Program-made: the position numbers and the translations under genes
Shown here: positions 1 to 64,000 of the stretch, in pieces
Numbering within the stretch: position 1 is the stretch's first letter
How the letters are laid out: each line of letters opens with the position of its first letter
Notes under the pieces: model-generated
Databases searched by the model: none
What the model was told of the DNA's origin: nothing
The model's input: only the letters and a program-made list of their open reading frames with translations
NCBI GenBank assembly: GCA_963717205.1
Contig: CAVQVP010000005.1
Coordinates: forward strand, 36,261 to 100,260
Origin: an uncultured Acidobacteriota bacterium
Lineage (GTDB): Bacteria > Acidobacteriota > Terriglobia > Terriglobales > Acidobacteriaceae
Length of the DNA: 64,000 nucleotides
Reading direction: 5' to 3'

Positions 1-752
1 TCCTCTTTCCACTTGGGATTGACGTAGTTGCCACCAGGGCCCCAGAACTCCACCGAGGCAGTGACGTGGACGAGTGTAAGATGGGCACCGAACTCCGCGG
101 CTATTTGCGCGGCCCACGATACAGCTTGATGGCTACGCCCGCCGAAATCGACTGCGCACAGAACGTTGCGAATAGCGAACGCCTTTTGTGGCTGATGATG
201 TTTCTCTTCATGTCCATCAGACTCCGCCGGATGCGTGTCGCCCATGCCCACGCCCACGCCGCCAGACAGAAGCAGCAGGTTGCAGGCTTGTGATGGACGT
301 TCCGATTCTTCCACATGGGCGTCGGTCCAAACGGGGCACTCGCTCCCGCGTAGTACTTTCGCTGTCACAGAGCCTAGAAGAAACTGCTCGAAGGTGTAGC
401 CATGGGAGGGCATCATGATCAAGTCGGCCTTTTCCACCTGTGCCGTCTGCAAAATTGCCCGAGCCGGATTGCCTTTGACCAACACACGTCGAATGGCAAG
501 CCCTTCAAGTACCGGCCCTAGAGACTGGTCCTGGCTCTTCGCGGCACCTCTGGTGATCTCCGCGAGCATATCCCAACTAGCCGGCTCGGGGCCATCTTCC
601 GGCACACCAGTAGCATGCCTTTCTGCCTTCATGACGTGCAGCATCACGATCTCGGAATGAAAATGGTGGGCCAACATCGCAGCCTGATGAACTACACCCA
701 GCGAGGCTTTCGGGAAATCAACCGGCAGAAGAATCCTCTTAATATTCAGCAT
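1..752 (-). CDS. Universal stress protein with tandem UspA domains (N-terminal ~250 aa; C-terminus lies beyond the left edge)
   Basis: Own translation of the minus strand from ATG at 752: MLNIKRILLPVDFPKASLGVVHQAAMLAHHFHSEIVMLHV...GNPARAILQTAQVEKADLIMMPSHGYTFEQFLLGSVTAKVLRGSECPVW, then a second Usp repeat IRNVLCAVDFGGRSHQAVSWAAQIAAEFGAHLTLVHV. The frame stays open to base 1, so with no stop in the window it is missing from the ORF track. Confidence 0.8.
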   Translation of the reverse strand, partial: MLNIKRILLPVDFPKASLGVVHQAAMLAHHFHSEIVMLHVMKAERHATGVPEDGPEPASWDMLAEITRGAAKSQDQSLGPVLEGLAIRRVLVKGNPARAILQTAQVEKADLIMMPSHGYTFEQFLLGSVTAKVLRGSECPVWTDAHVEESERPSQACNLLLLSGGVGVGMGDTHPAESDGHEEKHHQPQKAFAIRNVLCAVDFGGRSHQAVSWAAQIAAEFGAHLTLVHVTASVEFWGPGGNYVNPKWKE

Positions 753-793
753 CGCGTCGGTCTCTCAGTTGATGACAACGAGAACGTCCCGCT

Positions 794-1270
794 TTAGCTA
801 CAACCTGCCTTGAGAGGATTTGGCCGGCCACGATCGTGTGGGGCGCTCAGGTCGGCGATGATTCTCCCCACGACTTCAGCGACAGCACGCTGCACTTGGG
901 GAGAGATCTCGGCACCGAGTTCAAATTGCCTTCCCTCGATTCCGTAGACCCGGAGCCGTATTGGAAGCTGATCCAGAACGTAAGCGAGTTCGATGGCTTC
1001 TGCGACACCCAGGCCATGGGTTGAAGTATTGATCCCGATGGAAGCCAGCTGGTGCCGTCCATCCCACACCTGAACCGTACCGCTTGGCGCACCGGTCACG
1101 ACCGTGTCGACCACGATCACATCGTCGGCACCCTTCCACGCCTCGATCAGATCCACAGCTTCGCCGGTGCGCAAGTCCGCTTCTATGCCCAGTTCCCGCA
1201 ATCGCTCCGCGACCAGGATTCCGGCCCCGTCGTCGCTTCGCTGCCGATTCCCGCAGCCAATGATGAGCAT
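794..1270 (-). CDS. [NiFe]-hydrogenase maturation endopeptidase (HoxW/HycI family)
   Basis: N-terminus MLIIGCGNRQRSDDGAGILV is typical of the family. It starts 4 nt after the large-subunit stop. The large subunit ends DPCISCATH plus a 13-aa tail, the kind of extension these proteases remove. Confidence 0.85.
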   Translation of the reverse strand: MLIIGCGNRQRSDDGAGILVAERLRELGIEADLRTGEAVDLIEAWKGADDVIVVDTVVTGAPSGTVQVWDGRHQLASIGINTSTHGLGVAEAIELAYVLDQLPIRLRVYGIEGRQFELGAEISPQVQRAVAEVVGRIIADLSAPHDRGRPNPLKAGCS

Positions 1271-1273
1271 GCC

Positions 1274-2584
1274 TCAGTCCTGGACGTCTTCGCGCTCCAC
1301 CACAACCTGCAGGAAGTGAGTGGCGCAGGAAATGCACGGGTCGTAACTCCGTACCTCCTGCTCGCATTTCCAGGTCGCTTCTTCGATCGGCCAAGCCACC
1401 AACTGCGCCGCATACTCGCGAAGATCATCCTCGATTCGTTTCTGGTTCTGAGAGGTCGGCGGCACGATCTTGGCGGTGACGATCAGCCCGTTTTCATCCA
1501 GGGCGTAGCGGTGATAGAGAATCCCGCGGGGCGCCTCAGTGATCGCCTGACCGACACCTATTCTGTTGTGGACCTCGACCCGTGGCGCGGCCGGAGGCTG
1601 GTATTCGTGAATGGCTCGCAACGCCTCCGCACAGGCGAAGACGAGTTCGACTGCGCGGACCACGATGCTTCGGAAAATGTTCTTTACGGGCGGTCGTAGG
1701 CCCGCATCGATCGCCGCCTTGCGTGCCACCTCAGGCAGCTTGTCGAAATTCAAGTTAAACCGTGCCAGCGGGCCTACGAGGTACGAGCCTCTTCCTCGCA
1801 CTACGGAGTGCAAGGCGTTGGAGTGCTTGACATGCAACTCGACAAAGTGATCTTCGTATTCCGCGGCGTCGATGTCCAGACCACGATTCGACACCAATCG
1901 TCCTTCATTGAACGGATACTCATCCGCATGACGAAGTGCTACGAACTCGTAGTCCTGCTCGAAGGTGGGGAACTGCAGACCAGCCGTCCAGTGCACAGTT
2001 TCCAGCGAGGCTTCGAGAGCCCATTCCAGATCGTCCACCAAATCGCGTAGCTGTTGCTTGGTGGGTGTCTTGTAAAAGCCCCCGACCGCCGCGGAGATGG
2101 GATGGATTTCGCGTCCGCCAAGCAATTGGACAATCCGATTGCCAGTCTTCTTCAGCCGGAGGGCTTTTTCCACCAAGGCTCGATGATCGCGCGCCATGGC
2201 GATTACGTCCTGGTAGCCGAGGAAATCGGGCGCGTGCAACATGTAAACATGCAGGGCATGACTTTCGATCCACTCGCCACAGTAAAAGAGACGACGGAGC
2301 AGGCGAATCGCAGGGTCGATCGCGATTCCCAGAGCCCGTTCGATCGCGTGCACGGCGCTCATCTGGTAAGCGATAGGGCAGATGCCACAAATCCGGGAGG
2401 TGATGTCGGGAGCTTCGGAGAAATGACGACCGCGAAGGAAGGCCTCAAAAAAACGCGGCGGTTCGTAGATCTTGAGTTTCACATCGGCTACGCGTTCACC
2501 CACGAGTTTGATGTATAAGGAGCCCTCGCCTTCCACGCGGGCCAGCGTGTCGACATGAATTGTTCTCGCTCCGCGTCCGGTCAT
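1274..2584 (-). CDS. hyhL: [NiFe]-hydrogenase large (alpha) subunit, group 3b-like
   Basis: N-terminal [10 protein letters not shown] and C-terminal DPCISCATH metal-ligand motifs. The 436-aa size and the partner set (FeS beta, FAD/NAD gamma, small delta) match sulfhydrogenase-type group 3b. ATGA overlap with the small subunit. Confidence 0.9.
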
Positions 2585-3369
2585 GTCCGCTCACACTCCT
2601 CACTGGCCTTGCGGAACTGCCAAGCCCAGGCGTTGAATCCACGGAATGCACGTGCCACCTGAGTGTCCGATTGTCCCAGAATTCGGAACTGGCTCGTTAG
2701 CGAGGCTGTATTAGGAGTCTCCATGGGTCCGTAACACCCGTAGCAGCCACGGTCGTAGCTTGGGCACAGCGCTCCGCACCCCGCTTGAGTTACCGGGCCA
2801 AGGCAAGGAACCCCGCGGGCCACAGCAATGCACACGTTCGCCTTGCGCTTACACTCGATACACACACTGAATGAAGGAACATTCGGCTTGCGCCCAGCCA
2901 GCGTCGCGGTGATCAATTCTACGAGTTGGTATTTGTTGATCGGGCAACCGCGCAGTTCGAAATCGACCGGAACGTGTTCAGCTATGGGCGTTGAGAGCTT
3001 CAGCGTGCTGATGAACTGCGGTGTGGCGTAGACGACTCTGATGAACTCATCGACATCTTTCCAGTTGCGCAGAGCTTGAATGCCACCAGCAGTAGCACAC
3101 GCCCCAATTGTGATCAGAGTCTTGCATTGCCTCCGCACTTCCTGGATGCGCTGGGCATCTTGATACGTGGTAATCGACCCCTCGACCAGACCGATATCGT
3201 AAGGACCTTTCGACATCGCGCGTGAAGCTTCAGGAAAATAAGCAATATCCACGGCCCCAGCAATGCCGAGCAGTTCATCTTCTGCGTCGAGCAGGGTTAA
3301 TTGACAGCCGTCGCACGAAGCGAATTTGAAAACACCAATTTTGGGCTTATGTTTTGATTTAGAGCTCAT
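2581..3369 (-). CDS. hyhS: [NiFe]-hydrogenase small (delta) subunit
   Basis: [14 protein letters not shown] proximal-cluster motif, with further Cys clusters ([30 protein letters not shown]). I prefer ATG 3369 ([14 protein letters not shown]) over the track start at 3471, which would overlap the gamma gene by more than 100 nt. Confidence 0.85.
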
Positions 3370-4210
3370 ACTTCTCCAGCAGTTTCCGGATCTTCTCGTA
3401 ACGGAAAACAGGCCCGTCCTTGCAGATGAAGTGTGGTCCATACTGGCAATGGCCGCAAAAACCGACGGCACACTTCATGTTCCGTTCCATCGCAACGTAT
3501 ATATCGTCGCAGCTAAGCCCATGCATTTCCAGCTCCCGTGTGACGAAGCGCATCATGATCTCAGGACCGCAGACCATCGCGACCGAACTCGCTGGCTGCA
3601 GGCGGGAGTATTTGAACAATGTCGTGACTACACCAACGTGGCCCCGCCAGTTCAGGCCACCATAGTCGACCGTGACCAGCACTTGAGTCTCGCGGTTGCG
3701 AGCCCATGTCGCCAGTTCCTTGCGATACAGAAGGTCGCGTGGGCTGCGCCCTCCGTAGAGTATTACCAATCGCCCATAGTCTTTCCGATTCTGCAAGACG
3801 TGATAGATCATAGGCCGCAATGGCGCCAGGCCGATGCCGCCAGCCACCACGATGACGTCTCTTCCGCGCGCAGCCTCTACCGGCCAGCCTGCCCCGAAGG
3901 GACCTCGTACACCCACGCCGTCGCCTACTTCCCGATTCACCAGCGCATGAGTAGCCTGGCCCACTGAACGAACTGTGTAGACCAAGCGGTCGTGCAACGC
4001 TGGATCACCACTGATGGAGATTGGCAACTCGCCAACTCCGAACACCCACAGCATGCTGAACTGCCCGGGCTGGAATAAACTTCCGTTCACTTGGTTCTCG
4101 GGCTCGAGCCTCAAGGTAAATGTATCCGGCGTCTCCTTGGCCACCTGTCGTACGGAGTACGGCTGGGGAAGCATCGGGTCGCTTGCGATTGCGGTTGCCA
4201 TCGTCGTCAT
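3359..4210 (-). CDS. hyhG: Hydrogenase gamma subunit, FAD/NAD(P)-binding oxidoreductase with C-terminal 2Fe-2S motif
   Basis: Ferredoxin-reductase-type motifs ([23 protein letters not shown]) and C-terminal [10 protein letters not shown]. Sits between the beta and small subunits. Confidence 0.85.
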
Positions 4211-4665
4211 CTGACCGCGTATACATCAAGCAACTGCAAGCGCGTCGCCTCCAGTCGCTGCTCTATGATCTGCACCAATCGCTTCAAAACCTCGTAGCCC
4301 AGATCGTGGTTCTCCTCGCACTTCGTTCGCAAACACTTTCCATCGAGCGCAATGGCGCGCACGTCATCGACAGCGCGCGCGTGGAATTTCCATTGAAATG
4401 GCGGCAACAGCCACGACCACCCCAGGATTTCTCCCACGCTCAAGGTCGAAACGATAATTGGCTTGTGCTGGGGTGCCAGAACCTCGAGGGCAACCTTCCC
4501 TTCCCGAATGAGGTAAAAGGTGTTGGCCGGGTCTCCTTCCCTGAGAATATAGGTGCCTGCTTTGAACCGCATGTTTGAGGCACAGCTCACCATCAGATTC
4601 GTGAAGCTGTCATCTAGACCGACGAAGAACGGGTGCTCCGCAATGATGCGTTCAAGGCTTTCCAT
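4207..4665 (-). CDS. Stand-alone cyclic-nucleotide-binding (CAP effector) domain protein, no HTH
   Basis: 152 aa. [29 protein letters not shown]...[11 protein letters not shown] fits the cNMP-binding beta-roll. ATGA overlap with gamma (4207-4210) and a 14-nt overlap with beta. Confidence 0.8.
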
Positions 4666-5818
4666 GCTTGCCTCCTTCCCGAATCGCCCTTACCTCCTCG
4701 GTGATGTCGATACCTACCGGGCACCAGGTTATGCAACGACCGCAGCCAACACATCCCGAACTGCCGAACTGGTCGATCCAGGAGGCCAGCTTGTGAGTCA
4801 TCCACTGCCGATAGCGTGCTTTGGCGGACGTTCGGACACTGCCTCCGTGAATATAGGAGAAGCTTTGTGTGAAGCAGGAATCCCAGCGGCGCCAGCGTTC
4901 GGCGTGCTCTCCGGTAATGTCAGTTACATCCTCCACAGAGGTGCAGAAGCATGTGGGGCAAACCATCGTGCAGTTGGCACACGTCAGGCAACGGCTGGCC
5001 ACGTCGTCCCAGCGCGGATGCTCAAAGTTCTCGTAGAGAAGCTCTTTGATGCCAGTGGTATCGATGCTACGCACCTGCTGGTGCGCCGCCGCGTTCACCC
5101 TCGCTCCGGCTTCCTGGCAGTCTGCTGCGGTAGCTGGAACCGTTTCCAACTCAGTCAGTATCTCGGCGCCGCGATCGCTACCCGCATCTACCAGGAAGCG
5201 GTGCCCCTCGGACCCCAGGAGTTCTGTGAGAACAAGGTCAAAGCCATTTGACACCAGCGGACCCGTTCCCATCGACGCGCAGAAACATGTTGCCGACGCC
5301 TGGGTGCACTGTATAGCGAGGATGAACGCACCACGGCGATTCTGGTCATAGATGGGATCAATGTATTTGTCTTCGAGCAGCACGCGATCTTGCACGGCGA
5401 TGGCCGCCAGTTCGCATGCTCGAGCTCCCAGGAACGCACGTGGACGTTCGGGCTTTTTTTCATTGTTGAGGATCCGGAACGTCTCACCCCGGCGCTCGGC
5501 CGACCAGAGTCGGACGTCCGCCGGATGCAGGTAATTCTTCCAGCTCTGTGGTCCCACTGCGTATCCGAAAAAGGCATCATCTTCGCGGCGCTTCAGGCGA
5601 TAACGCCCCGGTTCCTGTTCGTCGGTCCATCCAGCGGGTAGATCCTCGACTGACTCAACCTTGTCGTAGACGATCGCCCCGTCGCGCAGCCGGGGCCCGA
5701 TGACTTCATAGCCCCTGCGCACCAATGCCTCAATCAGCTTCCCCAACTGGTCTGCGCCTAGGATATGCTCCGATCGCTGAGCCACAGGATTCTCCGCATT
5801 TTCACGCGTCGCCAACAC
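4652..5818 (-). CDS. hyhB: Hydrogenase beta subunit, 4Fe-4S dicluster protein (HydB/AsrA-like)
   Basis: Ferredoxin-type motifs [14 protein letters not shown] and [12 protein letters not shown]. First gene of the operon. Confidence 0.85.
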
Positions 5819-6180
5819 GCCTCCGGCGGCAACAGTTAAGACTACTCCTTTTTTGCGCCCCGTCTGCCGGGAGAGTCCGTCTGCGCTGGATGCCTCCTTC
5901 GCGATTAATTAGTTCGAGCCCCGTGGGATTTCTGCAGATCGAGGATTCTCTCGCGCGGCTACCGGCAATGCCCGAACAGCGTCGCCAGTTCTAGTCGACG
6001 ATCCGAAGATGTGCCCACTCATGGTTAGAAACCCGCGGTTTTCCACTTGGAAAGGCTTTGATTATCGCGTTTCCCCGTACAATTTGTGGCGAGCCATCCG
6101 GGTAATTGGCTCACTGCATCTCCCGCTCGGGCGTAACATCTAATGTGGTGGGATCCATTTAACTTGAGACCGACAACATT

Positions 6181-7038
6181 ATGGGAAACACATTTAAGAC
6201 GGCGTTTCTGCTGACGGCGCTGACGCTGCTGCTGATGTTTATTGGGCGGTACTTTGGCGGGCAGAGTGGAATGTTGCTGGCGCTGGTGTTTGCCGCGGTG
6301 ATGAACTTCGTCTCCTATTTCTTTTCGGACAAGATTGCACTGGCTATGTACCGGGCGAAGCCGGTGACGCGCGAGGAGCTGCCGCGGGCTTACGCGGCGG
6401 TGGAGCGGCTGGCGCCGAAGATGGGCATACCGATGCCGAAGATTTATGTGATCCCGACGGAGTCGCCGAATGCGTTTGCCACGGGACGGAATCCGAAGCA
6501 CGCCTCGGTCGCGGTGACGCATGGAATCCTGGGGCTGCTCAATGACGAAGAGCTGGAAGGTGTGCTGGCGCACGAACTGGGGCACGTGAATAATCGCGAC
6601 ATCCTTATCAGTTCGGTGGCGGCGACCATTGCGGGCGCGATTACCATGCTGGCCAGCATGGGGCGCTTTGCCATGATTTTTGGCGGCGGCGGAGGCCGCG
6701 ACGACCGGCGAGGCGGCGGGCTGGCGGGCCTGTTTATGCTAATTCTGGCTCCGATTGCGGCGAGCTTGATTCAACTGGCGGTATCGCGCTCGCGCGAGTA
6801 TCAGGCGGACGCGACCGGTGCGCATTTTACGGGGAATCCGTATGCGCTGGCGAGCGCGCTGCAGAAGCTGGACGCTTACTCGCGGCAGGTGCCGATGGCG
6901 GCTTCGCCGTCGACGGCGCATCTGTTTATTATCCAGCCGCTGCTGGGAATGAATTTTGGGAATCTGTTTTCGACGCATCCTCCGATTGCCAAGCGGATTG
7001 AGCGGCTCACGGGCAGGCCGGCGGAGTTTATGCAGTAA
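6181..7038 (+). CDS. htpX: Zinc metalloprotease HtpX
   Basis: HELGH zinc motif, N-terminal TM helices, C-terminal [10 protein letters not shown]. 285 aa. Confidence 0.9.
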
Positions 7039-7118
7039 GACGCTGTCAGCGATCAGCTTTTCCGTTGCGCAAGATTGGCACGTGCCTTCGTTCTGAAGTC
7101 GTGACAGCGGAGGCGAAA

Positions 7119-7160
7119 GCAGGTTCCTCCCCTTCGCTCTGCTCAGGTCGGAATGACAAG
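7119..7160 (+). repeat. REP-like element family A, copy 1 (GCAGGTTCCTCC...GGTCGGAATGACAAG)
   Basis: Intergenic, downstream of htpX. Near-identical ends to the copies at 40536-40575 (+) and 26338-26387 (-). Confidence 0.75.
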
Positions 7161-7288
7161 TGTTATTTATATTGCAGCTGAGAGGCGCTTCACGGTTTTG
7201 CTGGGAGCTTACGGCTGAGAGCTGAAAGCTGAAGTCCTGTGACATCCGTAACTCCGTCACGGCTGCGCCGGATAGTAAAATCCAGTCA

Positions 7289-8251
7289 ATGTCTCCTGAG
7301 AGTGCGATCGCCGTATCCCATAAGGCAGCTGAGTTGGAAAAGGCGCTTCGCCGCGTGATTCGCGGCAAGGACGACGTGGTGCGGCTGGCGCTGGTCAGTA
7401 TTTTTGCGCGCGGGCATCTGCTGATTGAGGGTGTGCCAGGAGTGGGCAAAACCACGCTGGGGCAGGCGTTGGCGCGGGCCATCGATTGCACGTTTCAGCG
7501 CGTGCAGTTTACCAGCGATATGCTGCCCTCCGATGTGCTTGGGATCTCGGTGTATTCGGCGCTGGAGCAGGAGTTTGAGTTCAAGCGCGGGCCAGTTTTC
7601 ACCAACGTCCTGCTGGCGGATGAGATTAACCGGACAACTCCGAAGACGCAATCGGCGCTGCTGGAGGCGATGAACGAAGGTCAGGTCACGGTGGACGCGC
7701 ACTCTTACGAATTGCCGCAGCCGTTTCTGGTGATCGCGACGCAGAATCCGGTGGAGCATCATGGAACGTATCCGCTGCCGGAATCGCAGTTGGACCGATT
7801 TTTGATGCGGGTGAGAATGGGATATCCGGAGGCGGCGGCGGAGCGGGAAATTTTGCGGTCTGTGGCGGGAGTGGAAGTGTTGCAGAGTATGCGGCCGGTG
7901 CTGAGCGGGGCTGACGTGCTCGAGATGCAAGAGGCTGTTAAACAGATACGCGTAGATGAATCGTTAGTGAGCTACGCTTTGGAAATTGTGCGGCGGACGC
8001 GGGAGTCGGAATATTTGTCGTTGGGAGTTTCGCCGCGCGGGGCGCAGGCTCTTTACCGCGCAGCCCAGGCGATGGCATTTCTTGATGGGCGAAGCTTCTG
8101 CACCCCGGAGGACTTCAAGCCGCTCGCTGTGCCGGTGTTTGCACACCGCGTGGTGGTGGTTAACGGCGGGTACGCTTCGACGCTGAAGAAGTCGGAGCAG
8201 GCTGATCTGGTTTTGAAAGAGATTGTGGAGAATGTGGCTGTGCCGGTGTAG
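7289..8251 (+). CDS. MoxR-family AAA+ ATPase
   Basis: Walker A GVPGVGKT, Walker B LLADEINR, length 320 aa. C-terminal region is typical of AAA_3/MoxR. Confidence 0.9.
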   Translation: MSPESAIAVSHKAAELEKALRRVIRGKDDVVRLALVSIFARGHLLIEGVPGVGKTTLGQALARAIDCTFQRVQFTSDMLPSDVLGISVYSALEQEFEFKRGPVFTNVLLADEINRTTPKTQSALLEAMNEGQVTVDAHSYELPQPFLVIATQNPVEHHGTYPLPESQLDRFLMRVRMGYPEAAAEREILRSVAGVEVLQSMRPVLSGADVLEMQEAVKQIRVDESLVSYALEIVRRTRESEYLSLGVSPRGAQALYRAAQAMAFLDGRSFCTPEDFKPLAVPVFAHRVVVVNGGYASTLKKSEQADLVLKEIVENVAVPV

Positions 8252-8352
8252 GTGTCGAACTCTTCTTCCGGTTTGCTGACCAGAAACGTCCGAACAGCCC
8301 ACTTCTCTCGCAAAGGCGCTGCGAGAAAGGGGCACCCTGGCGGAGTATCAAA

Positions 8353-8634
8353 ATGCGGCTGTCACTGAGCAGTCTGGGACGAACGTTTGGCGGTCTAGGG
8401 ACACTTCTTCTGGCGATTAGTTTTGCATTGGAGAGCCATGCGAAAGCACGCCCAAGAGCGGCGGAGGTACAATCCGGGCGCATTTATCCGCTCAACGTTC
8501 ACGGGATCGTGTACGTGACAGGCAGCGAGCAGTTTCATCTGCATATCTTGGACATTGGAGCGGCGATTTGTATGGTCTTGTTTGCGTTGGTGGTTTGCCT
8601 TGACATCAGAAAGCGCAAGCGAGAGGTGAGGTAG
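8353..8634 (+). CDS. Hypothetical small membrane protein
   Basis: ORF only, with two hydrophobic segments. No recognisable family. Confidence 0.3.
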   Translation: MRLSLSSLGRTFGGLGTLLLAISFALESHAKARPRAAEVQSGRIYPLNVHGIVYVTGSEQFHLHILDIGAAICMVLFALVVCLDIRKRKREVR

Positions 8635-8710
8635 AGAATAATTCTCTCCGGCCTCGCGGAGACTGTGAGTTCTGCTTTCGGTTTCCCGCGTGAGCATATA
8701 ATTCCCGGCT

Positions 8711-9193
8711 ATGTCCTTCCTGCGATTCCTCATGCTGCTGTCACTTATCTGCTGGATCGGTGGGCTCATCTTTTTTGCGTTTGTGCTTGCGCCTACGGCG
8801 TTTTCTGTTTTGCCCACAACTCATCTCGCGGGCAATGTAGTTGGCCGCGCCCTGGGGAAGTTGCACTGGATCGGCTTCATCTCGGGGATCGTGTATCTGA
8901 TCAGTTCCCTGCTCTACAGTCGCCTTATTGACGGTACTCCGCATCTATTTGCGGTGCGGCATGTGCTTTTATGTTTGATGCTGGCGCTGGCGCTGATCTC
9001 GCAGTTCGGCATCATTCCGCGCATGGACGTTTTGCGGGCGTCGTTGGGTGAGGTGAGTGCGGCGCCGATTGACAATCCTGAGCGGGTTCAGTTCGATGCA
9101 CTGCATGTATGGTCGACGCGCGTGGAGGGTGCGGTGCTGCTGCTGGGGTTAATCGTCGCGTATCTCACGGCGCAACAGCTCGGAGTGCGCTAG
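8711..9193 (+). CDS. Membrane protein, DUF4149-like
   Basis: 160 aa with four hydrophobic helices. Resemblance to DUF4149 is from memory only. Confidence 0.5.
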   Translation: MSFLRFLMLLSLICWIGGLIFFAFVLAPTAFSVLPTTHLAGNVVGRALGKLHWIGFISGIVYLISSLLYSRLIDGTPHLFAVRHVLLCLMLALALISQFGIIPRMDVLRASLGEVSAAPIDNPERVQFDALHVWSTRVEGAVLLLGLIVAYLTAQQLGVR

Positions 9194-9396
9194 GTTGCGC
9201 GAGGTCCGTGGTGGTCTGCGCCGGGCTTCGCCCAGGCTTGGACAGCCGAGGCGGCTGTCCCCACATGAGTGTTGCTGGCTCTCCACGCTTGGGTGATCCC
9301 CATAACATCATTTATCCTGAACTGTTTGGCCTTCGCCGTTGATCAAGCCGACGACTTCACGGTGAGCCAAGAGCTAACAGCTAAGAGCTTTCCCTT

Positions 9397-10482
9397 ATGA
9401 AAACCGGCATTATCGGCCTGCCTCAGGTGGGCAAAACATCGCTGTTTCGGATTTTGACCAAGGCGCATCTTTCGGACCAGGCGCGAGCGAATCCTCGTGA
9501 GGCTCATATTGGTGTGGCCAAGGTTCCCGACGACCGGCTCGATCGGCTGGCCGCGCTTTACAACCCGAAGAAGTTAACGCATACGTCGGTGGAATACGTC
9601 GATGTGGGCGCCATTGGGCAGGAAGCGTTGAAAGACAGTGCGTATGCGGCGCACTTGCGCAATGTGGATGCATTGGCGCATGTGGTGCGCGTATTTGATG
9701 ATCCGTCGGTTCCGCACACCGGGGAGATCGATCCGCTGCGCGATATCAAGAACGTTGAATTCGATCTGCTGGTGAGCGACCTGGGGCAGATCGAAAAGCG
9801 GCTGGAGCGGCTGGAAAAAGATCTGAAGAAGATGAAGACGCCGGAGCTCGAAAAAGAGTTCGAATTGCTGAAGCGGGCTAAGGCGCAGGTGGAATCCGAC
9901 AAGCCTTTGCGTGCAATGGAGATGACTCCCGAGGACAAGAAGCGCATCAAGGGCTTCATGTTCCTCAGCGAGAAGCCGATTTTCTATGTGCTCAACATTG
10001 GCGAATCAACGGAGTTAGGGAAAGAGCTGGAAGGGGCGGTGAGCAAATATAAACTCACCGAGATTGCCGCGCGGACCAATGCAGCGGCTACTGCGATTTG
10101 CGGCAAGGTCGAGGCGGAACTTGCAGAGATGAGCGATGCCGATGCAGCGGAGTTTCTTTCCAGCTACGGATTGACGGAAAGCGGGCTGGCGCGGCTGATT
10201 CGTACTACTTATAAATTGCTTGGCCTGATTTCATTCTTTACTGCTGGAGAAGATGAGTGCCGCGCCTGGCAGGTCCCCGCGCATTCGCGGGCGCAGGACG
10301 CGGCGGGGGCGATTCACTCTGATCTGGAGAAGCATTTCATCCGCGCGGAAACCATTCGCTGGGATCAATTGCTGGAGGCTGGATCGGAAGCCAATGCTCG
10401 CGCCAAAGGGACGCTGCGACTCGAGGGCAAGGACTACATCGTGCAAGACGGAGATGTAATGCATATCCGGCACTCGGGGTGA
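9397..10482 (+). CDS. ychF: Redox-regulated ribosome-binding ATPase YchF
   Basis: P-loop GLPQVGKTS, coiled-coil insert, C-terminal TGS-like ECRAWQVP...IHSDLEKHFIRAE. 361 aa. Confidence 0.95.
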   Translation: MKTGIIGLPQVGKTSLFRILTKAHLSDQARANPREAHIGVAKVPDDRLDRLAALYNPKKLTHTSVEYVDVGAIGQEALKDSAYAAHLRNVDALAHVVRVFDDPSVPHTGEIDPLRDIKNVEFDLLVSDLGQIEKRLERLEKDLKKMKTPELEKEFELLKRAKAQVESDKPLRAMEMTPEDKKRIKGFMFLSEKPIFYVLNIGESTELGKELEGAVSKYKLTEIAARTNAAATAICGKVEAELAEMSDADAAEFLSSYGLTESGLARLIRTTYKLLGLISFFTAGEDECRAWQVPAHSRAQDAAGAIHSDLEKHFIRAETIRWDQLLEAGSEANARAKGTLRLEGKDYIVQDGDVMHIRHSG

Positions 10483-10512
10483 GTACCGAGTCGCGAGTAC
10501 CTAGTACCGAGT
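10481..10512. repeat. Word-repeat arm (GAGTACCGAG / GAGTACC / AGTACCGAG) upstream of the four-helix-bundle gene
   Basis: Tandem TACCGAG-type words start on the ychF stop codon. The same word recurs at 10942-10999 and 15155-15180. Confidence 0.7.
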
Positions 10513-10582
10513 TGGGACAAATCAGGCACGTCGGCGATTCCCCACTGCTCCATTGCTGGCCGCGGGTTGTAAGCTAAGTGCA

Positions 10583-10957
10583 ATGGCGCAGCATTACAAA
10601 GACTTGATCGCGTGGCAGAAGGCGATGGACTTAGTTACCGCCCTGTACGACGCGACCGAGGCATTTCCTAAGCGAGAAACTTACAGTTTGACTGATCAGA
10701 TGCGTCGGGCGGCCGTCTCCATCCCCAGCAACATCGCAGAAGGGCAAGCACACTTCAGCAATCGTGAGTTTCGTCACTTTCTACGCCACTCGCGTGGATC
10801 GCTAGCAGAACTTGAAACACAAATACTCATCGCTCAACGAAGAGACTACCTGTCCGAACCGCAGGCGGCGGAGCTTCTTAGACGTGCTGATGAAGTCGGC
10901 CGCATCCTCAGCGGCCTGGTCAATTCTCTCAAGGAGAAATCAGTACCGAGTACCTAG
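10583..10957 (+). CDS. Four-helix-bundle protein (23S rRNA intervening-sequence protein / TIGR02436, Avd-like)
   Basis: YKDLIAWQKAMDLV...SLTDQMRRAAVSIPSNIAEGQ...SRGSLAELETQ is the family signature. I prefer ATG 10583 (MAQHYKDL) over the track start at 10553. Confidence 0.85.
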   Translation: MAQHYKDLIAWQKAMDLVTALYDATEAFPKRETYSLTDQMRRAAVSIPSNIAEGQAHFSNREFRHFLRHSRGSLAELETQILIAQRRDYLSEPQAAELLRRADEVGRILSGLVNSLKEKSVPST

Positions 10958-10999
10958 TTGCCAATACAGGGATTGACTCGGTACTCGGTACTCGGTACT
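10942..10999. repeat. Palindromic word element (AGTACCGAGTACC ... 3x CTCGGTA)
   Basis: The 13-nt arm AGTACCGAGTACC (10942-10954) encodes the last codons of the four-helix-bundle gene. It is the exact reverse complement of GGTACTCGGTACT inside the CTCGGTA x3 run at 10977-10999. Confidence 0.8.
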
Positions 11000-11009
11000 T
11001 TCTTACTCC

Positions 11010-11741
11010 ATGCATCCCATCGTCATCAGCATTCTGCTGGGCCTGACCGCAGCGGCCGCTAATGTTTTTGGCGGCGCGATTATTGTGCAACGCAATTGGG
11101 AGCGTCGATATCTGCGCTACTTTGTCGCGCTGGGCGCGGGATTCATGCTGGCCACAGCTTTAGTCGAGATGGTGCCGGAGAGCCTGGAGTTGCGGGGCAG
11201 GAGCGCGGCCTTCCTTATTCTGCTGGGCTACCTCATTATTCATTTCTTCGAGCACACGGTGACGCCACACTTCCATTTCGGCGAGGAGACGCACAAAGAC
11301 GAGTTCATGCACTCGCACAAGGGATATTCCGTTCTACTGGGTTTGATCATCCACACTTTTTTTGATGGCATCGCGATCGCCTCTGGATTTCTGGTTTCGA
11401 ACGCGCTGGGCTGGCTCATCTTTTTCGCAGTGTTTCTGCACAAGATTCCGGAGGGCTTCACGGTGAGTTCGGTAATGCTGGCCAGCGGACGCAGCCGAGG
11501 AAAAGCCTGGGGCGCTTCTGTGATATTAGGAGGAGCGACATTGGCAGGAGTCCTGACGATGGCGCTGTTTCGCCATCACGTGGGAGCAGGCCTGCCCCTC
11601 TCGGCCGGAGTGACGATTTATGTTGCGGCTTCCGATTTAGTTCCGGAGGTGAACAAGGAACCGGCGATGAAGATGGCGGTGTTGGTGTTTGTGGGGGCTG
11701 CGATGTTCTTTTTACTGGAGAGCTTTTTTCATATGCATTGA
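11010..11741 (+). CDS. ZIP-family divalent metal transporter
   Basis: Multi-TM protein with HTFFDGIAIASGF and LHKIPEGF motifs typical of ZIP/ZupT-like transporters. Confidence 0.85.
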   Translation: MHPIVISILLGLTAAAANVFGGAIIVQRNWERRYLRYFVALGAGFMLATALVEMVPESLELRGRSAAFLILLGYLIIHFFEHTVTPHFHFGEETHKDEFMHSHKGYSVLLGLIIHTFFDGIAIASGFLVSNALGWLIFFAVFLHKIPEGFTVSSVMLASGRSRGKAWGASVILGGATLAGVLTMALFRHHVGAGLPLSAGVTIYVAASDLVPEVNKEPAMKMAVLVFVGAAMFFLLESFFHMH

Positions 11742-11744
11742 TGG

Positions 11745-11780
11745 CAGTTCTCAGTTCTCAGAAATCCTTGGTGTCTGAGA
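11745..11780. repeat. Word element CAGTTCTCAGTTCTCAG with short inverted TCTGAGA
   Basis: Immediately after the ZIP gene stop. The same doubled word recurs at 62853-62867. Confidence 0.6.
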
Positions 11781-11846
11781 TGACGAGGCCGAGTAAAAGC
11801 TGAACCCGGAGGCTGTCGCAAAAGGCACACTCCTGGTGTTCTGTGT

Positions 11847-13163
11847 TCAATCCACCGTGTTCTTGGCCGTATATCCGTCGCGGGAGACAACATCGATTTT
11901 CTGTTCCTTGCCTTTCGGATCCTTCACTTTGAGCGGGCCACCATCGGGAGCTACTACCTGCACCTTTAACTTGCGATAGGTACCATCCAGCTTGGTATTG
12001 GTGGGATGGTAAGAGAGCGAATACTGATTGCGGATATCGTTTCCGATGTCCTGGAAATCTTCCCCGTACTCCGCTTGAAAGCGAGGGAAATAGGCGCGGC
12101 CGCCGGTCATCGCGGCAAAAGTGCGCATTTCATTATCGGCCTGCAGGTAATCCATGTGGCCCACTGGGATCCCCATGCCGTGGGGTGCAGAGCGGCCTTG
12201 GGCTTCATACATCTCGCGGATGATCCATCCCACGCTGACCGGGAAGATGGTTACGTCCTTCGTGTCCTTAATCTTCTTCGTGATTTTATCGAGGGTGAGC
12301 TTGCTGAAAGTATCGACCCCGGTGGTGACGAGGATGACGTACTTCTTTCCTTCCACCCGATCAAGCCGGTCCAACGTGTCGTACAACGCGTCGAATAAAT
12401 TGGTCTCGGCGAATCCGGGAATGCGCAACTGGTTGAGCGCTCCGTAAACGGCTCGCTTGTCCTGGGTGAAATCGACAAGAATGTGTGGCTGCATGTCGTA
12501 GTAGGCGACGGCGATCCAATCATCTTTCCTAAGCGTGTTGGCGAAGGCGTAAGAAGCCTGCAGAGCCTGGATCATGAAGCCGTAGTTAGTGGATGCGTAC
12601 TCGATGAGAAGCACTGCGGTGATCGGCGCTTGCGACAGGTTGAAGTTGGTGATCTGCTGCGGCGATCCGTCTTCGAATAGCCGGAAATTATCTTTCTTCA
12701 ATCCCGGGACGAACTGCCCAGCCTTGGTGGTGACCATCACGTCGACATTCACCAGCGGCACATTTACCTTGATGGAATAGTCGGGCATCCCCTCGACTTT
12801 TTTGGGCGCAGCGGGCGGCGGAGGTGGCGGAGGGGCTTCAGTATTTTTCCTGGGGATGCTATAGGGACCGACGTCGCCGGTCGGACCACCGGCATCGGTG
12901 GGCGCGTCTTGTTTGGGCTTGCCGTTATTTTGATCCTGCGACTGGTCTGGCGGCGTCTGCGACTGGTCTTGGGCGAGGGCCGAAGAGATGTTGCAAAGCA
13001 GAAACAGCGAGACCAGCAACGCCATCACCAGCTTGGTGAAATGGTGCGGGCGCGGGTTTTGCTGCGGTCTTTGTTGCGATCTTTGCTGCGTTCCGGGCTG
13101 AGAACTTGGGTAGGCGACCATTCGTTGGGCAAACATGCAAACCTCTGATAACTTAGGATACAA
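11847..13163 (-). CDS. Secreted VWFA-related domain protein (Acidobacterial TIGR03436-like)
   Basis: VNVPLVNVDVMVTTKAGQFVPGLKKDNFRLFEDGSPQQITNF followed by a VWA-like region. N-terminal Q/P-rich region and a TM/signal segment. The start codon is uncertain. Confidence 0.8.
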   Translation of the reverse strand: MYPKLSEVCMFAQRMVAYPSSQPGTQQRSQQRPQQNPRPHHFTKLVMALLVSLFLLCNISSALAQDQSQTPPDQSQDQNNGKPKQDAPTDAGGPTGDVGPYSIPRKNTEAPPPPPPPAAPKKVEGMPDYSIKVNVPLVNVDVMVTTKAGQFVPGLKKDNFRLFEDGSPQQITNFNLSQAPITAVLLIEYASTNYGFMIQALQASYAFANTLRKDDWIAVAYYDMQPHILVDFTQDKRAVYGALNQLRIPGFAETNLFDALYDTLDRLDRVEGKKYVILVTTGVDTFSKLTLDKITKKIKDTKDVTIFPVSVGWIIREMYEAQGRSAPHGMGIPVGHMDYLQADNEMRTFAAMTGGRAYFPRFQAEYGEDFQDIGNDIRNQYSLSYHPTNTKLDGTYRKLKVQVVAPDGGPLKVKDPKGKEQKIDVVSRDGYTAKNTVD

Positions 13164-13327
13164 AAGACTGTTGGGAGCGAAAACTCCTTGTGCTAGTATA
13201 GACGCAGGGATTCGCGATTGGGATGTTTTGCCGGGCTCCCAGTATTCCCCCTCCAGGCAACGACTTACAATTTAGCGAAGTCTAATTCAGCATAAGGTGG
13301 TCTTTCCAGTCCATCCGGGTGCAGTTC

Positions 13328-15154
13328 ATGAAAAAATTCGCTTTCGCGCTGCTCGTTGTCTCCCTGTCCTTTCCCTCTTCTACGTTTGCACAAAAACCGG
13401 TTTCGGCGCCAGTGCCGCAAAACCCTCAAACCATTGCCGTTAGCCAAATCCACCCGGGCATGCGCGGGGTCGCCTACACGGTGTTCCAGGGCGTGAAACC
13501 CGAGGCCATGGATGTGGAAGTTCTCGGCGTGCTGCACAACACCAATGGTCCGAAGGGCAATGTCATTCTGGTGCGGCTGCACGGGCCAAAGGTGGAGTAC
13601 ACGGGCGTGGTCGCGGGCATGAGCGGCAGTCCGGTTTATATCGAGGGCAAGCTCGCGGGGGCGCTCGCTTTTCGCATTGGAGAATTTTCTAAAGAACCGA
13701 TCGCTGGAGTGACACCGATCGCGGATATGCTCGAAATCAGCGCGCTCGACCGTTCCCCCGCGGAAGAGACTGCTGCGTCGAAGCCCTCTGTAAGTGTGGT
13801 CGCGGGTAAGAGTGCGTCACCGGGAGAGATTTCCGCGCTGCCAGGATCGACCGAGGACACCAGTAAGGACTTTTCTAACTACCTGAAGCCCATCGAAACT
13901 CCGCTCGTATTTAACGGATTTTCCGAGCAAGCGATCCACCTTTTCGCAGGACAATTTGCATCCGCCGGAATCGTGCCAGTCATGGGTGCGGGCTCGATCA
14001 GTGACGAGAAGCAGCCGGAGCCAGTCGAAGCCGGCTCGTCCATCAGCGCGATCCTGGTGCGCGGCGATATGAATATCGAAGCCACCTGCACCGTCACCTA
14101 TGTGGACCCACAGCGGCTGCTGGCCTGCGGACATCCTCTGCTGCAGTTCGGCTCCGTCGATCTGCCCATGAATAAGGCCGAAGTTTTGGCCACGCTGCCG
14201 TCGCCGATGAATGCTTTCAAAATTGTGAACACCACGGAGCCGGTGGGGACGTTCGTCCAGGATCGCCACACCGGCATTCTCGGTGTCTTCGACCGCCAGC
14301 CTGAGATGATTCCGGTGACCCTTAGCATTCACAGCGGAGCGGGCGTGAAGCAATTTCATTACGAGGTGCTGAATAATCCGAAGCTGACGCCGGTGGCTCT
14401 GATGGTAACTGTATTTAACGCTCTGCACGGCGTGAATGAGTTTGGCGAAGAGATCACCTACCGGCTGGCTGGCAGCATCGGAGTGAAAGGCTTCCCGGAA
14501 GTAACCATGCGCAACATGTTCGCCCCCTCGGAGAACGCACAGCCAGCGGCCATGCAGGCAGCGATTTCGTTAGGCGAGCGCTTTGGTCGCATCTACGACA
14601 ATCCTTTTAACGCTCCGGCAATCGCGGGCGTGAAGCTGGATTTCGACCTGGTGCGGGAGCGGCGCTGGGCGCGGCTGGAGAGCGCGCGCACCGATGTAAC
14701 CGAAGCTCGTCCCGGCGACGAAATCATGCTTGAGACGGTGCTCGCGCCTTATCGCGGCGAGCGCATCGTGCAGCAGATTCCGGTGAAGATTCCCACGTCG
14801 GCGAGCAAGGGAACGCTGCGCATCCTGGTGAGCGACGGCGAAACTCTCGACCACATCGGTCACGCCAACGCGGCCTTTGGCCGTACTCTCGATCTTGCTT
14901 CCACCATCGCATTGCTGAATAAAGAGCACTCCAATAACCGCGTTTATGTGTCGTTGCTTGAGGCCGATCCCGAAGCGCGTGTCGCCGACAAGGTGATGCC
15001 CACGCTGCCGATCTCGATCATGAATGTGATGGATGGCATGCGCGGCAATCAGGAGATGGTGGTTAGCGGCGAATCGAATGTGGATGAGACGGCTACGGCT
15101 CCGCTGGACTACGTCGTGTCGGGAGCACACTTGCTGACGGTGACGGTGAAATAG
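13328..15154 (+). CDS. Secreted peptidase S55 (SpoIVB-like) domain protein
   Basis: Signal peptide MKKFAFALLVVSLSFPSSTFA. GMSGSPVYIEGKLAGAL resembles the SpoIVB catalytic-Ser motif GMSGSPI. The track start 13319 (GTG) is also possible. Confidence 0.7.
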   Translation: MKKFAFALLVVSLSFPSSTFAQKPVSAPVPQNPQTIAVSQIHPGMRGVAYTVFQGVKPEAMDVEVLGVLHNTNGPKGNVILVRLHGPKVEYTGVVAGMSGSPVYIEGKLAGALAFRIGEFSKEPIAGVTPIADMLEISALDRSPAEETAASKPSVSVVAGKSASPGEISALPGSTEDTSKDFSNYLKPIETPLVFNGFSEQAIHLFAGQFASAGIVPVMGAGSISDEKQPEPVEAGSSISAILVRGDMNIEATCTVTYVDPQRLLACGHPLLQFGSVDLPMNKAEVLATLPSPMNAFKIVNTTEPVGTFVQDRHTGILGVFDRQPEMIPVTLSIHSGAGVKQFHYEVLNNPKLTPVALMVTVFNALHGVNEFGEEITYRLAGSIGVKGFPEVTMRNMFAPSENAQPAAMQAAISLGERFGRIYDNPFNAPAIAGVKLDFDLVRERRWARLESARTDVTEARPGDEIMLETVLAPYRGERIVQQIPVKIPTSASKGTLRILVSDGETLDHIGHANAAFGRTLDLASTIALLNKEHSNNRVYVSLLEADPEARVADKVMPTLPISIMNVMDGMRGNQEMVVSGESNVDETATAPLDYVVSGAHLLTVTVK

Positions 15155-15180
15155 GTACCGAGTTGCCAATGCCGAGTACC
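15155..15180. repeat. Degenerate TACCGAG word element (GGTACCGAGTTGCCAATGCCGAGTACC)
   Basis: Shares GTACC.AGTTGCCAAT with the element at 10950-10965. Lies just after the S55 gene stop. Confidence 0.55.
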
Positions 15181-15182
15181 GC

Positions 15183-15512
15183 ATGACCTCCGAACGCGAT
15201 CGGCGATCCCGCCACAGCTCGAAGGACACAAAGCACCTCGTTCCCACGGGCTCTGTCGATGAGGTCCTGTTGACTGGCTCGACCGGCGGCAAAAACTTAA
15301 CCCTGTTTCAATCCGTGGGACTGATAGTCACTGGTTTAGGCGTTGGGCTCGGGGTAGGTGCATCAGCTATCGCGAGCGCACTTAACCGCGAGCCAACCTT
15401 CCACAGAAATTACGGTCAGTTGTTCACCGGAGGTGTGTTTGGTCTTTGGGGCGCTGCAATGGTCGTCTACGGGGTTATGGGCGTTGTCAAAATAGCTGGC
15501 AAGAGAAGGTAG
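15183..15512 (+). CDS. Hypothetical small membrane protein
   Basis: ORF with two Gly-rich hydrophobic helices. No family recognised. Confidence 0.3.
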   Translation: MTSERDRRSRHSSKDTKHLVPTGSVDEVLLTGSTGGKNLTLFQSVGLIVTGLGVGLGVGASAIASALNREPTFHRNYGQLFTGGVFGLWGAAMVVYGVMGVVKIAGKRR

Positions 15513-15586
15513 CTGAAGGCCGGCCTGTGAACCATCTTCTGATGTGCTGACGGCATTTCGCGGGCAGGAGTGCCCGCGCCACACGA

Positions 15587-16456
15587 TCAAAACCGAAACA
15601 ACATTATTCCCGCTTTATCCATGTGGCGGAAGCCGTCGGTGGCGACGGCGGCCAGCACCATGAGGGTTGCGTTGTAGCCAGCGTGGGCGAGGAAGCTGGA
15701 AGCTACGGACTTGGTCATCGCCCGCACAGTGGTCAGAATCACTCCCACCAGGAAAATGATCAGCACCGCTCCCCACGAACGGTACTGCAAGTAGTGCATC
15801 AGGCCGAAGGGCACAGCAGTGAGAACAATTCCCCACACGACGCCGAGGCGTCGCGCCAGCACGGGATAAAGAAATCCGCGAAAGAGAAGTTCTTCCCACA
15901 GAGGTCCAAGAGTGACGGCGAAAACCGCAGTGAGATAGGCGTCGGAAGGCCGGGCGAAAAACTGATCGAAAGGCGTGGTCTTCGGCATAGGCAAAAGCCG
16001 TCCCAGGAAGTCGAGTCCCAGCATGAGAACGCCCAACCCCACAAAAGTCGCGGCGCCGCTCTCGGGCCAATTCCAAAGGATGGATTGCCAGAATCGAGTT
16101 TTATATTTGCCCTCGATTAGCAGGATCATGTACAGCGCGACGACGATGTAAGTCAGCAACTGCGCCAGCAGAGCAGACACCGGTTTTTGGGCCACATCCA
16201 GCCAACGTGTGTGCGGGTAGGCGAACTGGAGCAACCCCGGCGCAATGATGAGTTGGGTGATGACGAACATTAATAGCGTGAAGCCGGCAATCAGCAGGAC
16301 ATCCCAGCCGCTCCAAACGGGGTTCTCGCCGGAAGTGGATGGAGGCGGGGGAAGCAAGACTGGCGGCGGGAGTGGATTGGAACCGAGTGGGAGCGGCAAT
16401 GGCTCCTCACCGTTAAGCGCCTGTGGGTCCAACTGAGGGTTTTCTGATGACGCCAA
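15587..16456 (-). CDS. CPBP-family intramembrane glutamic endopeptidase (CAAX protease/Abi)
   Basis: EELLFRGFLY motif 1 plus FGLMHY and a later H-containing helix. Multi-TM, 289 aa. Confidence 0.85.
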   Translation of the reverse strand: MASSENPQLDPQALNGEEPLPLPLGSNPLPPPVLLPPPPSTSGENPVWSGWDVLLIAGFTLLMFVITQLIIAPGLLQFAYPHTRWLDVAQKPVSALLAQLLTYIVVALYMILLIEGKYKTRFWQSILWNWPESGAATFVGLGVLMLGLDFLGRLLPMPKTTPFDQFFARPSDAYLTAVFAVTLGPLWEELLFRGFLYPVLARRLGVVWGIVLTAVPFGLMHYLQYRSWGAVLIIFLVGVILTTVRAMTKSVASSFLAHAGYNATLMVLAAVATDGFRHMDKAGIMLFRF

Positions 16457-16475
16457 AAGATCCTTTCTCTACTCT

Positions 16476-16594
16476 CTATGCGCTGCGCTTGCCGTTCCCT
16501 GCAAAATACACTGCTAGCGCCTGACCGGTATACGACTTCTTCACTCGCGCCACCTGCTCCGGCGTGCCCGGGGCGACGATGCGGCCGCCTTCTT
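16476..16594 (-). pseudogene. Displaced, diverged duplicate of the last 38 codons plus stop of uvrA
   Basis: Aligns base-for-base with 17021-17139. I count 9 mismatches by eye. It translates to [38 protein letters not shown], against ...AQGTPEQ... in the real uvrA. It ends exactly at the higA stop codon. Confidence 0.85.
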
Positions 16595-16918
16595 TTACCG
16601 GGCCGCCGCAGTGGCGATGGGCCTTATGGCTTTGAGTTCCTTGGAAAACTTCCGCCTCACCTGATAAACCGCGAAGGCATCCTGCAAATTCAGCCAGAAC
16701 TGCTCGGAGGTCCCGAAATACTTGGCCAAGCGAGCCGCCATCTCGGGAGTAATTCCCCGCTTCTCCCGAACAATATCGTTGACCGTAGGAGGAGAAACAT
16801 GCAACTCCACCGCCAGCCGGTAAGCGGAGATGCCCATCGGCTCCAGAAACTCCTCCCGAAGAATTTCACCAGGATGTACCGCCCAAACCGGCGAGTTTTC
16901 GTTTCTGATAGGAATCAA
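16595..16918 (-). CDS. higA: HigA-family antitoxin (HTH, Xre-type), orphan
   Basis: HPGEILREEFLEPMGISAYRLAVELHVSPPTVNDIVREKRGITPEMAARLAKYFGTSEQFWLNLQ is the HigA/VapI signature. TTG start. No intact higB upstream. Confidence 0.85.
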   Translation of the reverse strand: MIPIRNENSPVWAVHPGEILREEFLEPMGISAYRLAVELHVSPPTVNDIVREKRGITPEMAARLAKYFGTSEQFWLNLQDAFAVYQVRRKFSKELKAIRPIATAAAR

Positions 16919-16930
16919 ATCCGGACCTCC

Positions 16931-16987
16931 GGGGCTAAAGCCCTATTCTTGCATATCGACTCTTAGCGGCACGGCTGAAGCCGTGCC
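16931..16987. repeat. REP-like element family B, copy 1 (GGGCTAAAGCCC ... GGCACGGC-TGAA-GCCGTGCC)
   Basis: Two hairpins. Same architecture at 21989-22039 and 24100-24153. Confidence 0.7.
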
Positions 16988-17020
16988 CTACCCGTTCCCT
17001 GATCGAATTCGAGCGTCAGC

Positions 17021-19810
17021 CTACGCGCTGCGCTTGCCGTTCCCTGCAAAATACACCGCTAGCGCCTGGCCGGTGTACGACTTCTTCACTCGCGCGACCT
17101 GCTCCGGCGTGCCTTGGGCGACAATGCGGCCACCTTCTTCGCCGCCTTCGGGGCCGAGGTCGATGATCCAGTCGGCGTTGCGGATCACATCCAGATTGTG
17201 TTCGATGATGATGATCGAATTGCCGAGATCGGTCAAACGGTGCAGCACGTCTAGAAGCTTTCGTACATCGTCGAAGTGCAGGCCGGTGGTCGGCTCATCG
17301 AGAAGATAAAGCGTCTTGCCGGTCTGGCGCTTGCTCAACTCGCGGGCCAGTTTGATGCGCTGCGCTTCGCCGCCGGAGAGCGTGACCGCAGATTGACCAA
17401 GATGAATATAGCCGAGGCCGACATCGACCAGCGTTTGCAGCTTTTGCTTCACCTGCGGGATGTTCTCGAGAATGGGCAGCGCGTCGGAAACTGGCATCTC
17501 CAGCAGGTCGGCGATGGAGTTGCCGTTGTATTTTACGGCGAGGGTTTCGCGGTTGTAACGGCGTCCGCCGCAGACCTCGCACAGAACATAGACGTCGGGA
17601 AGAAAATTCATCTCGATGCGACGCTGGCCTTCCCCCTGGCAGGCCTCGCAACGGCCCCCGGAGACGTTGAAGGAAAAGCGTCCGGCTTTATAGCCGCGCT
17701 CGCGCGATTCGGGCAGCATGGCATAGATATCGCGGATCGCAGTGAAGACACCGGTATACGTTGCAGGATTCGAGCGCGGGGTGCGGCCGATGGGCGATTG
17801 ATCGATGCGAATGACTTTGTCGATATTCTCCGCGCCGACGATGGCTTTGTGCTCGCCGGATTTTTCGCGCGAGCGATAGAGTTGCCGTGCGAGCGAGCGA
17901 TAAAGAATGTCGTTAACCAGTGTGGACTTGCCGGAGCCGGAGACTCCGGTCACGACGGTCATCACACCCAGCGGAAAAGTTACGTCGAGATTCTTGAGAT
18001 TATTTTCCTTCGCGCCGAGAATCGTGAGTGCCGCGCCATTGGCCTGACGGCGCTGGGCCAGCATGTTGATTTGCGCTCTACCGGAGATGTAAGCGCCGGT
18101 CAGCGAGTTGGGCTCGCGCATGATTTCGGCGGGCGTGCCGTGGGCAACCAGGCCACCGCCGTGACGCCCCGCACCGGGGCCAAGGTCGATTACATAATCG
18201 GCGCGGCGGATAGTCTCTTCGTCGTGCTCGACCACCAGCACCGTATTGCCAAGATCGCGCAGATTTTCGAGCGCAGTCAGCAGGCGTCCATTATCGCGAT
18301 GGTGCAGGCCGATCGAAGGCTCATCCAGTACATAGAGCACGCCACGGAGTTTCGAGCCGATCTGTGTCGCTAAACGAATGCGCTGGCCTTCACCGCCGGA
18401 GAGCGTAGCGGCGGAGCGATCGAGAGAAATGTAGTTCAGTCCTACGGCGTTGAGAAATTGCAGACGCTCGACGATTTCGTGTGTGACACGGCCTGCTATC
18501 TGCTCTTCGCGACCTGCGAGTTTGATGCCCTTCGCAACTTCGAGCGCTTTCGAAATCGGGAGTGCAGTGAAGTCGGCAATCGACATGCTCTGTACCTTGA
18601 CCGCGAGGCTTTCAGGCCGCAGACGTTTGCCGTGACACGCCGGACAATCGCTCGCGGACATGTGATCCATCAGCCAGTCGCGATAGCCTTCTGAAGTGGA
18701 CTCTTCGAGATTCTGCTTCAAGTATCCGAAGATTCCGTGAAAGCCGGTTTTGCCTCGGCCGGATTCGCCGTTCAATAACAGATCCTGAGTCCTCTCCGGA
18801 AATTTTTCGAACGGCGTGTTGAGGTCAATGCCATGCGCGGCGGCCGTCACTTGCAAAGCATGAATCAGGCCCTGCGACGCTGAACCCGGCCCAAGTCCGC
18901 CATCGAGCAGAGGCTTCGACCAATCGGTGATGACTTTTGCCGGATCGAAATCGTAGCGGCTGCCGAGGCCGTGACACTCGGGGCAGGCTCCGTACATGCT
19001 ATTGAAGGAAAACGAGCGAGGTTCGAGTTGCGGCACGCTGATGCCACAATCGGGGCAGGCGAGTTTTTCAGAATAAAGTTGTTCATCGCCGCCGACCACA
19101 GCCACTTGCACCAGGCCTCCGGCAAGCTTCATCGCAAGTCCCACGGACATTTCAAGACGGAGCTCGATGCCTGGCTTCACCAGAAGGCGATCGATTACTA
19201 CTTCGATGGTGTGGTTCTTGCGCTTGTCGAGGTTGAGGTCGTCGTCGAGATTCACGATTTCGCCATCGACGCGGGCGCGAGTGTAGCCATGTTTCAGCAG
19301 CGTCTCCATCTCTTTTTTGAATTCGCCCTTGCGGCCACGAACGATCGGCGCGAGAACCATTACACGATCTTCCGGAGTGAGCGTCATCACGCGCTGGACG
19401 ATCTGTTCGGCCGACTGGCGGCTGATGGGACGACCGCACTTGGGACAATGCGGTACCCCGATGGAAGCGAACAAGAGGCGAAGATAATCGTAGATTTCGG
19501 TGATCGTACCGACAGTCGAACGCGGGCTGCGGCTGGTGGTCTTTTGCTCAATCGAGATCGACGGGCTCAGACCATCAATCGAATCTACATCCGGGCGCTC
19601 CATCTGATCCAGAAACTGCCGCGCGTAAGTCGAGAGTGTCTCGACATAGCGGCGCTGGCCTTCCGCGTAGATGGTGTCGAAGGCGAGAGAGGACTTGCCC
19701 GAGCCGCTCAGGCCGGTCACCACGGTGAGGGTGTTGCGGGGAATCTCAACGTCAATGTTCTTAAGGTTGTGCTGGCGCGCCCCGCGCACCGATATTCTGG
19801 TAATAGCCAT
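17021..19810 (-). CDS. uvrA: Excinuclease ABC subunit A
   Basis: 929 aa. Two ABC ATPase modules ([23 protein letters not shown] x2) and zinc-finger Cys motifs. Confidence 0.97.
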
Positions 19811-20013
19811 TTAGTTTGTCTGAAAATGCCGGGCTGGATGGGCCTTCCGTAATGTCGACAGGGTTACAGAGTTGTCCGACAGTAGGACTGCGCAGCTCTA
19901 CTCCGTATCTTAATCGTCAATAGCGGCGGGCGTCAACGCAGGTAGATTGAAGAAGCCGCATAGACGAAAGTTGAGCTCGCGGCATCTGATTACTGCAATT
20001 TAATGAGGGTGGT

Positions 20014-20217
20014 TTGATCGTGATTTCGTATTTCATGCCTCTGATTCTCTGCCTCACGGTAGTGCTCTCCGTTGGAATTGGCGTGCTCACGGCTTACGCG
20101 GCAGTGATCGGCATTCTGCAGGCTTGCGGCCGGGCGTCACAGATGCAGATGCGGCCTGCGGAAACGCGTCCGCGGCTGGTTCTGGTGCCCACGCAGAACC
20201 ATGCCAGCGGCGATTAG
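20014..20217 (+). CDS. Hypothetical small membrane protein
   Basis: ORF only, with one or two hydrophobic helices. Confidence 0.3.
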   Translation: MIVISYFMPLILCLTVVLSVGIGVLTAYAAVIGILQACGRASQMQMRPAETRPRLVLVPTQNHASGD

Positions 20218-20282
20218 AACTGCCTTATCCAGAACTTACTCATCCATCCATTTATTAGCGTAGCGGGTTGGTGATGCTCCAT

Positions 20283-22061
20283 CTACTTGGATTGAACTTC
20301 GATCGCTTCCGCGACGTTCATTGGTCGTCCCGCTTGATTGTCGACTTGAATCTTTCGTCCGCGCTTCAAGTAGGCTCCGATCACTCCGGGCTGGGACCAG
20401 TCTAAGTCCCATCCGTTTTCGATAGCGAGGAGGGTATAAGGACCGGGAACTACGCTGTGCAAACTGAAAGTGCCATCCAGATCGCTTTGGTCGCGGCGGA
20501 ATAAATCGTGGTCGGTCTCCGGACTTTGCGGTACCAGAACCACCATGGCTCCAGCGACCGCCTTGCCAGCTTTCTTCGCCGTTCCTTGTACTTCCACGCT
20601 GCCGCCCACAAGGGTAAGCGAAACGGACGCAGCGGAGCCTGCGGCCAGATTAAGAGTATGAGCTGTGAGTTCGGCGCCTTCGGCTGAGATGTGTGAGATG
20701 GAGTAGGGCTTACCTCCACCCCAGACCGCGACTTCATATTTCCCAATGGCGACCGACTGCAGTTCCGCTTCGCCTTTAGAATCGACGGCTTGAGAAGCAG
20801 CAACCATTCTATTTCCAGAACGTAATCCTACCGTAAGGTGCGGGGGAAGCGTGAGCTCCCCGGGTATTTGCACGGCAAACTTGACGCTGCTGACCGCATC
20901 GCTCTTGGAGGCATCGATTTCTTCTCCGTCTTTTTCAAGATCGACTCCGTTCATTTGAGAGACTGTTTCTCCGCGCAGCCGGACATTATAGCGGCCCGCT
21001 GGAATGCCCGTGATCTCCATGACGCCCGGCCCCACCACGTTTCCGCCACTTCCCTGGACAAATGTCGACGAGCCGTCAAAAGTGGGTTGTTCAAGCTGCG
21101 GAAAAGTGTATCCGTGCTTGCCATCGTCTGCCATGCGAAAGCGCAGACGAAGGGAGGGAACCGGATTCAGGTGGAAGTCGGCCTCCACTCGCTCGCCTCC
21201 GCGAATGGGTATCGGCATGGCGTCCTCGGCTTCCCTCGCATCCGGGTAGTAAGTAATCGGATAGGCGACATCAAGGGATCGATCGATTGCCGCCGGAGCC
21301 TCTGTCTGCTGATCGGTGACTGATTCTGAATCGTTTGAACTCGGCGAGCCCGAGCGTGCGGCTTCTGAAGGAGGGTGAACGGCGTACCACGGCTGGCCGC
21401 TCACTGATAGAAAATAGGTGCCTGGCCTGAGTGGAGTAAATTCATACTCTCCCAGATCATCGGTCTGCGCGCCGCGAGACTGGCGGATCTGATCTACACC
21501 CCTGCTGTGATCGTCGAAATACAGTTGCACCGTGGCGTGGCGAACTGGCTCGCCGAATTCATCGAGTACTTTACCAGTAATCACGGCGTCCGGCGCAAGG
21601 CGGAGCACCAAAGTCTCGGTGTCGAGCTCCGCTCCGGTGACGATTGCGGTGGAATATTGATCATGCTGATCGTAGCTGGCGGAGATGAATCCCCGTCTCG
21701 CTCCTGTCAGCGAATACTTCCCAGCAGGCAGTCCGGTGAACTCAAACCTACCGTCCTCAGCCGTAACGATGGAGAGAAACTTTTTGGGATCGTTCGCGTC
21801 CCGCACGGTAATTCGCGCGCGGGCCAGAGGTCGCCCGCCCGCTTTACTGACTACGGTTCCGGCGATTCTGTAGCCCGAGGGAGGGGCTGCGGTCTGTGAG
21901 GCGGCGTAGGATTGGGCTTCGGGCCTACAAAGAACAACCAGGAATAGAACGATCGCGAAGCAGAACCCGCGACCCAAGATGGCCGCCCGGGCTAAAGCCC
22001 GATTGGTTTTACGCGGCTTACGCGGCGCTGAAGCGCCGCTCTTCCACGGTGATTTACGCAT
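20283..22061 (-). CDS. Secreted carboxypeptidase-regulatory-like domain protein
   Basis: Repeated CarboxypepD_reg-type units (GTVVSKAGGRPLARARITVRD...DGRFEFTGLPAGKYSL). The start is uncertain. I prefer ATG 22061 (MRKSPWKS...) or the downstream TTG. The track start at 22133 reads through the 18-bp tandem array. Confidence 0.75.
   Translation of the reverse strand: MRKSPWKSGASAPRKPRKTNRALARAAILGRGFCFAIVLFLVVLCRPEAQSYAASQTAAPPSGYRIAGTVVSKAGGRPLARARITVRDANDPKKFLSIVTAEDGRFEFTGLPAGKYSLTGARRGFISASYDQHDQYSTAIVTGAELDTETLVLRLAPDAVITGKVLDEFGEPVRHATVQLYFDDHSRGVDQIRQSRGAQTDDLGEYEFTPLRPGTYFLSVSGQPWYAVHPPSEAARSGSPSSNDSESVTDQQTEAPAAIDRSLDVAYPITYYPDAREAEDAMPIPIRGGERVEADFHLNPVPSLRLRFRMADDGKHGYTFPQLEQPTFDGSSTFVQGSGGNVVGPGVMEITGIPAGRYNVRLRGETVSQMNGVDLEKDGEEIDASKSDAVSSVKFAVQIPGELTLPPHLTVGLRSGNRMVAASQAVDSKGEAELQSVAIGKYEVAVWGGGKPYSISHISAEGAELTAHTLNLAAGSAASVSLTLVGGSVEVQGTAKKAGKAVAGAMVVLVPQSPETDHDLFRRDQSDLDGTFSLHSVVPGPYTLLAIENGWDLDWSQPGVIGAYLKRGRKIQVDNQAGRPMNVAEAIEVQSK
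21989..22039. repeat. REP-like element family B, copy 2
   Basis: GGGCTAAAGCCC GATTGGTTTT ACGCGGCTTAC GCGGCGC-TGAA-GCGCCGC. Lies within the 5' end of the 20283 ORF as drawn. Confidence 0.65.
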
Positions 22062-22176
22062 TCGCGGGTATTCATGCATTTGCGGAGATTCATGCATTTG
22101 CGATGGTTTATGCATTTGCGGTGATCTGTACATTTTGCAGTGATCTATGCACTCGCGGTGTTGTGTACAATTCCGC
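22051..22176. repeat. Tandem array of an 18-bp unit (~7 copies, consensus about GATTCATGCATTTGCGGN)
   Basis: Units start at 22051, 22069, 22087, 22105, 22123, 22141 and 22159 and degenerate progressively. Each unit contains an ATGCAT-like core. Confidence 0.85.
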
Positions 22177-22201
22177 CTGTTCTCCGACAGCCTGCCGGGT
22201 C

Positions 22202-23944
22202 TTACTCGCTGCCCTGGGTGATCGGCAACTGCAATGTCACTTTCTGGCCGGCGGCGAAGTGGACCACCTGCCCCTTGGCCTCATAAATCTTCATGGCTTC
22301 CGCATCTCGATATGGAAGATCTCGCTGTTCGCTGCTAAAGGCAATGACGTGGTAAACCCCCGGTGTCACCGTTTGATAATCGAACTTCCCATCTGGAGAC
22401 GCCGAAATCTCCAAAAACCGCCCCGGGCTATCCGGGAAGGGAATGCAATAGACAAAGCCGGGTGGAGACCAACGGCCCGGAGTGGGTGAAGTCGTGGGAA
22501 CACCAAGCAGCATGCCTTCCAGCGCAGCACTATCGTCGCGCAACGTAATATCGATGGGCGTATTCGCGCCGGGCACTACCACCAACGGTTCGCGCAGTAA
22601 ATCTGTCCCGCCCATCGTCGCCGAGGCCACGTAGCCGCGGTTTGCATTTGGCCGTAGCCAATATCGGCCGGGCGCAAGGTCTTCGAGGACCATCAAATCA
22701 TCGTTAGGCCCGGCAGGAGGACGAAGCTGTCCGGCGCTTCGGTGCTGCTCGAAGTCCTCTTCCACAGGCTCAACGCGAAGGTCTAAGTCGAGCCGCAGCT
22801 TTGGCGTGGCGAAGGTTCGCCCTCTGGTGGTAATGCTCCCGGTGGCCTGCCAATTCGTGGAAGTGAATTCTTCTTTAACATTCACGCTGATCGAATTGTT
22901 TCGAGCAAGAACCATGGTGGGACCTTCCGCCGGGGTGCCCGCGACCGTCAAGTTCACCGAGCCGTTCGTCGAGTTCTGTTCAAAGCTCGATGCTTCCACA
23001 AGATACTTTCCGTTTGGCAAACTGCCTTCAATCGCACCCTTTGCCCGGTTGTAACCGAGCGAATACCCGGGGCCGTGCTGTCCTTGAAGCGATACGGTGA
23101 TATTCAATCCCCCGTTTAGTTCGCCGTTGACCACCGGAATCCTTACGGGATAGTAGGGCTGGCGAACCAGGGATATATCAGCCTGAGAAATTTGCCGGGC
23201 CGTTAGCTGAATTGGAGAAGCTCCGGCAAAATTGCTGGCGCCGGGATAGTAAACCGGCGGGAAGCCATAGAGTTGACCGCCTGGAGTCGTGGTTTCCGGA
23301 TCGTTGTCCAACAACTCGCCCGTGAACACTTTATAGGTGCCCGGTTCGAGTTCGGCAAAGCGGAAGTCGCCATTCGAGTTGGTGACGACTGAATTTTTCA
23401 ACGTCCATCGCAGGCTGCCATCCTGCACCTGCCTGAAGAAGAGCTGCACGTTAACGCCCCTGGCGGGATCGGCTGCGGAAACCGTGACTCGCCCTTTAAT
23501 CAACCCCTCGGGAATCAGAGGGATCGTAAGCTCACTTCCGGGCGACGCCTCGACTGCATTCCCTCCATTTTGCCGCTCCAGGAATCCAGGCTTGCGAGCC
23601 ATGAACTGCACGACGTCAGCTGCTTTGGGCAGACTGAATTCGAAATGTCCCTCGCCATCGGTGAACATTGCGTATCGATTGTCAGGAGAGTAAACCAGAG
23701 CGCGGCCAATGGGTTCGTGAGTGACAGCGTTCACCACCGTACCGCGGACGACGTTCGACTGACTTTCAGCTTCCAGATTCTGAGAAAAAGAAAAGTTCTG
23801 CGCGAAGGACTCCTGTCCGCAAGGACACGTACCCGCAAGAAGAATCACCGAGGCAAATATCAGGCGTTGGAGTCTCACACGAGCACGGGCAGGCAGAGCC
23901 TTCAGGCAGGGCGCAGGACCGTTGGCACTTCGCAAGGAAATCAC
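22202..23944 (-). CDS. Secreted carboxypeptidase-regulatory-like domain protein
   Basis: VRGTVVNAVTHEPIGRALVYSPDN...DGEGHFEFSL and further CarboxypepD_reg-like beta-sandwich repeats. N-terminal signal/anchor. Confidence 0.8.
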   Translation of the reverse strand: MISLRSANGPAPCLKALPARARVRLQRLIFASVILLAGTCPCGQESFAQNFSFSQNLEAESQSNVVRGTVVNAVTHEPIGRALVYSPDNRYAMFTDGEGHFEFSLPKAADVVQFMARKPGFLERQNGGNAVEASPGSELTIPLIPEGLIKGRVTVSAADPARGVNVQLFFRQVQDGSLRWTLKNSVVTNSNGDFRFAELEPGTYKVFTGELLDNDPETTTPGGQLYGFPPVYYPGASNFAGASPIQLTARQISQADISLVRQPYYPVRIPVVNGELNGGLNITVSLQGQHGPGYSLGYNRAKGAIEGSLPNGKYLVEASSFEQNSTNGSVNLTVAGTPAEGPTMVLARNNSISVNVKEEFTSTNWQATGSITTRGRTFATPKLRLDLDLRVEPVEEDFEQHRSAGQLRPPAGPNDDLMVLEDLAPGRYWLRPNANRGYVASATMGGTDLLREPLVVVPGANTPIDITLRDDSAALEGMLLGVPTTSPTPGRWSPPGFVYCIPFPDSPGRFLEISASPDGKFDYQTVTPGVYHVIAFSSEQRDLPYRDAEAMKIYEAKGQVVHFAAGQKVTLQLPITQGSE

Positions 23945-24099
23945 TCCTACGTAATCGTTCCCCTGGGGTCGGCCGTGCGTGCGTTCAACAGCGGGTCAGT
24001 CGGTAGCAATTGGACTTCATTCATTTAACTTCTTTGGGCTTTGCCGCGTCAATTACGTTCGTCTCGGTGGTGGGCCAGCTCAAAAAGCACATCCCCGCA

Positions 24100-24153
24100 G
24101 CGGCTACAGCCGCGATTGGTTTGAGGCATTTACGGCGCGGCTGAAGCCGCGCC
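24100..24153. repeat. REP-like element family B, copy 3
   Basis: GCGGC-TACA-GCCGC GATTGGTTTGAGGCATTTAC GGCGCGGC-TGAA-GCCGCGCC. Confidence 0.7.
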
Positions 24154-24243
24154 CTTTCAAAACAGATTCAAACTGACCCGCTTCGTTGCACCATCAGGCG
24201 AACTACGTGTTAGCATTTCAGCAACTGCCCGCGCTGCCGGGGA

Positions 24244-26307
24244 ATGCCCATGGCTCGCACTCGTCCCATCCCGATTTCATGGCTTCCGGCGACCCTTCTC
24301 GGCATCCTTCTGGGCATTCTCCTGAGCGCGTCCGCGCACGGAGCCGAGCAATCTCCGTGGCTCGAAATCCACTCGACCCATTTTAGTGTCATCACCGACG
24401 CCGGCGATAAGAAAGGCCGCGAAGTCGCGTTGCGATTTGAACAGATGCGGGCTTTCTTTGCCACGTTGCTTATGAAGGAACGGCTCAACGAACCGCTCCC
24501 GCTGACCATACTCGCCTTCAAGAGCGACAAAACCTACTACCAGAGCGCGCCCTTGCGGCAGGGCCAGCCCATCAGCCTCCCCGGCTTTTTTGTTTCCGGG
24601 GAGGACCAGAACTTCATTGTTCTGAACCTGTTCGAGGAAGAATCCTGGCGCGCCGTCGCCCACGACTTCGCGCAAATGCTGTTGAACTACAACTACCCTC
24701 CGGTGCAGGGATGGTTCGACGAAGGGCTGGCCGAATATTTCAGCTCGATCCGCGTCGACGATAAGCGGGTGGAAATCGGCAGCGATCCCGGGCTGCAGTC
24801 AGGCTTCAGCGACAACCTGTTGCCGAACCAACAGGACACGCGGAATCCGGGAAAGTCGTTCACAGAGCTGCTCAGCGGACAGGTCTGGCTCACGCTTCCC
24901 GATCTGCTGACGATGAAGCATGACACTTCAACCTATACGGAAGCAACGCGCCATACGCTCTACTATGCCCAGTCGTGGATGATGGTGCATTGCTTAATCC
25001 ACGAAAAAAAGCTGCCCGAGACAGGAACCTATTTTGATTTGGTCGAGAACCATCATGTTCCCGTGGACGACGCCATTCAGAAAGCCTACGGCGTGACGCC
25101 AGCTCAATTCGACCAGGCTGTAAAAGATTATTTCCACTCACTCACGCCGCTGTTCACGGCGCTCGACGCCTCTCGGCAGGCCGCTTCCCAGAGAAATGCG
25201 CCGCAGGTCTACGGGTTCCCGCAGCTCGTGGGACCAAACGACAGCGTGATCAATGCCAAGACCATCCCGGAGACGGACGCTCGCGCCATAGCCGCTGAGG
25301 TGAAAGTGAGAATTCCTGATCGCCGCGAAGCAGGGCTGCAGGAATTGCAGGCGCTCGCCGCCGGACCCGGTCCGGCCGCGGCGAAAACATCCGCCAACAA
25401 AGGCAGCAACAAAGACACCGAAACTGGAGAAAAGATGCTGGTTACTGCGACGGGAAATGAGATCGCCCATCGCGCTCTCGGGTGGGACCATCTGCAGCAC
25501 GGAGAGTTTGATGCCGCACTCGAAGAACTGGGTGACGCTGCCGCCCTCAACCAGCGCGATATGTGGATTCGCTACTACCTTTCGGTGTTGAAGTACCGCA
25601 TGGCGCAGGCGAAGAAAACCGATATCCAGGGCCTGCCTAACATGATGCAGGACCTGCGCGCCGTGCTCGAATGGTATCCCGAAATGGCCGATGCCTACGA
25701 CCTGCTGGCGCTTGCGCGCATGGAAGGTGGTGGACCGGTGGCGGCGATGCAGGCAGAGCGTGCGGCCATGCAACTCAGTCCGCGCAACACGCACTATGTT
25801 TATCATTTGGCGGAAATCTATGAGGCGGATAAAAAGTGGGATGCCGCGCGCGCCCTGCTGGAACGGCTCGAAACCAGTGAGAACGCCCAGGTCGCCGCCG
25901 AAGCCCGCGAGCGGCTGGGAAGGCTTTCAACCGAGCAGAAATATGGCATTTCCGAGGCAGCATCGGCCAAGAAGCTGTCGAATCAGAGTTCCCCTTTCGA
26001 TGTGCTGGAGCAGGACGCAGCCAAGCGCTCCGCCGAACAGGCCACTCACTCCACAACAGCAGACAAGCGCCCCGCAAAGTTTGTCCAAGGCCGGCTGGTG
26101 GGCGTGGACTGCTCGCAGGCGCCGACCGCAGTTCTCACCATCGCCACTGGCGGAGTCGTTTTGAAGCTGCGTACCGCAGACTACAATTCGCTTTTGCTCA
26201 TTGGCGCTGACTCGTTCTCGTGCGCCTGGAATAACCGCTCGGTCTCGGTGAACTACAAACCCGGTGGATTGTCGGATGGGGATTTGCTGTCGGTGGAAGT
26301 GCGGTGA
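24244..26307 (+). CDS. Secreted protein: degenerate MA-type/DUF1570-like peptidase fold plus C-terminal TPR repeats
   Basis: Signal-like N-terminus. VAHDFAQMLL...GWFDEGLAEYF resembles the HExxH...EGLAEY core of peptidase-MA-like proteins, but with HDxxQ. TPR-like repeats in the C-terminal half. Confidence 0.75.
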   Translation: MPMARTRPIPISWLPATLLGILLGILLSASAHGAEQSPWLEIHSTHFSVITDAGDKKGREVALRFEQMRAFFATLLMKERLNEPLPLTILAFKSDKTYYQSAPLRQGQPISLPGFFVSGEDQNFIVLNLFEEESWRAVAHDFAQMLLNYNYPPVQGWFDEGLAEYFSSIRVDDKRVEIGSDPGLQSGFSDNLLPNQQDTRNPGKSFTELLSGQVWLTLPDLLTMKHDTSTYTEATRHTLYYAQSWMMVHCLIHEKKLPETGTYFDLVENHHVPVDDAIQKAYGVTPAQFDQAVKDYFHSLTPLFTALDASRQAASQRNAPQVYGFPQLVGPNDSVINAKTIPETDARAIAAEVKVRIPDRREAGLQELQALAAGPGPAAAKTSANKGSNKDTETGEKMLVTATGNEIAHRALGWDHLQHGEFDAALEELGDAAALNQRDMWIRYYLSVLKYRMAQAKKTDIQGLPNMMQDLRAVLEWYPEMADAYDLLALARMEGGGPVAAMQAERAAMQLSPRNTHYVYHLAEIYEADKKWDAARALLERLETSENAQVAAEARERLGRLSTEQKYGISEAASAKKLSNQSSPFDVLEQDAAKRSAEQATHSTTADKRPAKFVQGRLVGVDCSQAPTAVLTIATGGVVLKLRTADYNSLLLIGADSFSCAWNNRSVSVNYKPGGLSDGDLLSVEVR

Positions 26308-26337
26308 AGCGACTTTATTCCCGACACCCTCACTATT

Positions 26338-26387
26338 TTGTCATTCCGGCCGGAGTCGGACCCTGAGCGAAGTCGAAGGAAACCTGC
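26338..26387 (-). repeat. REP-like element family A, copy 3 (inverted orientation, longer variant)
   Basis: TTGTCATTCCGGCCGGAG...GAAGGAAACCTGC is the reverse complement of the family A ends. Confidence 0.7.
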
Positions 26388-26465
26388 CGTTGTCCGGCAG
26401 ATGATCGGAAGAAAGGCGCGGAACGAACCAGCCGACTCTAGCCTCGGAGGGCGGCATACAGTAGC

Positions 26466-26647
26466 CCCGGACATAAGAGTCTGTGTGAGAACTAGCTGTT
26501 AAGATTTCGAGTGAAACTCCGCGGGGATCTCAGCCGCGAAGCGGCGTCAGAATGCAGCCCACGGCGTAAGCCGTGGGTAGTAAGTGGGAAGGGACCAAGC
26601 CCCGGAGGGGCGAAAGACTAGTACTCACACAGACTCGTAAGTCCGGG
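26466..26647. other. Long imperfect inverted repeat (about a 30-bp stem) enclosing ~120 nt of GC-rich small hairpins; possible structured RNA or composite REP
   Basis: Arm 26467-26489, CCGGACATAAGAGTCTGTGTGAG, matches the reverse complement of 26624-26646, CTCACACAGACTCGTAAGTCCGG, with 2 mismatches. Five more pairs lie inside the arms (26491-26495 / 26618-26622). Internal hairpins include CCGC-gaa-GCGG, CCCACGGC-gtaa-GCCGTGGG and GCCCC-gga-GGGGC. Confidence 0.6.
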
Positions 26648-26769
26648 TAAGCCAAGAAAGCAGGAGCCGAGTCCCGGAGGGATGGCACCAGATAGGAACC
26701 CCTGAGCGGCACTCGGACCCTCTAACGAACCTCAATTAAGGTGTCACTCATGAAGTTTGCGGTGCTACA

Positions 26770-27054
26770 GTGGTTGCGATTCCCCCCGGTGTAAAGGACG
26801 GAAACGGCAAGGGCACGACGTCCCGCTCCCAGTCTATGAACACAAAGCAGCAAATTATCGGCCGGGTTCGCCAAATTGATGACCTAAGGGCTCAGGTCTT
26901 GCAGCACTGGTCGATGGTTCAGCAGTCCGTGAAAAAAGGTGACATTGACGCCGCCATCCCACTACTTAATGCGTACTTCGCCTTGCAAGTTAAGCTTGAC
27001 GGGGTCGAATCCGGCCTTAGGAGCATGCTGAAAGGGCAATTCTCGGATAAATAA
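26770..27054 (+). CDS. Small helical protein, first gene of the TIR operon (function unknown)
   Basis: ORF of 94 aa from GTG 26770, or 72 aa from ATG 26836. Predicted helical (IIGRVRQIDDLRAQVLQHWSMVQQSVKKG...). Its stop TAA at 27052-27054 is followed 1 nt later by the GTG of the TIR gene. Confidence 0.5.
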   Translation: MVAIPPGVKDGNGKGTTSRSQSMNTKQQIIGRVRQIDDLRAQVLQHWSMVQQSVKKGDIDAAIPLLNAYFALQVKLDGVESGLRSMLKGQFSDK

Positions 27055-27055
27055 C

Positions 27056-27877
27056 GTGAGCGCCCTTCCACAACGAGCGGACACGGCTAGTCTCCTGCGA
27101 TGGGTAGCAACCCACCCGAACAAACCCTTTGACCCGACGATGGTTGTATCCCTGAGCACAGGCCACACCTCCGATTGGGAGTGGCAAGCCGTCCTAGCGC
27201 AAATGGAGGATCTGAACCGGCAGGCCTACATCATGAGGCTGAGGCAAGACCCCACAGGCGCAACATACTGGGCCATCTCTCAAAAAGGAGAGAATTACCT
27301 GCGGGCATTGGAGCGCTTTCAATCCGAAGGGCCGGAACCCCGCGACGTGACTGGGGATAAGGCCGCCGCCCCTTCGGATGAGTGGGACGTTTTCATTTCC
27401 CATGCGAGCGAGGACAAGAACGCGATCGCGAGGCCACTCGCCGAAGCCTTACGTGCCAAGGGGCTGCGCGTTTGGTACGACGAGTTTTCGCTCTCCGTCG
27501 GGGACAGCTTACGTAAGAAGATTGACCAGGGACTCGCGAATTCTCGCTTTGGCATTGTCATCTTGAGCCGTCACTTTTTTGAAAAACATTGGCCAGAACA
27601 GGAACTGAACGGACTAGCGACCCGCGAGGTGGGGGGACAGAAAGTCATCCTGCCTGTCTGGCACGGGGTCGGCTTCGACGAAGTGCGGAAGTATTCACCA
27701 ACACTAGCGGACAGAATCGCCGTGAGTACGGACAGGGGCTTGCCGCACATAGTGGAAGAACTTCTGAGGGCGATGGAGAAATCCCCAATCACCAACCGCC
27801 CTCGGAGGGCGTGTCCTCTAATAAGGGCGACTCGACGGCAAGCCTACCGGGGTCGGGGGTTGCGATTCCAAGCCTAA
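27056..27877 (+). CDS. wHTH-like N-terminal domain fused to a TIR domain
   Basis: TIR_2-type motifs: WDVFISHASEDK, GLRVWYDEFSLSVGDSL, FGIVILSRHFFEKHWPEQEL (conserved Glu), VILPVWHGV. The N-terminal ~100 aa look winged-helix-like (YIMRLRQDPTGATYWAISQKGENYLRAL). The last ~30 aa (ITNRPRRACPLIRATRRQAYRGRGLRFQA) look like out-of-frame sequence. Confidence 0.85.
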   Translation: MSALPQRADTASLLRWVATHPNKPFDPTMVVSLSTGHTSDWEWQAVLAQMEDLNRQAYIMRLRQDPTGATYWAISQKGENYLRALERFQSEGPEPRDVTGDKAAAPSDEWDVFISHASEDKNAIARPLAEALRAKGLRVWYDEFSLSVGDSLRKKIDQGLANSRFGIVILSRHFFEKHWPEQELNGLATREVGGQKVILPVWHGVGFDEVRKYSPTLADRIAVSTDRGLPHIVEELLRAMEKSPITNRPRRACPLIRATRRQAYRGRGLRFQA

Positions 27878-28356
27878 CGGACCTCGACAACGTTGTGCTT
27901 CGGTTGATATGCGAACAGGCCATTCAAAAAGAGTCTGGGATGGTTAGTCCCGAAGATATCTACATTTCCACTGACGCGCTCAAGATTGAGAGAGAAGATG
28001 TGTTGGATAGCATCGAAGTGCTTGATGGTCGAGGGTACGTCAAGATTAGCCACGTGCTCGGCGGGCGACCGCGTGGGATAAGCCACCTGCGATTAACAAC
28101 GATGGGCTTCGTGTCTTATGCCGAGGCCCACCTCGTTAACTTCGCCGATCTGCGTCGCGCCGTTGCGACCGCTATTGTGAACAAGCAGGATCAGGATAGC
28201 AAAGCGATCGCGTCGGCAGTAGGGGCTAAGAAGTATGTTGTTGATCAGATTTTGAACGAGTTCGAGAATTTAGGATGGCTTCAGCTCTCGAAATCCTTGA
28301 ACGACACAGTGTACGTATTAAAGACCAGCCCGGAACTGAAGCGCGCATTTCGTTAG
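27811..28356 (+). CDS. Protein with two winged-helix-like repeats (third gene of the TIR operon, or the C-terminal part of a split TIR fusion)
   Basis: The frame is open from 27589. A plausible start is GTG 27811, right after GGAGGG. Motifs: EVLDGRGYVKISHVLGG...HLRLTTMGF and VVDQILNEFENLGWLQLSKSLNDTVYVLKTSPELK. Overlaps the TIR ORF in the -1 frame. Confidence 0.6.
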   Translation: MSSNKGDSTASLPGSGVAIPSLTDLDNVVLRLICEQAIQKESGMVSPEDIYISTDALKIEREDVLDSIEVLDGRGYVKISHVLGGRPRGISHLRLTTMGFVSYAEAHLVNFADLRRAVATAIVNKQDQDSKAIASAVGAKKYVVDQILNEFENLGWLQLSKSLNDTVYVLKTSPELKRAFR

Positions 28357-28387
28357 CCGATTCGGAGACACGCCAAAGAACGACCAC

Positions 28388-28714
28388 TTATTGCGATCTG
28401 GGATTCAATAACCGCTCGACTCTCTCCGGCTCGCAGGCAATGATCTTCAAATAAGCCTGGGTTGGCCGGTCCGGTTGCGCGCGCCCTTGCTCCCAGTCTC
28501 GCAGCGTGCCAAGCGGGATATGGTAGCGGACGGCGAATTCCTCCTGCGTTAGTGCCAGAGCGCGGCGAATGATTTTTGCCTGGGGCGTTCGCTTCATCCG
28601 CCTAAGATCTTCGGAAGTCAACGGTCGCGCGTCGCGGTCAGCACGGGCGGCTGCCTCGACGGCCGCGGGCGCCATAGGCCTAAGCGTTTTGCCGGAAGTA
28701 GTCGTCTTGCTCAT
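28388..28714 (-). CDS. HTH antitoxin partnered with BrnT (BrnA-like/Xre-type)
   Basis: RRALALTQEEFAVRYHIPLGTLRDWEQGRAQPDRPTQAYLKIIACEP is an HTH_3-type module. Overlaps the toxin gene by 35 nt. Confidence 0.8.
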   Translation of the reverse strand: MSKTTTSGKTLRPMAPAAVEAAARADRDARPLTSEDLRRMKRTPQAKIIRRALALTQEEFAVRYHIPLGTLRDWEQGRAQPDRPTQAYLKIIACEPERVERLLNPRSQ

Positions 28715-28963
28715 ATTGCGTTGCCCTTCGGGCTGAAATAATGCGAATGCGTTCCGCGCGCTCGGTATAGGCTACGAATAACAAAGCCTTGCCCTCGGCC
28801 GCCCCGATGATGACAAAACGCTCCTCTCCATGTTCTTCTCTGTCATCCAGCCGCTCAATGGCGAACGGGTCACTGAACACGGTCTTCGCCAAATCGAAGC
28901 TCACACCATGTCTGCTGAAGTTCGCTTTAGCCTTGACCTTGTTCCACTCAAATTCCAGCTTAA
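28680..28963 (-). CDS. brnT: BrnT-family toxin (ribonuclease toxin), non-canonical start
   Basis: Own translation upstream of the track start gives IKLEFEWNKVKAKANFSRHGVSFDLAKTVFSDPFAIERLDDREEHGEERFVIIGAAEGKALLFVAYTERAERIRIISARRAT, a full BrnT fold signature. The conserved N-terminus has no in-frame ATG/GTG/TTG, only ATT (28963) or CTG (28981). Confidence 0.75.
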
Positions 28964-29226
28964 TAGTACTACGGGATACCAGTAGTTAGTCAACCACACT
29001 CCAACAATAAGTACCTTTTCCACAACCTGTCTGTGACATCCGATCTTGTCCACAGCCCATCCCGTGCGTAATCGAGGTCGTGACGGTTGGCACAAGCCAA
29101 TTCGTCGTGCCCCGAACTCCTGGGAGTGACAAAATTGCCAGAGTGGCAGAAACTGCGGGTCGGAGCTGTCCTGCCTCAGTTGGAAATGGAGAAAGCGTTC
29201 GTCCGTTAAGATAACGGAGCGAACGT

Positions 29227-29541
29227 ATGAGGAAGGAACGGAAGCACTTCACCCCTGAAGAAAAAGTAGCCATCCTGAGGCGGCATCTTGTGGACAAAGT
29301 GCCAGTCTCGGAGCTCTGTGAAGAACTGGGTCTGCGCCCAACGGTGTTCTACCGCTGGCAGAAGGAACTGTTCGAGAACGGAGCCGCCGCTTTTCAGTCT
29401 CAAGAGCGTCCCCAGCGACAAGTGGAGGAGAAGCAGAAACGGATCGAGTTCTTGGAGAAGAAGGTACAGACCAAGGATGAGGTCCTGGCTGAGCTGATGG
29501 CGGAGCACATCGCGCTAAAAAAAAGTCTTGGGGAACTCTAA
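29227..29541 (+). CDS. IS3 transposase OrfA (HTH)
   Basis: FTPEEKVAILRRHLVDKVPVSELCEELGLRPTVFYRWQKEL plus a leucine-zipper-like tail. Confidence 0.9.
   Translation: MRKERKHFTPEEKVAILRRHLVDKVPVSELCEELGLRPTVFYRWQKELFENGAAAFQSQERPQRQVEEKQKRIEFLEKKVQTKDEVLAELMAEHIALKKSLGEL
29517..29525 (+). promoter_or_regulatory. Programmed -1 ribosomal frameshift site (A8 followed by G)
   Basis: CTA AAA AAA AGT in the orfA frame. A -1 slip reads AAA AAA AAG TCT TGG... and continues directly into the orfB frame (..SWGTLTGIWVPHDVRDL..). Confidence 0.8.
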
Positions 29542-29552
29542 CCGGTATCTGG

Positions 29553-30497
29553 GTGCCGCATGATGTGCGGGATCTAGTCGTGGATTTCGTCCGGCGCTGG
29601 TCGGAGAAGGCCGAGATCGGCGTCGGACGGTTCATCCCGTGGCTGGGCGTGACCGCGAGCAAGTTCTATGACTGGCGGCAGCGATACGGGTGCGTCAACG
29701 AGCACAACGGTTGGGTTCCCCGTGATTTCTGGTTGGAGCCGTGGGAGAAAGAAGCAATCATCGGGTTCCATCTGAAGACCCCGCTGGAAGGCTATCGGCG
29801 GCTGACGTTCATGATGCTCGACGCTGACGTTGTGGCGGTTAGTCCGGCGAGCGTTTGGCGAGTATTGAAGCAAGCTGGATTATTATCTCGGTGGAAGAGC
29901 AAGCCATCGCGCAAGGGAACTGGTTTCGAGCAGCCGCTGCAGGCGCATCAGCACTGGCATATCGACGTTTCTTACATCAACCTGTGCGGCACGTTCTATT
30001 ACTTGTGCAGCATTCTGGATGGGTTCAGTCGTTTCCTCGTGCATTGGGATCTGCGTGAGTCCATGCGAGAAGCTGATGTCGAGGTGATCCTGCAGCGAGC
30101 CAAGGAGAAGTACCCGGAAGCGAAGCCGCGAATCATCTCGGACAATGGTCCGCAGTTCATTGCTCGCGACTTCAAGGAGTTCATTCGCATCTCGGGCATG
30201 ACGCACGTCCGAACCTCCCCTTACTATCCGCAGTCGAATGGCAAGATTGAGCGCTGGCACAAGTCGCTGAAAAGCGAGTGCATTCGACCGAGGACGCCGC
30301 TGTCACTGGAAGATACAAGGCGTCTGGTCGGGGGCTACGTGGAGCATTACAACAACGTCCGCCTGAACAGTGCCACCGGCTACATCACGCCTAAGGACGT
30401 GCTGGCGGGGCGACAGGCGGAGATCCACGCAGAACGCGACCGCAAGCTGGAAGCTGCCAGACAGCAACGTCAGAGTCGCCGCCAGCGGGCGGCGTGA
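29553..30497 (+). CDS. IS3 transposase OrfB (DDE integrase core)
   Basis: HWHIDVSYI (D), ISDNGPQF (D), YYPQSNGKIERWHKSLKSE (E). In the -1 frame relative to orfA. Confidence 0.9.
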   Translation: MPHDVRDLVVDFVRRWSEKAEIGVGRFIPWLGVTASKFYDWRQRYGCVNEHNGWVPRDFWLEPWEKEAIIGFHLKTPLEGYRRLTFMMLDADVVAVSPASVWRVLKQAGLLSRWKSKPSRKGTGFEQPLQAHQHWHIDVSYINLCGTFYYLCSILDGFSRFLVHWDLRESMREADVEVILQRAKEKYPEAKPRIISDNGPQFIARDFKEFIRISGMTHVRTSPYYPQSNGKIERWHKSLKSECIRPRTPLSLEDTRRLVGGYVEHYNNVRLNSATGYITPKDVLAGRQAEIHAERDRKLEAARQQRQSRRQRAA

Positions 30498-30577
30498 TGG
30501 ATGAACGGATTGCTCCCGGTTGGCCTCCCTGAGCAGTCCCTGCATCTCGGTACACGCGCGGCGGTGGACTAGGTCCT

Positions 30578-31072
30578 CTAGCGTTCGGCAACTCGCGGCT
30601 CACCGATAGGCCCGCCGGCCAGGCGCATTGCGTCTTCGCTTCGAGCCGCGGCTTCGAATGGGGAAGAACCGGAGGAGGGTAACAGCAGCACCGCATCGCG
30701 ATCATTTGGCAAGGAAGCTGTCTCTACCGCTTTTCGCTTTTTCCGGAGGTCATCTATTGCCAAATTGCGGGCGATCGCGAAGAGCCATGGATCAAACCGC
30801 TGCCGCCCGTTGTACTGGCTGCCCCGTTGCAGCACCCGAATCCAGGTCTCCTGCGCAAGGTCCTCAGCATACTCTCGCCTCCCGGTGAGGTATAGCAGGT
30901 AGCGCACCAGTCGATGCTGACAGCGCTCCACCAGGTCTGCAAGAAGCTCCGTATCCCTTTCACGTAAGCCTCGCGCAATCTTTGCCGTTTCGGTTTCGGC
31001 CGTCGTATTCAAGGTCATGGGAAGAGCCAACATATATCCTGTAATACGATCAGACCCCAGCGGATTACTCAA
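30578..31072 (-). pseudogene. ECF-type sigma-70 factor truncated after region 2/linker (region 4 missing)
   Basis: Region 2 is present (AEDLAQETWIRVLQRGSQYNGRQRFDPWLFAIARNLAIDDLRKKRK). The ORF ends ...AMRLAGGPIG-EPRVAER*, with the last codons lying inside the putative IS end. No region 4 HTH. Confidence 0.7.
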
Positions 31073-31400
31073 CTTTTGACCGAAAAGTCACGCTAAGATT
31101 TGCCTCTGACGGATATCGGATCAATGGGCGGCAACGGCCTGACGTGTACAACTCGTTGATTGGTAGACCCCAAACTAGGGCAATAATATACCTGCCTAAC
31201 CAAAGCCAAAGAACGACCCCCCAGATGGCGGGTTTTTATTCTTGGGATTCAACAATCGCGGCAGCAAGAAGGCTACCGTCCATGACGGCTAGCGGTTTCA
31301 GATGGTCCCCTCGAACGTTGCCGGAAGGTCGGGCCAGAGAACTTTAGGCGCTTTTTTTGAGCAGCTTTGCGTAGCCAGGATTTTGTGACATGATTGACTG

Positions 31401-31658
31401 GTGGCGAGATGGGAGCGACGTCGAGCGCAATCGATGAACCGCCACAAGCACGTTCAGTGGAAGGAAGGTGAACCGAAGCTGAAGCTGCGAAGTTTTGCTG
31501 TACCGATAGCTCTGTTCTTCATCTTCATATACGCAGCGCAGTGGGCGTTCCGTTTCCCGAGGGGAAACCTAGTCAACTTGGCGGCGGGGATTATCTTTGC
31601 TGGAACCGCGGCATTCCTCTGGACACTAAAGCCACGGAAAAATCGCCACAAGAGATGA
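31401..31658 (+). CDS. Hypothetical small two-TM protein
   Basis: ORF only. Confidence 0.3.
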   Translation: MARWERRRAQSMNRHKHVQWKEGEPKLKLRSFAVPIALFFIFIYAAQWAFRFPRGNLVNLAAGIIFAGTAAFLWTLKPRKNRHKR

Positions 31659-32136
31659 TTTCCGCATTCTAAATCCGCGTTAAAGTTTCCTTTGCTTTAG
31701 GTAGGTATGTTGTTGCCCAAAATAGGATAGATAGTTGTCGAAACCAGGCGATCACAGCTCACGATTCGGGCCTAGCCGGTCTGGGTTCTGGCGGAATTAC
31801 GGGCCAAACAGATGTTGAGAAACGGCAGGTCGTTGCGGAGCTACAATGATCTCGCCGGGCGAAACGGAAGCGGGCACTGCAGGGATGCAACCATGCCGAG
31901 GGATAACCCGGAGGGCTCATCGAGCCGATGCTCAGCAGCGCGGGAGGCAATCCTCTCGCGCTGTGGATTGCGAGGAAAAAGTCATCGGACGATAGACCCC
32001 CATGCTTTGAAAAATCCCCGCCCCGCAGGGGCGGAATCTACACTAGCGGAGAACGTCGCTTCTCCATTTCACGCTGAGCCAAGACAGAGTGACAAAATAG
32101 CTGAGGGTGTCGCGAGCTCACCCACAACCGTATGAA

Positions 32137-32166
32137 GGAAAAACCCTCCCGCTGGCCGGGAGGGTT
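32137..32166 (-). terminator. Rho-independent terminator of the cold-shock gene
   Basis: Minus strand reads CCCTCCCG-gccag-CGGGAGGG followed by TTTTT, about 20 nt after the csp stop. Confidence 0.75.
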
Positions 32167-32186
32167 GAGAATCTAGAACCGGCGGG

Positions 32187-32390
32187 CTAGGCGCGGACGA
32201 CGTTGCCCGCCTGAAAGCCTTTGGGGCCCTTGAGCAGATCAAACTCCACGGTCTCACCCTCGTTGAGCGAGCGGTAGCCGTTCTCCTGAATCGCGGAGAA
32301 GTGTACGAAAACGTCCTCACCCGTGGAGCGCTGGATAAAGCCATATCCTTTCGCCCCGTTGAACCACTTTACTGTTCCCTTCTCTCTCAC
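32187..32390 (-). CDS. Cold-shock protein (CspA family)
   Basis: [15 protein letters not shown] (RNP1) and VFVHFSAI (RNP2). I prefer GTG 32390, preceded by GGAG with a 6-nt spacer, over the track ATG at 32414. Confidence 0.92.
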
Positions 32391-32840
32391 AAAAAACTCC
32401 TTTCCTTTAATCATTAAGAATAGTTCCCTGACCCTCCTGTTTTATTGCTCCGGGTGAACCGGAGCGCCCCCTCAGGAAATCCAGTGGAACTCGGTTGCGT
32501 CTCTCTGTGCGGTAGAAAATGCCCCCAAAGAAAAAGACTCCTGATTCGACGGCGCATGAAGAAAATGCGGCGCGAACCTTCGGAGCCTGACCATCGGCGC
32601 TGATTTCTACTGCCTTGCTCAAGACATCAACCTGCCTTACAAAAAGACCATGCCCCCGACCTTCGTCGGCTACAAGCCAGAGATAATAAGGAGTATTAAA
32701 TCGTTACGCAAGAAAAATTAGTGGGAAGAGCACTAAAATAACCGGCGGTCACATTCTAATCTTTAACAGAGTATAAGAAATGGCACGCTGCAGCCTTAGA
32801 ACCTTGGTTCGCCAGGAGACCCGGGGCTAGCTGCAACCCT

Positions 32841-33749
32841 TTGATAGGATTGGTGAAGATGGCGCCCGATCGAGTCACGGATAGCGCGTTCGATCCCGCA
32901 GAGAGAACCTCGCACCTCCCGCCCCGGCGAAGGAGAGCGAACTCCTCCAGTATGGCGATTTCTACGGCGAAGTACCTCCTGCGCACGGACGTGCATACCT
33001 TTGCCTTCTCCGTTGCGGCTAATGCGATTCTCTCGTTTTTCCCTTTCGTAGTGCTGGTGATGACGCTCGTACGGCGCGTTTTTCATTCCCGCGTCATGTA
33101 CGACGTGGTGGTTGAGTTGTTGCGCGACTATCTTCCCGCCGGCCAGGAGTTCGTGATTCGCAACCTGAACGCGATGGTCGACACACGTCATCGCGTCCAG
33201 GTGGTTTCGCTCATTATTTTGTTGGTGACCTCGACCGGCGTATTTATGCCGCTCGAGGTCGCGCTCAATCGCATCTGGCGTTTTCCCAACAATCGCTCGT
33301 ACGTGGGAAATCAATTGATCTCGCTCGGACTGGCCCTGGGCTGTGGAACGCTGGCGATGCTTTCTATCGCCCTGACCGCGGGTAACGTGGCCCTTATGGG
33401 ATTCCTGCTGCGCGGCCACGGTACCGGATTTGTTCGCGTGGCGGGATTTATCGTGATGAAAGTCTTCGCCGTCGCTACCAGCATCGCCATCTTCTTCCTG
33501 ATTTATTGGGTATTGCCTAATGGCAAGGTTCCCGCCCGCGCCGTGCTTCCGACTGCAATCATCATGGGACTACTTTCAGAAGCGCTCAAGTATGGATACA
33601 TATTAGCCCTGCCTCGGCTGAATTTCGGCGAGGTCTATGGGCCCTTCGCGCTATCAGTCAGCATGATGTTTTGGGCCTTCCTTACCGGGCTGCTACTGCT
33701 GTCTGGCGCCCATCTAAGCGCTGAAGAGCATCAGGGGCGCGTGCGCTAG
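32841..33749 (+). CDS. YihY/BrkB (virulence factor BrkB) family membrane protein
   Basis: FAFSVAANAILSFFPFVVLVM and six TM segments typical of YihY. The real start may be ATG 32952 (MAISTAKYLL). Confidence 0.8.
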   Translation: MIGLVKMAPDRVTDSAFDPAERTSHLPPRRRRANSSSMAISTAKYLLRTDVHTFAFSVAANAILSFFPFVVLVMTLVRRVFHSRVMYDVVVELLRDYLPAGQEFVIRNLNAMVDTRHRVQVVSLIILLVTSTGVFMPLEVALNRIWRFPNNRSYVGNQLISLGLALGCGTLAMLSIALTAGNVALMGFLLRGHGTGFVRVAGFIVMKVFAVATSIAIFFLIYWVLPNGKVPARAVLPTAIIMGLLSEALKYGYILALPRLNFGEVYGPFALSVSMMFWAFLTGLLLLSGAHLSAEEHQGRVR

Positions 33750-33796
33750 TTCGGATTTATTGTGTTGGATTCGAAGCCCAGACTGCTGACGCAACT

Positions 33797-34220
33797 CTAC
33801 CTTTGCAGCGGAATGCTGCTGAACGCGATGCCGCGTTTGCGGTTGATGCGGCAGACAATGTCTTCCAGTATCTTCGGCAGAATATTCACGCCCACGGCCG
33901 GCGTCAACGAGTTCTTCTCGACATAATCTTCGGCTCCCGCTTCAATCAGTTTTTGCCGGTTCTTCCCGGTAAGACTGCTGAGCACGACCACCGGAATTTC
34001 AGCAGTGGCAGCATCCATCTTCAAGCGATTCAACACTTCCGGACCACTGACTTTCGGCAAGATCATATCGAGGAGAATCAAGTCGGGCGCCTCCGTCCGC
34101 GCCTGCCTCAGGGCAGACTCGCCGTCCTCCGCGCAGACCACCTTATATCCAGCTTTTTGAAGCACACGCGCGTTTTCGTGCAGCATAGGTTTGCTGTCGT
34201 CAACTCAGGAGAATCTTCAC
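33797..34220 (-). pseudogene. CheY-like receiver (single-domain response regulator) with a 1-nt frameshift before the acidic pocket
   Basis: GGAG then GTG 34220 gives VKILL. One extra base (plus-strand T at 34205) precedes VDDSKPMLHENARVLQKAGYKV...DLILLDMILPKVSG. Removing it restores MKILLVDDSKPML. Confidence 0.75.
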
Positions 34221-34442
34221 GCGAGGCTCCGTTCTTATCAGCTTATCGGCACATTGCGCCAGAAGATTAGCGGACGCTCCGCTTACTTTCGCCGGGCTCG
34301 GGTCCACCTGATAAGACTCAAACCGGGAATGAATCTTGTAATCCACAGGCTGGTTGTGACATCTGTCACCGCAGCGTCTCCACACGACCAGTTAGGATGG
34401 CGTCGGTTTCCCAGAACCCTCTGAGCAGACATTCGTTCCCAG

Positions 34443-35153
34443 GTGACGGCTATGACCGGGACTGGCTGGCGTCTGCTCGCCGCGTTTTTGTTGATTCTCG
34501 TTACTGCGTTGTTGCGCGCGCAGGATGCTGGCGATCGCATCCCTATCCTGACGCCAAACGCGGCTCCATGGAGCTACTCCGAGCCCGGCGCTCCTTTTCT
34601 TCGGCTAGGGCACGATCCGGTTGGCGGTGATCCGATCGGTACCTATCCACGTGGCCCTTATCGGGTTGATCGTGATCCAATTGGTCGTTATCCAGTTGGC
34701 CGTGATCCAGGGTTCCCCCGGCCAATCGTTTTTCCGCAAGTCGTTAAAGCCGCCGGGATTATCTTCTCAGGCCGTGTAATCTCCGTCGGGCGACACCCCT
34801 CATCCAAAGGCGCTCTATCCACGGCGGTTACCTTCAAGGTGGAGCACGCCATGCGTGGCACTTCGGCAGGTCAGAACCTGACGATTCACGAGTGGGCTGG
34901 CCTTTGGAACCGCGGCGAGCGCTACCGCGTCGGCGAACGCGTGCTTCTGTTTTTGTATTCCCCGAGTAGACTGGGCCTGACTAGTCCTGTAGCTGGCCCC
35001 ATCGGCAGATTCGCGATCAAGAACAACGGCGAGATCTTGCTGACTCCACAGCACATTCACTTTCTGGCAACAGATCCCATCCTTGGCGGAAGAACGATTG
35101 CCCCGTATGCCGACTTCTCTTTAGCCGTGCAGCGATCCAGTCGGGAGGAGTGA
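34443..35153 (+). CDS. Hypothetical secreted protein with D-P-I/V-G repeats
   Basis: Signal-like N-terminus and GHDPVGGDPIGTYPRGPYRVDRDPIGRYPVGRDPG. Sits 8 nt upstream of the next gene. Confidence 0.55.
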   Translation: MTAMTGTGWRLLAAFLLILVTALLRAQDAGDRIPILTPNAAPWSYSEPGAPFLRLGHDPVGGDPIGTYPRGPYRVDRDPIGRYPVGRDPGFPRPIVFPQVVKAAGIIFSGRVISVGRHPSSKGALSTAVTFKVEHAMRGTSAGQNLTIHEWAGLWNRGERYRVGERVLLFLYSPSRLGLTSPVAGPIGRFAIKNNGEILLTPQHIHFLATDPILGGRTIAPYADFSLAVQRSSREE

Positions 35154-35160
35154 GCGAAAC

Positions 35161-38142
35161 GTGACCACGAAAACCAATATGGTGCGCGGAGCGCTCTCTC
35201 TGTTCCGGCTGGCGAAAGCCTTTGCGACGCTGTTTTTTTTCGTGGGAGTCTCCTGCGCCGGCGAGCCGAGGTTTATTGCAGGCTCAAGTTATTTCAACTC
35301 TGGAACTATGGGTCAACCCATTACTTGGTCATTAGGTCAGGTTAACTACTACACCGATCAAGGGGATCTCAGCCCCATTCTGCCCAACTCGGCTGCTAAT
35401 GCGTTTGTCACCAGCGCCTTCAATGTATGGACCTCCGTTTCCAACGCGGCGCTCACGGCGACCAGCGCCGGTAAACTCGCCGAAGACGTTAACGGTAGCA
35501 ACATTGCCGCCGATTCGGGCGGAACGGTCACCGCCCCCGCCGACATCACAGCTGCTGCCACGCAAAACCCAGTGGGCATCGTTTACGACTACGACGGCTC
35601 GGTCACGGATGCTTTGCTTGGCACCGGCGCAGGCGATCCGTCGCAGTGCTTCTCGAATGCCGTCTTCGGAGGTGCGGACAACTTCGGTGCAGGAGCAAAT
35701 TTTCTCCATGCCCTGGTAGTTATCAACGGCCAGTGCGCTTTACAGTCGTCGCAGCTGCCTGACCTCGAATACCGCCTGGTGCGCGTGCTGGGCAGCGTGC
35801 TTGGTCTGGACTGGTCGCAGTTGAACCTGAATGTAATCACCGGCAATCCGACGCCGACGCCGGATGACTTCGCAGGATTTCCCGTCATGCATTACATGGA
35901 CTTGTCCAGTTGCGTGCCGATAACTGTCTGCTACCCTAACCCGTACCAGCTTTCTTCCGATGACGTGGCGGCGCTCTCGCGGCTGTATCCTGGCAGCACG
36001 TCAAGCAACGCCCGCATTCACGGCTCGGTTTACTTCGTCGATCATCTCGGCGGACTGGGCCAACCTATGCAGGGTGTGAACGTGTTCGCGCGTTGGATTG
36101 ATCCTTCCACCGGGCTGCCTTCGCATAAGTATGCCGCGTCGTCCGTCTCCGGATTCCTGTTCACCGGCGATGCTGGCAATCCCATCACCGGCTTGGACGA
36201 TCCCTTGGGCAATGCTTACTCCGAGTTCGGCTCATCGGACCAGACTTTGGAAGGCTTCTTTGATCTGGGTGGATTACCGATCCCAAATGGCGCTGGGACC
36301 GCACAATACCAGCTCGCAGTTGAAGCTCTTGATCCATTGTGGTCCGCCGGCGTGGGTCCCTATAACCCATCGCAAGTTGCACCATCCGGAACTATGGAGC
36401 CCATAGTGGTGACGGTGAGTGCGGGCGGCGACTTTGAGCAGGACATTGTGATGTCCGGCAGCGCGCAGGCCGTGCCTTCGTGGGCTGCTAGCGAGACCTG
36501 GAGCGCTCCCGCACCGATTCCCTCCCCCGGTGATTGGATTGGCTCGTTGAGCGGCTACGGCGATGCCGGATACTTCGTCATTACCGCTCAGACCAATCGC
36601 ACTGTTTCGGTGGCCGTCACAGCGTTGGATAACACCGGCGTCCCGAGTGAGTCGAAGGCTGCTCCCGTGGTTGGCATCTGGACGCTGGGCGATGCCCAGG
36701 GTATTCCCCCGCCGTCTTTCACAACGGCTCCGTTTAACTCGGAGACATTCGGCATGAGCCTTCTCAGCGCGCAGATCCTCAGTTCGAATCGCTTTATCAT
36801 TGGTATCTCGGATCTCCGGGGTGACGGGCGCCCCGATTATCACTACCACGCGCACGTACTTTACGGAGACTCTGTGACGCCAGCGCGCGTCTCGGTGATG
36901 GGCGGCACAGTCACTTTGCAGGGCACGGGCTTTGCGCCCGGCCTCAAGGTGTCTGTCGGAAACATCACCGTGCCGCTGATGGCAACGAATGCCGGCCAGA
37001 TTCTGGCGGCGGTTCCCGCCCAAAGTGACGGGCCACAAACCATCACCATCAACGATCCGGTTTCCGGAGCATTCTCCATCATGACGGATGCGCTCACCGT
37101 CGGGGCCGCAGCCACCGACAAGATCGTTTTATTGCAGGGAGCAAATCCTTCTACGCAGGTCGGAACCCAGGCGGTTAATCCGTTGATTGTGCGCGTGGTC
37201 GCTGCCGATATGATCACTCCGGTGAATGGGGCCACGGTGGCATGGAGTACCACGAACGGCGCGACGCTCTCCACTTGCAACGGAGCGTCCAATTGCTCGG
37301 CAGTGACCAACGAAAGCGGGTTAGCCTCGTCTTGGGTGACACCGACGGTTGCTGGAAATGCCAGCATTGCGGCGGAGGTCGCGCCTGCCGTTTACAATCC
37401 CGCACAAACTGTAGTTGCCACGATAACGACCTCACCGCCGTTACCAACCAACATCGCAGTCACAACGCCATATCTCTCGATCGCGCAGGGGGCTTCGCTC
37501 ACCGTGCCGCTCACCGCTCAAGTGGTGAACCAGAGCGGCGCTCCTCTGACCGGCGTAACCGTGAATTTTTTCCTCGGCTCGGCATCCTCGCCCTTCGCCA
37601 GCGCGGTGACCGGCGGCAATGGTTACGCAACCGTCACTCTCGCGCTCACCAACTTCGCCACCGAAATCACAGTGAGCGCCTGCGTTGGCCAGGCAAATAA
37701 CCCCTGCCAAAATATCAATGTGTACGCTGTGTCGCAAGCGCAGCTTAACTTACAGCCGGTAGCTGGGGTGGGCCAGATTGTCACGGGGTCGGCGTTTCAG
37801 CCTCTGATAGTGCGCGTGACCGACTCTTCCCCAGTGCCCAATCCTGTACTCGCTGCGAGCGTCTTGTTCCAGTCAACCGTGCTACGTCCGGTTGGGAAGG
37901 ACCCAATTCCGCAACCGAGTACCTCGTCCGCCACACAAACAGCAATGCCAATCATTCTAGGTTCGACCCAGGTAAGTGTGCAGAGCGACGGCAATGGTTT
38001 GGCGAGTTTTGTTCCATCATCAGGAGCGTTCACCGGACCGCTGGAGATTGAGATTCAAGTCTCGGCAGGAACCACAGCTGCGCTGCAGGATGTGATGGAG
38101 ACCTTTCCCGAGAGTAGCATCGGGAACACCACCCTCCACTAG
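35161..38142 (+). CDS. Large secreted protein: degenerate matrixin-like domain, IPT/TIG and Big_1-type Ig-like domains
   Basis: IPT-like VSVMGGTVTLQGTGFAPGLKVSVGNITVPL. Big_1-like GTQAVNPLIVRVVAADMITPVNGATVAW. LVRVLGSVLGLDWS...PVMHY aligns to the matrixin HExxHxxGxxH...Met-turn with all zinc ligands replaced. Confidence 0.8.
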   Translation: MTTKTNMVRGALSLFRLAKAFATLFFFVGVSCAGEPRFIAGSSYFNSGTMGQPITWSLGQVNYYTDQGDLSPILPNSAANAFVTSAFNVWTSVSNAALTATSAGKLAEDVNGSNIAADSGGTVTAPADITAAATQNPVGIVYDYDGSVTDALLGTGAGDPSQCFSNAVFGGADNFGAGANFLHALVVINGQCALQSSQLPDLEYRLVRVLGSVLGLDWSQLNLNVITGNPTPTPDDFAGFPVMHYMDLSSCVPITVCYPNPYQLSSDDVAALSRLYPGSTSSNARIHGSVYFVDHLGGLGQPMQGVNVFARWIDPSTGLPSHKYAASSVSGFLFTGDAGNPITGLDDPLGNAYSEFGSSDQTLEGFFDLGGLPIPNGAGTAQYQLAVEALDPLWSAGVGPYNPSQVAPSGTMEPIVVTVSAGGDFEQDIVMSGSAQAVPSWAASETWSAPAPIPSPGDWIGSLSGYGDAGYFVITAQTNRTVSVAVTALDNTGVPSESKAAPVVGIWTLGDAQGIPPPSFTTAPFNSETFGMSLLSAQILSSNRFIIGISDLRGDGRPDYHYHAHVLYGDSVTPARVSVMGGTVTLQGTGFAPGLKVSVGNITVPLMATNAGQILAAVPAQSDGPQTITINDPVSGAFSIMTDALTVGAAATDKIVLLQGANPSTQVGTQAVNPLIVRVVAADMITPVNGATVAWSTTNGATLSTCNGASNCSAVTNESGLASSWVTPTVAGNASIAAEVAPAVYNPAQTVVATITTSPPLPTNIAVTTPYLSIAQGASLTVPLTAQVVNQSGAPLTGVTVNFFLGSASSPFASAVTGGNGYATVTLALTNFATEITVSACVGQANNPCQNINVYAVSQAQLNLQPVAGVGQIVTGSAFQPLIVRVTDSSPVPNPVLAASVLFQSTVLRPVGKDPIPQPSTSSATQTAMPIILGSTQVSVQSDGNGLASFVPSSGAFTGPLEIEIQVSAGTTAALQDVMETFPESSIGNTTLH

Positions 38143-38188
38143 CCTGTGGCATAGAAGTGCTCTTCGTACAAAGTGGTCCGACTCCAGC

Positions 38189-40411
38189 TCACTTCTTTGT
38201 CCACTGATCCACCCACTCGTTCACTGTTTTGTACCAGAGCTGCGAATTCTGCGGCTTCAGAACCCAATGGCCTTCGTCGGGGAAATACAGCATCTTCGAC
38301 GGAACGCCTTCCATCTGCAGTGTAGTAAAAAGCTGCAAGCCTTCACTCACGTCGAGGCGGTAGTCGCGCTGGCCGTGGATTACCAGCGTCGGCGTCTTGA
38401 AATTCGTGGCGTACTCGTGCGGCGACCATTTCTGATACATCGCGCGATTGTCCCAGGGAGTGCCTTTGAACTCCCAGTCGTTGAACCAGAGTTCCTCGGT
38501 GGTGCCCCAGGCGGATTCGGCGTTGAACATGCCGTCATGCGACACCAGGCATTTGAAGCGGTCGGTGTGGCCGAGGATCCAGTTGATGGCATATCCGCCA
38601 TAGCTGGCGCCCAGCGCGCACTCCCGGTCTTTATCAATAAACGGGTAAGTCTTCTCGGCGTAGTCGAGGCCCTTCATCAAATCTTCAAACGGAGCGCCGC
38701 CCCAGTCGCCGTTGATGGCATCGATGAACTTCTGCCCGTATCCGGTCGAGCCGTGGAAGTTGATCATGATCACGACGTAGCCTGGGCCTGATGAAGTTGG
38801 TGCGGCGAAGAGTTCGGGATTCCAGCGGTAGCTCCAGTCGTCTCCCCAGGCGCCCTGCGGCCCGCCGTGGATGAGGAACTTCACGGGATATTTCTTGCTG
38901 GCATCGAAGTCCGGCGGCTTGACCAGGAAGCCTTCGACCTTGTCGCCGTGAGCGCCGGTAAACCAGAAAGACTCGAGCGGGGACATGGCTATCTTGGAGA
39001 GAGTAGTTTCGTTCACCTGCGTGATTGGCAGACTTACGCCGCTCTTCTTGATCTCACTCTGGGGGATGTTCGATCTGACCGAGCTTACGAGGTCCGCCAT
39101 GCTGAGAGGGGGTAATGGAGCGGCGAATATCTCATTCGGGAGCGCGATTGACATTCGGGTGAAGAGGAGCGTTTTCCCGTCGGGAGTGACAGCGAGATCG
39201 TCGTTGAAGCCCCTAAACAGCTCGTTAACATGCACATCCGTGTGGTGAATTGCAATATCGTACCCGGGCTCGCTATCAACCTTGCTGGTAAACTCCACCG
39301 AGTAGACGGGCGCTTCACCTTTATCTTCAGCCGCAAGATACAGGCGTGAAGAGTCGGCCGCCCAAGTAAATGTCCCCACCCAACGATCAAAGGCGGTCAG
39401 GGTCAGGTCGATTCGTTTGCCATTCTTGCGGTCGTACAGCATCAAGCGAAAGCGGTCGCTCTCGTATCCCGGACGCTGCTGGGCGCGATAGGCGATGTAG
39501 CGGCCATCGGGAGAATAGAGCGGCGTCGAGTCGCTGGCGGGATTGTCGGCGGTGATGTTTTTGGCCGCCCCTCCGCTGACCGGGACGATCCAGAGATCGT
39601 TGTTGGTGGAAGCAGCCGGATTCTTGTCGTGATTCGAGGTGTAGCAAATCTCCTTCCCGTCGGGCGAGAAAGCGTAGTCGTCCTGCCCACCGAGCGAGAA
39701 CACGGGCGCATCGTAGTCGCCAGGCGTGAGATCGCGGGGAATCCCTCTAAGCTGGTCGTAGGCGTTCGTGCCAGTTTCAATCATAGCGCTCACAACAAAG
39801 AAGTGAGTTCGCTTGCCTTCCTTGTAGGCATTCCAATGCCGATACAGAAGGTGAGTAAAAATTTGCGCCTTGACCTTCGAGTGCTCCACTTCCTTCAACT
39901 TATTTTCATCACAGGATTGCTCATCAGATGGCCGTCCGTCACACTCGGGATAGACATCTGACGTAAACAAAATGTTCTTCCCATCCGGCGACCACAGTTC
40001 GCCGCCGGCTTCAGTCACAATCGAAGTCAGCTTGTGCGTGCTGGTGACCGTTCCAGCAGAGCCATCGAAATCTGCGATCCACACCTGCGATCCGCCTTCT
40101 TTTGTCGAGATGAACGCGAAGCGCTTCCCCTCTGGCGCCCAGCGCGGCCGGTCGGCGTCCTGATCCGAAATGATCTCTTTCTCCTGACCACCCGCCGTGG
40201 GCACGATCCAGACGTGCGGCGTCTTGGTGTTCGCCGCCAGATCCACATCGACCACGCTGAAGATCACCCACTTGCCGTCCGGCGAAACCTCAGGCTCGCC
40301 CACGCGCTTGAGTTTCATCATGTCTTCGAAGGTGAAGGGATGCTTGGCTTGGGCGACGGCGGGGAATGCGAAAGTGAGGAAGGCTAGAGCGGCAAGAAAA
40401 AAACGGCGCAT
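38189..40411 (-). CDS. S9-family serine peptidase (prolyl oligopeptidase/dipeptidyl-peptidase type) with N-terminal beta-propeller
   Basis: GASYGGY nucleophile elbow, HGQRDYRL (Asp), DEGHW (His). Signal peptide. 740 aa. Confidence 0.9.
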   Translation of the reverse strand: MRRFFLAALAFLTFAFPAVAQAKHPFTFEDMMKLKRVGEPEVSPDGKWVIFSVVDVDLAANTKTPHVWIVPTAGGQEKEIISDQDADRPRWAPEGKRFAFISTKEGGSQVWIADFDGSAGTVTSTHKLTSIVTEAGGELWSPDGKNILFTSDVYPECDGRPSDEQSCDENKLKEVEHSKVKAQIFTHLLYRHWNAYKEGKRTHFFVVSAMIETGTNAYDQLRGIPRDLTPGDYDAPVFSLGGQDDYAFSPDGKEICYTSNHDKNPAASTNNDLWIVPVSGGAAKNITADNPASDSTPLYSPDGRYIAYRAQQRPGYESDRFRLMLYDRKNGKRIDLTLTAFDRWVGTFTWAADSSRLYLAAEDKGEAPVYSVEFTSKVDSEPGYDIAIHHTDVHVNELFRGFNDDLAVTPDGKTLLFTRMSIALPNEIFAAPLPPLSMADLVSSVRSNIPQSEIKKSGVSLPITQVNETTLSKIAMSPLESFWFTGAHGDKVEGFLVKPPDFDASKKYPVKFLIHGGPQGAWGDDWSYRWNPELFAAPTSSGPGYVVIMINFHGSTGYGQKFIDAINGDWGGAPFEDLMKGLDYAEKTYPFIDKDRECALGASYGGYAINWILGHTDRFKCLVSHDGMFNAESAWGTTEELWFNDWEFKGTPWDNRAMYQKWSPHEYATNFKTPTLVIHGQRDYRLDVSEGLQLFTTLQMEGVPSKMLYFPDEGHWVLKPQNSQLWYKTVNEWVDQWTKK

Positions 40412-40535
40412 GAGATCGATCTCCTCGGCAAACGGATGAGTGTAGCAAAGACGGCTACTGGCTACTAGCTTTTAGCGTCAGTTCCTAGCCTGAGGCGCGA
40501 TGGCGAGTCGGGGAGTATCGTCACTCCACAAGACA

Positions 40536-40575
40536 GCAGGTTCCTCCGTCGCTTCGCTCCGGTCGGAATGACAAG
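40536..40575 (+). repeat. REP-like element family A, copy 2
   Basis: GCAGGTTCCTCCGTCGCTTCGCTCCGGTCGGAATGACAAG. Confidence 0.75.
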
Positions 40576-40803
40576 ATTTAGTGAGCATAGGCCTGCCCTC
40601 AAACGGCCGAGGTCAGCTTTTATCCACGGCAACCCCTTCACTGAAAAGGCATCCTACTATGCGGCAGAACTGCAGCGCCCTCCTCCCGGCCTCACTGAGC
40701 GGAGAGGGGTCGGGGGAGGGTTGCCGCGGTCGGGTATTTGCCGTAGGCATTAAACAGCCTTTCCTTCCCGTTTTCACTCGAAACCCCAGTTATTCGATAA
40801 AAT

Positions 40804-41691
40804 ATGGTTATGAAACGCCCGCTTCGCATTTTCATGCATTTTGCCGTCGTCGTCAGTTGTCTGCTCCCAGCCTTGCCCATCCTGGCCCAAGAGGGTGCGC
40901 TGGAAAATACTCCGCCGAAGGGCGTCACGCCCGATGAAATCATCCAGCGCTTCGCCGCGAAGGAAAAGGAATTCAAAGCGGCGCGCGATCAATATACATA
41001 CAGGCAGGACATCACGGTAAAGACCTTGGACGGCAGCACCACAACGGGCGAATATCACGAAGTGTTCGATGTGCTATTTGACGACAAAGGCCGGCGGCTG
41101 GAGAACGTCGTATTCGCGCCGCAGTCGAGTCTGGAACAGGGCGGACTCTCGCTGGATGAGGGTGATGTCCAGGACTTTCGCAACAAGCTGCCCTTCGTGC
41201 TTACCAGCGACGAAATTCCGGAATACAACATTATTTATGTCGGACAGCAAACGGAAGACGAATTGCATTGCTATGTCTTTGACATCGCTCCGAAGCAGAT
41301 CGTGGGCAAGAAGCGTTATTTCCAAGGACGAATCTGGGTGGACGATAACGATTTCCAAATCGTAAAGACTTATGGGCAAGCCGTGCCGGAAATTCGCGAT
41401 ACGAAGAAGAAGGGCAATAAGACTGAACATCTCTACCCAAAGTTCACCACTTGGCGGCAGCAAATCGACGGCAAATATTGGTTTCCGGTTTACACGCGCG
41501 CCGATGACACGCTGCACTTCAACCTGAACGACATTCATATTCGCGAGATCGTGAAGTATGTTGATTACAAACGCTTTGGATCGAGCGTGAAGATTCTGTA
41601 TCAGGGCCAGGAGATTCCGAAGGCGGATCAGAAGGATCAGAAGACACCGGATCAGAAGAAGCCGGACCCGCCGCAAACGCCGCAGAAGTAA
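40804..41691 (+). CDS. Secreted LolA-like / outer-membrane lipoprotein-sorting-like protein
   Basis: Signal peptide. KRYFQGRIWVDDNDFQIVKTYG resembles the LolA_like family (from memory). K/P/Q-rich tail. Confidence 0.6.
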   Translation: MVMKRPLRIFMHFAVVVSCLLPALPILAQEGALENTPPKGVTPDEIIQRFAAKEKEFKAARDQYTYRQDITVKTLDGSTTTGEYHEVFDVLFDDKGRRLENVVFAPQSSLEQGGLSLDEGDVQDFRNKLPFVLTSDEIPEYNIIYVGQQTEDELHCYVFDIAPKQIVGKKRYFQGRIWVDDNDFQIVKTYGQAVPEIRDTKKKGNKTEHLYPKFTTWRQQIDGKYWFPVYTRADDTLHFNLNDIHIREIVKYVDYKRFGSSVKILYQGQEIPKADQKDQKTPDQKKPDPPQTPQK

Positions 41692-41697
41692 TGTTGC

Positions 41698-41721
41698 AAG
41701 GTTTCAGAGTTTCAAGGTTTC
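41698..41721. repeat. GGTTTCAAGG-word arm flanking the four-helix-bundle gene
   Basis: CAGAGTTTCAAGGTTTC (41705-41721) is the exact reverse complement of 42166-42182 and 42315-42331. It overlaps the stop and last codons of the gene. Confidence 0.8.
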
Positions 41722-42092
41722 GACCCCGGCTGGACTCGGCCTTTGCGCAAGGACTCGATCAGACGGTTTAGCAGGCCGAGGACTTGATAGGTGTCACGAT
41801 CAAGGTCGTATTGATCCTGCTTGAGGTAGCACAGATCCAGCGCGATGGCCAGTTGAGTGTCGAGTTCTAACAGAGAACCCCGCGCCTGCCCCAGGAAGTG
41901 CAAGAATTCGCCGCAGGTCAATCTGCCCTGGCCCTCCGCTATATTTGACGGCACTGAAACTACGGCTCTTCTAATCTGGGATGTGAGCCCGTAGGTTTCT
42001 GCCTTGGGAAATTGCTCCTTCGCCCGATAAATCTGGACAGCCAAGGCTTTAGCTTTTTGCCAGACGAGGAGGTCACGGTAAGAGCGAGCCAC
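41712..42092 (-). CDS. Four-helix-bundle protein (23S rRNA IVS protein / TIGR02436, Avd-like)
   Basis: YRDLLVWQKAKALAVQIY...GLTSQIRRAVVSVPSNIAEGQ...ARGSLLELDTQ. GTG start. Confidence 0.85.
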   Translation of the reverse strand: MARSYRDLLVWQKAKALAVQIYRAKEQFPKAETYGLTSQIRRAVVSVPSNIAEGQGRLTCGEFLHFLGQARGSLLELDTQLAIALDLCYLKQDQYDLDRDTYQVLGLLNRLIESLRKGRVQPGSKP

Positions 42093-42352
42093 AACTAAGT
42101 CTAGGTTTCAAGGCGCCAAAGCTTCAATGTTTCAAGGCAAAAACGGATCGGCTTGGTCCCATTTTGAAACCTTGAAACTCTGATGCCTTGAAACCTTAGT
42201 AGAACTAAGTCGAGGTTTCAAGGCGCGCTAAGGTTTGGTAGTGTCCCACTATTAGGACACTACCTATGGTTGCTAGGTTTTAAGGCAAAGACGGACTGGG
42301 CTTGGTTCCACTTTGAAACCTTGAAACTCTGATGCCTTGAAACCTTAGTAGA
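42093..42352. repeat. Two tandem copies (110 and 150 bp) of a palindromic GGTTTCAAGG-word element
   Basis: Both units begin AACTAAGTC.AGGTTTCAAGGCGC and end TTTGAAACCTTGAAACTCTGATGCCTTGAAACCTTAGTAG. Unit 2 carries an extra nested palindrome, GGTAGTGTCC-cactatta-GGACACTACC. The right end of each unit contains the stop and last codons of the HNH gene. Confidence 0.85.
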
Positions 42353-42953
42353 ACAAATACTTCCGCCACTTATCGTCTGATCTTCCCATGAGGCGCATGA
42401 TGTGGCGGCTGGTGTGGAGGTTGAAAGCGCGCGGCTCGCGCATCAGCTTCATCCCGGCTTCGAGCGGAAATTGGTTGCCCTTGCGGCGATTGCAGGTGTG
42501 GCAGCAAGCTACAAGGTTCTCCCAAGTGGACGAGCCTCCGCGGGAGCGGGGGACCACGTGATCGAGTGTCAACTCACTCGACGAGAGTACAGTGGCGCAA
42601 TACTGGCAGGTGTTGCGGTCGCGCAACAGAATATTCTTCCGCGACAAAGCCCGGCTCTGATGCGGGATGCGGCGGTATTCCAGCAGGCGGATCACTGAGG
42701 GCACGCGTATCGCGATGCGGGCTGCGTGCAGAAAGTGCCCATTCTCTTCCTCGGTCATAGCCACGCCCTTGAGCACAAGAACCAAAGCGCGGCGCGCGGC
42801 GCAAACGTTAATCGGTTCATAAGACGCATTCAGAACCAGCACGGGCGCATGCAATGAATTTCCGTTACTGTCGCGGTGCATCGCCGCCGCCGCAAACAGG
42901 CCCGCGGCGTGTCTGCCTGTTGGCGCTATATCGGATTCCATCCTGCCTGACAT
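42345..42953 (-). CDS. HNH endonuclease
   Basis: [45 protein letters not shown]. Confidence 0.85.
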
Positions 42954-42956
42954 ATT

Positions 42957-43883
42957 TTAGATTCCTACCGCCCTAGCCAGTGGAACCGCGTCTACGATTC
43001 CCTCTTCTATCTCTTCACTCCCCGAACCAATCTCGGCGTGCTGCGCCGAAATCTTCAGAGTGCGCGCTACAGTTGCGACCCACACTCTGGTTGCGCCAGC
43101 GCGGCGTAAGACTCGCGCGCATTCTGAAACGGTCGCCCCGGTTGTGTAAACGTCGTCCACCACCAAAACTTCGCGGCCCTTTACGGCCTCAGCTTGCACA
43201 ACTCCGAAAGCACCTCGCAAGTTTTCTCGGCGCTGGTGGCTAGTGAGTCCGGTTTGCGAAATCGTATCCCGTTTTCTCTCGAGCACTCCCGCGCACAAAC
43301 AGTAGCGATCGCGCGACGGAATGGTTTTGATCGCTGCACGCGCGATCATCTCGGCCTGGTTGAAGCCCCGCTGGCGAAGCTTGGTGCGATGCAACGGGAC
43401 TGGAATCAACAACACGGCCTCGGACGGAAGCTCTGGTTCCAGTTTCGCGATCGCTTCCGCCAACATCCGTCCAAGGACGTTTGCAGCCGGGCGCACTCCG
43501 CCATACTTCAGCAAATGGACGAGTTCGCGCAGTCCGCTTTCATAGCTGCCATACGCCGTCGCCCGCACGAACGCCGGCTCGACGCGGCGGCACAATCCGC
43601 ATCGCGGCTCGCCGCCGGAACTGTTCAACGCATAAGGAGAAAAAATCCTCTCGCCGCAAATGGTGCAGATTCCACCAGAGATCGGGCGCATGGCATCCAG
43701 GCATTGCTGGCAAACCGGGAGTCGCGAAATTCTAACCAGCGGTGTATCGCAGATGCGGCAGTTGGAGGGAAATAATACAGCGAAGAGACTTTCGGCAACC
43801 TCGCGGGCCCGAGCCCGGCTAATGCTGCCTGCGCCCATTTCGCTGCGGTCCCCGGTTCGGGAAGCAATAGGAGGCCTTACCAC
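42957..43883 (-). CDS. ComF-family protein (phosphoribosyltransferase domain with N-terminal zinc ribbon)
   Basis: CRICDTPL...CQQC...CTICG...CGLC zinc-ribbon motifs and the PRTase motif VLVVDDVYTTGATV. Confidence 0.85.
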   Translation of the reverse strand: MVRPPIASRTGDRSEMGAGSISRARAREVAESLFAVLFPSNCRICDTPLVRISRLPVCQQCLDAMRPISGGICTICGERIFSPYALNSSGGEPRCGLCRRVEPAFVRATAYGSYESGLRELVHLLKYGGVRPAANVLGRMLAEAIAKLEPELPSEAVLLIPVPLHRTKLRQRGFNQAEMIARAAIKTIPSRDRYCLCAGVLERKRDTISQTGLTSHQRRENLRGAFGVVQAEAVKGREVLVVDDVYTTGATVSECARVLRRAGATRVWVATVARTLKISAQHAEIGSGSEEIEEGIVDAVPLARAVGI

Positions 43884-44023
43884 TGCAGCTTGGGTCTGGC
43901 TAGCCCGAATTCTGTCCTCACTACTGCTGAAGACGGCCTCCGTGTTACCCGCGCGAAATCGCTCTGGGGCGGGCGGAGTTTCTATTGCCCGCTTGTTTAG
44001 CAGTATAACGTCGGCCCACCCCG

Positions 44024-44329
44024 CTAGGCAACGTTACGATCGGGTCGCGGCGCCGTGGTCGGCGCCTTCTTCACCGCTTCAGGCAACCGATCTTTCACCG
44101 GCATAAAGACCAAACGATAGTCTCGCCGGAAACATTCTGCGCAGCGAACTGGCTGCAGAAAAAAAATAGGCAAAAGATATCGTTCGGAAAAGTTGCGGCG
44201 CCGCGAGCGGAAGCCGGTGCCGCTGCCGCAATCCTCGCAACGAAATTCAAGGTATTTCCGGAACCAGAACGGGTCGGAAGAATTTCCTGTCACACTAAAC
44301 CTCCGGTCGAACAAAGAGGTCACAAACAA
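44024..44329 (-). CDS. Hypothetical Cys-rich small protein
   Basis: ORF with CEDCGS...CAEC pairs. No family recognised. Confidence 0.4.
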   Translation of the reverse strand: MFVTSLFDRRFSVTGNSSDPFWFRKYLEFRCEDCGSGTGFRSRRRNFSERYLLPIFFLQPVRCAECFRRDYRLVFMPVKDRLPEAVKKAPTTAPRPDRNVA

Positions 44330-44536
44330 CTGTAGTGATTTTACCCTTAGGGGAAACTCAAGCCAACCTCATAAAGTAGTGCACAGATTGGAACCCGCAT
44401 CGCACTTGTAAAGCAAGGCGTCCGCGTGCTAACGTGCCGCCGTTCCATCTTTCACCGATAGGCGCGGTTCGCGTATAAGCATGTTTCGCCTATCAGTTAG
44501 AGAATCGCGACTTATTCCATTTGCGAGGATTCGCCC

Positions 44537-46585
44537 ATGAGTACGATCGCTCCACCTCCTGTGAAGAAATACACTCCGTATGTTCCGGAAACGATGGAAA
44601 TGAAGGAGTTCACCTTCCGCGCCTTGCTCATCGGATTGGTGATGACGGCGATCCTCGGCTCGGCCAATGCCTATCTAGGGTTGAAGGCCGGGATGACGAT
44701 TGCGGCCACGTATCCGGCCGCCGTAATCGGCATGGCCCTGCTGCGGTTGATGAAAGGATCACTGCTCGAAGAGAATATCGCGCGAACCGTGGGCTCGATT
44801 GGCGAATCGGTGGCGGCGGGGGCGGTGTTTACGATTCCTGCATTTGTAATGGCTGGCCTGTGGCCAGGGTTGACACGCGAGAAATATTGGAACTCAGTGG
44901 CACTGATGGTCATCGGCGGCACGCTCGGCATTCTTTTTGTAACGCTGCTGCGACGCGTGATGGTGGAAGATCAGGAGCTTCCCTACCCCGAATCTGTGGC
45001 CGCGTCTGAGATTCACAAGGCAGGACAGCAAGGCGCCAAGGCCGCAAAGATTCTATTTGCGAACATGGGCTTTGGTGGGTTCATGTATTTGTTAGGCGCA
45101 GTCAATGTTTTTTCGGCGAACAATACGTTTCCGGTCACTATCAGTGCGCTGGGCAAGAAGTTGCTGCTGCGTACGGGTACGAATCCCAACGTGGCGACCA
45201 CGATCACTGGAGGCGCAACCCTGCTAACTGCTCCTGACATTAGTCCAGCGTATCTTGGGGTTGGCTACATTATTGGTCCGCGGCTGGCGTCTCTCAATTT
45301 CGCCGGAGGTGTGCTGGCCTGGGGTCTTCTGGTTCCGCTTCTAACTTTCACCGTTGGCCCATACATTCAGGCGGCACAGCCTGATGGAAAGGCACTCGCG
45401 TGGCCGCTGCTCGCGGGCGCGATCTACTACTCAATCGTGCGTCCGATCGCTGTCGGCGGAATGCTGGTAGGAGCGTCATACACATTATTTAAAATGCGGA
45501 AGCAGTTAGTCGCCGGCATGGCGCGGGCGGTGTCCGATCTGAAGAAATCCGCAGCGGCCCATGAAGCCACGAATCGGACAGATCGCGATCTTCCGTCGAA
45601 GGTGATCTTTGCCGGCGTCGGCGTCGTGTTCCTCGCCATGATCGCGCTCTACTACTACTTCATTGGAGGCGCGGGAAATTTGTCGAGCTCGCAGGTCATT
45701 ACAGCTTCGGTGGTAGCCGCCCTCGTAATGATCGTTCTGGGTTTTTTCTTTGCCGCAGTTTCTGGAAACCTGGTAGGGCTGATCGGCTCGTCAAATAATC
45801 CGGTATCGGGGCTGACGCTGTGCACGCTGGTGATTGCCGCACTGCTCATGGTGGCGTTGGGTGTATCGGGAACCGGAGGCGTGGCCGCAGTACTGGGAGT
45901 GGCAGCAGTGGTTTGCGTATCGTCTGCCGTTGCGGGCGAGATGCTGCAAGATTTAAAGGTCGGGTACATTTTGGGAGGCACGCCGTCCAAAATGGAGATC
46001 GGGGACCTGTTTGGCATTGTGGTGGCATCACTCGTGTTGTTCTTTCCGCTGGCAGTGCTCGATAAGGCGTACCACTTCGGCAGCTCGGCGTTGCCCGCTC
46101 CGCAGGCCGGATTAATGGCCATGCTCTCCAAGGGAATTGTCGGCGGCGACATGGCGTGGCCGCTGGTGGTGGTTGGGATTTTGCTGGGCCTTGCCATGAT
46201 CATGATCGAAGTAAAAAGCGTGATGTTGTTCGCAGTGGGAATGTACCTTCCGCTGGGTACAACGTTTGCGATTTTTCTGGGCGGCGTGATTCGCTGGGTG
46301 ACTGACAAGCTTCGCGATCGCCGCGGCTACAACGATGCCCAGAAGGCTCGTGTAGAGAATGCCGGAGTGCTGACTGCCTCGGGCTTGATTGCCGGCGAGG
46401 CGCTGTGCGGGCTTGTGATCGCCGGGCTGGTGGGATCAGGAAAAGATGTGACTTTGGTCCATTGGACGCCTTCGTTCTGGCTGGCCCTGGCCGCGCTGGC
46501 GGTGTTGATACTGGTGATGGTGCGGGTTCCACTGGCCAATGCCGGACGCCCCGAGGAGCCGGCGCCACCTACGGCGATTATGTAG
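44537..46585 (+). CDS. OPT-family oligopeptide transporter
   Basis: 682 aa, about 16 TM. N-terminal EFTFRALLIGLVM..ANAYLGLKAGMT is typical of the OPT superfamily. Confidence 0.9.
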   Translation: MSTIAPPPVKKYTPYVPETMEMKEFTFRALLIGLVMTAILGSANAYLGLKAGMTIAATYPAAVIGMALLRLMKGSLLEENIARTVGSIGESVAAGAVFTIPAFVMAGLWPGLTREKYWNSVALMVIGGTLGILFVTLLRRVMVEDQELPYPESVAASEIHKAGQQGAKAAKILFANMGFGGFMYLLGAVNVFSANNTFPVTISALGKKLLLRTGTNPNVATTITGGATLLTAPDISPAYLGVGYIIGPRLASLNFAGGVLAWGLLVPLLTFTVGPYIQAAQPDGKALAWPLLAGAIYYSIVRPIAVGGMLVGASYTLFKMRKQLVAGMARAVSDLKKSAAAHEATNRTDRDLPSKVIFAGVGVVFLAMIALYYYFIGGAGNLSSSQVITASVVAALVMIVLGFFFAAVSGNLVGLIGSSNNPVSGLTLCTLVIAALLMVALGVSGTGGVAAVLGVAAVVCVSSAVAGEMLQDLKVGYILGGTPSKMEIGDLFGIVVASLVLFFPLAVLDKAYHFGSSALPAPQAGLMAMLSKGIVGGDMAWPLVVVGILLGLAMIMIEVKSVMLFAVGMYLPLGTTFAIFLGGVIRWVTDKLRDRRGYNDAQKARVENAGVLTASGLIAGEALCGLVIAGLVGSGKDVTLVHWTPSFWLALAALAVLILVMVRVPLANAGRPEEPAPPTAIM

Positions 46586-46674
46586 TCTTATTCAGTCACG
46601 AAGGAGACGAGGTTGAGCGATGGTAATCTAATGTCCCTTGTCCAACTTCGTGCCTTTCGTGGTTCAGTGTCTCT

Positions 46675-47394
46675 ATGTCGATTTTTGAAAACGTTGCCGC
46701 AGTGCGCGAGCGGATTGCCAGCGCTGCGCGGCGTGCCGGACGATCTCTCGAAGAAATCGCGCTAATGGCCGTTAGCAAGACTCAGCCACCGGAGCGCATT
46801 TGCGAGGCTTACGACCTTGGTCTGAGAATATTCGGCGAAAACCGAGTCCAGGAATTTGCGGGGAAGGCTGGGCTGCTACGAGATTTGCACGACACCGAGT
46901 GGCACATGATCGGCCACCTGCAGACCAACAAAGCGGCGAAGACAGTTGAGCTATTTTCCTCGGTGGATTCCATCGATTCACTGAAACTAGCGGAGAAGTT
47001 GAGCGCGGCGGCCGAGAAGATGGGCAAGAAACTGAACGTGCTCATCGAAATTAACGTCGGCGGAGAAGCCGCGAAAAGCGGGACGGCCCCGAATTCCCAG
47101 GAGCTCGAAGAACTGCTGATCGCCGCACCCCGGCTGGAAGCATTAGTATTCCGCGGACTGATGACGGTGCCGCCGTTCACTAACGATCCAGAGAGCGCGC
47201 GTCCCTATTTTCGTAGGCTGCGGGAATTGCGGGATGCGATTGCGGCCCGCAAGCTGCCGGCTATCGCGATGGACCAACTCTCCATGGGCATGTCGCACGA
47301 TTTCGAAGTCGCAATTGAGGAGGGATCGACTTGCGTACGTGTCGGTACGGCAATCTTCGGCGAAAGAACAAAAATTAACCACAGGGGAAACTGA
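46675..47394 (+). CDS. yggS: YggS-family pyridoxal-phosphate homeostasis protein
   Basis: LMAVSKTQP (PLP Lys), FGENRVQE, HMIGHLQTNK, LSMGMSHDFEVAIEEGSTCVRVGTAIFG. Confidence 0.92.
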   Translation: MSIFENVAAVRERIASAARRAGRSLEEIALMAVSKTQPPERICEAYDLGLRIFGENRVQEFAGKAGLLRDLHDTEWHMIGHLQTNKAAKTVELFSSVDSIDSLKLAEKLSAAAEKMGKKLNVLIEINVGGEAAKSGTAPNSQELEELLIAAPRLEALVFRGLMTVPPFTNDPESARPYFRRLRELRDAIAARKLPAIAMDQLSMGMSHDFEVAIEEGSTCVRVGTAIFGERTKINHRGN

Positions 47395-47411
47395 GGAACA
47401 CAGGGACAGGT

Positions 47412-47750
47412 ATGAACCTTCTCGACCAGTTCTGCGCGGCGGCTCTTTTTGTTCTGGCTATTGCCGATTGCATGCTCGTGCCGAGGACTTATACAGGCAG
47501 AATCTGGATCCTGGGGACGGGACTGGCTCTGCTGTTCTCCGGCATGTTGAATTTGCTGCGCATTCGGAACGACCGCGAGGTACGAAGTTTGCGGCTGTTT
47601 TGCATCACTGCGAATGTGACGATGCTGGTATTCGTGATCGCGCTGATCGCAAGCATTGGGAAATCACGCACCCTGCAGCACCCGCAGGTGCCCATAGTAG
47701 GGGCTCTGCTGCTGGCCGAGACTGCGTTTTCTCTGGGAAAGAGATCTTGA
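47412..47750 (+). CDS. Hypothetical membrane protein
   Basis: Four hydrophobic helices. TTGA overlap with the next gene. Confidence 0.5.
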   Translation: MNLLDQFCAAALFVLAIADCMLVPRTYTGRIWILGTGLALLFSGMLNLLRIRNDREVRSLRLFCITANVTMLVFVIALIASIGKSRTLQHPQVPIVGALLLAETAFSLGKRS

Positions 47751-48031
47751 TCCCGCTTCGGGAGTCCAGTAGCGGAGTGACGTTCGCAGTCAAGGTCCAC
47801 CCCCGCGCGAAGAAAGACGCTGTAACCGAGGTCGGCGATGCGCTGAAGGTTTCTCTCAAGGCTCCGCCAACCGACGGCAAAGCTAATGCAGCTTGCATCG
47901 AATTCATCGCGAAACTTTTGAAGGTACCTCGCTCTTCCGTTACCATTGCCTCCGGCCAGGCCAGTCGTGGAAAAGTGATTCGGGTAGTCGGACTTTCGGC
48001 CGAAGAAGTCAGGAAACGAATCGGAATTTAA
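47747..48031 (+). CDS. DUF167 (YggU-like) protein
   Basis: VKVHPRAKKDAV...LKVSLKAPPTDGKANAACIEFIAKLLKVPRSSVTIASGQASRGKVI. I prefer TTG 47747, preceded by GGGAAAGAG. The track ORF from 47234 is over-extended. Confidence 0.8.
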   Translation: MIPLRESSSGVTFAVKVHPRAKKDAVTEVGDALKVSLKAPPTDGKANAACIEFIAKLLKVPRSSVTIASGQASRGKVIRVVGLSAEEVRKRIGI

Positions 48032-48141
48032 GCGCGCGACATAAACGTCGGCCGATAAGGACGAGAACAAACGCGGGCAGAGCCTGTCCTGAGCCTGTCG
48101 TAGGGAGTTGCCGGCGCTACACGAGTCATCAAGGAGCCACT

Positions 48142-49539
48142 TTGAGTTTTTCCGAGCGCTTGCAGGAGATTCGCACCGGGTTCGAGCGATCGTTCTGGGT
48201 CGCCAACATCAGCGAAATTTTCGAGCGGCTTTCTTATTATGGAGCCTTCGCTTCGCTTGCCCTCTACCTGCAAGAGCAACTGAATTTCTCCGCTCAGCAA
48301 ACCGGAACCTTGACCGGAATCTTTGGCGGCATGGTTTGGTTTCTCGCCATCTTCGGTGGGGCTGCGGCTGACCGCCTCGGTTTTCGCCGCGCGCTTTCGA
48401 TGGCGTATCTCATTCTTGCCGCCGCATATTTTCTGATTGGATCGATTGGAGCATCTTGGCTGGCGCCCGTACGCAACGCCGTTCCGCTCAGTTTGTTCGT
48501 CGGATTTATTCTCATCTTGCCCGCCCTCGGAATCTCGCTGGTAAAGCCTTGCGTGGTTGGAACCACTGCTCGTGCCTCAAAAGAGAACGTCCGCTCGATT
48601 GGTTATTCCATTTACTACACCATGGTTAATATCGGCGGCGCCGCCGGCCCCCTGTTCGCGTCATGGGCTCATCCCCACCTGGGCGTCGAAAATGTTTACC
48701 GGGTTTCGGCGCTCTTTGTCTTCGCGATGTTCTTTGTGGTTCTATTTTTCTTCCGTGAGCCGCGCAAGCCCGGGGACGCACCTCCACCCTCCATAGCGAC
48801 AGTCGCGCGGAACTTCTGCATAGTCGTAGGCAACTACCGGCTGGTTCTGCCCGTGCTGGTCATCGCCCTACTACTTCGCATCGGCCTGTGGATATACCCG
48901 CAATCCACCGTTCCCTGGTGGATCTGGGTGGGACTTCTTGCGATCGTACTGGCCGGTATTAGCCGTTTCATGTGGTTTCTCGTACTCTTCACCGGCTACT
49001 GGGTCGTTTTCTGGCAGCAGTACATCAGTTTGCCTGGGTACATTCACGGCTACATTAATTCTGGAGCTAACGTCGAGAAAATTCTGGTCACGGATGGGCT
49101 GACTGTAATCTGTCTCACTCTCGCAGTGAATTTCCTGACAAAGAAAATCCCGGCATTTCAAGCGGTAATTCTGGGTACGCTCATCACGTCTGTTTCGTGG
49201 TTGATACTCGCTTTCAGTCCGACGATCTGGGGCGCGGTGCTTTCGATATTCGTGCTGGCACTGGGCGAGATCATCCAGCAGCCACGCTACTACGAATACA
49301 TTGCGCTGCTTGCTCCTCCGGGACAGCAGGGCACCTATATGGGTTTTGCATTCTTGCCAATCGGAATTGGGTCGTTGATTGGCGGGTGGTTCGGTGGGAC
49401 GCTGATGCATCATTTCGGAGAAGTTACGCATCGGCCAGATCGCATCTGGTGGGCCGTAACCGCCGTCGGCATAGCGACCACTGCGCTGCTCTGGATTTAT
49501 GATCGCATGTTCAGGACGCCAGCTTCGCCTGCGAACTGA
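48142..49539 (+). CDS. MFS transporter, POT/PTR2 (proton-dependent oligopeptide transporter)-like
   Basis: EIFERLSYYG matches the POT ExxERFxYYG signature. 12-14 TM. TTG 48142 follows AAGGAG. The track ORF from 47893 is over-extended. Confidence 0.82.
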   Translation: MSFSERLQEIRTGFERSFWVANISEIFERLSYYGAFASLALYLQEQLNFSAQQTGTLTGIFGGMVWFLAIFGGAAADRLGFRRALSMAYLILAAAYFLIGSIGASWLAPVRNAVPLSLFVGFILILPALGISLVKPCVVGTTARASKENVRSIGYSIYYTMVNIGGAAGPLFASWAHPHLGVENVYRVSALFVFAMFFVVLFFFREPRKPGDAPPPSIATVARNFCIVVGNYRLVLPVLVIALLLRIGLWIYPQSTVPWWIWVGLLAIVLAGISRFMWFLVLFTGYWVVFWQQYISLPGYIHGYINSGANVEKILVTDGLTVICLTLAVNFLTKKIPAFQAVILGTLITSVSWLILAFSPTIWGAVLSIFVLALGEIIQQPRYYEYIALLAPPGQQGTYMGFAFLPIGIGSLIGGWFGGTLMHHFGEVTHRPDRIWWAVTAVGIATTALLWIYDRMFRTPASPAN

Positions 49540-49619
49540 GATCCGGCCATCCTGCGCTTGACTTCGCGTTCTACCTCTGGAATCATTCGCTGCCAGCAAG
49601 TGAATCGGAAGGAGGTTCT

Positions 49620-49955
49620 ATGCCACATTATCTTCACCAAGTCGCGTATTCGCGCGAGGGATGGGAAGCGCTTCTGGCGCATCCCCAGAACCGCATCGAA
49701 GCGGTAAGACCCGCGATCGAGAAGTTGGGAGGCAAGCTTGAAACCGCCTGGTTCGCCTTTGGAGAATACGATGTAGTCGTCATTACTGAACTGCCTGACA
49801 ACGTGAGTGCGGCGGCAATTTCCATAGCGTTTGCAGGCGGTGGCGCCTGCAAGGCTGTGCAAACCACGCCACTGATGTCCCCCGCAGAAGCTGTGCAAGC
49901 CTTCAAGAAAGCCGGAGAATGCGGCTATCGGCCGGCGACGGCTCGCGCCGCGTAA
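49620..49955 (+). CDS. GYD-domain protein
   Basis: YSREGWEALL...AWFAFGEYDVVVITELPDNVSAAAISIA. Confidence 0.8.
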   Translation: MPHYLHQVAYSREGWEALLAHPQNRIEAVRPAIEKLGGKLETAWFAFGEYDVVVITELPDNVSAAAISIAFAGGGACKAVQTTPLMSPAEAVQAFKKAGECGYRPATARAA

Positions 49956-50030
49956 GTCGATTGTGGGAAATAAGAAGAGGGGCGGCCAGGCCTGGCCGCC
50001 TTGTTTTGCATCAAACTCAGCCCCGTAACC

Positions 50031-50768
50031 ATGATTCAACTCAAGACTACGCCCGCTATCGTTGCTGTTCAGATTCGCCGCGCTCTGAAAGACGGCGGCT
50101 CGGCCGAGCACGCGACGGGCGTGCAGTGGTTCTTCAAAGAAGAAATCAAATCGCATGGATGGTATACGGCAGACTTGCGCCGCGCTGCTCGCCGTTTCCG
50201 CCGGGAAGTGCGGAAAGAACATAGTCTCGATTTCCTGGTTGAGGTCGCCGATCAGCTTTTCAATGGCACCGTGCTGGAAGAGAAAATTGCCGCCGTATTT
50301 TTGCTGGAGAAACTCGATGCCGAATTCGGCGACGACGAATTCAATCGATTCGAGTCCTGGCTCGACCGCATCAGCAGTTGGGCTGATCACGATGCGCTGG
50401 TGCACGACTTGATAGCTCCCATGATCGCCGGGACCCCCGCGCGCGCTAAAACAATTTTCCGCTGGGCGAAGTCTCCGAATCGCTGGCGTCGCCGTGCCGC
50501 CTGTGTGGCGCTGATTCGCGGTGCGCGGGCAAGAATGTTTTTTCCAGAAATCCAGAAGCTCTCCGACTCGCTTCTAGCGGATGAAGATGACATGGTACAG
50601 AAAGGTCTGGGCTGGCTGTTGCGCGAGACTGCGAAATTCGATGCCAAGCGGACAGCTCCCTATCTGATGAAGATTCGCGGTCGCGCTCCACGATTAGTAT
50701 TGCGAACGGCATGCGAGACGTTGCCTGCGGCAACTAAAAGAACAATTCTGACCCGCGAAGTTGCATAA
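50031..50768 (+). CDS. DNA alkylation repair (AlkD/HEAT-like repeat) protein
   Basis: WADHDALVHDLIAPM, NRWRRRAACVALI, DMVQKGLGWLLRE are typical of the family. ATG 50031 preferred. Confidence 0.8.
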   Translation: MIQLKTTPAIVAVQIRRALKDGGSAEHATGVQWFFKEEIKSHGWYTADLRRAARRFRREVRKEHSLDFLVEVADQLFNGTVLEEKIAAVFLLEKLDAEFGDDEFNRFESWLDRISSWADHDALVHDLIAPMIAGTPARAKTIFRWAKSPNRWRRRAACVALIRGARARMFFPEIQKLSDSLLADEDDMVQKGLGWLLRETAKFDAKRTAPYLMKIRGRAPRLVLRTACETLPAATKRTILTREVA

Positions 50769-50873
50769 CAGAGCACCAGATCCACAAGAAAAGATTCTCG
50801 CGGCTTTGTAAGAGAATGGCGCCTTCGCAAGCTCCGATTCGCTCAAATCCACTCCATTGTTTACAATAGAAGT

Positions 50874-52046
50874 TTGCCCATGGACCTCTCCGCGATTCAA
50901 TCAGTGCTGCGCGAGCGCAATATCGACGCGTGGCTTTTTTACGATCATCATCATCGCGATCCCATTGCCTATCGTGTTCTGGGGCTGCCTGACGGGCTTA
51001 TGGTCACGCGTCGCTGGTTCTACTTGATACCGGCGCAGGGCAAACCGGTGAAACTGGTGCATAAGATCGAAGCGGGGCACCTCGACTCGCTTCCGGGTAG
51101 CAAGCTTCAATATTCAGGATGGCAAGAGCTGTTTGACACCCTGAAATCGATGCTCGCAAATCACCGTGACATCGCCATGCAGTATTCGCCGAACAACATC
51201 GTCTTCACCATTTCTCTGGTCGATGCGGGGACCATCGAGTTGCTGCGTGGCTTGGGAAAAAACATAGTCAGTTCCGCCGACCTGGTTGCGCAGTTTGAAG
51301 CAACCTGGAGTGATGAGCAGATCAAGACGCACTTTGCAGCTCGCGACGCGATTGATGCAATTACCGCCGCGGCTTTCAAGGAAATCGGAAAGCGTGCCCG
51401 CAACGGTGGAACGACGGAACACGCCATCCAACAGTGGTTCATGGAAGCCTTTCAGCGCGAAAACCTGCTCACCGATGATCCGCCGATCGTTGCGGCCAAC
51501 GCGAATGCCGGCAATCCACACTACGAGCCACGCGCCGATCATCCCGTGCCTATTCGCGAGGGCGATTTCGTGCTGCTCGATGTGTGGGGGAAAAAGAATA
51601 TTCCAGGTGCGGTGTATTACGACATTACCTGGGTTGGATTTGTCGGTAAGGCGCCAAGCGGCCGCATGCACGAGGTCTTCGAGGTTGTGCGCGAGGCGCG
51701 CGACGCCGGCGTGAAGACTGTGGTTGACGCCGTCGGCTCCGGGCGCCCGATTGCGGGATGGGAAGTGGACCGCGCTACCCGCGGCTACATCAAGCAGAAG
51801 GGCTTCGGAGATTATTTCATTCATCGCACGGGACATTCCATCGGTACGGACGTCCATTCGAATGGCGCCAACATGGATGATCTGGAAATTCACGACGAGC
51901 GCCACATTCTTCCCAACTCTTGCTTCTCGATCGAGCCCGGCATTTATTTGCCGGAGTTCGGCGTGCGCAGCGAGGTCAACGTGCTGGTGCGGCCGAAGTC
52001 GGCGGAAGTCACCGGCAACATCCAACGCGAGATCGTAATCATCTGA
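50874..52046 (+). CDS. M24-family metallopeptidase (Xaa-Pro aminopeptidase-like)
   Basis: Pita-bread motifs DFVLLDVWG, DITW, HRTGHSIG, SIEPGIY, EVNVLV. Confidence 0.9.
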   Translation: MPMDLSAIQSVLRERNIDAWLFYDHHHRDPIAYRVLGLPDGLMVTRRWFYLIPAQGKPVKLVHKIEAGHLDSLPGSKLQYSGWQELFDTLKSMLANHRDIAMQYSPNNIVFTISLVDAGTIELLRGLGKNIVSSADLVAQFEATWSDEQIKTHFAARDAIDAITAAAFKEIGKRARNGGTTEHAIQQWFMEAFQRENLLTDDPPIVAANANAGNPHYEPRADHPVPIREGDFVLLDVWGKKNIPGAVYYDITWVGFVGKAPSGRMHEVFEVVREARDAGVKTVVDAVGSGRPIAGWEVDRATRGYIKQKGFGDYFIHRTGHSIGTDVHSNGANMDDLEIHDERHILPNSCFSIEPGIYLPEFGVRSEVNVLVRPKSAEVTGNIQREIVII

Positions 52047-52471
52047 TGGCAAATTCAACTGCTACAAAGACGAAGCCCGAGACGAAGACGGAATCAGCGC
52101 AGCCTTCCGCGATGGCCATAATTGCTCCGGTTGCAGGTTGGCTGATTCCGGGAGCCGGACACATCATCCAGAAGCGCTGGATCCGCGGCATCTTGTTGCT
52201 GGTCTCGATCGGAACCATGTTCGTGCTCGGCTTGATGATGCAGGGACACATCTACAAGGCGAACGGTGGCGACATTCTCGATATTCTCGGCTTCATCGGA
52301 GATTTGGGCGCAGGCGCGTTGTATATGACCGCGCTCGCCATGAACTGGGGTCTGGGTGCAATCGCTTTCGCCATCGCAGATTATGGAACTAAATTCATGA
52401 TTGTCGCCGGGCTGCTGAATTTCATTGCCGTGGCTGACGCCTACCACATCGCCATCGGGAAGAAACAATGA
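52046..52471 (+). CDS. Hypothetical membrane protein
   Basis: ATG 52046 overlaps the M24 stop (TGATG). Three or four TM helices. The track ORF from 51920 is over-extended. Confidence 0.55.
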   Translation: MANSTATKTKPETKTESAQPSAMAIIAPVAGWLIPGAGHIIQKRWIRGILLLVSIGTMFVLGLMMQGHIYKANGGDILDILGFIGDLGAGALYMTALAMNWGLGAIAFAIADYGTKFMIVAGLLNFIAVADAYHIAIGKKQ

Positions 52472-52526
52472 ACTCGATTTCCGCGACCCGCTTTCAATTC
52501 GTAGCTAGAACTTTGCGCCGCAAACT

Positions 52527-52709
52527 ATGACCATCCAACTCACACATTTCAGCGCGGCTTTTGTCTTCGCACTGTTTGCTTCCATCGTCTTCGGTATTAC
52601 GCATCGCGAAACCACGCGCGACATGGTTCGCTACGGTTTGTATTGTTTCGCGATGTTCCTGGGCGGGGTGCTGTTGGCGGGCTGGGCAATGTGGCTGGTG
52701 CGGCGCTGA
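52527..52709 (+). CDS. Hypothetical small two-TM protein
   Basis: ORF only. Confidence 0.35.
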   Translation: MTIQLTHFSAAFVFALFASIVFGITHRETTRDMVRYGLYCFAMFLGGVLLAGWAMWLVRR

Positions 52710-52714
52710 ATTCC

Positions 52715-52822
52715 GGCTTCTAGCTACCAGCTCGAGGTGCCAAGTGGAACGCGATGAGGGGGACATGACTTTCCCCAAAGCTGGAAGATCTAAGGCCTGG
52801 CTAGAAGCCAGGAGCTAGAAGC
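52715..52822. repeat. Palindromic word element (GCTTCTAGCT ... GCTAGAAGCC AGGAGCTAGAAGC)
   Basis: GCTTCTAGCT (52716-52725) is the exact reverse complement of AGCTAGAAGC (52813-52822). The right arm has the word doubled. Lies between convergent gene ends. Confidence 0.7.
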
Positions 52823-52826
52823 TTTT

Positions 52827-53771
52827 CTAACCCTCCCAGACGAACGCATCAAACACGCGCTTCAGATCGAAATTCAGGCGGCGGTAAAGAGCGACGGCTC
52901 CAGCGTTGGCTTCGGTCACCGTTAATGACAGCATAGAGAATCCGCGCTTGCGGAGATTCGCAGAGGTCGCGCCAAGCAACGATTCGCCGATGCCGCGCGA
53001 GCGATACTCTGGCAAGACACACACCTGAGTGACGTGCCCCACATCGCCGCGTACTCGAGAGCACAGAATTAATCCGATCAGATTTTTCGCTTTCCGATCC
53101 ACTGCGGCATACGAGGATTCTGCATCGAATAACCCGCATCCCGGAAAGCGAACGATGTTATTCAAAAAACGCAGCGATCCGCTGAGCGTATGGTATTGGT
53201 CGTTGATCTGAGCGTCGACGTGGCCCCGATAAGCCGCAGTAATCACCGCGGCCGCAGGTTGATAATCGGCTTCGGTCCAACGGCGAATTTCTACGTCTGG
53301 ATGCAGGGGCAGCGGCTTGGTAAGCGGATCGCTCAGAGAGAGAACCATAAACAAACGGGGGTGGCGCTGGAATCCCTGATCGAGAAAGGGCCGGGCAACG
53401 CTGCCGGCTTGGTGCGCCAACAACTGGGCTTCAACGCGATGAATGCCCGGCGACTGCTGCAGAGTCTCAATCACATGCGTAAGCAGTTTGATCTCAACTT
53501 CTCGCGCGTTCGGCAGACGCCCGCCATTCGCAACGAAAAGATCGCCAACCACCCCTTTGCTGCCTTCATATACGAAGAAGCTGTAGCCGAAGATCCGGCC
53601 GCGTTCGATGGCGGCATACCCGGGAAGGATTTTCGCGTCGACGTAGCGCAGGATCATCTCCGCGGATCCGTTGTAATCCCATGAGAGCATGCTCGACCAT
53701 GCTCGGGTCTCATCGTCGAGCAGAGGACGCAAATCCACGGAGGAAAAATGCCTGAGGTCGAGAATCTCCAC
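52827..53771 (-). CDS. GNAT-family N-acetyltransferase (two acetyltransferase-like halves)
   Basis: C-terminal half VLPEYRSRGIGESLL...GFSMLSLTVTEANAGAVALYRRLNF is a canonical GNAT motif A/B. Confidence 0.8.
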   Translation of the reverse strand: MEILDLRHFSSVDLRPLLDDETRAWSSMLSWDYNGSAEMILRYVDAKILPGYAAIERGRIFGYSFFVYEGSKGVVGDLFVANGGRLPNAREVEIKLLTHVIETLQQSPGIHRVEAQLLAHQAGSVARPFLDQGFQRHPRLFMVLSLSDPLTKPLPLHPDVEIRRWTEADYQPAAAVITAAYRGHVDAQINDQYHTLSGSLRFLNNIVRFPGCGLFDAESSYAAVDRKAKNLIGLILCSRVRGDVGHVTQVCVLPEYRSRGIGESLLGATSANLRKRGFSMLSLTVTEANAGAVALYRRLNFDLKRVFDAFVWEG

Positions 53772-53888
53772 TGGGCTCCTGCAAACTCAGCCAAAAACGA
53801 CCTTGGGTTTTGTTTGCGGCAGATCTTCGAGTTTAGTGCGTTTCAAGGATGGGAGGCAAACCCTGAACACCGGACGGTAACATCGATC

Positions 53889-55523
53889 TTAACGCGTTGC
53901 ACTTTTTTCCGCTCCAGCAACCCAGTAATAGTCCACGTTCTGTGCGGCGTAGTGTCCCAGATAGGAGACACGGCGGCCACGCACCAATTTCGCAATCTCC
54001 GCAAACGAATTTTCAGGCGCCACCAATAAGTGCTCTTCCGCGGGAACGCTGCCCCAGTCGTAATTGAAAGTTAACTGATTACGATAAAAGGTAAGACCAT
54101 ATTCCAGCTCGCGTCGCACATGATAAACGGCTAGTGGCAGCGGATGGGTCTCGATAGCCGCAATTTCCCGGGCAAGGGGACGCGCGGACAGCGTTTGATC
54201 AATCGGTCCGGAGCCCAACTTCAATACGGCTCCTACCGTAAGGACGACTGGGATCAGAGTGATGAAACGCAACATCCGCAGGCCAGCCCTGCGGGCCAAC
54301 GTGAGAGCGATCCCGGCGCAGAGTACAAAGGCGATGGCGAGCGCCACCACCATCGGTTGCCCTCCATGGAGACGATGCTGAGTTACGAGATAGGCGATCA
54401 ACAAAGCCGGAACAATCGGGGCCGCCGCCAACAAGGCATGCAACACGATCAGAATTTTAGCAACGGGCTGGGCTTCGCTTCGTGCAAGATGCTGGCGCAA
54501 ATAATCCACCAACAGCAGGCCGCCCGCAGGAATTGCGGGAAGAATGTAACCCGGCAGCTTCGATTGGGAGAACGAGAAAAACACAACCGGTGCGATCAGC
54601 CAGCAGCACGCAAAAACGCTGAATTGATATTCCAGATCGGATTGGCCCGGCCTGAGTAATTTTCGTCTTGTCCACCAAACGCGAACCGGCGGAACGAGGG
54701 CGGCAATTACGAACACTGTCCACGGGACCAGCCCCAAAGCCATTACCGGCAGGTAATACCAGAAAGGCTCGGTATGGTGATAAAGATTGTGTGAGAAGCG
54801 TCCGAGATTGTGTTCGACGATGAATTCGTGAAGGAAAACTGGGTTGCGCATTTGCACTGCGAGATACCACGGCAACGCGACTGCACAGCATAAAAGAAGT
54901 CCCGGCGGCCAGAGCGTCTTCAAAAGAAGGCGGAATTCTCGAACCGAGGCCGCGTAGAGAATGATTACCAGTGCGGCGAGAAATGGCGCAATTGGCCCCT
55001 TCGCCAGAGTTCCTAAAGCAACGGAGAAATAAAAGATCGCAAGATAGAGTTTTTTTCCGTTTTCTCGCCAGGCCCACCATCCGAGCATGGCAAACGTGAA
55101 AGTTGCGGCCAGAGCCATATCCATCGAGGCGGCGCGCGCGTAGCCGACGATTCCAGCCGAAGAGGCCGTGATCAGAGCGCCATCAAGTTCGGATCCCGGG
55201 CCGAACCGCCGTAGAAAGAAATAAACCGCCAATACCAGGAACGTGGCGTCGAGTGCCGAAGGTAGGCGCGCGGCCCAGTCACTCACGCCGAAGATTTTGT
55301 ACGTGAGCATGGCTTGCCAGTAATAAAGCGGCGGTTTTTCCAGCCAAGGCTGCCCGCCAAGCACGGGTGTAACCCAATCGTGGCGCTCAATCATTTCGCG
55401 CGCCACTTGCGCGTAACGGGGCTCATCGGCTCCGGTCAATCCGAACTGCCCGAGCCCGTACAAAAACAGAAATGCGCAAAAACCCGCAAGCAGGAGCACG
55501 TCGGTGCGGGTGCGATTGGTCAT
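53889..55523 (-). CDS. GT39/ArnT-like phospholipid-carrier-dependent glycosyltransferase
   Basis: GADEPRYAQVAREMIERHDWVTP...PWLEKPPLYYW at the N-terminus and about 12 TM. Confidence 0.85.
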   Translation of the reverse strand: MTNRTRTDVLLLAGFCAFLFLYGLGQFGLTGADEPRYAQVAREMIERHDWVTPVLGGQPWLEKPPLYYWQAMLTYKIFGVSDWAARLPSALDATFLVLAVYFFLRRFGPGSELDGALITASSAGIVGYARAASMDMALAATFTFAMLGWWAWRENGKKLYLAIFYFSVALGTLAKGPIAPFLAALVIILYAASVREFRLLLKTLWPPGLLLCCAVALPWYLAVQMRNPVFLHEFIVEHNLGRFSHNLYHHTEPFWYYLPVMALGLVPWTVFVIAALVPPVRVWWTRRKLLRPGQSDLEYQFSVFACCWLIAPVVFFSFSQSKLPGYILPAIPAGGLLLVDYLRQHLARSEAQPVAKILIVLHALLAAAPIVPALLIAYLVTQHRLHGGQPMVVALAIAFVLCAGIALTLARRAGLRMLRFITLIPVVLTVGAVLKLGSGPIDQTLSARPLAREIAAIETHPLPLAVYHVRRELEYGLTFYRNQLTFNYDWGSVPAEEHLLVAPENSFAEIAKLVRGRRVSYLGHYAAQNVDYYWVAGAEKSATR

Positions 55524-55533
55524 GGGAGGATGG

Positions 55534-55630
55534 AAGGTTTCAAGGTTTCAGGAGTTTCAAGGTTTTCAAAGTATCGCAGGCAATGTATCGGAGGAATTGG
55601 CCTTCGAAACGCTGAAACCTTGAAACCTGA
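55534..55630. repeat. Palindromic GGTTTCAAGG-word element (same word as 42093-42352)
   Basis: Left arm AAGGTTTCAAGGTTTCAGGAGTTTCAAGGTTTTCAAAG. The reverse complement of the right arm is TCAGGTTTCAAGGTTTCAGCGTTTCGAAGG. Loop of about 30 nt. Lies between co-directional nrnA and GT39 genes. Confidence 0.8.
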
Positions 55631-55637
55631 TATTGAT

Positions 55638-56585
55638 TCATTGTACGGAAGGACCGCGGTGCAGCATTTCCAAAATCTGACGGACAGCTTGGGCCAGCGG
55701 CCCATCCACAGAACAACCGCTGGCGCACTCATGGCCGCCACCGCCAAAGCGCTCGGCTACTCGGGCCACATCGACTTGGCCCTTGCTGCGCAAACTCACC
55801 CGAAAGCGTCCCTCGGGAAGTTCTCGGAAGAAGGCCGCAACTTCCACTTCTCCAATCGAGAGCACGTAGTTCACTAAGCCTTCGCAGTCCTCTTCTTTGG
55901 CTTCACAACGGTCCATTTGCGCCTGAGTTACCCAGGTCCAGCCGACGTGGCCCTCAGTGTTGAGGTTGCGGAGAGCTTCGCCCAACAGCCTCATCTTGGC
56001 CACTGAATGGGCAAAATAAATGCTGCGGGCGCAGTGCGAGGGATCAGCGCCGGCGAGAACTAACTCCCGTGCCAGAGCGAAGGTATGCTCGTTCGTTCCT
56101 TGAAACATGAACGAGCCTGTGTCCGTCATGAGCGCGGTGTAAAGACAGGTAGCAATTTCCGGCGAGAACGGAGTTCCCGCCTCACGCGCCAGCCGGAAAA
56201 CCATCTCTCCCGTAGCAACAGCGTGCGGATCGATCCAGTTGACATCCGCGAAGGGCCGCCCGCTGACGTGATGATCGATGCTGATCAGGAAGCGGTTTTC
56301 CAAACCTTCCAGGCGCGTGCGGTGAATGCTGTCACACTCGAGAATGATTGCCGCGTCATAATTGCCGGCAACGCGATCGGCCTGCAACACCTGATCGGCG
56401 AACGGGAGAGCACGATAGATGCGCGGTACGCCATCGTGCAGTACTACGTCGGCCTGCTTCCCCATCGAGCGCAAAACCTGACAGCACGCCAGCGCCGATC
56501 CAATGGCGTCGCCATCGGGCCGCGCGTGCGACGTAAGCACGAACCGGTCGCGCTGCTCGATTTGCTGGAGAACATCCTGCAGCAT
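55638..56585 (-). CDS. nrnA: DHH-family oligoribonuclease / pAp phosphatase NrnA
   Basis: HARPDGDAIGS, DHH (SIDHHVS), C-terminal DHHA1 GGGHECASG. Confidence 0.85.
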   Translation of the reverse strand: MLQDVLQQIEQRDRFVLTSHARPDGDAIGSALACCQVLRSMGKQADVVLHDGVPRIYRALPFADQVLQADRVAGNYDAAIILECDSIHRTRLEGLENRFLISIDHHVSGRPFADVNWIDPHAVATGEMVFRLAREAGTPFSPEIATCLYTALMTDTGSFMFQGTNEHTFALARELVLAGADPSHCARSIYFAHSVAKMRLLGEALRNLNTEGHVGWTWVTQAQMDRCEAKEEDCEGLVNYVLSIGEVEVAAFFRELPEGRFRVSLRSKGQVDVARVAERFGGGGHECASGCSVDGPLAQAVRQILEMLHRGPSVQ

Positions 56586-56589
56586 ACTT

Positions 56590-56982
56590 CTACACCTTCT
56601 TCTCGTCCGATCCGGTGCGTGCTTTCATTCTCTTTTTCGCGCGCGCCAACAACTCCTCCACACGCGCTTTTTCCCGCTCAGAGCGATCCAGCCGGAAATA
56701 CAATTCCGGCGCGCGCCTCAAGCGCAAACGTTCGACCAGTTCATGCCTTATATATTCCTTGGCGGCGAGCAGGCCTTCGAGGCTTCGGTCCGCCTCCTGA
56801 TCGTCGCCATCCACATCCACCAGTACGTGCGCCGAGCGGCCGTCGTCGGCCACATGCACCGCGGTCACCCCGACCAACCCAATGCGCGGGTCGGCCAGTT
56901 CCCCTTCCACCAAAGTTTCTATTTCCTCGCGCAAGGCTTCGCCCAACCGTCCGCGATGATATTTGAGCCCACGCTTCTCCAC
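56590..56982 (-). CDS. rbfA: Ribosome-binding factor A
   Basis: RLGEALREEIETLVEGELADPRIG..VTAVHV..D...A.V.V. Operon position after infB. Confidence 0.92.
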   Translation of the reverse strand: MEKRGLKYHRGRLGEALREEIETLVEGELADPRIGLVGVTAVHVADDGRSAHVLVDVDGDDQEADRSLEGLLAAKEYIRHELVERLRLRRAPELYFRLDRSEREKARVEELLARAKKRMKARTGSDEKKV

Positions 56983-57180
56983 CGTTCACCTCGAAGTAAA
57001 ACGCATGAGAATATCAGAAAATCGACCGCCGGTGTTGGCTTTGAAGTGCTATTGTCGCGCACAAATGCGGGGGAGCGGTAAGTACAGAGGTAACAAGGTG
57101 ATAGCGGGACGAACCTCGCTCGTCGTCAGTCGTTGGTTGTTGGTCTCAGCCAATAACTGCGGATGGCGAATCTATGCTTA

Positions 57181-57468
57181 TCACAAATATTCGACAAAGC
57201 AGTCCGACACGTCGGCGCCGTGGTTGTTGGCGATGCGCGTGGCCTGCCGCTCGACATTCTTCATCAGTCCATCGAGGTAATCGCGTGAATCAGAGATGCT
57301 GACCACTCCAACGGTGGCGCGATTCCACAAGCCGCTGGCTTCGAGTTCGGCGACAGAGACATTAAAGCTGGCGCGCAACCGGTCTTTCAAGCTGCGCACG
57401 ACTTGACGCTTGTCCTTGAGGGATTGAGCGGCTTCGATGTGAAGTTCGAGGGTAAGGAAAGCGATCAT
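57181..57468 (-). CDS. DUF503 (YlxP-like) protein
   Basis: LELHIEAAQSLKDKRQVVRSLKDRLRASFNVSVAE. Classic position between infB and rbfA. Confidence 0.85.
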   Translation of the reverse strand: MIAFLTLELHIEAAQSLKDKRQVVRSLKDRLRASFNVSVAELEASGLWNRATVGVVSISDSRDYLDGLMKNVERQATRIANNHGADVSDCFVEYL

Positions 57469-57470
57469 GA

Positions 57471-57563
57471 ATCAGTGGCCAGCGATCAGTGGCCAGTAAG
57501 ATCGCTAGCGCGTCACGCATCGGTTTTTTACTGGCCACTAAGCACTGAACACTGGCCACTGAT
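57471..57563. repeat. Palindromic word element (ATCAGTGGCCAG x2 ... CTGGCCACT x2)
   Basis: Left arm ATCAGTGGCCAGCGATCAGTGGCCAGT. The reverse complement of the right arm is ATCAGTGGCCAGTGTTCAGTGCTTAGTGGCCAGT. It fills the whole infB-DUF503 spacer. Confidence 0.8.
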
Positions 57564-57564
57564 T

Positions 57565-60453
57565 TCAAGCCATTGCTTCCGCGGCGATCCTCTCGGTGGC
57601 GAAGGCTTCGATCACATCCCCGACCTTGATGTCTCCATAATTAGATATGGAAATGCCACACTCCATGCCGTTGGTCACCTGGCTAGCATCGTCCTTGAAG
57701 CGGCGCAGCGATCCGACCTTGCCTTTGAAGACCTGCACGTTGTCGCGCAGCAGGCGGACTTCGGAGTCGCGCTTGATCAAGCCGTCGCTCACGCGGCAAC
57801 CGGCCACGGTCCCAACTTTCGGAATGCGGAACACGTTGAGCACCTCGGCGCGGCCCTGGTAAGTTTCCTTAATAGTAGGCTCCAGCAAGCCGGTCATGGC
57901 GCGCTTGATCTCATCCTGGAGTTCGTAAATGATCGAGTGCAGGCGGATATCAACTTTTTCCTGCTCGGCGATTTCCTGTGCTTTGCGTTCCGGACGCACG
58001 TTGAAGCCAATGATGATCGCGTTTGACGCCGATGCCAGCAGCACATCGGTTTCGGTAATCGCGCCCACGCCCGAACGCAGCAATTTCAGGCGCACCCTGT
58101 CGTTTGAGAGCTTGGTGAGCAAGTCGGTAATCACTTCGACTGAGCCCTGCACATCGCCCTTGAGAATCACATTCAGTTCTTTGGTACCAGCGGCCTTAAT
58201 CTGCTCAGCCAATCCTTCCAGCGACACGCGGGAACTCTTGGCCAGTGCGGCTTCGCGCGATTTTTGCTCGCGGTACTCCGAAATGCCGCGAGCTTTGTCG
58301 CGATCAGCGACGACCACGAATTGATCGCCAGCCTGCGGCAGAGCCTCGATGCCAATAATTTCTACCGGGGTTGAAGGCGGAGCCGTCTGCAACTGCGCGC
58401 CACGATCATCGAACATCGCACGCACTTTGCCGTACACGTTGCCGACCACAAAATTGTCGCCCGCGTTCAGCGTTCCATTCTGCACCAACACAGTGGCCAC
58501 GGGACCCCGTCCGCGATCAAGTTTCGCTTCCAGCACTACGCCAGTCGCCGCGCGCTCTGGCGTTGCCTTTAGCTCGCCGAGGTCTGCGACGAGGCAGATC
58601 ATTTCCATCAACAGATTCAGATTCGTTTTCTTCTTTGCGGAGACGTCGACGAACACCGTCTTGCCGCCCCACTCTTCGGGAACCAATCCACGATCGGCAA
58701 GCTGCTTTTTGACGCGGTCGGGCAAGGCGTCCGGCTTATCGATTTTGTTTACCGCGACGATGATGGGAACTTCGGCGGCATGCGCGTGATCAATGGCTTC
58801 GAGCGTCTGCGGCATGACACCATCGTCAGCCGCGACCACCAGCACAACAATGTCAGTGGCCTTTGCGCCGCGGGAACGCATACGCGTGAAAGCTTCGTGA
58901 CCAGGGGTATCGAGGAAGACGATCTCGCGCCCGAACGCCGGCGATTCCTTGTCGGTAATTCGGACTTTATAGGCGCCGATGTGCTGCGTAATGCCTCCGG
59001 CTTCGCCTTCGGCAACATTGGTCGTTCGAATGGAGTCGAGCAGCGTCGTCTTGCCGTGATCGACGTGGCCCATGATGGTGACCACGGGCGGACGCACGCC
59101 AGTTTCAGGAGCGGACTCTTCTCCTGCTGCGGCCGCATCAATCTCTTTCGCCGTCTGCTCTTCGAATGTGATCACGTTGGTATCGGCGCCGAAGAAGCGC
59201 GCCATTTCGCTGGCCAGCTCCGCGTCGAGCGTCTGGTTGATGGTGGCGAAGACGCCTTTGGAGAGTAACCGCGAAATCAGATCTTTGGCGCGAACCTCCA
59301 GCTTCTCCGCCAGATCTTTTACGCTGATGCCTTCCGTTATGGTGATGCTGCGCGTGATCGGCTGCGGCTCATTCGACACCACCAGGCGCGGAGGCGGTGT
59401 ATAGCCCTTCATCGGGCCTTCTTTTACACCGCGCGGAACATAGCGCTGGCCCGGCCTTCGCGCAGGAGCGCCCGCACGGCTGCCCGGCCGCGTGGTTCCT
59501 GGAGGGGGAAGCGCCGGACCTACACCCAACGGACGCGCCCCAGCGGGCGACTGCCGCGTGGGATGCATCGGTCTGCGCTCGCCAGGACGGAGCAGCGGCC
59601 GCGCACCTGGCGCTGAGCCCGCAGCCGGCGGACGGCGTTGGAAGATGGGCTGGCCAGGCACGGGACGCCCAGGAGCAGCGCGCATCGCGCCGCCGATTGG
59701 AACGCCAGGCTGCACCGGCGGCGGAGCCGGTCGCGCAGGAGCCTTATACACCGGCCGCGGCCCGGTTTGCGGAACGATCATGCGCGGCACCGGAGGTGGC
59801 GGAGCAGATGGCCGAGAAGCAGTCGGTGAAGCGCTCGCCGATACAACCGGAGGCGCTGCTGCAGATGGAACCGGCGGAGGGGGCGCGGTTGGACGCGTTG
59901 GTGGAGCGGCCGCTGGCGCTGATGCAACTGACGACGGAACTGGTGACGAAGCCGACGGAGGTGCGACTACCACACGTGCGGGAGTAACCGCCGCCGGCGA
60001 TGCACTGGCCGAAGGGGGGGCCGCTGGCTTCGCCGGCGGAGGCGCAACGGTGCTCGGTCGACTTACAACGGCGGGTGGTGCGGTTGCAGGCTTTTCTATC
60101 GGAGCCTGCGTTACTGGCGGCGCTGCTGAACGCGGCGCCGCTGGTGGCGCCACCGTTTCCTTCCGCTGCGTAATCGCCTTTAACACATCCCCGGGCCGGG
60201 AAATGTGAGACAGATCGATTTTGGTTTTGATTTCTTCTTCGCCGCGAGCCCCGCGCGAACCAGACTTACCTGCCGAGGACGAACCTTCCGCCGAGGAGCG
60301 GATGTATACCCGCACTTTCTCCGCTTCGTGCTCTTCCAGAGAACTGGAGTGCGTCTTCTTTTCAGTCACTCCTACCAGCGGAAGTGTATCGAGGATAGCT
60401 TTGCTTTTAACTTCCATTTCCCTGGCAAGATCGTTGATTCGAACCTTACTCAT
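57565..60453 (-). CDS. infB: Translation initiation factor IF-2
   Basis: 962 aa. P/A-rich N-terminal region and G-domain motifs ([18 protein letters not shown]). Confidence 0.97.
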
Positions 60454-60555
60454 CCGGCCTTTCGTTTCTCCGCGTTGTAGTTAGGTCTTCATTGCGACCT
60501 CACGGAGTCAATTTCTTTAGTCCCACGCCGTCGAACTCATGCCAGCGTGCCATGA

Positions 60556-62091
60556 TTATTCTGTGGTTTTGGAAGCGGATTCTTCTTCCGGAGCGGGCTG
60601 CTCATCGGAATGTTCCGCCTGCCCTTCGTTGTGGTCTGCCGCAGTTGCATGTGGCTCCGCCGCGGCTTCAGCTGCCGGTCCACCTTCCTCTGCGATCGCA
60701 CCTTCTTCGCTTGCAACTTCCTCGCTGGCGGCCATATCAGCCACAACTTCGCCCGCTTCCGAAGATTCCACCGCCTCGCCTTCAGCGGCCACTTCGCCTT
60801 CAGCCGCACCCTGATCAAGGCTGGCAAAGTAATTATTCACCGCCAGACTTATTTTTTCCACCGTCTTCGGCCCAATGCCCTCAATCGCCTCAAGCTGTTC
60901 CGGCGTCATGTCGGCCAAGGCTTCCACGGTGGTCACTCCTGCAGCACTCAATTTCTCCACCAACCCATCGCCGAGGCCCGGCACCTTCTCGAGCGGCGTA
61001 GAAGTTTGCGGCACCATCGCCGACATCTGCTGCTCCACTTCCTGCCGCTTCTCCTCTTCGCTCTTGATGTCGATCTTCCAACCCAGCAGCTTCGCCGCAA
61101 GCCGGACGTTCTGCCCCTTCTTGCCGATGGCGAGGGAAAGCTGGCTGTCGTCCACCACCACTTCCAGATGCTTTCCTCCGGAATCGACCACGGTGACCTT
61201 GCTTACTTTCGCCGGCTGCAGCGCTTTCTCGGCGAACGTCACTGCATCTTCGTGATATTCGATAATGTCAATCTTCTCTCCGTGCAGTTCGCGAATGATC
61301 GACTGCACGCGCATTCCCTTCATGCCTACGCACGCGCCGACCGCGTCTACGTCTTTATCTTTGGACATCACCGCAATCTTGGTGCGCTCCCCAGCTTCGC
61401 GGGCAATGGCGCGAATCACCACGGTGCCGTCATAAATCTCCGGCACTTCGGTCTGGAATAGATGTTGCACAAGGTCTGGGACGGCTCGAGATACGACCAC
61501 GCCCGGTCCCTTGGAAGCCTTTTCCACGCGCGCAATCACCACCCGCACCCGTTCGCCGATCGCAAAGGACTCCAGCCGCGATTGTTCTTTGCGCGGCATG
61601 CGTGCTTCCGCCTTTCCGATGTCGAAAATCACATCCGGACCTTCGACGCGCTTGACCGTGGCGTTCACCACTTCGCCGACGCGTCCGATGTATTCGTTGT
61701 AGACCGTGTCGCGCTCCGCTTCGCGCACTTTCTGGAAGATGACCTGCTTCGCCAATTGCGCCGCAATCCGGCCAAGAATGCCTTCGGTAACTTTTGGAAT
61801 CCGCAACTCTCCGCCAATTTCCAGGTTCGGATTCGATTTGCGCGCGTCTTCCAGCGTGATCTGCAGCGCGGGATCCTCCACCTGCTCAGGCGTCTCCACC
61901 ACTGTCTTCACTGCGTAGGCGTTGATCTTGCCGGTCTCTTTGTCCAATTCGGCGCGCAGATTTTCCTGCGTCTTGTAGTACTTCCGCGTCGCCATCACGA
62001 TGGCATCTTCCACCGCGGTCACCACAATCTGCGGATCAATCCCCTTCTCGCGGCTTAACGCATCGATCGTGTTGTAGAGCTCACTTGCCAT
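60556..62091 (-). CDS. nusA: Transcription termination/antitermination factor NusA with acidic C-terminal tail
   Basis: S1 and KH1/KH2 domains (GACVGMKGMRVQ, AIGKKGQNVRLA), an HhH repeat, then an E/A-rich tail. Confidence 0.97.
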   Translation of the reverse strand: MASELYNTIDALSREKGIDPQIVVTAVEDAIVMATRKYYKTQENLRAELDKETGKINAYAVKTVVETPEQVEDPALQITLEDARKSNPNLEIGGELRIPKVTEGILGRIAAQLAKQVIFQKVREAERDTVYNEYIGRVGEVVNATVKRVEGPDVIFDIGKAEARMPRKEQSRLESFAIGERVRVVIARVEKASKGPGVVVSRAVPDLVQHLFQTEVPEIYDGTVVIRAIAREAGERTKIAVMSKDKDVDAVGACVGMKGMRVQSIIRELHGEKIDIIEYHEDAVTFAEKALQPAKVSKVTVVDSGGKHLEVVVDDSQLSLAIGKKGQNVRLAAKLLGWKIDIKSEEEKRQEVEQQMSAMVPQTSTPLEKVPGLGDGLVEKLSAAGVTTVEALADMTPEQLEAIEGIGPKTVEKISLAVNNYFASLDQGAAEGEVAAEGEAVESSEAGEVVADMAASEEVASEEGAIAEEGGPAAEAAAEPHATAADHNEGQAEHSDEQPAPEEESASKTTE

Positions 62092-62099
62092 AAGAAAAC

Positions 62100-62218
62100 C
62101 AAATTTGGTAATTGGGTAATTGTGTAACTTGGCAATCGAAAACCGAAGCAGAACCGATCGAGCTAAAGCGAATTATTTTTTGAATTGCCCAATTACCCTA
62201 TTACCAAATTACCCAATG
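62100..62218. repeat. Palindromic word element (GGTAATTG x2 ... CAATTACC-type words)
   Basis: Left arm TTTGGTAATTGGGTAATTGTGTAACTTGGCAAT. The reverse complement of the right arm is CATTGGGTAATTTGGTAATAGGGTAATTGGGCAATTC. It fills the rimP-nusA spacer. Confidence 0.8.
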
Positions 62219-62223
62219 TCCTT

Positions 62224-62751
62224 CTAGATTTCCGGCACCAGATTCGCCTTCTCCACATTGGCGAATTCAATTCCAATCTTCTGCCCTTGATCTGCCGCCG
62301 AGCTCATTTTCTTGCGCGACTTCTTACTGGACACGCTCAGATCGAGTGTTAGCCGACCGTCGCTAAAACTTTCCAGACGGCCTTCGAAAAACCGGTTGTT
62401 GTTTACCGGCTGCCGAGTCGTCACCTTCATCCGACTGCCGGTAAAGCGCGCAAAGTCTGCCGCTCTCGTAAGCTTCCGATCCAACCCTGGCGACGAAACC
62501 TCCAGGGTATAGCGACCCGGTATTGCATCCTCGACATCGAGAATGGTCCCAAACTCGCGGCTGAAGTTGGCGCAGTCTCCGTGCGTCACTCCCGCCAGCG
62601 GATCGCCGCTCGCTGCACCGGGTTTGTCCAGAAACACGCGCAGCATGCGGGCCTGACCACTTCCAAGCAACTCCACTTCGACGACTTCAAGCCCGCTGGA
62701 GGCGGCTACCCGCTCCGCTATCTCTCGTACTCGATCAAGCTCAAGTGCCAT
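62224..62751 (-). CDS. rimP: Ribosome maturation factor RimP
   Basis: Position upstream of nusA. LEVVEVELLG....LRVFLDKP, YTLEVSSPGLDRKL. ATG 62751 preferred over the track start at 62796. Confidence 0.9.
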   Translation of the reverse strand: MALELDRVREIAERVAASSGLEVVEVELLGSGQARMLRVFLDKPGAASGDPLAGVTHGDCANFSREFGTILDVEDAIPGRYTLEVSSPGLDRKLTRAADFARFTGSRMKVTTRQPVNNNRFFEGRLESFSDGRLTLDLSVSSKKSRKKMSSAADQGQKIGIEFANVEKANLVPEI

Positions 62752-63121
62752 GCATCCAATAGCTTGCGACCATCTGGCCAGCGTATTCCTCTGCAACTAA
62801 AAAGTGGGCTTGCGCCCACTGGTGTGCCTCGCCAAATGCTGGTACTACACAACAGTTCTCAGTTCTCTAATATACGCCCGAAAGGGGACAAAAGACAAAC
62901 GCTGCGGACGCCCCGGTAACCTCGAATTGTTTTTACATTTTGTTGACGAAGACCTTGCTCGAACGGTCTAAAATTCGCCCGGTTTCGTTTCCAGCACGGC
63001 CAGACGGGCGCAGTATTTGATGTTGTTCTTGCGATCAAGTGGATTCTGCGGCCGTCGCTGGGAACTCAGGAAAAAAGTGGAGTTGTTCTAGCTCCTTTAA
63101 GAAATAGAACTGCTAACTCAT

Positions 63122-64000
63122 GTGACCCACTACGTTAGAGAACGCCATCTGTCCAATCGCTGGTCGATACTGACGGCCTTCTTGCTTTGCCAGTTTTTCG
63201 TGTTGATTCCCGCGCGGGGGCAGCGTCCCGGAGGCGGAGAAGGCATAGGGGGCGCAGGCAATATAGAACTCCGTATGCACGAGGTAGACAACAACTACTG
63301 TGACCATCTCAGTCTAGTAATCGCTGTGTTAGACGACAATAGAGCTCGACTCGACCGTGAATCGGTTGCAAAGCTGTACGATCAAAAGAGGGACTCCACA
63401 GTTTGGCAGACTCTACCGACAAACTCCGAAACGACGATTTGTATTATGGATTTTGGAGATTACGACCTTGAGGTCAGCGCGGTCGGCTACCTGACTGAGC
63501 ATAAGGACGTGCACGTCACCGGAACAATTCAGACCGTGAAGGTAGAGGTGAATCTGCACAAAGATCCGACAGCCGTCAACCTGAGCGCCGCCGACGATGC
63601 AATACCTAAGAACGCGCGCAAGGATGCTAAACGTGCGGTTGACGCGCTAAAGTCCGCGAATTACAAGGAGGCGCAGAGTCGGCTTGACAAGGTTTACAAG
63701 GTCGCTCCGTCCAGCGCACAGATAAATTTCCTGTACGGATATCTGTTCATGCAGCTTAAGAATCTGGATAAGGCCGAAGCTTACCTGAGTCGCGCCGCGA
63801 GTTTAGACCCGCGTAGAGTGCAGACACTCATCTTGCTGGGCCGGGTGCAATTGCAACGCGAACATTACGAAGATGCACGTAAGACACTGGAGCAGGCGGT
63901 TGGAGCCAACTCCCAGGACTGGATCGCACATAACCTGCTCGCAGATGCTTATCTGAGACAGAAGGAATACGAAAAGGCACGCGAACAAGCTGAGCTTGCT
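63122..64000 (+). CDS. Secreted protein with CarboxypepD_reg-like N-terminal domain and TPR repeats (partial, runs off the right edge)
   Basis: Own translation from GTG 63122: (M)THYVRERHLSNRWSILTAFLLCQFFVLIPARGQ...DFGDYDLEVSAVGYLTEHKDVHV...YKEAQSRLDKVYKVAPSSAQINFLYGYLFMQLKNLDKAEAYLSRAASLDP.... Open to base 64000, so absent from the ORF track. Confidence 0.7.
   Translation, partial: MTHYVRERHLSNRWSILTAFLLCQFFVLIPARGQRPGGGEGIGGAGNIELRMHEVDNNYCDHLSLVIAVLDDNRARLDRESVAKLYDQKRDSTVWQTLPTNSETTICIMDFGDYDLEVSAVGYLTEHKDVHVTGTIQTVKVEVNLHKDPTAVNLSAADDAIPKNARKDAKRAVDALKSANYKEAQSRLDKVYKVAPSSAQINFLYGYLFMQLKNLDKAEAYLSRAASLDPRRVQTLILLGRVQLQREHYEDARKTLEQAVGANSQDWIAHNLLADAYLRQKEYEKAREQAELA

Follow-up and report, generated by a model that had tools for sequence, protein, structure and literature searches.

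The TIR-encoding locus at positions 26,770 to 28,356 of the window (the whole 64,000-nucleotide stretch of DNA that was analyzed) is, on the evidence of its sequence and homologues, a two-gene cassette rather than a three-gene unit, and we read it as the TIR-armed version of a rare soil-bacterial family with interchangeable conflict-type enzymes. Both the gene structure and the modular character of the family are held with high confidence. The initial annotation had proposed an operon of three genes. The three open reading frames (ORFs) are real, but they make up only two genes; the third (ORF3) is the tail of the second (ORF2), severed by a 4-nt deletion and still fused to it in the homologous proteins P0001 and P0002 (Table 1).

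ORF1 spans positions 26770-27054 on the plus strand and had been assigned a length of 72-94 aa, but homologues indicate that the ATG at 26836 is the true start and thus settle the length of this small protein at 72 aa. As annotated, 1 nt separates its stop codon (27052-27054) from the GTG start codon (27056) of ORF2 (27056-27877, 273 aa), close enough for translational coupling of the two genes. Co-directional adjacent genes with the small one placed first are also the arrangement of type II toxin-antitoxin modules. The small protein, probably a helical hairpin judging from its sequence, has homologues of 69-73 aa that share 39-92% identity. A search with the single sequence returned 3 matches and a scan of species genomes returned 0; no match was found in Pfam, PADLOC, NCBIfam, PHROG or the PDB, and a profile of the small protein searched against the PDB retrieved coiled-coil matches only, all of them insignificant. 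The profile matched the ORF directly 5' of the gene for the N-terminal "head" domain of ORF2 and its relatives in 32 of the 33 loci that we fetched, which represent about 14 distinct and unrelated contexts, and a gap of 0-12 nt separated the two genes in those relatives where the start of the head ORF was read. One subfamily (P0145 and P0153; locus L031) carries the head without the small gene upstream. The ORF1-ORF2 pair is very strongly conserved; the proposed three-gene set is not, ORF3 being absent from almost all relatives, and this lack of shared synteny is an outcome that the initial annotation had named as refuting the trio. A scan for promoters and terminators between 26300 and 28800 identified sites no more numerous than in shuffled sequence.

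The product of ORF2 contains all of the TIR motifs quoted in the initial annotation and matches the Pfam profile TIR_2 with an E-value of 6e-23. Searches of the PDB with phmmer retrieved structures of the AbTir/BtpA clade with E-values ranging from 1.5e-48 to 1.6e-42 (4lzp, 1.5e-48; 7uxr, 5e-47; 8g83, 1.9e-43). The domain is 50-56% identical to the solved BtTir, BtpA, PdTIR and AbTir, and the best chains of the clade structures had Foldseek target TM-scores of 0.81-0.87, so that fold and similarity both place it in the AbTir/BtpA clade. The glutamate proposed as catalytic also withstood alignment: Glu183 (second E of WPEQEL, within "QEL"; codon 27602-27604) aligns with the Glu of "WPAREL" in BtpA and is conserved in P0001-P0007, at a position that we take to be that of the catalytic Glu of bacterial TIR NADases. 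A dN/dS of 0.06 in the comparison with locus L030 indicates strong purifying selection on the TIR. By its similarity, its aligned Glu and this selection, the TIR domain looks functional. AbTir/BtpA-type proteins have a coiled-coil region at their N-terminus; the window cassette, by contrast, has a head, a small partner gene and a C-terminal domain that do not belong to the AbTir/BtpA family.

The description of the N-terminal ~100 aa of ORF2 as winged-helix-like also held, with ~90 aa predicted as such in an AF2 model at a pLDDT of 83-95. The modeled head comprises helices (residues 10-19 and 41-55), a beta-hairpin wing (residues 59-64 and 70-74) and a further helix (residues 76-90), a predicted winged-helix topology, and its profile weakly matches the winged helices of eS10 and AspA (E 0.07-0.2). 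The head is rare (just 28 representative clusters in a set of 1.84 billion proteins) and retains a mean column identity of 67% despite very different architectures. Its net charge of -5 to +2 and its pI, mostly 4.8-6.8, speak against DNA binding but not decisively, and the head may bind DNA or RNA given its predicted fold. Since the head is mostly acidic to neutral and also sits on kinases and KAP NTPases, a role as a protein-protein adaptor or switch seems more fitting than that of the nucleic-acid sensor that had been suggested. The head had no tblastn match in phage and plasmid collections, and an origin in such elements was rejected on this basis. Similarly, tblastn of the 64-kb window recovered no second copy of the head, the small protein or ORF3.

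Alignment of the DNA with the intact locus L030 located the frameshift between ORF2 and ORF3: GAGAA[GAAT]ATCCCC in L030 reads GAGAAATCCCC in the window. The deletion is identical in four other contigs (L019-L022); two contigs of one ENA assembly and contigs from two Logan runs carry it, and we therefore rejected a sequencing error as its cause. A programmed frameshift was likewise rejected, because no slippery heptamer occurs at GAG-AAA-TCC and the intact homologue is set apart by a simple indel of 4 nt. P0001-P0007 match the -1 frame rather than the tail of ORF2. The frame of ORF3 is open from 27589 to 28356 and offers possible independent starts at GTG 27811 and ATG 27940, the first of which yields the ~181-aa overlapping gene of the initial annotation; in the closest homologues, P0001 and P0002 (404 aa), however, TIR and ORF3 form one uninterrupted frame, and ORF3 is 87-92% identical to their C-terminal part. 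Taken together, the fusion in these homologues and the 4-nt deletion show that ORF3 is no independent gene: it encodes the TIR protein's C-terminal domain, which the deletion has separated from the rest. Elsewhere, besides the fused proteins, ORF3 is present only in P0124, of the same lineage as the window, and the idea of a widespread partner gene was discarded because the protein search returned only the 138-aa call of its own lineage. The dN/dS of ORF3 is 0.22-0.30. Two winged-helix repeats had been proposed within it, and the secondary structure H-H-H-E-E does occur twice in its AF2 model, although the model is poor (pLDDT 42); Foldseek matches, all of them to winged-helix proteins, were weak, with E-values of 6e-3 at best and none at E <= 1e-3, and the two halves compared with each other gave a non-significant E of 0.36.

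The deletion coincides with a boundary in the homology between loci. Homology by blastn to L001, L002 and L006 ends at 27776 and restarts at 28402, and the end of the homology to the orthologous loci is exactly the end of the TIR. Across this boundary dS is 0.47 for the head and TIR versus 0.13-0.15 for the C-terminal cassette. Other cassettes have in the 3' position a DUF4145 (PD-T7-4-like) gene, a ThsB-like TIR gene with Abi_alpha nearby (a ThsB-like second TIR gene comes next in L012) or unknown genes. These comparisons identify the 3' end of the TIR gene as a swap site for C-terminal parts between strains. The frameshifted TIR gene of the window genome may be partly disabled.

Table 1. Features of the cassette, in window coordinates.
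Feature	Position	Strand	Remarks
72-aa small-protein gene	26836..27054	+	Conserved upstream partner
N-terminal head (residues 1-92)	27056..27331	+	Winged-helix-like (predicted), mostly acidic to neutral
Flexible linker (residues 93-107)	27332..27376	+	pLDDT below 50
TIR domain (residues 108-242)	27377..27781	+	AbTir/BtpA/PdTIR/BtTir clade
4-nt deletion (frameshift)	27777..27781	+	Recombination junction where orthologous-locus homology ends
Out-of-frame read-through tail of ORF2	27782..27877	+	31 residues and stop; no counterpart in P0001-P0007
"ORF3", severed C-terminal variable domain	27781..28356	+	Possibly two winged-helix-like repeats

The relatives of the cassette combine one front end with many enzymes. 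Behind the small gene and the head we identified an AbTir-type TIR as in the window (L007, L008 and L012), another TIR (L032), a Ser/Thr kinase (L024) or a KAP NTPase (L023, L027 and L033), and the small gene precedes the head gene whichever enzyme comes next; across the family the head is joined to many KAP NTPases and also to membrane proteins. Head-bearing proteins accordingly matched the Pfam profiles KAP_NTPase, Pkinase, TIR_2, Clp_N and DUF7933 and, in PADLOC, QatA, PifA, PDC-S20, PD-T4-6, PDC-S66 and ThsB. Every locus examined has a single head gene. The neighbors are mostly housekeeping genes and not defence islands (L023, L027, L031 and L033), with defence genes (BrnTA, Cas1, VapB and Abi_alpha) appearing sporadically across loci. 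The BrnTA pair noted initially does adjoin the cassette in the window, but it was rejected as a component of the system because it is a neighbor in the orthologous loci only. The set of small protein plus head comes so far from metagenomes and one Acidobacteriota genome. A Candidatus Acidoferrum genome carries the cassette family and the window contains an Acido-Lenti-1 RNA motif, and thus the family looks acidobacterial. The front end formed by the small protein and the head appears to be undescribed in the libraries searched.

Consistent with the initial annotation, no recognizable partner effector for the TIR protein emerged from our scans. PADLOC and Pfam searches (E <= 1e-8) of 52 large ORFs, selected along the 64-kb window, yielded neither a ThsA, SIR2, SLOG or Macro match nor a caspase-like one. 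Partners of the Thoeris, CBASS, Argonaute, RT or STAND kinds were likewise not detected in these ORFs or in the genes called in related loci. A partnerless TIR, although the initial annotation listed only TIR systems with specific partners, does have precedents. PADLOC lists the TIR clade as the single-gene system PDC-S66 (profile PDLC05062, 9e-63), a candidate only, matched by the window protein at profile positions 137-278 of 282; these comprise the TIR half, and the N-terminal half of the profile is unmatched. In the literature search, PDC-S66 turned up as a listed entry in two genome surveys. Another precedent is SpbK from ICEBs1 of Bacillus subtilis, a stand-alone abortive-infection protein with no partner effector, in which an N-terminal domain is followed by an 18-residue linker and a TIR (PMC12847820). 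Clustering on a phage portal activates SpbK, as its N-terminal domains come together and its TIRs associate with one another (PMC12847820). The window protein shares this architecture, with a ~90-aa N-terminal domain, a linker of roughly 15-18 residues and then the TIR. In SpbK the N-terminal domain is, however, a 4-helix bundle, whereas the head is a predicted winged helix, and SpbK has neither an obligate upstream small protein nor an extra C-terminal domain. Furthermore, the window TIR is closest to AbTir and BtpA, and no SpbK chain was among its PDB sequence matches at E <= 1e-3.

The reading that we prefer, and to which we give about an even chance, is that the cassette encodes a self-contained NADase of SpbK-like build, which acts in abortive infection or in the manner of a toxin-antitoxin module and whose head is gated by the small protein. 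The defence or toxin role advanced in the initial annotation is reasonable, and we lean slightly toward a role in conflict or defence; the gating mechanism is a tentative proposal, with the balance tipped against it. In the resting state, the small protein would bind the head and prevent clustering. A trigger, probably phage-derived and perhaps sensed by the variable C-terminal domain, or else the loss of the small protein, would then allow the heads to cluster. Clustering would assemble the TIR domains and form the active site around Glu183, and the assembled TIRs would cleave NAD+ to ADPR or cADPR isomers. The output is taken to be NAD+ depletion, given that no gene for a signal receptor lies nearby. 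Restraint of the TIR had been attributed to winged-helix modules, but the 72-aa protein is the most likely component for this function. A bolder possibility, doubtful and somewhat less likely again than gating itself, is that the 72-aa protein and the head constitute an unrecognized switch of two parts with which nearly any effector (TIR NADase, protein kinase, KAP NTPase or membrane protein) can be armed, the small protein serving as infection sensor, decoy or labile guard in what would be a new modular immune family.

Control of a toxic enzyme by a small neighbor is known from SoFic, a single-gene defence toxin held in check by a small adjacent protein, AS1 (PMC12249575). The cassette resembles SoFic/AS1 and type II toxin-antitoxin modules in its tight spacing and in the small adjacent protein proposed to restrain the enzyme. 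Yet AS1 is encoded downstream of SoFic, whereas the small gene of the window is upstream and has no sequence relationship to it; the proposed docking site is, unlike in SoFic/AS1, a separate and highly conserved head carried by unrelated enzymes. The cassette might still be a plain type II-like addiction or stress module with no dedicated antiviral role, in which the 72-aa protein would be a labile antitoxin, the head-TIR protein an NAD+-depleting toxin, and the head an autoregulator of the operon via DNA. We regard this as unlikely, even if gene order and spacing fit (small gene first, toxin gene 1 nt on), the cassette appears as an isolated two-gene insertion between housekeeping genes, a BrnTA pair lies next door in the window, and the head has weak similarity to winged-helix proteins, among them the DNA-binding AspA. 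The charge of the head is mostly acidic to neutral, and in classical type II systems the DNA-binding domain sits on the antitoxin, not on the toxin. Moreover, the front end is also found on KAP NTPases of 700-1250 aa with Clp_N and Ig-like domains, which are untypical toxins, and the hypervariable C-terminal and downstream cassettes resemble the specificity swapping of immune genes.

The similarity of the TIR to Thoeris proteins raises a different alternative, that of a signaling TIR that senses infection and makes a cADPR isomer, which switches on an effector whose gene lies elsewhere in the genome. PADLOC profiles for ThsB matched the protein (ThsB1, PDLC00417, 5.7e-36 over residues 32-226; PDLC00424, 1.5e-20), as expected for a ThsB-type TIR, and L012 has a ThsB-like TIR gene next to the cassette. 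A sensor-plus-TIR logic as in Thoeris is plausible. TIRs of the AbTir clade are also known producers of cADPR isomers, and a signaling role with a distant receptor is possible for this reason. On the other hand, the scanned ORFs of the 64-kb window include no ThsA-type effector, adjacent or otherwise, and no SIR2-SLOG, Macro or caspase-like partner, and no related locus has such a partner among its called genes. Sister cassettes also swap the TIR for kinases or KAP NTPases, which make no such signals. We therefore consider Thoeris-like signaling improbable.

Marginally less probable still is that the head serves as an adaptor, with head-head contacts recruiting the TIR effector to a KAP NTPase sensor that also bears a head and has its gene at another place in that genome. 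The head does occur on NTPases and effector enzymes such as TIR alike, the pattern reported for the small N-terminal effector-associated domains of NTP-dependent conflict systems, which form same-domain pairs on adjacent genes (Kaur, Burroughs, Iyer, Aravind 2020; PMC7159879). Such pairing predicts two copies on neighboring genes, but every locus examined has one head gene, the 64-kb window has no second head, and the near-constant partner is a small protein (32 of 33 fetched loci). Effector-associated domains pair with themselves, whereas the head would pair with a different protein of 72 aa. KAP NTPases are not discussed in the cited study (PMC7159879), its two matches to words starting with "KAP" being author names in the reference list. 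We also rejected PMC6382973 as a precedent for a KAP NTPase with a TIR because TIR stands there for terminal inverted repeat. Finally, a polymorphic inter-bacterial toxin is highly improbable; such a system would combine a constant N-terminal trafficking domain and a chaperone with a C-terminal toxin and a downstream immunity gene that both vary. The constant N-terminus and the variable C-terminus and downstream genes do fit this layout, and RHS-repeat genes lie two to three genes upstream in orthologous loci. Against it, the sequences and Pfam results contain neither a signal peptide nor a domain associated with secretion, the TIR does not occupy the very C-terminus, the winged-helix head is small and soluble, and KAP NTPases and kinases are untypical exported toxins.

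The scope of the proposal is limited to a rare family of uncultured soil bacteria, and the window copy is frameshifted. The swap site, placed exactly where the TIR ends, illustrates how genes of this kind trade C-terminal parts between strains. If the preferred reading of a SpbK-like NADase gated by a small protein is true, its value lies in the front end more than in another TIR NADase: conservation is far higher in the small protein and the ~90-aa head than in the enzymes that they accompany, as would be expected of one portable control device for chemically unrelated effectors. This device would give a handle on how the stand-alone TIR proteins of the AbTir/BtpA clade are silenced and switched on, and also on the control of the poorly understood KAP NTPases.

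The locus is a two-gene cassette in which the gene for a small protein (ORF1) is followed by that for a head-linker-TIR protein (ORF2). All three plus-strand open frames of the initial annotation were present in our ORF reading of the window (table below), but its three-gene unit reduces to two genes, because homologous fusion proteins identify ORF3 as the severed C-terminal domain of ORF2. The closest ORF2 homologues, P0001 and P0002 (404 aa; 93% and 83% identity), have a TIR domain that continues unbroken into a stretch 87-92% identical to ORF3. Further, DNA alignment to the intact locus L030 revealed a deletion of 4 nt at 27777-27781 in the window (GAGAA[GAAT]ATCCCC to GAGAAATCCCC) and, therefore, the 31 C-terminal residues of ORF2 represent out-of-frame read-through. 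The copy in the window's genome is frameshifted. Sequencing error was ruled out, since the identical deletion is carried by two contigs of ENA assembly ERZ25039587 and by the Logan assemblies of runs ERR12036779 and ERR10755940; it is thus a real allele of the lineage. Programmed frameshifting was also rejected, as the junction has no slippery site. ORF3 could be translated independently from GTG 27811 or ATG 27940. Relative to L030, its dN/dS is 0.22-0.30, compared to 0.06 for the head (the N-terminal ~90 aa of ORF2) plus TIR.

Protein searches recovered the ORF3 domain only in P0001, P0002 and the window's own lineage. The domain had no match in Pfam, PADLOC or NCBIfam and one weak hit in PHROG (E = 0.003). 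The proposal that it contains two winged-helix repeats drew only weak support: the AF2 model repeats a helix-helix-helix-strand-strand pattern twice and all of its Foldseek hits are winged-helix proteins, yet the model has a pLDDT of 42, the hits are weak (best E = 6e-3) and the similarity between the two halves is not significant. Hence, the fold of the domain is uncertain.

The C-terminal cassette is variable and, in the window's genome, severed; the 3' end of the gene acts as a swap site. The window is 87% identical to the orthologous loci over 26636-27776, breaks from them precisely where the TIR domain ends and regains homology at 28402, in the antitoxin gene brnA. The TIR proteins of the orthologous loci end in a short tail unlike the window's, and the next gene encodes a DUF4145 protein that weakly matches PD-T7-4; further relatives carry tails and downstream genes of yet other kinds. 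Compared to L030, dS is 0.47 for the head plus TIR and only 0.13-0.15 for the C-terminal cassette, indicating that the gene is a mosaic.

Features of the window and of relatives' loci (L numbers)
Feature	Position	Strand	Description
ORF1	26770-27054	+	True start ATG 26836; 72 aa
ORF2	27056-27877	+	273 aa
ORF3	27589-28356	+	Open frame
BrnT toxin, HTH antitoxin BrnA	28388-28904	-	Overlapping genes directly downstream of cassette; BrnT, Pfam 5.6e-20
Acido-Lenti-1 RNA motif	26532-26577	-	Rfam RF01687; 55.8 bits (gathering score 37)
IS3-family element	29227-29541 (orfA), 29553-30497 (orfB)		Within 29166-32086
ECF-type sigma factor	30578-31072	-	Within 29166-32086
Cargo at ORF3 position	L002 7619-8152		DUF4145 protein; PD-T7-4 and PHROG 'DNA binding protein' matched weakly
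Cargo at ORF3 position	L012 3298-3795, 4657-5283		ThsB-like second TIR, Abi_alpha nearby
Cargo at ORF3 position	L008 3511-4509		332-aa protein, no match to anything
After head	L001-L006, L019-L022		AbTir-type TIR (orthologous locus)
After head	L007, L008-L011, L012-L013		AbTir-type TIR, neighbours differ
After head	L032		Another kind of TIR
After head	L024		Ser/Thr kinase
After head	L023, L027, L033		KAP NTPase
After head	L016, L018		Ig-like repeat (metagenome loci)
After head	L015		Contig runs out within head (metagenome locus)
Early-ending head ORF	L017 786-1109		107 aa; KAP-type ORF downstream in other frame (metagenome locus)
Internal head (P0153)	L031 5001-7979		KAP NTPase subfamily

Sequence comparisons define a modular family with one common front end, the small protein plus the head. 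Among the loci fetched for relatives that share the head, 32 of 33 have a match to the small-protein profile directly upstream, and the gap between the two genes is 0-12 nt wherever the start of the head ORF was read. The homologues of the small protein (69-73 aa) all have starts that correspond to ATG 26836, so the real ORF1 product has 72 residues; its stop (27052-27054) is 1 nt from the GTG of ORF2 at 27056. The sole locus without a small-protein match is L031, in which an additional N-terminal domain of ~118 aa precedes the head and makes it internal. This arrangement recurs in P0145, also without a 72-aa gene upstream, and the extra domain may stand in for the small protein. In L017, the protein downstream of the shortened head ORF combines repeats resembling Clp_N with a P-loop of KAP type and perhaps a protease region, and seems to be the family's second case of a frameshift where head and enzyme meet. 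An exhaustive head-only search retrieved no more than 28 representative clusters out of 1.84 billion. In head-bearing proteins, the head is joined to KAP_NTPase (frequently alongside Clp_N and the Ig-like DUF7933), to Pkinase or TIR_2, or to membrane segments. The PADLOC relatives of the joined enzymes are QatA, PifA and PDC-S20, PD-T4-6, as well as PDC-S66 and ThsB. A Candidatus Acidoferrum MAG was the only one among 185,579 species genomes to encode the head, and the head was not found in phage and plasmid collections. It is strikingly conserved, with a mean column identity of 67%, and its charge is mostly acidic to neutral. AF2 confidently predicted helices, a beta-hairpin wing and one more helix, and the PDB profile search returned only weak hits, to winged-helix domains in eS10 and AspA. 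The obligate pairing of small protein and head across TIR, kinase and KAP NTPase proteins was not found in Pfam, PADLOC, NCBIfam and PHROG, and we came across no description of it in the literature searched, including the paper on effector-associated domains (PMC7159879).

The TIR domain, in contrast, belongs to a well-studied clade that PADLOC already flags as a candidate. Pfam TIR_2 matched residues 112-220 (6e-23), and every TIR motif quoted initially was found in the 273 aa. The nearest solved structures by sequence are BtpA/TcpB (4lzp, 1.5e-48), BtTir (7uxr), AbTir (8g83, 7uwg) and PdTIR (3h16); the AF2 model (mean pLDDT 79) aligned to their best chains with target TM-scores of 0.81-0.87 and 50-56% identity. 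Glu183, the second Glu of WPEQEL, pairs in the sequence alignment with the Glu of BtpA WPAREL, the position of the catalytic Glu in TIR NADases. By these comparisons, the domain is an AbTir-clade member with the conserved Glu, and the dN/dS of head plus TIR shows purifying selection. The top PADLOC match of ORF2 was the single-gene candidate PDC-S66 (9e-63), restricted to the TIR half of the profile; ThsB and retron-TIR profiles matched as well. Among more than 7000 homologues, the same TIR domain (70-85% identity) is joined to many other N-terminal domains.

The window mostly contains housekeeping genes (IF-2, NusA, hydrogenase, peptidases). As first noted for the islet, no recognisable partner effector was seen: no SIR2, SLOG, Macro, cyclase, Argonaute, reverse transcriptase or STAND family appeared among the PADLOC matches of 52 large ORFs of the window and the 25 of 64 matched Pfam families listed. 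The BrnTA toxin-antitoxin pair does adjoin the cassette, but it is conserved in the orthologous loci only and is, therefore, an independent neighbour. Upstream, the Acido-Lenti-1 motif sits in a stretch of ~158 nt (26478-26635) missing from the orthologous loci L001, L002 and L006, and has the appearance of an insertion or a mobile copy of the RNA. A 2.9-kb segment (29166-32086) is missing from the sibling assemblies L019/L020, which are elsewhere 99.7-100% identical to the window; because a sigma factor and small ORFs accompany the IS3 element, the segment goes beyond the plain insertion of an IS. Two window ORFs matched Pfam 23S_rRNA_IVP (best 2.7e-39), and strong PADLOC hits to mad3 (6e-97) and mad8 (8.7e-38) are probably housekeeping AAA/MoxR-type paralogues.

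Several rival readings of the cassette were considered. It could be a plain toxin-antitoxin module, given its small upstream gene. A Thoeris-like signal generator would have its effector encoded at a distance; ThsB profiles of PADLOC match ORF2, and a PADLOC scan of 52 large ORFs of the window detected no ThsA-like protein. As an adaptor, ORF2 would bring its TIR to a head-bearing KAP NTPase; the window has a single head, and likewise one copy each of the small protein and ORF3. The last alternative is a polymorphic toxin.

The premise that a TIR always requires a partner effector does not hold, because stand-alone TIR defence has precedent in SpbK, an abortive-infection protein whose N-terminal domains cluster on a phage portal so that the TIRs form active filaments (PMC12847820). 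Like SpbK, the ORF2 protein has a head, a linker of ~15 residues and a TIR, in that order. Small proteins are also known to restrain single-gene defence toxins, as in SoFic/AS1 (PMC12249575). Based on this layout and type of restraint, we propose gating by the small protein: the 72-aa protein would cap the head until a trigger frees it, and the clustering of released heads could then drive assembly of the TIRs, which would consume NAD+.
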